Positions 1 to 32,879 of a stretch of DNA of 32,879 nucleotides are shown here, one piece after another (within the stretch, counting starts at the first letter, position 1; every line of letters starts with the position of its first letter). Under the pieces are notes generated by a model. It saw only the letters and a program-made list of their open reading frames with translations, searched no databases and was not told the origin of the DNA. Position numbers and translations under genes: made by a program. The DNA is from Octopus bimaculoides. Taxonomy: Eukaryota. The stretch covers positions 97,375 to 130,253 of the forward strand of contig NC_069004.1 of assembly GCF_001194135.2 (NCBI RefSeq). The letters run 5' to 3'.

Positions 1-130
1 ATTAATTTGAGATTAATTAGCTACTTCTGAAATAAGAAATATAATATAGATAGTATTTTTTTTGTCAGAACACTCCAAAAATATAATAATGCAAACGGAT
101 GTTTTGGATAAAAAAAAGATTCAAACTTAC

Positions 131-320
131 CGCAAGGTTATTCCGACATTTCGGATGGCTGACTCAGGAATTATGGGATTGCTGTGGTTCAGGTCAGAAA
201 GTGGAACGAGGAGAGTAACAATTCTACACTAAGAAAGAGGGGAGGGGTGTCTCTCACGCGCGTCTTCTCAAAGCAGACGACCGAGTTGCTGAGAGAAGGG
301 GGAAGGGGAGGCAGAATATG
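131..320 (-). promoter_or_regulatory. Candidate CpG-rich first (non-coding) exon or promoter of a further minus-strand gene lying left of the window
   Basis: Consensus donor GCG|GTAAGT at 131/130, CpG-rich pyrimidine-biased upstream sequence (cacgcgcg, TGACTCA AP-1 site), no acceptor and no long ORF. Inference only. Confidence 0.35.
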
Positions 321-1039
321 TTAAACAACACCTGGACGGAGTTTCTTTGAAAAACAAAAAGTAACTATTTTATGGAATTTTCCGATGATATCGATAAACA
401 GAGATACACAAACACGCACAAATGTCTGTATGTGTGTATATGTGATTGCATATTTATATGTACGTATACATGCATGTATGCATGTTCTATACGAGCCCGT
501 TGTCTTCAAGTTGTGTGGTTAGCTCTAACGCGTTAGAGTCTTAAGTCTTTAGCCTTTGCTAAATGAGCCTTGTCTGCTATCAAAGAAATCTGTTTGTGAA
601 CCGTATCAAACATACATACATACATATACGTTTATATACATACATAGCTATATGTAAATACACACACACACATATATATATACATACACACACACATACA
701 TATACATATGAAACTATATTTATGGTAGCTAAAGTAGATTTATTATCCAAACATTAGTGACCAATAAGAGGAGAGAGAAAAACACCCTCTCGTATTTGGT
801 GCTTAGTCTTAATCGGTGCGTCGATAAATTTTTAGTGCTGTGTTGTAGCTATGATCAATCTACACCACATGGATCCTTTGATGACGACGGTTTCTTCGAG
901 TCTGAAGATCATTGAAAAGAGAGGCACACCTTAATGTGGCCTTTGTAAACCGATCTCTGACATGGCATGGCTTAGCGTCGTGTCTGCATTTAGTAGTTTT
1001 AAGGTGAGAATCAGTGGGCACAACCTGGTTCCATTATTT

Positions 1040-1240
1040 AAAGACGTCTCTGATCAAAGTGGCTCAGCGGGCTAAGACGACTGCGGTGACCAGCAAAATA
1101 GGTTTTACGTTGGAGTGTCCTTCCCCTAGGTGAATTGCCTTCAACGGTTGGATGGCTCTATCAAGCCAGGAGATGCCGGAAGAGTGTCAAAGAGCGAACC
1201 TGACCGCTTGAGAGGCTCCACCCCTTGATTTGCTGTCTCG
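1040..1240. mobile_element. Possible RTE-type LINE 5' UTR remnant
   Basis: ggttttacgttggagtgtccttcccctaggtgaattgccttc resembles a recalled RTE-type 5' UTR motif. No coding support. Confidence 0.3.
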
Positions 1241-2519
1241 GTTCATTCCACTGGTCTTTTCTTTTCCCAAGGCAGTTTTCTGTTTGGAGTGACTTTTATA
1301 ACATGCTTATTAGTGCACAGCTGGAACCGTGACTCGTACTGCCACTCCGGGTTAAAGTAGACCTGGAAACAATAGGGATAATGAAGTAGTTCCACATTCC
1401 TCAAAATCCTGAGACTTCCGAACCAAGGCCCCTTCCAGTTTAAAGCCATATCTAGGAGATATGGATTCTTGAATATCATAGTTACTCGGAGTTACTTCTT
1501 AACGTTGGCAGATGGTATTAAGAGAAATATTTTTATATTATCAATTTACTTGAGCGTTGCCTACTGCCTACCCTGAGTAATTAGTCACGACACGTGCCAG
1601 CTACGTGCAAAAATTTAGTAAAAGCTATCCATTGTCTACAAAACACCAACAACAAGTCCGGTCTGGGGAACATGTGCTGTCGTCATACAAACTGATCGCC
1701 CCAGTAGCTTCTTGTCCATTTTGTCATTTGAACCTTAGCTCAAAGTCTACGTTTACCTCGATAACATCTGATATGTTAAGAATATGATATCTAACTGCGG
1801 CATTTCTGCCAAGTAGAGTCTCGTTTCACACTGGATAGAATTCCGTACACACCGGCGTTCGTGTTGTCATTTAACATCGGGTCAAATCGGATCCAATAGA
1901 ATTCTGTAATCAAAAGTGTTCACCGCTTAAGGACATCGTACTCTCGTATTCAGATACAGTATATCTCCAAACTACAGATGCACCTTCCAGGTACAGGACC
2001 CTAATGACATGCTGGGGCCGCTACCTTGAAAGGTTTAAGTGAACAAATCCACCCTAGTACTTATTCTTAAATCTAGCCCCTATTTTATCTGTCACTTTCA
2101 CCGAACCGTTAAGTTACTTAAAAAAAAAACAAGGAAGGGCACATTGAATAATGTAGTCTAAGGCACACTATGCACCCCCCCCCCNNNNNNNNNNNNNNNN
2201 NNNNNNNNNNNNNNNNNNNNNNNNNNNNNNNNNNNNNNNNNNNNNNNNNNNNNNNNNNNNNNNNNNNNNNNNNNNNNNNNNNNNNNNNNNNNNNNNNNNN
2301 NNNNNNNNNNNNNNNNNNNNNNNNNNNNNNNNNNNNNNNNNNNNNNNNNNNNNNNNNNNNNNNNNNNNNNNNNNNNNNNNNNNNNNNNNNNNNNNNNNNN
2401 NNNNNNNNNNNNNNNNNNNNNNNNNNNNNNNNNNNNNNNNNNNNNNNNNNNNNNNNNNNNNNNNNNNNNNNNNNNNNNNNNNNNNNNNNNNNNNNNATAT
2501 ATATATATATATATACTCT

Positions 2520-2941
2520 TTACTCTTTTATCTGTTTCAGTCATTAGACTGTGGCCATGCTGGAACACCGCCTTTAGTCGAACAATTCGACCCCAGGACT
2601 TATTCTTTGTAAGCCTAGTACTTATTCTATCGGTCTTTTTTGCCGAACTGCTAAGCTACGGGGACATAAACACACCAGCATTTGTTGTCCAATGATGGTG
2701 GGGGGAACAAACACAGACACACAAACATACACACACACACGCACACGGCCACTCACACACATATATACACATACATACATACATACACGACGGGCTTCTT
2801 TCAGTTTCCATCTATCAAATCCACTCACATGGCTTTAGGCGGCCCGAGGCTATAGTAGAAGACACTTGCCCAAGGTGCCATGCAATGGGACTGAACCCGG
2901 AACCATGTGGTTGGGAAGCAAGCTACTTACCACACAGCCAC
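2520..2941 (-). mobile_element. tRNA-derived SINE, family 1, near full length
   Basis: Minus-strand head gtggctgtgtggtaag (A box) ... ggttccgggttcagtccc (B box), body, internal (CA/TA)n, then 3' domain. Homologous copies recur across the window. Confidence 0.85.
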
Positions 2942-4874
2942 TCCTGCAGTGCAATATATTATTGCACTGCTTTCATTCAGAGGAATGCGGCCATGCGGTG
3001 TCATTGCCTCAAGGGTTTTCTCAGTCGGTCGTATACTTGTGAGGCGGGGGTAGACCTTGAGGTGTATACATACACACAGACAGACATACACACATACATA
3101 CAGACAGACAGACATACATATCTAATTGAAAATATTATCTACGTATAAAAGTGTCACAACAGGATTCTTGGATTGGAATGTCGGGGCGCCAGAAGATTCA
3201 ATTGTTCATACTCGTTTGAACCTAGATCCATCCCCTATTCTGGCTCTTCCACCACCTCCACAAACACTTATCTTCCTTAAATTAGATACATCTCTCTTTC
3301 TCTCTCTCTCTCCCTTTCTCTCCCCGGGATGATTTTACCGTCGTCATCTGACAATTTGACGTCTAACTACTAGAATAGCTGGTTATATTGCTCTCCACTA
3401 CATCTCACACAACTGTGACAATGATTAGCTACTTATATATATATATATGAAAATTCATCTAGTGGAATAATAACTTTAGGTGACATTTATGAGGGCATAT
3501 ATTTGTGGTGGGTGTATATTCATGCGCAGGCAGACTGTATATATANNNNNNNNNNNNNNNNNNNNNNNNNNNNNNNNNNNNNNNNNNNNNNNNNNNNNNN
3601 NNNNNNNNNNNNNNNNNNNNNNNNNNNNNNNNNNNNNNNNNNNNNNNNNNNNNNNNNNNNNNNNNNNNNNNNNNNNNNNATTAGTTTATGTATATATTAA
3701 TATTATCTCAGTTTAAAAAACCCAGGACGTAAATATGTTAATAGTTACCATGGGTAGCAAAAATTACACAAAAAAAAAAACAGGATATCACACCCGTTTT
3801 ATAGGTAGAGATACCAAGTTGAAGTGATGTATTTTGAGTAGATATGAATAATGACAATAAATGGAGCAAAACGCATATAAACAAAAGTTCCTTTAATTCC
3901 TACATATGTTTCAAAATATATGTGCACTCTACTCCAAAGAAGTAAGAGATGCTGGAATTGCACATATATGTAGTCCTACATATCGATTACATTTCTATTG
4001 TTCGCTTTGCGTATTAAATAAAAGATTTTGAAAATTAAAGGTGTCTATTTACTTCCTCCATGTCTGTGTATGTGCATGTATGTTATGTATGCATATATGT
4101 ATGTTATGTATGTATGTATGTGTGTATGTATGTATGTAGTGCACTTCAAATGGTAAAGTTGTTCTTGACGGGATTTGAACTCACAATAAAACTAAAAACT
4201 CTCTTTCTTTCTCTTTCTCTCTCTCTCTCTCATTTAGTATGAAAGTCTTAAAATTCCAGTTCTCTCTCTTACCGAGAGCAAATACATTCTCATATTCAGA
4301 AGCAAGGAATAAAAATTATTTTCATGATGTAATAATATACATTATTATTATTATTATTATTAATATTATTATTATTATTATTGTTGTTGTGTCTATAGTA
4401 GAAAGGATTGTTATTGTTGTCGTTGCTCGCTTTTGTTTTCTTATTTTTCTTTTCAAAAGTAATTTATGAATATATGACAGGATGTGCAGAAACGCATGAA
4501 AACGCATGGAAGAGTCACTGGTTGTAAAATTTAGAAATAATTTATCGATTCCATAGCTTTCTTGCAATACTAGACACATTGCTAATCAACTTAATGCGGT
4601 TCGATCGGTTTTTTTCTCCAATGAGGGGTAATTTACAGTCAGCACTTTTGTCGATGTGGTTTGGTGGTCCGTGACAACGATAAAGACTCAATTATTCTCT
4701 CGTGGTTATCCTACAGCCACGAACAATTCTATGATAACAGCAACAGCAGCGGCCATGATGAATTATTTGTGTTTGGAGGATTCATTTAGCTCGTTGCATA
4801 AAAATATTTCTGAAGAGTCACACACAATATCTTTAATTAGGGGAATATCTTTCTCTTAATTGTTGTTATTATTA

Positions 4875-5055
4875 TTTATCATCATCATCATCATCATCAT
4901 CGTCATTGTCATGATCATCACCATCATGAAGATTATGATTATCATCACCCACCATCGTCGTCGTTATCGTCTTCATCATGTTCATGATCATTATCATCGT
5001 CGTTGTAAGCGACATCATCATCATCATCATCATTATTAGTTATTATTATTATTGT
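4875..5055. repeat. Degenerate (CAT/CGT)n-(ATT)n microsatellite at the LINE 3' tail
   Basis: Direct reading. Confidence 0.9.
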
Positions 5056-5372
5056 TGAGTAGTTTTATTTTTATGACGTGCTTTCACTTCACTACCGAGC
5101 GCAGCTCTGTGTGCCTTGGGTATGTGCTGTGGTTTGCTGTGATGCTCTTATGGTTACTGTATTGAAAGTGTTTTGCGTAGGATGTGTGCAGTGCCCAGTA
5201 GTGCAATTTTCTGTATCTTATATATATTTGTAAGTCCTGGTGTTTTTGTTATGTATTTGTCTGAATATTTTTTTATTATACCTAAGGCGCCTACTATGAT
5301 AGGAATTGTTTCTGTTTTTAGATTCTACATTCGAGTTACCTCTATTTCCAGGTCTTTGTATTTTGAAAGTTT
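5040..5372 (-). mobile_element. 5'-truncated 3' end of an R4/Dong-clade (REL endonuclease) LINE with 3' UTR and (AAT)n tail
   Basis: Minus frame 5372-5154 reads KLSKYKDLEIEVTRM*NLKTETIPIIVGALGIIKKYSDKYITKTPGLTNIYKIQKIALLGTAHILRKTLSIQ*, the typical K..KY.DL.IE...MW...IPIIVGALG REL C-terminus, with one TGG>TAG stop. Confidence 0.85.
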
Positions 5373-5781
5373 TGGTGGTGGTGGCGGCAGCGGCAGCGGC
5401 AGCAGCAACTGCAGAAGTAGCAGCGACTGCAACTGCAGCAGCAACACCAGCCTTATTCTTCATTTCCTGGACGAGATATGACGTTACAGGTGAATTATTT
5501 TCAGAAATATTACCCTTCAAATATTTCAAGAAAGTATTAAAGGTGAAATATTAAAAAAGTAATTAAATTTTTTTTTAAATGAATAAATACATAAACGGAA
5601 CTGTGATTGTGATCGATTTCAACCTCAATGGCGATTGATTGGTATGCTTTTCTTGGGAAATCTCAAAGGAGTTGCCTTCAAAATATGTCAGCTTTGTTTC
5701 GTTTTTTTGTTATTTTTTTACTTTTAATGGAATTAATTTTCATAACACAAAATCTAAATTCACATTAACGATTGCGATTAT

Positions 5782-6038
5782 GTGGCTGTGGTAAGAAGCT
5801 TGCTTCCCAACCGCATGGTTCCGGATTCAATCCCATTGCGTGGCACTTTTCGCAAGTGCCTTGTACTGTGGGCTGACCAAAGCCTTGTGAGTGAATTTTC
5901 TAGACGAAAACTGAAAGAAGCCCGTCGTATATATCTATGTGTGTGTATGTCTGAGTGTGTGTCTTTATGTCTGCGTGTCTTTATGTCTGTTTTTGTCCGC
6001 CACCACCGCTTGACAGCCGGTGCTGGTGTGTTTACGTA
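5782..6038 (+). mobile_element. tRNA-derived SINE, family 1 (3'-truncated)
   Basis: gtggctgtggtaagaagcttgcttcccaacc...ggttccggattcaatccc...gaaagaagcccgtcgtat + (GT)n. Confidence 0.85.
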
Positions 6039-6269
6039 GCTTTTGCACGAAATGTGTCAAATATGTCGTAAATATGCAACTTTTCTAAAGCATTAGAAAC
6101 TTTGTAAGATCATGTCTATCCATGGGTAGATATAGAAATATTTTGCAAGTTTTGCATTTATATATATATGATCAACGTTTGTGAAATTAGGCAGCGCATT
6201 GATTCTGGAAAATTACATAATGTGGAATAACGAGCAAATCATCTTCAGTACTTCCTATTTTATTATTAC

Positions 6270-6321
6270 TATTACTATTATTATTATTATTATTATTAGT
6301 AGTAGTAGTAGTAGTAGTAGC

Positions 6322-6378
<57 letters not shown>
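6270..6378. repeat. Compound (ATT)n-(AGT)n microsatellite
   Basis: Direct reading. Confidence 0.95.
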
Positions 6379-6379
<1 letters not shown>

Positions 6380-7938
6380 TTGAAATCGATCAGAAAGTTT
6401 CGCTCGATTTCGATTCTGTAAAATTACGAAATGCTTTCAAAGTTTTCACTAGAATTGGAATGTGTTTATGTTTTGTCATTTATATAGAAGCTCGCTTTCG
6501 TTTTCTGCCTTTTACTTATATTTTGCCCGCATCAGAGGCGAAGTGTCAGTTCTTAAATTTTTGTTTTGTAAATTGTCTGGTTTTACTAAAAAGAAAAAAA
6601 AATAGACGTTTGCGAAAAAAAATAATAATAATATTCACTAGTTCAGAAATGTAAGACGGATGGAGTAAAAAAAAAAGTGTTTAAATGAAAAAGGCAAGTG
6701 ATGGAGCGATGCTTACGTCAAACAATTGGTAACCACGGTAACAAGAGACGATGTCAGAGAAGAAAACATGCCCGTGTCGTCTGCTTGTGATTTGGAAGGG
6801 AGAAAAAAATCAACAACAATAACAACGACGACAGAGATGACGGTGACACCAACAACAATAACAAACACGACAACATCAGCAACAACAAGAAAAAGAATAA
6901 CAACGAAAGGAGAAGGAAAATTTCGTTTGCTTTGATAATCAGCAGCAGAGATTCGATCGCAAAGAAGGATTATGTTAGAAACTGTAAATGTGACATTGCA
7001 GACTGGGGATTGATGAAACTCTCAACCACTGACATACGAAGTACCCTTAGAATATGATTTTAATTTTAAAAAAACCCATTGTCAATAAGTGCATAAACAG
7101 AAAAGAAAGAATACAGCAGAATCCCAGCCGAGCCCAAGGAGAAAATGCCTGCAGGAAGCGTGGTCTTCGAGTAAGATATGTAACAAGCGGGAGGCAGTTG
7201 TTACTGTTTGCAAGAGGAAGTCGGGCCTGTCGAATGAGCTTATCATCATCCCATTATACCAACGAAGGGAGACAAAATACAGGTTAGCAACGTGTTACCT
7301 CACAGAGACCAAACCAGAGAAGTGCCAATGGTGGAGGGGCAGAGAGAGAGAGAGAGAGAGAGAAAAGAAATGAAGTCCATTTTCCAACAAAATAAAACAA
7401 ATATGACTCTGGAGCTGCAGGTGTTGGTGGCACCTAGAGACTTATTCTGGATCTCGTTCAAAACGGGGGCACCAGTATTTTCTTAACGAAACACTTTGAA
7501 ACTTGGGACACTGGTAGAATGTGTCATATAAAACATCTTTTTCTCTTAGTCTTCTTAAGAAAAATTATTATATTGCAATTTATTTCATGTTAAAGTTGTC
7601 GTATTTCTGTAATTTCAACCAATGACTGACGTCCATTCAGCCGAATACATTAAGTGCTGACTACGTAAACAAACGATTCTGGCGGTGATAAAATTATTAT
7701 TTCCTTGTCAAAAAATGGCTGAAGCATATTGGCAGTAGCTAATAAACCTTTCTATTTTAGGCACAAGGCCTGGTTTTTGAGGGAAGGAGCAAGTCAATTA
7801 TGGTTAGGGTTAGGGAAAACGAACACACGTGTGTTGCCTCTCTGCAAAATGTCAGAAGTAATGGAGATTAAATACGCTTTACACCGCTTAAACTGCCAAA
7901 GGAGTAACTGTAAACAATCATCATCGTCATCGTCATCG

Positions 7939-7977
<39 letters not shown>

Positions 7978-7991
7978 ACAACAACAACAAC

Positions 7992-8180
7992 AAAGGTGGC
8001 GAACTGGCAGAATCGTTAGCACGCCGGGCGAAATGCTTAGCGCTATTTCGTCTGCCGCTACGTCCTGGGTTCAAATTCCGCCGCGGTCGGCTTTGCCTTT
8101 CATCACTGGGGTCGATGTAATCAACTTAGCCCATCCCCGCAAATTTCAGGTCCTGTGCCTAAAGTAGGAAGGATTACTAT
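7992..8180 (+). mobile_element. tRNA-derived SINE, family 2
   Basis: Head aaggtggcgaactggcagaatcgttagc, B-box-like gggttcaaattcc, core gctttgcctttcatc...ggggtcgat, end tgtgcctaaag + (ATT)-like tail. Confidence 0.8.
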
Positions 8181-8690
8181 TAATATTGACAACAAAACCA
8201 CCCACAATCGTTATAACCGTCGGCGGAAAGAACAGCAGCAACAAGAGTAAAACACTGCGATGATGTTGATGATGATGATGATGATGTTGGTGGGGGAATT
8301 GTTGTAGGTCGAGGTGTGAATGGAAGAACAGAAGACTCTATGTGAATGTCTGTTGTCGTGAGCGGTAGATATCGAAAACGAGGCCCGTGTGCACCAGGTG
8401 ACCGCTGCTCTTCTTCAAAATGAATACCCAAGCTTGCAGTTAAAAAGACTGTTTTCTTTAAGACTTGCACATTTTCTTGATGTTTTCTTCTTCGTGCGAG
8501 TAAACAAGGAGTTAAGAGACTAAGAGATTAAGGAAGTTCCCATTCGACATTCTACAATCAGCAAATGCTTCCATAGAGATTCGTGGCGCCCATTTTGTAT
8601 CTTGTAAATGCGAAAATAAAACAAGAACAACATATTTTTTTCTGTGAGGAAGAAAGCAATAAAGAAATGAATAAATGTCTTAAGATATAT

Positions 8691-8693
<3 letters not shown>

Positions 8694-8760
<67 letters not shown>
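8694..8760. repeat. (GT)n microsatellite
   Basis: Direct reading. Confidence 0.95.
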
Positions 8761-8763
<3 letters not shown>

Positions 8764-9799
8764 TGTGCATTTTTAGTATATCTAGAAAAATAAAATAAAT
8801 TGAGAACGAGATAAGTAAAACGATATGAAAAAATATTATTTTGTTGACACGAGTTTCAAATGAAGGAATGTTTGTGCGCGTTTCTTTAAGAAATGCTGAA
8901 CAAATGAAATAAATCTTTGGAAAAAGATGAGTTGTTTTCTTTCGTTTTATTCTTTCTGCTATTATTACGTTTTCGTTCTTGTTTTTGTGTTCTGTGGTTT
9001 TACACAGTCACACACATATGCATACACACACACACACACATACATATATGTGCATGCATGTAGGTGTGTGTGTTTGTATGTTTGTGTGCTGCACATTTCC
9101 GAGACGTTGATAGAAAAAGCTAGAAGACGTCTGAGACAAAGGTTGGTGGAATCGGAATGGCAGACAACAATAAACGACAGTTGATGGATTGAATAGAACG
9201 ACAAGTTAAAAGAGTTGGTGACTTACAAACTCGGTGCAGCTAAACTTCGCTCAGAAATACGAAAACATTTTCTTTGTCTGAGCCATTGATTGGGCTCAGC
9301 TGTTCGTTGTTGTTGTTGCTGCTGTTCTGGTTGTTTTTGATGATGGTGGTGGTTGTGGTGGTAAAGAGAGTATGATATGTTGACAACGACGGCGACGGCA
9401 TCGGGGACGGTGATAAAGTCGTCTGCTGCGGCAATGGCGGTAGAGGCATCGGTGGCAGCAGCTCTTTCTCTCTCCCCCCTCTCTCACTCTCTCTTTCTCT
9501 CTCTCTGCGCCTCCTTCATTTGTTCGGCAGTGGTAGTGATGATGGTGGTGGCGATGGCGGAGACAAAGTCAAAAATTATTGTTGATTAGATCCTGATCAA
9601 ACGTAATCGAACAGACCAACAGACATTTGATACAAGATATTCCAACCATGACCTCTCCGTCTTTTCCCAAAATATTGGGAACTTAGGACCGCATTATTTA
9701 ATCTATCTTTGTGAGGATTTGAGGAGGATTGAGCTGCTATATCTAGTAGGAGAAATTTGTTAGTGATCGCTCTATCAATCAGGCTACCAGACGTCCTTT

Positions 9800-10060
9800 A
9801 TACATCATTGGTCACAATGCGTTTCTATTCTTCCGTTGTCTCCTTCTCTTCTATTTCGACCCCAAAGTTTCCCTTGTGAACTTTTCCCATTGTTTGCATC
9901 TTATTCAACAACTGCATGGGTCCACCTGTTATCTGTGAACCTGGCGTCATGGGAAGTTAAAATGATTCTTTCGAAATGCCACGATCACATCGAACATTCC
10001 ACTTCGTTCTGGAACTTCTTCGTTTCGGAAACGTTCCCGCAAAGATACCTTTGATAATCA
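9800..10060 (-). mobile_element. Highly decayed RTE-clade LINE 3' ORF fragment
   Basis: KVSLRERFRNEEVPERSGMFDVI then, frameshifted, TDNRWTHAVVE*DANNGKSSQG, resembling RTE VSLRDRIRNEEIRRR...DNRWT..V.EW.P..GKR.RG. Confidence 0.55.
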
Positions 10061-11039
10061 GCTTCCTCAACCAAGCCTGTCCTGGGGCTAAACTAGGAGG
10101 ACAACAACAACAACAACCAGTAGTTCTGCATCGAAACTTCTGTTTCAAATTATAGCAAAACGTTTTAAAAGAAAATGTTTTTGTCTGATAAGTCGGGTTT
10201 TGTAAACAAAAAACTCAGCAAAAACCCTACTGACAGATGACGCAACACGACTTAGCCACACACCCACCCCGTCGCCACCACCACCACTACCTCCTCCACC
10301 ATCACTAACATCACCACCAACTCAATCACCGCCACCACCACAACACACCAAAGAAATTCTAATTCAAAATGTTGTAAAATGAAAATACTTAAAGAGTCGA
10401 AGAAAAAAGAAAATTCTTTCTCCATTTCTTGCTTTTTTTACTACAATTTGAAACATTTATTTTTTAAATGTTTTTTTTTTTTTTTCTTCAAAAACTCGTT
10501 GTTGAAAGAAGCAAAACAAGGAATCTTGAAACGTCTTGTTGGTGGATATAAGAACATTTGCTAAATAAACAATCGTCAACGAGAAAACCTTTATGTGCTT
10601 GCTCATCTTGCTAGAAATAGCAACCAAATCACAAATAAATCACATTCTACCACACATATCAAATAATATCAATAATATAGTCTTACATTCGTTATGTAAT
10701 GAAAGGATAATCAAGATATCTGGTTTTTTTTTCATGTTTTTTTTTTCAATTTGATATCTCTTCTGAGTACTTTCATTGAACCTTCAATTCTTCTTTCCCA
10801 CCTCGGTTTTATCTTCAAAAGTTAGCTTATGGTCCATTTGGTTTACTCTGGCTATCATGAGGGTATAAGGTCTAATTTTATCAGCAATACCAAGGCTATT
10901 CACAGCTAAGTCCATCGGAGTTAGTCTTATCCATGATAGGGACAACAGATGGATGTAGTTGCGAATTAATAGATGATAGTCTTTTATGCCAACGTCGTCA
11001 TGAATTTCCGGTTCTATCCTAGTGAACTTGAAGACCAGA

Positions 11040-11388
11040 CGTTTAAGTTGTTTCAGTGATTAGACTGTAGCCATGCTGGAGCACCACCTTGAATTTTAAT
11101 CGAACGAATTGACCCTAGTCCTTATTTTTTTTAAGCCTTGTATTTTAATCTATGGGTCTCTTTTTCCGATCCACTAGGTTACAGGGGCCTATACATACCA
11201 ACACCAGTTGCCAAGCGGCCGTGGGGAATACACACACACACATATACGATGGGCTTCTTTCGGTTTCCATCTGCCAAATCCACTTACAAGGCTGTAGTCA
11301 GCCCGAGGCTATAGTAGTAGAAGACAAAGGTGCCACACAGTGGAACTGAACCTGGAACCACATGGTTGGGAAACAAACTTCTTACCAT
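11040..11388 (-). mobile_element. tRNA-derived SINE, family 1
   Basis: Collinear with the 2520-2941 copy (tgtttcagt...gccatgctggagcacc...gggcttctttcggtttcc...ggaaccacatggttggg). Confidence 0.85.
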
Positions 11389-11799
11389 TTATAAAGTTCA
11401 TTTTTGCCAGTCCTATTACACATTTGTCTTTGCAGGATTTCGTTTGCTAATACATAATTTTTATCTACTTAAAAATAGTTGTTTTGTGTAAACTAATCCT
11501 AACTCTTTGTTTTTGCATGACACAGCTGCATTTAATAAACGTTGTAAATGGTAAAATACCTTTCTTTCTTTACGTATTTATTTATCCCTTTATTTATTTA
11601 CCCATCTCTTTATTTATCTATTTTTTATCTATCTCTTTATCTACCTACTTATTTATCTCATTATTTATTTATCTATCTCTTTGTTTATTTATCTATTTTC
11701 AACTAATGGCCGTCTCTGAGAGGAGAATATGACAGACATTACTTGGGTTCCGAAGGGGGAGGCATGGGTAAAATAATGTTGAGAAACACTGATACACAT

Positions 11800-12045
11800 A
11801 CTATGCATAGCCATACACACACACACACACACACAGTTGCATCAACAAAACATGTACACACACAGAGGTATATACATACATACAAATAGGAACAGATATA
11901 TATACACACACATACACAAACATGCACAAAAATATACACCCACAAACATGTTAACACACAAACTTACACACAGGTACATACACACACACACACGAACACA
12001 CACATATAAACACACACACACACGCATACAGATACACACACACAC
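11800..12045. repeat. Degenerate (CA)n/(TA)n low-complexity tract
   Basis: Direct reading. Confidence 0.9.
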
Positions 12046-14149
12046 GAACTGCACGCAGGAATGCTCTCTGCTAAAAACTTGTCTGTGATAAGAGACCAAA
12101 TCTGTTAATCGTAGTCAGAAAACCTACGAAATTAAGATTTCCCTTATTACTTCCCAGATCATACGAGAGACACACCACTTTTGGACTGACCCCAACAATG
12201 GACCTCAAACTAAAAAGAGACAAGCAAACAAAATAAATAACAAAAATCAAAAACAAAAGTTTCTTTCAGAAAAAAAAAATTTAATAAATTAAAAAAATTA
12301 AAAACAACAACAGAATAAATTAGTAAAGAAAGAGAAAGTACCATCAATAAGTTAAAACTAGCTTGAAAAGAAACAAAAAACTTTTAAAAAGACATTTCTT
12401 AATAAAAAAAAAAGAATNNNNNNNNNNNNNNNNNNNNNNNNNNNNNNNNNNNNNNNNNNNNNNNNNNNNNNNNNNNNNNNNNNNNNNNNNNNNNNNNNNN
12501 NNNNNNNNNNNNNNNNNNNNNNNNNNNNNNNNNNNNNAAAAAAAAAAAACGAAATTAAGGTGAAAATAAAATAAATTCAACAATAAAAAGTTCAGATATG
12601 GAAAAATTTTCTGTAAAATATGAAACTTTCAGCATTGATGGAAGATTTCCTGAAATCTTTTTACTTTTTGTTAATTTTTAATTTACATATTTCTTATTTA
12701 TTTAATTTTTTTTTTTTTAAACATTTGCTGTTGCTGTTATTTTAGCTGCTCACTCTTCACCACCACCACCCACATACACACATCCAGATCAGCCCTGAGA
12801 TTAAGTAAATCCTATAATCAAACAAGTTCCATCCATGATCTTCCCACCTTCCATTCTGACACAGCATACTTAGTCCTACCTTAGCCAATGCAACTTTAAA
12901 CACGATAATCTCTAATATGATGATTTGGCTACTATTTCTAGCAAGCTGAGGTTCCCTCACTTGGTTTCTCATTAACTATCCTACCTACTTACGTCTCGTC
13001 CTCCAGATGCTGGAACTGAACACTTGAATTTCAGTTTCCAAGCTTATACCTGACAAGGCTAAAAACCTTTAACACTTTTGAAACCCATCCGAGGCCACCC
13101 TTGGTGCGATGGCACAAACTTCCTGCTTTAAAGTCTCTTAAAACCTTCCATCAAAACTGCATGTCAACAGTTGAAGCTAGGAAAGTTACAAAGTATCGAT
13201 GACAATTCAAAACCAACAAGAGCCGGGAGAGGAAGGTGGCCTTCTGCCAGGGAAACCTGCTTGCGGATGAGAGAATGCCATGAAAAATGAGGAAGAGGTT
13301 GAGAGAGCCCGGAGTGTAGGGATCCAACTGAATTTGTTGGAGAAGAGAGAGAGAGACTGAATGGTCATGACTGGAACGCCTTTGATAACAACAGGAGCCT
13401 TCTAGATCAAAGCTGTATTGAAACCACAATGAGCTGATCCAACAACTAAACACATCTTCCTGATCCAACTGATTCTACAATATAAAACCTGAATCCCTTT
13501 TGTTAAAATCCAATCCCAATATCTGGAGAGGAACGAGAGTGGGGTTGCAAAAGAAGGTTGCAGTGGTGTTTAACCCAGGTCAACCTTATCCATGACCATG
13601 CTGTCTTTTTGCTTTGGGTTGTCAGATAAATTCGTTAGTTCTTTAGTAGTTTCCCTTTCCATTTCTTTTAAAATCCTTTCCAATTTTATTTGAATTAGCA
13701 TCAAACATTTTTATTGTAGTGTTTTAAGGCTGTTTTTGTTTTTTGTTTGTATTTTGTTTTTTGTAGCTCAATTCTTCCTTCACAACTTTTGTACATCTTT
13801 GTTGAGATCTGAAGAATTTTTACCTCTTTTCAGAAAAAAAGAATGTTGGAACGCCACGGAGAAAAACACAAAAACAAAAAACGAAAGAATGAATTTATTT
13901 GACAACCCAATTATGCCACAGACTACATAATCTAATATGCCTTTCTTTTCTTTTCTTTGAAGAAGGCAGTGTGTGAGCATAAGATTTGACTGCTATTTCT
14001 AGTAAGTCAAACAGTGACCACATTGAGGCTCTCATGCTGGTCACCAAACTCCTTTGATTCAAATATTTCATAATTAGTTCTGCTAATGAGAGAGGAAAAG
14101 CAAATTAGCAGTCATGAGATTAACCCCTATTTGCAGCAAGGAAAGAGAT

Positions 14150-14508
14150 AATGTCATAGCAACAAGGATTCAGAAATAAACTCCTAATGATAACAGCAAC
14201 AGTAAAATGGGAAGAGTACTCATGGCAACAGAGACTACAAGGAAGCACTGCCATAAGTAGTAATAGTAACAGCAATGAAGAAGTTGTCATAGCAACAGTG
14301 ACGGTTTGTCACCCTAGCAACAATGATGGTGATGTTGTCATGACAACAGCATTGATGGGATTGCTGTGACAACAGAGAGAATGACAGCAAAAGTGATAAG
14401 TCACTATTAATGTTAGTGTTGGCATGACAACAGAAGTGATGGCAGTCGTTATAGTAACAGAGGTAGTAACATGGCCATGACAACAAGTGGTAGAATAACT
14501 ATGGCAAC
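14150..14508. repeat. Degenerate ~26-bp-period array of palindromic 14-mers (consensus near GTTGTCATRRCAAC, RFX X-box-like)
   Basis: 14-mers start at 14150, 14216, 14257, 14283, 14308, 14334, 14360, 14418, 14445, 14471, 14495. Five match RTHNYYWTRRNRAC exactly and six with one mismatch; 14334-14347 GTTGTCATGACAAC is a perfect palindrome. Confidence 0.75.
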
Positions 14509-15020
14509 AAAGAGAGAGGTAATGATGATGATGTTATTGTTGTTATTGATAAAGTGTTAGTATACATAAGAGCAGAGATGATGGAATGGATAATGAGAGA
14601 GAGAGAGAGGGAGAGAGAGAGGGAGAGAGGGAGAGAGAGAGAGAGAGAGAGAGAGATGAAACTGTTGTTAGGGTTACCGTATTTTCTGGCAGACAAGTCA
14701 GCGCCGTACATATTGTGTAGAAATGAAGCGTAACCATTCAATCCTCTTCACAATCTTTCCAAATCCTGCTGCAAGATTTCACATGGAATTTTTGGTCCTC
14801 CAGAGTCATCTTAATGTATAAATTGACCTGCCTTTTTCCTGGTTGTAAATTTTGGTCAGAAAACTTCGATTTGTTTGCCAGAAAATACAGCATCCATTGA
14901 CAATAATATTGTCAGAACAGAATCAATGAAATAACAACTGAAGCAGAAATTAAAAAAAAAAAAAAAAGAGTTATGTGTAAGAGTTTTCAGAAACTCTCAG
15001 AATATTCTGGTGAGGATTCT

Positions 15021-15278
15021 TCAGTCAGGCAATTTGTTGTAAAGCAAGAAGTCTGTGAGATTGTGCCACTGGGTGCAGTCTTCATAAAGGTAAGTCATGG
15101 AGGAACGCAGTGACGGCTGCAAGAAGTCACGCTCATATTCAAACAGCAACAAGGCGACACCCCAAACAAGGGAGAAAAAGAGGGGAAACGGTTTCTGAAA
15201 CGGCTGCGGGATGTATTGTTTCTTCACAGCAATCTGGGCCAGGGCATAGGTGATTCTTGACAGCAAGTAGAGGTTTAT
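15021..15278 (-). CDS. PXMP4: PXMP4 coding exon 4 (258 nt, INLYLLSR...YNKLPD stop)
   Basis: Acceptor ctctctctcttttccag, phase 0, TGA stop at 15023-15021. Contains LQPSLRSSMTYLYED. Confidence 0.97.
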   Translation of the reverse strand: MNLYLLSRITYALAQIAVKKQYIPQPFQKPFPLFFSLVWGVALLLFEYERDFLQPSLRSSMTYLYEDCTQWHNLTDFLLYNKLPD

Positions 15279-15769
15279 CTGGAAAAGAGAGAGAGAAAAC
15301 TTGAAAGGTGAGAGACAGACAGGCAATACCTTTTTGAAGGTGAACAAGCGATTAAATTCTCAAAATCATCATCATCATAATCACAATCATCACCACCATC
15401 ATTTCTGCTTGTACATGTGTGTGTGTGTGTATCGCTATGAGTGTGTGCATGTGGCTGTCTGTATTTTGAGTGTATGTGTGCGTTTGTGTGTGTGTGTGTG
15501 CGCATGCCATTGCATGTGTGTGAGTGTGTTGTGTATATGATTTCTGATGCAGTTGTTATTTACTGTTGTTTAACCTCAGATCAGCTTTGTGATCAAAAAT
15601 GACCCACAATCAAAAGTACTTCCATCCATGGCCATCTCAGCTTTTATTCAGACATAGTGTCTCTAGGACCACATTATCCATCCATCCATCTCCTCTGTCC
15701 ACTATTCTTGGAAGTGTTGTTGGGGTAGAGCCATCCTCAAGCCGCTTCTCCATTGGCCCCTATCAGAAG

Positions 15770-15950
15770 CATCCAAGATTACGCTTTCCTGCAGGATCCC
15801 CAAGCATGACCAACTGAGTCTATGGATATCATCCAACCATCTTGTGCTTGCTCCACCCCCAAGTCTCCTGCTGGTTGGATCAGCTTGAAGAATCCATCCT
15901 GCAACATATCACTCTAGTCCCAGACCTGTGACTTGTTAATGTGGAAAAGT
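15770..15950 (-). mobile_element. Possible RTE-clade LINE 3' fragment in PXMP4 intron 3
   Basis: Minus strand reads GGGASTRWLDDIHR, similar to RTE RGRPRTRWLDDI. Short match only. Confidence 0.4.
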
Positions 15951-15967
15951 AACAGCTTGGCCTACAG

Positions 15968-16204
15968 CACTGTTTCTCAACCCTTTTTTACCTATGGACC
16001 TCTTTTGATTCCTATTTTACTCAGGTGGACCCTCACGACCATTCCATGTTTTAAAAAAAAAATCCCATTTTATTAGTTGTATAAAAGATTATCAAAATAT
16101 TTTGTGTCTTGTGGAAGTAAAAACAATTTATTGCAGCCAAATTTTAACAACAAAATCTTATATGGAACCCTGAGGGTCACAGGGACACTGGTTGAGAACC
16201 ACTG
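15968..16204. mobile_element. hAT (Charlie/MER-like) MITE in PXMP4 intron 3
   Basis: TIRs cactgtttctcaacc ... ggttgagaaccactg (CAGTGGTTCTCAACC type). Degenerate 8-bp TSD gcctacag / gcctagaa (6/8). Confidence 0.8.
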
Positions 16205-16405
16205 GCCTAGAAAGACTCCCCGTTCTCTGAGCTGTGCATCCATCCTATCAAGTAACGTTATTCCAGAGGAACCCCTATTTTGGCTGCTTGTGTCTGTAAT
16301 TGTACTCTTTCGGTAATTATCCAACATTCATGACTCAACCACTTTACAGAGTGTACTTGGTGCTTTTCACATGCTACCAACAAAATATACAGAGAACCAG
16401 CTTAC

Positions 16406-16604
16406 TTGTTCATTGACCTTGTTGTATCTGCCGAACACACAATACCCTGCTATTACACTGGCGCAAAAAATATGAGAAGGTTTCTTCTTTTTGCCAAACC
16501 ATTCAAAAATTTGCAGAATGACTTTGTGGATGACATTGAAGAGGGCTAAGCTTTTTGCATGGGTGTATGTTGCTTCCAGGATTCCACGGAACTTTTCAGT
16601 AAGT
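16406..16604 (-). CDS. PXMP4: PXMP4 coding exon 3 (199 nt, LTEKFRGILEATYTHAKSLALF...FGRYNKVNEQ)
   Basis: Acceptor cttttgtacag, donor caa|gtaagc. Lies inside track ORF 16367..16621. Confidence 0.96.
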
Positions 16605-17600
16605 CTGTACAAAAGAAGCACATAAGTAATGAAATGAGTAACATAAAAATCATCATCATCATCATTATCATCTTAACATCCACTTGCAAAAAAACAAAAA
16701 GGAAGGGTTTGAGCATTCTTCACATTTACCAAATTCACAATTCTAACTGAAACCCAATGACAAATCTCTGAATCAACTAATGAAAACCTGAAATCCCCAA
16801 ATCATACCAATCCCACGCCAACCCTCAAAACAACACCCACACCCACACAAATCAAGTTTCTGTTTGTCTGTCTGTCTGTCTGTCCCCGTGTGAAGATGTT
16901 GAAAAACAAGACAAATGAAAATAAAAAACACAAGACACTTCATCAAATCTCAGACAAACTGCCGCATGAAACTGCCATTATTGCACAGAAGGTAGATGGC
17001 GCTGTCCTATTTTTGCAAGAACTTAAAAAAAAACCCAAAAAAACAGTGAAATCAAAGCTGTTCCCAGAATAAAGCCCCAGATGTTGCTCATGTTTTGACA
17101 ATGGCGTTTTATTTGTTTTTTTTTTATAAATTTTTATTTTTACTTGTATTTTTATTTTCTCTCCTCACCCCCTCCTTACCCAAAAATGAAAAACTCAAAC
17201 ATTTCCAATGCTAAGAAACTAAATGACTATTTACATCTTTGCTCTGTTTCGAATGACTAACATGATTCATGATTTTGGAAGATTGGAGCAGAAAATTTCA
17301 ACTTGGGCTGTTTTTTTTTCACATTTTTTGAGGTGAGAGGGGAGAAAGGGATTTTTTTTTTTTAACGTGTTGCACATTTGACAGTAAACTTTAACAAAAA
17401 CATTGGAAGAAAAGAAAAAAGAAAGAAAATTTTACATTGTCTTCTGTGACAATTGAGAAAAGTAGAGGCTGTCACAATACTACAATAAAAGAACCAAAAA
17501 TTCACACAGAAACAGCAGGCAAACCTCCCTCAAATTCCACTCACAGGGAAGTGCAAGTATATATTTTGGATAATGTAGTCCTAGATACACAAAATGGAAA

Positions 17601-18020
17601 TAATACATTTCTAAATCTCTCAGAGAGATTTATGCAGTTGTGATACGATAAAGTAGTTGTCAACTTAATAATATGATAGTTCCATGAAGAGAATAATACT
17701 ACTGTTATTTAGCCTTAGGAAGCAGCACTGCTTCCTATCAGCCTTGACACATTTCCTGTGTCCTTATGTTTACAAGCCATGCTACTCCAGACTGAAGACA
17801 AACAATGAACTAGTCTATGGATGCAGGCTTAGCTTGGTGGAAGTGCTTATCTCCCCCCTTGTAAACATAAGGACACAGGAAATGTGTCAAGGCTGATAGG
17901 AAGCAGTGCTGCTTCCTAGGGCTAAATAGCAGTAGTATTATTCCCTTCATGGGACAGCATACAACTACTTTATCATATCACTACTGCATAAATTTCTCTG
18001 AGAGATTTAGAAATGTATTA
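17601..18020. mobile_element. Foldback / MITE-like element with long terminal inverted repeats (PXMP4 intron 2)
   Basis: Left arm 17601-17776 and right arm 17858-18020 are reverse complements (57/60 and 92/95 identity in two blocks separated by an indel), with an 81-bp spacer. Both ends are TA, compatible with a Tc1/mariner-type TA TSD. Confidence 0.8.
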
Positions 18021-18109
18021 TATGGTGTAGCCATCTGGTTTCACCAGTCCTCAGTCAAATCGTCCAATCCATGCTAGCATGGAAAGCGGACGTTAAACGA
18101 CGACGATGA

Positions 18110-18147
<38 letters not shown>

Positions 18148-18255
18148 TCTGACTGCAAATTCCNNNNNNNNNNNNNNNNNNNNNNNNNNNNNNNNNNNNN
18201 NNNNNNNNNNNNNNNNNNNNNNNNNNNNNNNNNNNNNNNNNNNNNNNNNNNNNNC

Positions 18256-18443
18256 GTGCGGGTGACACGTAAAAGCACCCACTACACTCTCTGAGTGGTT
18301 GGCGTTAGGAAGGGCATCCAGCTGTAGAAACTCTGCCAAATTAGATTGGAGCCTGGTGTTGCCATCCGGTTTCACCAGTCCTCAGTCAAATCGTCCTACC
18401 CATGCTAGCATGGAAGGCGGACGTTAAACGATGATGATGATGA

Positions 18444-18447
<4 letters not shown>
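18256..18447 (+). mobile_element. 3' tail of an RTE-associated SINE/LINE (family 4); related pieces at 16330-16375, 18025-18112, 23790-23915 and 30770-30835
   Basis: ggcgttaggaagggcatccagctgtagaaa...ccatgctagcatggaaggcggacgttaaacgatgatg; GAAGGGCATCC is an RTE-type 3' UTR motif and (GAT)n forms the tail. Confidence 0.65.
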
Positions 18448-18479
<32 letters not shown>

Positions 18480-18481
<2 letters not shown>

Positions 18482-18603
18482 TCTGACTGCAAATTCCCTC
18501 ACAAGACATTAGTTGGCCCATGGCTAGAATCGAAGACACTTTCTTAAGGTGCCACACAATGGGACGGAACCTAAAACTACAATAAGCTTCTTAACCAGAC
18601 AGC
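18480..18603 (-). mobile_element. SINE family 1 head fragment (PXMP4 intron 2)
   Basis: aaattccctcacaag...gaagacactt...aaggtgccacacaatgggac...aagcttcttaacc. Confidence 0.7.
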
Positions 18604-18808
18604 TAAATCCACTTATAATTTGTGTACAAATGAGGCTTCACCTGAAGATTTGAATTAATACTTTAATAGAGGTTGTCTCAGGTGTGTCAATATTGGAATG
18701 GTTAATAAAGGTGGGCTAAGGTGAGTTTGTGTTAATTTTAATTACAAGCAATAACAGGTGGGTTAGTGGTGGTTAAGGTTCGAAAATATAGAATGAATCC
18801 AAACTTAC

Positions 18809-18871
18809 GTGCCAGACTTAAAGAGAAATGTCATTACCAGACTGTGTGGGAAACGAACCTTGCAACCATAT
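18809..18871 (-). CDS. PXMP4: PXMP4 coding exon 2 (63 nt, YGCKVRFPHSLVMTFLFKSG + AC)
   Basis: Acceptor ctgttttag, donor ac|gtaagt. Symmetric phase 2-2. Peptide matches the conserved YGxKxRxPHxLVMTFLF motif. Confidence 0.96.
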
Positions 18872-18880
18872 CTAAAACAG

Positions 18881-18882
<2 letters not shown>

Positions 18883-18925
<43 letters not shown>

Positions 18926-18935
18926 CAACAACAAC
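18883..18935. repeat. (AAT)n-(AAC)n microsatellite abutting the PXMP4 exon 2 acceptor
   Basis: Direct reading; on the transcript strand it ends about 10 nt before the AG. Confidence 0.95.
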
Positions 18936-18974
18936 ACAAATTGCTAACAAGTGGACAAGGCACGAAATTAAGTG

Positions 18975-19061
18975 GGGTAAGATTAGTCAATCAACAAGAG
19001 TAACCGTTTGTGAGTGAATTTGGTAGAAGGAAATCGTTCTGAAACCTGTCAAGTGGACACG

Positions 19062-19098
<37 letters not shown>

Positions 19099-19100
19099 TG
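18975..19100 (+). mobile_element. SINE family 1 body fragment (PXMP4 intron 1)
   Basis: ttgtgagtgaatttggtagaaggaaa followed by (GT)n. Confidence 0.55.
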
Positions 19101-19181
19101 TGTGTGTGCGTGCGTGCATTTTTGTGTGTAAGTTTGTAGGTGTATATTTTTCTTACATTTCTTTTATTTATATATTTTTTT

Positions 19182-19360
19182 CTCGCTTCAGCCGCTGAAT
19201 TGCAGCCATGCTGGGGTACGAAGGGTGTGGTCGCATAAATCCACCCCAGTATTTATTAAGTTTAATACCTATTTTTTCGATTTCTTTTGGCGAACTGCTA
19301 AGTTATGTGGACGAAAACAATCAACACACCAAGCGATGGTGGGAGACAAACACACACACA
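19182..19360 (-). mobile_element. SINE family 1 3'-domain fragment (PXMP4 intron 1)
   Basis: gcagccatgctgggg...ttttggcgaactgctaagttatg...aagcgatggtgggagacaaacacac. Confidence 0.7.
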
Positions 19361-20594
19361 CAAGTTTTTGAACGATATCCGTCGGTCAAGGAGAAACCAT
19401 TTTCCATCACAGAATTCTTCGAACATGATGCAAAGCAACAACATCATAGTGACCGCTTCTTATGGTGTCGGGTAACAGGATGTGACAATGTTCATGCCTT
19501 TCCCATTCACATTAATAAAATAACCTTGATTATAGAAATGGCATGGGAAGAGTTACGTCCCTTGAAAATATTCAACTGTGCACGAACGAAAAAATGTTCG
19601 ACTTGCTTTCTCTTTCTTCACAGCAATTGACTCCATTACTTTTGTAATTACTGTTTGCTGATTTGGAACAACACAGGAGCCCTTTGATTGGATTGCTTTA
19701 TTGCAATGTAATGTTTGATGTTTGCGGGTGTTTAAGCAAAGTAAAGTACATGAAACCATTGATAATTATGAAAGCCATAATATCATCTAAGTAGGTTACA
19801 TACAACATGTGACCTCCTTCTAGCTGTCTCTCATGAAAAGAAAAGATTTCCATGAAAATCCGATTTCTTATTTCCAATACATTCATTTCTGTATCTTAAT
19901 GCTACATCACATTCCTGGCACTCATACAGGGAATGCTACTACTCTAGATACATTTCAGAAAGCCATCAATGGGGAGAGACTCTAAGTGGGCATTTCATAT
20001 GCAAGAAATGATGGCCAAATCTCCCTCACATTACACCCAACTTCAAACAATATATTTTATATCTGATCCCCATGGATTTTTATAAATGACATGATTGAAA
20101 CTTACACCTGATGGGCTCATGCACTTTTTTCCTCTTTCTTTTATTCTTAACTTGTGCCTTAAAAAGTGAACCCTTTCCCAACAAATTGCAGAGCACCTGA
20201 GAAGTGCATTCAATAAACTCATTATTATTAGAACTTGTTGTTCCTTTAGAGTCAAAACCATAATTTCTTCAAGTATTCTAGTATTCAATTCTATTAACAG
20301 TTTCAGCCAAGGAGCTCACAGCATTACAAATTATGATTCTATAAAAAATATAACATTTTCAGATTTATGATTTATACATCTGAGAAAAAAAAGTAAGGAA
20401 TATCTCCCCCTCCCCATCACGAATCCTTAAAACAGACACAAAGAAGTTACGGTTTTAGGCACAATAAATAATTTTCAACTCTACTGTACCAGAAAGCCCA
20501 TAATTTTGTAATATATGAGTATAAATTAATAACATGAACATTTGTGAATATATTTATGGATGGATTTTTGTAGGTGTGTGTGTATGTGTGTCAC

Positions 20595-20765
20595 TGTGTT
20601 CTTGTCAGTCCTCACACACACACAACCAGTATTGGTCCTCATAATTTAGTGATAGAAATAAGTACCAGACTTTCAAATAAGTACTGGGGTCAATTCCTCC
20701 AACTAAACCCTTTAAGGCAGTGTCCATGCATGGCCACAGTCCAATGACTGAAACAAGTAAAAAAA
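20595..20765 (+). mobile_element. SINE family 1 3'-domain fragment (PXMP4 intron 1)
   Basis: ataagtaccag...aagtactggggtcaatt...gcatggccacagtccaatgactgaaacaagtaaa. Confidence 0.75.
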
Positions 20766-21279
20766 ACAACTTTTTATACAAAGTGAACCTGGGAAAAGCA
20801 CAAAGTAAAAAAGACTGCTTTGACAATTACCAGAGAATTTCCAGAAGCCTATGATGGAGGAGGTGCTTCAGGACTTCACCCCAACAACACTTCCCAACAT
20901 GGTGGGAAGAGAAGTTGGATGGATGGATAACTCATGAAGCCCCCATCTGACTACTCATCCCACTAGAAATTATCATCAACCTCTTTAAAATCACACCCTA
21001 ATGAAAAACAATAATAGCACAAAAAAAAAAAAACAATTCTTAAACACCTCAAAAACATCCCCTATGACAGACAAGCCGACCACAGCAGAACATTTGAAAA
21101 ACAGATGGAGGCCGCCAATAAACTGATATCAATCGAGTTGACAAAGTGAAAATGGTACGATAAATACCAAGATCACAAAATATTTGTCTAAAATAAATTC
21201 ATTCATTTCTAGGATGTTTAATTAATTCCAAAGAGATCAGTTCATTCTTTGGTGGTTGAGTTCGATAAAATGAAGATGG

Positions 21280-21620
21280 CACACGCGTGACTCTATGGCT
21301 CCGGGTTGTCCGACTGGGAGGCACTTTGCACAAGTGCCTTCTACTACATCCCTGGGCTGACCAAAGCCTTGTGGGTGGATTTGGTTGATGGAAACTGAAA
21401 GAAGCCCACCGTATGTGTGTGTGTGTGTCCCACACCACTGCTTCACAAATGGTGTTGGTTTGTTTATGTCCCTGTAATTTAGCGGTTCGGCATAAGAGAC
21501 AGAATAAGTATCAGACCTTAAAAATTAGATACTAGGGTCAACTCGTTCGACAAAAAAACCCCTTCAAGGCGGTGTCCCAGTATGACTACCGTCCAATGAT
21601 TGAAACAAGATAAAAACGAT
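21280..21620 (+). mobile_element. tRNA-derived SINE, family 1 (PXMP4 intron 1)
   Basis: atggctccgggttg...caagtgccttctact...gaccaaagccttgtg...ggaaactgaaagaagccc...ccaatgattgaaacaag. Confidence 0.8.
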
Positions 21621-22136
21621 AAATGAAGAATCGATTTGTGTTGCTGTCAATTCATTCTTGATCTGAATTGAATTTATATGATCGAAGACAACGGCTAACG
21701 TTTGATTGGTATTTTATCGACCCTTGTTGTAGGCAAATCTATGCCCTAAGCCAGGCTAAAGCGTTTGACCCGAGCCAAAAAACAAAAGAAAAATAGTGTA
21801 AGAGATGTAAAACAATTTGCTCTGAACGAATATGAGAAAAAAAAATGCGCGCTCTCGAATGGGGTGATATGGGGGGAGAGGACATCGTCAAACGATGGCC
21901 TTACCTCGGAGGCTGAACCCCAAGTTAACCTTGGGTGGAATTGAACGTAAAGGCCTTAACTAAATACCAGAAGGTATTTTGCTCGACACTCCACCGATTC
22001 TGTCAAAACATCGATTATCGATCAAGCTGAGCCGGTGGAAGGTTTTTTTTTTTCTGAAATAAGTGTAAGAACTTTACGCAGTAAAAAAAACAGACATAAA
22101 AAGTGAAAATATATTATATAAAAGGATCTCACGTAC

Positions 22137-22231
22137 ACAATGCCATTCCTGAAGGCTTTGATTAGCGAAAGATAAGGTTTGTATTTCTCGTTGGAAAGAA
22201 TCGCGTTGATGAGAACAAGAGCTGAAGCCAT
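22137..22231 (-). CDS. PXMP4: PXMP4 coding exon 1 (95 nt, MASALVLINAILSNEKYKPYLSLIKAFRNGI + GT)
   Basis: ATG in strong Kozak context (gacaccATGG). Donor GT|gtacgt in phase 2 is completed by the A that opens exon 2 (GTA=Val). Confidence 0.93.
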
Positions 22232-22559
22232 GGTGTCTCCGGTGCAATGACAAAATATTACACCGTGATAATTGGTCCACTTCGCTCACGTCTCTCTCCG
22301 TTAAACATCTCGGTGTCGAGTCTCTGTAACATCCCTGGCCTAATTACAGAAAGTATTTTGAGTTCCGTGACAGAATTGAAAGCCTTTTGCTTTCTCATGT
22401 TATTATTACAATAATGAATGAATGATTGTTGATTCAACATGAAACATTATTGCTGCAAAAACAGTATTATCTTTCTTTTTTACTTTTCATTACAATCTTT
22501 AATTTTTGATAAAATCCTTAAAATGTTTGTTTAAATAAACCAATTTCAAGAAATTCTCT

Positions 22560-22624
22560 AGTGGGCCACAAAATAAAAGTCTGCGGGATGCACGCGGCCC
22601 GCGGGCCTCAGGTTGGCCAGCCCT
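22560..22624. mobile_element. Single hAT-Charlie-type terminus remnant upstream of PXMP4
   Basis: gcggcccgcgggcctcaggttggccagccctg resembles the GC-rich Charlie/MER30-like end (CAGGGCTGGCCAACC on the minus strand). Partner TIR not found. Confidence 0.55.
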
Positions 22625-23164
22625 GTTCTATAATGTCACTCAGTCTGCTAGAAATAACAGCCAAAATTTCGACGCTAAACAGCGCCGTGTCGTTTTATAT
22701 AAAAAATATCGGTCAAACTAAAGAGTTTGACCCGAGTAAAAAAAAATAGGTGTAAAACNNNNNNNNNNNNNNNNNNNNNNNNNNNNNNNNNNNNNNNNNN
22801 NNNNNNNNNNNNNNNNNNNNNNNNNNNNNNNNNNNNNNNNNNNNNNNNNNNNNNNNAGGAGAGGACCCGGAAAATTCACATCGTGAATGTTCCAAATCGT
22901 CTCACCACAGCCCCTCCCCCCCCCAAAAAAATTAATAGTGTAATAGATGTACAACAACATGTAGTAAACGAATATGGAAAAAAAAGATGCGCGCTCACGA
23001 ACGGGAGTGAGGGTGAGGGAGAGGACTCGGAAAATTCACATCGTCAGACCTTGACCTTTAAACTCCAGTGTTTGACACCGGGCAACAAAAAAAAAAAAAA
23101 AATTAAGAGTATTTGTTCGTCTAGTGGTTAAGGATAGCATAGCATGGCCTCACTTTAAACTGAT

Positions 23165-23700
23165 TGGCTACACAGGCTAGAAATTTGTGATCTGCTCAGT
23201 CAATTTAGATAGAATCCACAGACAGGGACCCAGTTACTGGAAGTTGAATTCGTCCTTACTAGCATACAAAATCTACAGGGATCAGATTAGGGAACTAGTT
23301 AAGTGGCAGTTGATGGTAGTTCTAGTTTGCCCTGATGAAAATAGAGTCAGTAGCATTTCAAGTGAAGAAGAGTTATCGATAGAAAGAAATAGATTGGGGG
23401 GAGAAGTAGTTAGCAAAGTAGAAATGGCAGTTAGTAAAGGCATCACAACAGACATGTTTAGCAGCAGGAATGGCACTTGACCATTTCTTCAAGGTGAATC
23501 ATGAAGGCTTTGTTGTCAGTGCTAAGGCCTGTGCACTCAAACGCAAAGGAACTAAAACCATCTGATGGGCCTGGACAGTGGAGACATGACATGGCAACAA
23601 AACCACAATCAGTCTTCGATGCACCAGGACGGGCACATGCTACTCAGTTCCGAGATGTGTATGGCCTTCCAGAAGCACTTCACATGGCTGTTTGAGTTGG
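23165..23700 (+). mobile_element. Decayed Tx1/L1-clade LINE ORF2 fragment (region after the endonuclease)
   Basis: KFVICSVNLDRIHRQGPSYWKLNSSLL (G.GYWKLN.SLL motif); downstream pieces HGNKTTI and HQDGHMLLSSEMCMAFQKHFTWLF in shifted frames. Confidence 0.75.
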
Positions 23701-24734
23701 ACATAGACACATGAACACCCCTTTCTGTATGACATATTGTCAGTTATACCCCATTGTATTTTGACATGTGTCAAAATGCCAACCAACTTACAGAATGGAC
23801 AGAATGCTTTTTATGTGGTACCAACACTGACATGCTTTCTACAGCTGGATGCCCTTCCAAATGCCAACCACTTTACAGCTTTACAGTGTGGAGTGGATGC
23901 TTTTGAAATGGCACAAGCACTGGTGGGGTCACCAAGTAACTCACAAAACAAAAATCCTTTGTGAAGAGGGCGTTGGAGGAGGTGGCCTTGTGCCAGGTGA
24001 GGAGAGGTTAGAGGGTGACAGAAGATAGAAACGGATGCTTTGTCATAGAGGAGATACATTGTTACCCAGTCAGAGTGAGAGAAAGAAAGGAAGAGAGAGA
24101 TTCAGAAAGTGGAAGAGAGGGAGAGAGAAACACCTCTGAGTGGGGAATAGTTCTCAAAAATAACACCCAATCCCCCCCCACACACACACACAAATTCATA
24201 TGTCCTCAGAGTCTATATATTCCAAGGTGTATTTGTAGAGAATTTCTTTAAAAAATATCCATTTTCCTGAAAGTTAAGACGAATTGAAGTAAACTCCGGT
24301 GAATTTTCCGAAATCCTCCGCTAGCCCCCACCCCACCCCGATTTTGTATATTCGGAATCTGCATGATACAACACATATTCGTAGAAAATTTCATGAAAAA
24401 AAATGTTTTTCTGTAAATTATGATCATCCAAAGTCGTGGTGATGGTGGGAGGGCAGAAATCTGAAGTTATGCCTCTTCACATAACTCTTCCCTTCACGAC
24501 GGACAAAAACTGTTATATTATCTGAATTATCACGTATATATTCACACAATCAAGAAGAGGCCATTCATTTTGTGACTCTGCTACGATGTAATTGCTTCAG
24601 TTAAAATATATTATCTGAGATATTAATGGAAACTCAATACAAGGGAGACAACTAGCCATTTTATTCAATAAAGAGTTATGCCCCTTCAACTTAAAATTAA
24701 TAGACAAGGTTGTAACGAAGAACTGCAAACAGTA

Positions 24735-25200
24735 TCATAGACTTGTGCATGGCCTGGATAGATTTTCAAAAAGCTTACGACATGTTGCCGCATTCGTGGA
24801 TTTGGGAAACACTCGACATGTGTGGAGTAGCTGAGAACGTGTGTGCACTGATTAAGAACAGCTTGGTTGGAAAATACGTCTTCTCAGTAACAACCAACAA
24901 TCAAAAGTATCATTCAGGGACGCTTTTATTCACATTTGTTATAGCCTCGACCCCACTTTCTGTAGTCCAACACAAAGTCAATGGCCCTTTGAGCTGAGAA
25001 ACAATGGATCACGTCTCAACCACCTTCTCTTCATGGATGATCTAAAACTGTTGGCAAAAACAGAGCCTGAAATGGAGAGGCTGGTTGAGACTGTGCAGAA
25101 GTGAAGCAAGGATATTGGGATGGAATTTGATAACTCGAAGTGTGTGGTGCTTACTTTGAAGTGGGGGGAAAAGAGTAAATTCTAGGGACATAGAATTGGC
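24735..25200 (+). mobile_element. Decayed non-LTR reverse transcriptase fragment (R4/Dong-like)
   Basis: MAWIDFQKAYDMLPHSWIWETLDMCGV (RT domain 3), then RLNHLLFMDDLKLLAKTEPEMERLVETVQK*SKDIGMEFDNSKC (catalytic xMDD), with deletions and a stop. Confidence 0.85.
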
Positions 25201-25504
25201 AAACAGAGAGAGAATGGAAAACCCGGATGACGATGGAACTGCATATATATTGTATGAAGCATTGTCAGGCTGAGGTCTTTGCTGTGACTTGACAGACAAA
25301 CCCTTGCCACTCGCAATATCTTCAATCAAGAACACAATACTGATTGATGTCTTAAATAACAACAACAACAATGATAAAGAAAAAAGAAAAAATACTCTTG
25401 GAATTCCATGAAGGAATACAAATTAATAGTTTTGAATAAGAATAAACAGAAGTTTCAATGATAATTATTTTTCATTTATTTATTTTGATAATAATAACAA
25501 TGAC

Positions 25505-26690
25505 ATTAGGCACAAGGCCACAAGTCTGGGGTAAGGGACCTGTAAAGTTGATTGTATCAACACCAGCATTTGACTGGAGTTTATATACTGACCCCGAAAA
25601 AGATTAAATGCATACTTGACCCCAGTTCAAATATCACCAGGCTCAACATTGCTCTTCATCCTTTCGGGGCAGATGAAATAAGGGGTCAAGTACTTGGGTA
25701 AATTTAACAATAATCATGAATTTTTTTTTTTTTTTTTCACATAGGCACAAGGGCAGAACTTTCACAGAAGGGGTTAATCAATGAAACCGACCCCCCAATA
25801 CTTGACAGGTATTTTGACCCCTGAAGGATGATAAACAGAGTTGTCCTTGGTAGGATTTGAAATTAGAATGTCAAAGAACAAAAAAAATAATAACCTCCAC
25901 CCCACCCCCGGGCTTTTTGTCCAGCGTTTGGCCAACTCTGCCTCTCCACCAATAAAAACCTTTTTATATTTGACTTGTTTCAGTCACTCAACTGTGGCCA
26001 TGCTGGAGCACTGCTTTGAAGAGTTTTAGACAAACGAATTGACCCGATTACTTTCCCCTTTTAAGCCTGATTCTTATTCTATCGACCAATTTTACTAAAC
26101 CACTAAGCCATGGGGATGTAAATAAACCAACACTGGTTATCAAACTGTTGTAGGGACAAACACAGACACACACACACATGTACATACACACATACATATA
26201 TATATATACACATATATACATACACACATATAGATATACATATATACATACAAACATATATACGACGGGCTTCTTTCAGTTTCTGTCTACCAAATTCACT
26301 CGCAAGGCTTTGGTCGGCCTTGTGCTATAGTAGAAGACACTTGCCCAGTGGGACTGAACTTGGAACCATGTGGTTGGGAAGCAAACTTTTTACCACACAG
26401 CCACACCAAGGTCAGAAATTTAATTTAGAAGGGGTCAGTCAATACCATTGACCCTATCATTTAACTGATGCTCAATTTTATTGACCCCTAAATGGTGGAA
26501 AAGCAAAGTTGACTTCAGCAGGTTTTGAAATTGATGATAATGATTTCTTATTTAGGCACAAGGCCAGCAATTTCAAGGGGAGCAGGGTTATCAATACAAC
26601 AGACCCTGTTATATGAGTGGTACTTAATTTTATTGACCCTAAAAAGAAGAATGGTCAGCCTTGGGGTGGGGTTTTGACTCCAGTCATAAT
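25505..26690 (-). mobile_element. Cluster of about four SINE family 2 copies or fragments (25505-25625, 25742-25950, 26406-26525, 26550-26690) around a family 1 copy
   Basis: Recurrent plus-strand text aggcacaagg...ttgaccc...tggtactta...ttgaccc...aaagttgac, the reverse complement of the 7992-8180 element. Confidence 0.7.
25965..26405 (-). mobile_element. tRNA-derived SINE, family 1, near full length
   Basis: Collinear with 2520-2941, including a ~105-bp internal (CA/TA)n. Confidence 0.88.
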
Positions 26691-27109
26691 AATAATTGTG
26701 TCTTGAATTTTTTTTCTTTTCTTTGTTGAAGTTTATTTAGCAGAAAGTTAATGAAATTCTATAAAATCTATCTTTTTTCTTCTTAGGAATTGGGAGAACG
26801 TTGGTCAAGCGATGAGAGTTCATATCTGAACACTCTCATACAGCTCAGTCCACTTGGTTGAAAACAGGTACCACATATTAAGAATCATTCCACACTCTAA
26901 CCAACATCATCAGCAGCATGATAAATACAATGGGTGTTTTGTTAGCTTCCTCCTCCCCCGTGATTGACACCACTAACTACTACTATTACTACTACTATAA
27001 TCATCAACTATACCATTAACATCATTACCTCCACCAGTAACCAAGGCAACTACCACCACCACCACCACCACAGTTACTACTACCAACTTCTACATTTGTT
27101 GTTGGTGTA

Positions 27110-27535
27110 TAGCCCCGAGTTAAACTTGATTGAACAGACCTGTGATCAAAGGCATTCCTTCCATGACCACCTCTATCTTTTCTATGGCTACATTATCTAT
27201 GTCTTTCCCTTCTCTTTTAAGACAATCGGTTATGTGATTTGAGACAAATGTGACTTCTATTTCTAGCATGCCAAAAGTCCGCATACTTGCACCTTTGTTG
27301 GTGAGTCCAGTCGTTGTTAGTGGTGGTGGTGGTGGTGGTGGAGGTAATGGCGATATTGTTTAACCCCAGGTCAGCCCTGATCTAGCAGACATATTTGATC
27401 AAAGGCATCGCAACCATGACTGTCCCATCCTTCTCATGAGCATTGTGTTTCTAGGAAAACATTATTCAGTGTGTTCCTAACTTTTAAACATAGTAGAATG
27501 TAATTTGAGGGTGATTTGGCTGTTAATTCTAGCAT
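27110..27535. repeat. Two copies of an unclassified interspersed repeat (family 3); other copies near 9585-9750, 12780-12945, 13340-13415 (inverted), 13570-13610 and 15570-15645
   Basis: Shared motifs ttaaccccaggtcagccctgat...tgatcaaaggcattcc.accatgacc and gatttg.ctgctatttctagca. Confidence 0.6.
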
Positions 27536-27666
27536 GTCGGGGAACTATATAAAGGAGGCATGTGGCTTCACCAAGCTCACCTCACCTAAATAAACATCTT
27601 GTCTATTAAAAAAGTGATACGCTCTTTCCATGATGCTAATCCATCACCAAAACAACAACAACAACA

Positions 27667-27699
<33 letters not shown>

Positions 27700-28315
27700 G
27701 CTTCAAATTTTGACCCAAGGAGAGCAACTTTAGGGGAGTAAGTCCATTACATTGACCCTGCTGTATTTGAATGGTACTTTATTATCTCACCCCCACCTCC
27801 CACCTTGACAGAATTTGAACTCAATAACAAGAAAAATATTCAAAAAGCAAAAATGATGCAAGTTTCTTTGCAAGTGAGAGGTTCATGAGACCAGGTTTCT
27901 GGATTTTGTGGTGCGTACACACTCCCATCTGGATGGGACATTGGTCTGTTGCAAGGATTACTCATTATGGCAGCCAGGGGTGAGGATTGGAACAACATAA
28001 AGTGTTTGGTTGAAGAACACAATGCATCACCTGGTCCAGGAACTGAAACCAGAACCCTAGGATCATGAATGCAACACCCTAACCACTAAGCTATGTGCCT
28101 CTGCCATAATAAACATATTAATATTGGTCTCACATTTCGGCACAAGGTCAGCAGTTTTTGTCTGAGGAGTCCACTTACATCAACTCCAACTGGTGCTTAT
28201 TTTATTGACCTCAAAAGGTAAAGTTGACCTCAGCAGAATCTGAACTTGGAATGGAAAGATGGATGAAATGCCATTAAGCATTCTGCCTGGCATGCTAATG
28301 ATTCTGCCAGCTCAG
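27700..28315 (-). mobile_element. Two SINE family 2 copies (27700-27830, 28125-28315) flanking a different tRNA-headed SINE (27870-28102)
   Basis: Family 2 motifs as above. The middle element has minus-strand head gaggcacatagcttagtggttaggg (A box) and ggtttcagttcc (B box-like). Confidence 0.65.
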
Positions 28316-29767
28316 TATAATAACAATAATAATAATAATGAATTCTCCAATTACTATGAAGTTCTGAGATCATATTTGAACCTGAGTTAAAACCTACAAA
28401 GGACTGGTGTCCTATCCCAGAGGGGAAGCAATATATCTCTACCACTTCATTCCACTAAAAATACAAAAAAAAATTTTTTTTAGTATTCTGACATACCATA
28501 ACCCCTTCTTCCTGAATAAATAGACTGACCCCTATCATAAAAGGGGAAGGTATAAAGCTTAAGAATTACTTGCCTCACCCTCACACTCTTTTTCTTTATT
28601 TTTTTCTCCTCTTTCTTTTCACTTTGTATTAAGCCTTTCTTTTAAATTTTTTGGGGTCTTCTTTCCTCTTCCCCTTATTTCTTTCTTTTTGTCCCCTCTC
28701 CTTTTTTTTCTTTCATTCCTTTTATATCACCACCTCCCACCAATACTCCTTTTCCTGTTACTTGATCATTAAATTTGGAAAGAACTCTCAACAAATTGTT
28801 ATCCCCAAATGCCATCTGTTTCACTTTCATTCTTGTTCTTAACTCTGTGTGTGTATGTTGCATTCTTCCAGAGCATCAAACTAATACACTTGCTTATGGT
28901 TCCTTTACCTGTTTCTGTCTTTTGTTTTCTATACATTTGAACCATATATGTATGGACGTGTGTGTGTGTATACACACACACATATATATATATATANNNN
29001 NNNNNNNNNNNNNNNNNNNNNNNNNNNNNNNNNNNNNNNNNNNNNNNNNNNNNNNNNNNNNNNNNNNNNNNNNNNNNNNNNNNNNNNNNNNNNNNNNNNN
29101 NNNNNNNNNNNNNNNNNNNNNNNNNNNNNNNNNNNNNNNNNNNNNNNNNNNNNNNNNNNNNNNNNNNNNNNNNNNNNNNNNNNNNNNNNNNNNNNNNNNN
29201 NNNNNNNNNNNNNNNNNNNNNNNNNNNNNNNNNNNNNNNNNNNNNNNNNNNNNNNNNNNNNNNNNNNNNNNNNNNNNNNNNNNNNNNNNNNNNNNNNNNN
29301 NNNNNNNNNNNNNNNNNNNNNNNNNNNNNNNNNNNNNNNNNNNNNNATATATATATTAATTGTTGCAAGTAGGCTGCAGGAAAGTACCTCGGAGAAGATG
29401 AATTCTATACAAACACTGCACTCTCCCACATGTGTGATATTGTCAGTTGAAAATAACAATCACTAACTTCGATTATCTGTGCAGTTTGTAGACAAAAGCT
29501 CCCTCTACACAATGTTCAAAATCTAAAAAGAACAAATAAGAGACACAAATGTAGTAAAATCACTTCGTTGAAATTCTTGGAAAATATATAAAATGCAGTA
29601 TGGCAAGGGTAAGGGTGAATCAGATCTGTAAGCCAACTGGTGGAGGCAACAGACATGTTTCAGTCTTGTTCAACCTCCTCAGCAAGGAATATTTTATTTT
29701 CAGTTGGCAACACTAAAAGTGATCAATATATATACACATACACACACAGGTGCATGTGTGTGTACAT

Positions 29768-29876
<109 letters not shown>

Positions 29877-30452
29877 ATAGATATATGCACATACACACAC
29901 ACAAAATGTAATGACACTGATTATGAATATCAACAACATGGTCAAAGGAAAAATAAAAAGTCTATCCTGTATGTATAATATCTGCATCTGATTACTTATT
30001 ATCCATTGTTGTTCTTCCTGTTGTTGTAGTTGATAAATTTTTGTTTGAAAATCAGTTTAGTTGACTTTGTTAATTTTTCTGTTAATTCATTAAATCTCCA
30101 TTTAGTCCATTTAATTAGGAAAACTTTTAATTTTTTTTTTTTGTTAAATGCGTTTTTCTTTTTACCATTTACAATAAAAAATATAGGGACAAAAAAATTC
30201 AAGTAAATTACCAGCACCAGAAAACAATACAAAAATAAAAGAAAAAATATAAACAATGAAAATAAAAAACAACAATAGAGATAATATAACAACTTCCTCC
30301 CTTCCTCCCTCCTCTAAGAACATTCTTGTTTTTCCCCCCACCCTCCCACTGACCACACCGTCTCCTCATTTTCTATTCAAGAGATTGTGGACATAAATCA
30401 GTCTACATCATCACCGCCACTGCCACCATTGTCCTCATCAGCATCATGCAAG

Positions 30453-30455
<3 letters not shown>

Positions 30456-30496
<41 letters not shown>
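30456..30496. repeat. (AG)n microsatellite, (CU)n on the mRNA a few nt after the CRAL-TRIO stop codon
   Basis: Direct reading. Confidence 0.95.
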
Positions 30497-30499
<3 letters not shown>

Positions 30500-30655
30500 T
30501 TAATCAACTTCAAGCTTGCGGTATGTCCCCATCAAGCACTCGCCAGTGGCATCTTCTTTGATAACCAATTTGTTAGCTTGCTGCAGTTCTTTGAAACCAT
30601 ATTTAAATTCTTCTTCAAACTGAGCATCGTACTTCAGTAAACTCTCAGTCCAAGC
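30500..30655 (-). CDS. CRAL-TRIO protein last coding exon (156 nt, AWTESLLKYDAQFEEEFKYGFKELQQANKLVIKEDATGECLMGTYRKLEVD stop)
   Basis: Acceptor ccattcactttag, phase 0, TAA stop. AWTESLL...F..EF resembles TTPAL TWNAVLL...FVKEF; the G-x-(F/Y)-RKLE-x-D end is typical of invertebrate alpha-TTP-like proteins. Confidence 0.93.
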   Translation of the reverse strand, partial: AWTESLLKYDAQFEEEFKYGFKELQQANKLVIKEDATGECLMGTYRKLEVD

Positions 30656-30864
30656 CTAAAGTGAATGGAATAAATGGAACAAAAATTAGAAATTCAGAAA
30701 AAAGAATGGGGAAAAGAAAGACAGGCAAAAAGGTTAGATAGCATCACATTCTGCATCAGAAACCCTCATCATCGTTTAGCATCTGTTTCCCATGCTAGCA
30801 TGGGTTGGAAGGCTTGACAGATGTGGGTAAGACCACCAGGGATCATATCAATTTTTTCTACATT

Positions 30865-31170
30865 AGGTACAAGCCCTGATTTTTCCCTTTCTTTAAGGAG
30901 AGGCTCCTAGATTTTTTCAGGTTGAAAGCCATTCTGCACTAGACCCCATCAGCTGGTCCAGTTGGTGGAGAAGATTCCAGATTTCTGACTCCTTTGATGC
31001 AAGGATAGTAGTGTCATCCATGGAGGCTTTCAGGGCTGTCATCTTGCATCCACCACCAAGGTCTGCTGCACTTGTTTTGTTTTCTACTGCCCTGAGAAGT
31101 ACCTGCATCATCAGCACCATGAAGAGTATTGGTGACCCTGCACAACCCATCGCAATTCCAACCTCCATCC
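30865..31170 (-). mobile_element. Decayed non-LTR reverse transcriptase fragment (REL-type, Hero/NeSL-like) in the last intron of the CRAL-TRIO gene
   Basis: EVGIAMGCAGSPILF...LKASMDDTTIL (RT domains 4-5), then after a frameshift CRMAFNLKKSRSLSLKKGKI. Clade assignment is from recalled motifs. Confidence 0.8.
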
Positions 31171-31269
31171 CAGCTCAGGCAGTTGTGTCTCTGTTGGTGA
31201 TAAAAGGAATTGGAAATTGAAATAGGAATGTGACATCGCAAAACAACAACATTACCTTTTGTTATTACG

Positions 31270-31725
31270 AAAGGCACAAGCAGTGAAATTTGGGGGGAAG
31301 GGACAAGTTGATTTCAGCAAGTCCAGGGCATAACTAGTCCTCATTTCATCAACTCTGAAATGATGAAAGGCAAACTCAACTTAAGCGGGATTTGAACTTA
31401 AAACATAAAGTGAGATTTTGTCTGGCACGCTAACGATTCTGCCATCTCGCTGCCTTAATAGTAGTAATGATGATGATGATAACAATAATGATGAAGATGA
31501 TGATGATAATTCTTTCTACTGTAGGCACAAAGTCCAAAGTTTTGTAGGCGTGGTCCTGTCAACTACATCGACCCCAGTACTCAGCTGGTACTTATTTCAT
31601 CAACCCTGAAAGGATGAAAGGCAAAGTTGACCTTAATGGCATTTGAACTCAGAACATAAAGAGCTGGAAGAAATGCTTCTAAGCATTTCATTCAACATGC
31701 TAACGCTTCTGCCAGCTCACAAGCT
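31270..31725 (-). mobile_element. Two tandem SINE family 2 copies (31270-31458, 31520-31725) in the last CRAL-TRIO intron
   Basis: aggcacaa...gatgaaaggcaaa...atttgaact...gctaacgattctgcca, twice. Confidence 0.8.
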
Positions 31726-31775
31726 TGATGTTGATGATGATGATGATGATGACGATGACGTGATGAACTTCGTAC

Positions 31776-31877
31776 CTCAATATCTATCTCATTGAGAACA
31801 CCGTTATACTCCTGTGGCAGATTTTCTGGAGACACAAATTCATGCAGAGCACTGACATTCTGTCCATGGAAATGTAA
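31776..31877 (-). CDS. CRAL-TRIO protein penultimate coding exon (102 nt, LHFHGQNVSALHEFVSPENLPQEYNGVLNEIDIE)
   Basis: Acceptor tttctcattgcag, donor gag|gtacga, phase 0. Carries the HG...LH...LPxEYxG motif. Confidence 0.95.
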
Positions 31878-32371
31878 CTGCAATGAGAAACACATCAGGT
31901 TAGAAATAGTGGGGGAGGGTAACGGTGAATGATGAGGAGCATGCTATCCAGAAATAAAATATACATACTTACATACACACACACACATATATACACACAC
32001 ATATACACAGTCAGTTAGAGTAGGAGCTTTGGATCTAGGAGAGAAACAGGCTCTTTATCCATTGACAAGGAATCTAGCTATAAAACTAAAGAATAACTTT
32101 GTTATGCTACCACCTCTGCACAAAGCATGGGTGCTAATAACTGCATGCTTGTGTACATACATGCATAATGTATTTTGCAGCAAACAAATCAGTGGAGTCC
32201 AAGAATTGAACCTAAAACTGTATAATTACCAACACACTAATAATTAGGATGTGTGCTTCCACACACAAACACACACCCTATCTCCCTCTCTTTCTTCCTT
32301 TGACATACTGGTTTAGAATGAGAGTTCCTGACAGTAGGAGACACACAATATACATGATATACACACAACAC

Positions 32372-32412
<41 letters not shown>

Positions 32413-32419
32413 ACACCTG

Positions 32420-32455
<36 letters not shown>

Positions 32456-32516
32456 CGCACACACAAACATATGCTCATTGCTCTCACAGTATTTATCTTT
32501 GTGATGCCTTTCTTAC

Positions 32517-32627
32517 CCTTTTGACGATCTTCTCCTTGAGAAAAGGGCGAATAATGGAGAACAAAATATCAAACATGCTTGGTTCATGGATATAATGTAT
32601 GCCCTTCAGACGAAGTGGGAAGCACTC
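32517..32627 (-). CDS. CRAL-TRIO (Sec14-like) lipid-binding protein, TTPA/TTPAL/clavesin family: third-last coding exon (111 nt, ECFPLRLKGIHYIHEPSMFDILFSIIRPFLKEKIVKR)
   Basis: Acceptor ctcatttgcag, donor agg|gtaaga, phase 0. Classic FPxRxKxIH...PFLxEK CRAL-TRIO motif. Not in the ORF track (<60 aa). Confidence 0.95.
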
Positions 32628-32823
32628 CTGCAAATGAGAAGCAGTCGTAAAGATTAACAATTTTAATTACACATTTACATACTATGTATCATATAGCTAT
32701 ACATATATATATATATATTAATGGAACAAAAACACAATAGAGGACAGGCAAAAAAAGGTGGGTCATTCTTGGCCTTCTTTCATCAGTCAAGTCCCGTGTA
32801 TACACACATACATACATACATAC

Positions 32824-32879
<56 letters not shown>

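Follow-up and report, generated by a model that had tools for sequence, protein, structure and literature searches.

A degenerate 26-bp tandem array of X-box-like units downstream of a PXMP4-like gene in Octopus bimaculoides

X-boxes, minisatellites and simple-sequence tracts

The units of the array described here resemble the RFX/DAF-19 X-box, a 14-bp imperfect inverted repeat of the form GTTNYY-AT-RRNAAC (PMC3245922; PMC2375033). Of 31 validated nematode X-boxes in one table, 29 lie between 60 and 285 bp upstream of the ATG; some genes carry two or three X-boxes, and a distal site can there modulate expression (PMC3245922). The strongest of these validated sites typically pair CC at positions 5 and 6 with GG at positions 9 and 10 (PMC3245922). 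In the fly, the palindromic X-boxes are those enriched at real targets; having an X-box reportedly does not by itself predict RFX control, and the loosest consensus gives about 50,000 hits in the fly genome (PMC2375033). The octopus array is unlike validated X-boxes in that it holds 11 tandem copies located 3' of a stop codon, and is not promoter-proximal, whereas validated sites occur singly or as two to three per gene and lie upstream. Its left half-sites are also poorly conserved, and its host gene is peroxisomal and not ciliary.

In layout, the locus resembles a minisatellite of the VNTR type (unit of 10 to 100 bp) in a 3' flank or UTR, as its head-to-tail copies of about 26 bp vary slightly in length and show a higher-order period, and it adjoins microsatellites in non-coding sequence. 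Unlike the minisatellites that are usually annotated, it is far more diverged (49 to 61% matches, with Tandem Repeats Finder, TRF, silent at its defaults) and has a triplet periodicity as well. Copy-number polymorphism is the defining trait of a VNTR. In the human TERT repeat MNS16A, copy number sets the number of GATA-1 sites, and the octopus array would be alike in this respect only if RFX binds it; promoter activity and polymorphism were measured for MNS16A (PMC5438627), while the octopus array, described here from its sequence, is old and degenerate and not young.

The array is also like cryptically simple or compound imperfect trinucleotide tracts, with strong autocorrelation at lags 3, 6 and 12. 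Its 5-mer vocabulary, which consists of GAT, GGT, GTT, CAA and CAG words, is common to about ten other tracts in the window (the whole 32,879-bp stretch of O. bimaculoides DNA that was analysed), and it abuts (GAT)n(GTT)n. Unlike those tracts, the array has an additional period of 26 bp, a length not divisible by three, and its GTT-type and AAC-type words alternate regularly, which creates the palindromes. Literature searches on tandem-repeat or cephalopod RFX arrays, and on octopus minisatellites, brought up nothing relevant; the "tandem repeats" of a DAF-19M preprint are synthetic constructs.

Layout of the array and its gene context

The nearby gene is PXMP4-like and lies on the minus strand. 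Its last coding exon spans 15021 to 15278 with the stop codon at 15021-15023, and the full model has GT-AG introns and encodes 204 amino acids, with a Pfam Tim17/Pmp24 match at 33 bits against a cut-off of 32.7. When the last-exon peptide was searched against a protein collection, the best match had 63% identity and no cephalopod PXMP4 was found; a look-up of the 108-aa open reading frame over the same exon returned no record. The preliminary description correctly placed the array 0.5 kb downstream of the PXMP4 stop: in transcript sense it occupies the interval from 501 to 871 nt past the stop codon, and it is 7.6 kb from the ATG. On the strand of the gene, there is no canonical AATAAA between the stop codon and the array, and the first one after the stop is at 13894-13899 (minus strand, 1127 nt 3' of the stop), followed by others at 13710 and 13685. 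A canonical 3' end would therefore put the array in the UTR, and judging from these poly(A) signals the array is probably inside the 3' UTR of the PXMP4-like gene. No coding exons were recognised in the 1.6 kb further downstream, from the array to an assembly gap at 12418-12537. The array itself was considered as coding sequence, as two minus-strand frames are free of stops for 74 to 87 codons, but these are of low complexity and have no Pfam match, and the coding reading was rejected.

The whole degenerate tandem array was delimited at 14134-14520 on the plus strand, to which the positions of all repeat units below refer, by lenient TRF, autocorrelation and a repeat finder. It is made up of about 14 unit slots of 24 to 29 bp each, all in direct orientation, with a recognisable core in 11. 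All eleven 14-mers reported earlier, from 14150 to 14508, are at their given positions to the letter, and so the start-to-start distances of 66, 41, 26, 25, 26, 26, 58, 27, 26 and 24 hold. Block A (14257-14385) contains five contiguous units that start at 14257, 14283, 14308, 14334 and 14360, with spacings of 26, 25, 26 and 26. Block B (14418-14520) contains four, starting at 14418, 14445, 14471 and 14495 with spacings of 27, 26 and 24. The 58-bp gap between the blocks holds one or more decayed units (14375-14417); the core is best preserved there in GAGAGAATGACAGC at 14375, after which comes spacer-like AAAAGTGATAA. Decayed units are present in the 66-bp gap too, for example CTCCTAATGATAAC at 14181, so the 11 units are the recognisable survivors of about 14 slots. 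Directly adjoining the array is a triplet run, (GAT)4(GTT/ATT)n, at 14521-14555, which was found as repeat-finder family D6 and by lenient TRF and has the same vocabulary as the spacers. A (GA)31 microsatellite called by TRF also flanks the array at 14595-14656.

The proposed periodicity of about 26 bp is real, as lag autocorrelation, the repeat finder and lenient TRF agree on it. Identity within the array is 0.38 at lag 26 and 0.42 at lag 29, against 0.28 expected. The repeat finder returned a six-copy family with spacings of 51, 26, 58 and 53, and lenient TRF called a period of 26 at 14244-14355 (61% matches) and at 14318-14485 (49%), together with a period of 67 at 14134-14302, a higher-order period at the left end. 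TRF at default settings and the lowest allowed score called no array within 14150-14520. The direct copies follow one another head to tail at a near-constant spacing of 24 to 27 bp, as repeat-finder families D2 and D3 also show, and homology spans the whole unit, spacers included, well beyond a short motif. Two non-adjacent segments, 14326-14358 and 14410-14442 (repeat-finder family D3), have 82% identity across spacer, core and spacer, which shows that whole units recently shared descent. With direct head-to-tail copies, homologous spacers and matches of 49 to 61%, an old 26-bp minisatellite, one of the readings offered in the preliminary description, fits best. The array belongs to a sequence class that is common in the window, as it sits in a triplet-periodic, low-complexity tract with about ten others like it. 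The nearest 5-mer spectra are those of triplet-rich tracts at 9301-9560, 8101-8360, 6801-7060 and 26901-27160, and the lag-3 excess of the array ranks fifth in the window.

X-box likeness and conservation of the units

The degenerate X-box pattern RTHNYYWTRRNRAC matches the array at 14216, 14283, 14334, 14445 and 14495 and has no match elsewhere in the whole window, while the strict pattern GTNRCC-NN-RGYAAC has a single match in the array, at 14308. The number of degenerate sites expected by chance had been put at 0.02 to 0.04 against 5 observed, and this estimate was right. Shuffles of the 359 bp gave expectations of 0.02 (mononucleotide), 0.01 (dinucleotide) and 0.02 (trinucleotide), rising to 0.34 when tetranucleotides were preserved, and none of the 2000 shuffles of each type reached five sites. 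The X-box excess thus survives controls of di- and trinucleotide composition, in which the counts are not similar (about 0.02 vs 5). However, since the hits are copies by descent and not independent, what the shuffle P-values demonstrate is a repeat, and they are silent on selection.

The units were also scored with a weight matrix made from the 30 validated C. elegans X-boxes of PMC3245922 (Table 1); in leave-one-out calibration, the validated sites have a median of 17.7 bits and a 10th percentile of 15.3. Four of the 11 units score between 16.1 and 17.9 bits. These are GTACTCATGGCAAC at 14216-14229 (16.1 bits), GTTGTCATAGCAAC at 14283-14296 (17.9 bits, 5/7 palindromic pairs), GTTGTCATGACAAC at 14334-14347 (17.9 bits, a perfect palindrome) and GTTGGCATGACAAC at 14418-14431 (16.8 bits, 6/7 pairs). 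Four intermediate cores score 11.8 to 14.3 bits: GTCACCCTAGCAAC at 14308-14321 (13.9 bits, the one match to the strict pattern) and, in the group at 14445-14508, GTCGTTATAGTAAC from 14445 (11.8 bits), ATGGCCATGACAAC from 14471 (12.4 bits) and ATAACTATGGCAAC from 14495 (14.3 bits). The remaining three, AATGTCATAGCAAC at 14150-14163 (8.4 bits) and the cores starting at 14257 (5.8 bits) and 14360 (8.4 bits), fall below 9. By sequence, five units fit the X-box under RTHNYYWTRRNRAC and eight under the matrix (four at 16 to 18 and four at 12 to 14 bits), while three fail. The window has eight sites that reach 12 bits; seven of them fall inside the array, and the other, at 27037, is in a triplet-rich tract. 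The core at 14334, GTTGTCATGACAAC, is also the consensus core of the array, and both it and GTTGGCATGACAAC differ by a single mismatch from GTTGCCATGACAAC, the validated site of xbx-2/xbx-4. An objection that right halves reading GACAAC are unlike RFX sites was dropped, as validated nematode X-boxes end in ATGACAAC (xbx-2, xbx-4, xbx-5, bbs-9, nph-4 and tub-1; PMC3245922). In simulation, the probability that a 26-bp unit drawn at random contains a site of at least 16 bits is only about 1e-4, so the likeness to RFX sites is non-trivial unless the hundreds of other known motifs are allowed for.

Conservation within the array does not follow the palindrome. Eleven palindromes had been listed; the core at 14334 is indeed perfect (7/7), but only this one and those at 14418 (6/7) and 14283 (5/7) are good, and the mean is 4.1 of 7 pairs. 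The spacers had been described as differing from each other. They are in fact homologous, with an A(G)..T-GATGG-like core in common and small indels, and in the unit alignment spacer column G22 is invariant and G25 has an identity of 0.78. Column identity is 0.79 in the centre of the palindrome, 0.75 in the right half, 0.50 in the left half and 0.48 in the spacers. The higher conservation that had been ascribed to the palindrome relative to its spacers is consequently confined to the centre and right half, as the left half-site is on a par with the spacers. The block that is conserved, ATRRYAACAR, extends two bases beyond the X-box; in an equal-rates simulation, its higher conservation relative to the rest has a nominal P of 0.003 to 0.011, a contrast that is inflated by AAC anchoring and spacer indels. 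T2, T8 and AAC are invariant across the nine contiguous units, with T2 altered in one of the 11 overall. Variation in the cores amounts to 31 transition cells vs 9 transversion cells.

As the 11 units were chosen by their AAC ending, the neutral simulations kept the AAC anchor fixed to allow for this. X-box-compatible units (5 by pattern, 7 of at least 12 bits, 4 of at least 16 bits) are two to three times as numerous as the neutral mean. Under a star model, in which units decay independently, the observed counts were reached in only 1 to 7% of simulations. When the units are instead related by a tree, they were reached in 10 to 28% of neutral runs, with 5 or more pattern matches in 15 to 28% and 7 or more sites that reach 12 bits in 11 to 23%. 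Preferential retention of the palindromic core, as had been suggested, is not established, given that the right half only is better kept, that the units were AAC-picked and that the tree model produces the observed counts this often.

Origin and possible functions of the array

It is possible, though unlikely, that the array is a working homotypic RFX cluster, which as an enhancer, silencer or "sink" would bind dimers on adjacent units, separated by about 2.5 helical turns, with PXMP4 or a neighbouring gene as its target. Such a cluster would account for four units that score near the validated nematode median and four more behind them, for the concentration of the window's stronger sites in the array, for the single mismatch that separates GTTGTCATGACAAC and GTTGGCATGACAAC from the xbx-2/xbx-4 site, and for the constancy of the critical T2, T8 and AAC positions in the nine contiguous units. 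Retention above the neutral mean (star-model P of 0.01 to 0.07) and the known genes with several X-boxes, where a distal site can modulate expression (PMC3245922), point the same way. The tree-model runs weaken the argument from retention, however, and an X-box by itself is not predictive of RFX control (PMC2375033). The cluster would also be situated 0.5 to 0.9 kb past the stop codon of a gene for a peroxisomal membrane protein, 7.6 kb from the ATG, and no unit combines CC at positions 5-6 with GG at 9-10. RFX binding leaves the two conserved bases past the X-box (AACA-R) unexplained. Inverted half-sites with at least 5 of 7 complementary pairs are present in only 3 of the 11 cores, and the left half-site is conserved no better than the spacers. 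Poor left halves are compatible with RFX binding, as one half-site is known to be enough in some cases. All of the X-box-like sites derive from one ancestral unit and count as one event, not eleven. Judged from the sequence, a selectively maintained platform, either a homotypic RFX platform of about eight usable X-boxes spaced by 26 bp (a distal enhancer or silencer, or an RFX-titrating buffer) or a dsRNA module in the 3' UTR, would be quite improbable; such an RFX platform keeps what probability it has because X-box-compatible retention exceeds the neutral mean.

Alternatively, the array may act as RNA, with its units pairing within the PXMP4 3' UTR into a long imperfect duplex for A-to-I editing or for a dsRNA-binding regulator. 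We regard this as very unlikely. The stop-to-array interval without a canonical poly(A) signal is consistent with it, and the transcript strand of 14257-14520 has a predicted folding energy of -55.8 kcal/mol, compared with -45.0 +/- 4.3 in shuffled sequences (z = -2.5, with 3 of 200 shuffles folding as well), through nested pairing between units; the arms 14333-14348 and 14417-14432 (pair I2) are 94% complementary over 16 nt. Yet the non-transcribed strand is at least as stable (z = -2.9), the extra stability being an automatic consequence of repeating a quasi-palindrome, and no near-perfect helix exceeds 16 bp, a short length for a substrate of editing enzymes. The stacked RNA hairpins envisaged earlier do not appear: the predicted fold pairs different units and has no local hairpins, with a stability that is only modestly above that of shuffles and no better on the transcript strand than on the opposite one, and the 14-mers cannot form such hairpins because a two-base loop is sterically impossible. 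An Rfam search gave no match at threshold; a hit to a snoRNA model at 14123-14213 on the minus strand (E = 0.18, 26.5 bits vs a gathering score of 50) was taken as chance. An origin as the internal tandem repeat or tail of a transposable element (a MITE, a Helitron or the 3' end of a SINE or LINE), and hence as a copy of a dispersed family, is improbable too. Inverted arms are present nearby (14672-14699 with 14868-14895, and 13614-13652 with 13872-13910), as are an A16 run preceded by ATTAAA at 14949-14967 and the (GA)31 tract, a SINE-like family has at least 5 copies in the window, and perfect X-boxes are carried on repeated elements of other genomes (loci L047, L022 and L082, and L064 and L031). 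Within the 32.9-kb window, however, there is no second copy of the array or of its 2.5 kb of flanks, as BLAST searches of the window with the array and with 12540-15020 gave trivial short matches only, and neither terminal repeats nor target-site duplications surround the array.

The explanation that we favour, at a probability of roughly two in three, is that the RFX-like string is an old, heavily diverged minisatellite of about 26 bp whose X-box likeness was copied from one ancestral unit, with no dedicated function needed. The unit consensus is close to GTTGTCATGACAAC-AGCAGTGATGGT. The minisatellite probably originated within a triplet-periodic, cryptically simple tract, a class common in the window, where a GTT-type word would have met its own reverse complement, an AAC-type word, to give a quasi-palindrome. 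This segment would then have been amplified by slippage or unequal exchange. The ancestral unit would have resembled an RFX X-box by chance, every copy would have inherited the likeness, and since decay was mostly by transitions, which the R/Y-coded X-box consensus tolerates, many units would still "match". Very similar cores are found in short tandem arrays on unrelated metagenome contigs (L038, 30 bp x 3.5; L054, 15 bp x 2.6), so X-box-like tandem arrays seem to arise repeatedly. A metagenome scan with two adjacent units returned at least 120 loci with a single match each, and none of those listed looks like a relative of the octopus locus. As bare DNA, and given open chromatin, about four of the units would be plausible RFX binding sites.

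The array is mainly a cautionary case, as a tandem repeat multiplies whatever its founding unit resembled. An R/Y-coded consensus survives transition-biased decay, and shuffle P-values therefore hugely overstate the "enrichment" of factor sites inside repeats. Regulation in cephalopods is believed to bear the mark of repeat expansion and long 3' UTRs. If RFX were to bind the array, it would stand out among X-box clusters as tandem, distal and located 3' of a gene that is not ciliary, and use by RFX or as dsRNA would give a tandem X-box array a regulatory role without prior description. RFX binding would be of moderate interest for the fields of RFX biology and cephalopod genome evolution, as the array would then be a minisatellite that supplies regulatory sites in a cephalopod genome.

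X-box likeness of the array

The array comprises eleven 14-mers between 14150 and 14508, named here by their start coordinates, that resemble the X-box, the 14-bp motif bound by RFX/DAF-19. All eleven lie exactly where the preliminary description, a model's reading of the sequence alone, had placed them, and its spacings are therefore exact. The degenerate X-box pattern RTHNYYWTRRNRAC matches units 14216, 14283, 14334, 14445 and 14495 and nothing in the rest of the 32,879-bp window; the strict form GTNRCC-NN-RGYAAC matches once in the array (14308) and twice elsewhere in the window. When the 359 bp were shuffled with mono-, di-, tri- or tetranucleotide counts kept (2000 shuffles per level), 0.02, 0.01, 0.02 and 0.34 degenerate-pattern sites were expected, respectively, and no shuffle at any level reached five. 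The cluster is therefore not a by-product of local composition. Trinucleotide-preserving shuffles, by which the preliminary description had proposed that it be judged, leave it standing, and its observation is both accurate and far beyond what composition would provide.

The weight matrix used for scoring derives from the 14-base X-boxes validated in C. elegans that Chu et al. 2012 list in their Table 1 (30 sites; PMC3245922). Scored with each left out in turn, these sites have a median of 17.7 bits, and 15.3 bits marks their 10th percentile. Among the array units, 14283 and 14334 (both 17.9 bits), 14418 (16.8) and 14216 (16.1) are followed by 14495 (14.3), 14308 (13.9), 14471 (12.4) and 14445 (11.8), and then by 14150 and 14360 (both 8.4) and 14257 (5.8). 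By this measure, about four units bear a real likeness to X-boxes and four others a fair one. The idea that GACAAC right halves disqualify several units was dropped; the validated X-boxes of xbx-2, xbx-4, xbx-5 and tub-1 end in ATGACAAC (PMC3245922). Eight sites in the window reach 12 bits, and the array accounts for seven of them. The one outside it equals the number, about one per 33 kb, that a second-order Markov model of the window leads one to expect.

Repeat structure and decay of the units

All units share the same direct orientation. A repeat finder recovers six 34-nt copies in the array (62-74% identity; spacings 133, 51, 26, 58 and 53), and 14326-14358 is 82% identical to 14410-14442 across spacer, core and spacer. 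The suggestion of a 26-bp minisatellite is supported by these homologous direct units and by a period of 26, with 61% matches at 14244-14355 and 49% at 14318-14485, although recovering this periodicity requires lenient Tandem Repeats Finder parameters and the default ones, at the lowest score, call no repeat at the array. The 66- and 41-bp intervals between units are explained by a higher-order period of 67 bp that the lenient parameters detect at 14134-14302. Decayed units lie inside the 58-bp interval (GAGAGAATGACAGC at 14375) and inside the 66-bp interval. The array is triplet-periodic as well as 26-periodic: against an expected 0.28, its autocorrelation shows peaks of 0.40 (lag 3), 0.37 (lag 6), 0.35 (lag 12), 0.38 (lag 26) and 0.42 (lag 29). 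Its X-box-like hits are copies of one site and not independent events, which makes significance computed for 11 sites illusory.

How well the cores have been kept can be read from a gapped alignment of nine contiguous units, in which gap placement favours the spacers. Mean column identity is 0.79 at the central AT and 0.75 in the right half-site, but 0.50 in the left half-site against 0.48 in the spacers, so that the claim of a palindrome better kept than its spacers holds for the center and right half only. The conserved block, ATRRYAACAR, runs two bases beyond the X-box, and a GA.GG core is retained in the spacers. Likewise, the eleven palindromes originally described reduce to three good ones (14334 with all 7 pairs complementary, 14418 with 6 and 14283 with 5), against a mean of 4.1 of 7. 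Equal-rate neutral simulations give the best 10-column block a nominal P of 0.003-0.011 against the rest, a contrast that is inflated because the AAC ending served to define the units and indels lie in the spacers. Core variation comprises 31 transition and 9 transversion cells, mostly at positions 1, 5, 6, 9, 10 and 11; the degenerate consensus is R/Y-coded at those positions and is thus blind to most of the decay.

Descent from a single core was simulated by mutating eleven copies of the array consensus core, at the observed proportion of transitions, until they had diverged as far as the real units. Uniform decay across all 14 positions leaves about 2 pattern matches versus 5 observed, and 2.4 sites of at least 12 bits versus 7. 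A second null holds the AAC anchor fixed, allowing for how the units were chosen; observed counts are then reached in 1-7% of runs under star (independent) decay tuned to the observed divergence, and in 10-28% along a coalescent tree of units. The tree is the fairer model because the units are visibly related through recent duplication. X-box compatibility is thus retained beyond the neutral mean but still inside the neutral range, which does not demonstrate selection.

Surroundings of the array

The array lies on the 3' side of a minus-strand PXMP4-like gene with coding exons at 22137-22231, 18809-18871, 16406-16604 and, last, 15021-15278. Its introns are GT-AG, and its 204-aa product scores 33 bits against Pfam Tim17/Tim22/Tim23/Pmp24 (cut-off 32.7). 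A human PXMP4 probe, serving exon location only, is 63% identical over the last exon; no cephalopod PXMP4 was found in the protein collection searched. The array occupies 501-871 nt past the stop codon in transcript sense, in agreement with the 0.5 kb first reported. No canonical AATAAA/ATTAAA is present on the gene strand between stop codon and array or inside the array, and because the first lies only beyond it, at 13894 (1127 nt downstream of the stop codon), the array is probably within the PXMP4 3' UTR. The frames that run through the array free of stops are of low complexity and gave no Pfam match, and the further 1.6 kb to the assembly gap at 12418-12537 yielded no recognisable coding exon. 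This gap, on the side of any downstream neighbour gene, is one of six N runs in the 33 kb (the others are 2185-2496, 3546-3679, 18164-18254, 22759-22856 and 28997-29346).

Arms of 39 nt at 13614-13652 and 13872-13910 (79% complementary, 219 nt apart; TTGGGTTGTCAGATAAATTCG... / ...CGAAAGAATGAATTTATTTGACAACCCAA) resemble a small MITE-like element, and since the right arm bears the first AATAAA, a transposon may supply the PXMP4 poly(A) signal. The stretch from stop codon to array contains (GA)31 along with an A16 run and a pair of 28-nt inverted repeats. The pair (14672-14699 and 14868-14895; 82% complementary, 168 nt apart) represents another MITE-like element or, alternatively, a long hairpin within the putative 3' UTR. 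The A16 run follows ATTAAA on the plus strand (14949-14967), 54-72 nt from the opposite-strand stop codon, and resembles the tail of a retroposed element that entered the putative 3' UTR in antisense orientation. The single match in an Rfam search, to the C/D-box snoRNA model RF00537 at 14123-14213 (minus), extends into the array at its left end, where decay is greatest; at 26.5 bits, far below the gathering score of 50 (E = 0.18), it was treated as chance.

In composition, the array belongs to a sequence class common in the window. Its 5-mer spectrum is nearest to the triplet-rich tracts 9301-9560, 8101-8360, 6801-7060 and 26901-27160, with which, on direct reading, it has the words GATGGTGG, GGTAGAGG, GCAGCAGC, GACAACGAC and CAACAACAA in common. 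It ranks fifth among 260-bp windows in lag-3 excess and continues directly into (GAT)4(GTT/ATT)n at 14521-14555, then (GA)31. Outside the array, the sole strong X-box-like site is GTAACCAAGGCAAC (27037-27050, 16.1 bits), within a triplet-rich tract, and the next best, GTAACCACGGTAAC at 6729-6742 (11.5 bits), is about 80 bp before one, which suggests that such sequence is prone to produce X-box look-alikes. Low-complexity tracts with a triplet period occur at unusually high density here, about ten or roughly one per 3 kb (for example 4851-5110, 6201-6460, 6801-7060, 7851-8110, 9201-9560, 10101-10360, 26851-27160 and 31451-31710), and several are without stops in many frames.

Origin of the array

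The reading we favor, with a probability of about two in three, is that of a 26-bp minisatellite, old and degenerate, which arose within a triplet-rich tract of the probable PXMP4 3' UTR and whose founder was X-box-like by chance. The palindrome would have formed at a junction of GTT-type and AAC-type words, and a 26-bp segment carrying the junction, which happened to resemble an X-box, would later have been amplified. A working RFX cluster, proposed earlier as an enhancer or sink, could draw on the units that score like validated X-boxes, but we consider it improbable, as its sites are one site copied and their left half-sites are kept no better than spacers. Its position past a stop codon also differs from that of validated nematode X-boxes, all but two of the 31 being located 60-285 bp upstream of the ATG (PMC3245922). 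In Drosophila, X-box presence alone reportedly fails to predict RFX control; the criterion that proved useful was conservation between species, and enrichment was seen for palindromic sites (PMC2375033). A double-stranded RNA role is less probable still. The transcript-sense strand of 14257-14520 folds 2.5 SD better than dinucleotide shuffles, with nested pairing between different units in place of the local stacked hairpins once suggested, but the opposite strand folds slightly better (z = -2.9), and any repeated quasi-palindrome must give such an excess, which is therefore no evidence for selected structure.

Membership of a transposable-element family is about as doubtful as RFX function, as the window holds no second copy of the array or its flanks. 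Repeats in other genomes do carry X-box-like palindromes, which has no bearing on this locus. A metagenome scan for two adjacent units matched at least 120 loci, once each, and among the matches listed, 8 loci have three sites of at least 12 bits within 400 bp. Among these, two groups of contigs (L047/L022/L082 and L064/L031), probably invertebrate host DNA, hold unrelated repeated elements with perfect GTTGCCATGGCAAC, spaced at about 70-190 bp in L047 (about 520-920), and look like a repeat family spreading RFX-type palindromes in another genome. Cores very like the array's recur in tandem on two contigs unrelated to this locus, L038 (1230-1334; 30 bp x 3.5, 82% matches, unit with GGTCGTCATAGCAACAGTG) and L054 (3525-3563; 15 bp x 2.6, CTGTTGTCATGGCAA). 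The window has dispersed repeats of its own. A SINE-like family has at least five copies of 71-81% identity (21150-21560, 5815-5944 and, on the minus strand, 11094-11360, 2573-2906 and 26246-26343), each adjoining an (AC)n/(ACAT)n microsatellite and one lying in PXMP4 intron 1. A reverse-transcriptase fragment at 30920-31174 (minus; Pfam RVT_1, 23.5 bits, below the cut-off of 29.6) and similar stop-free frames at 24619-25101 (plus), which have no Pfam match, are probably decayed retroelements.
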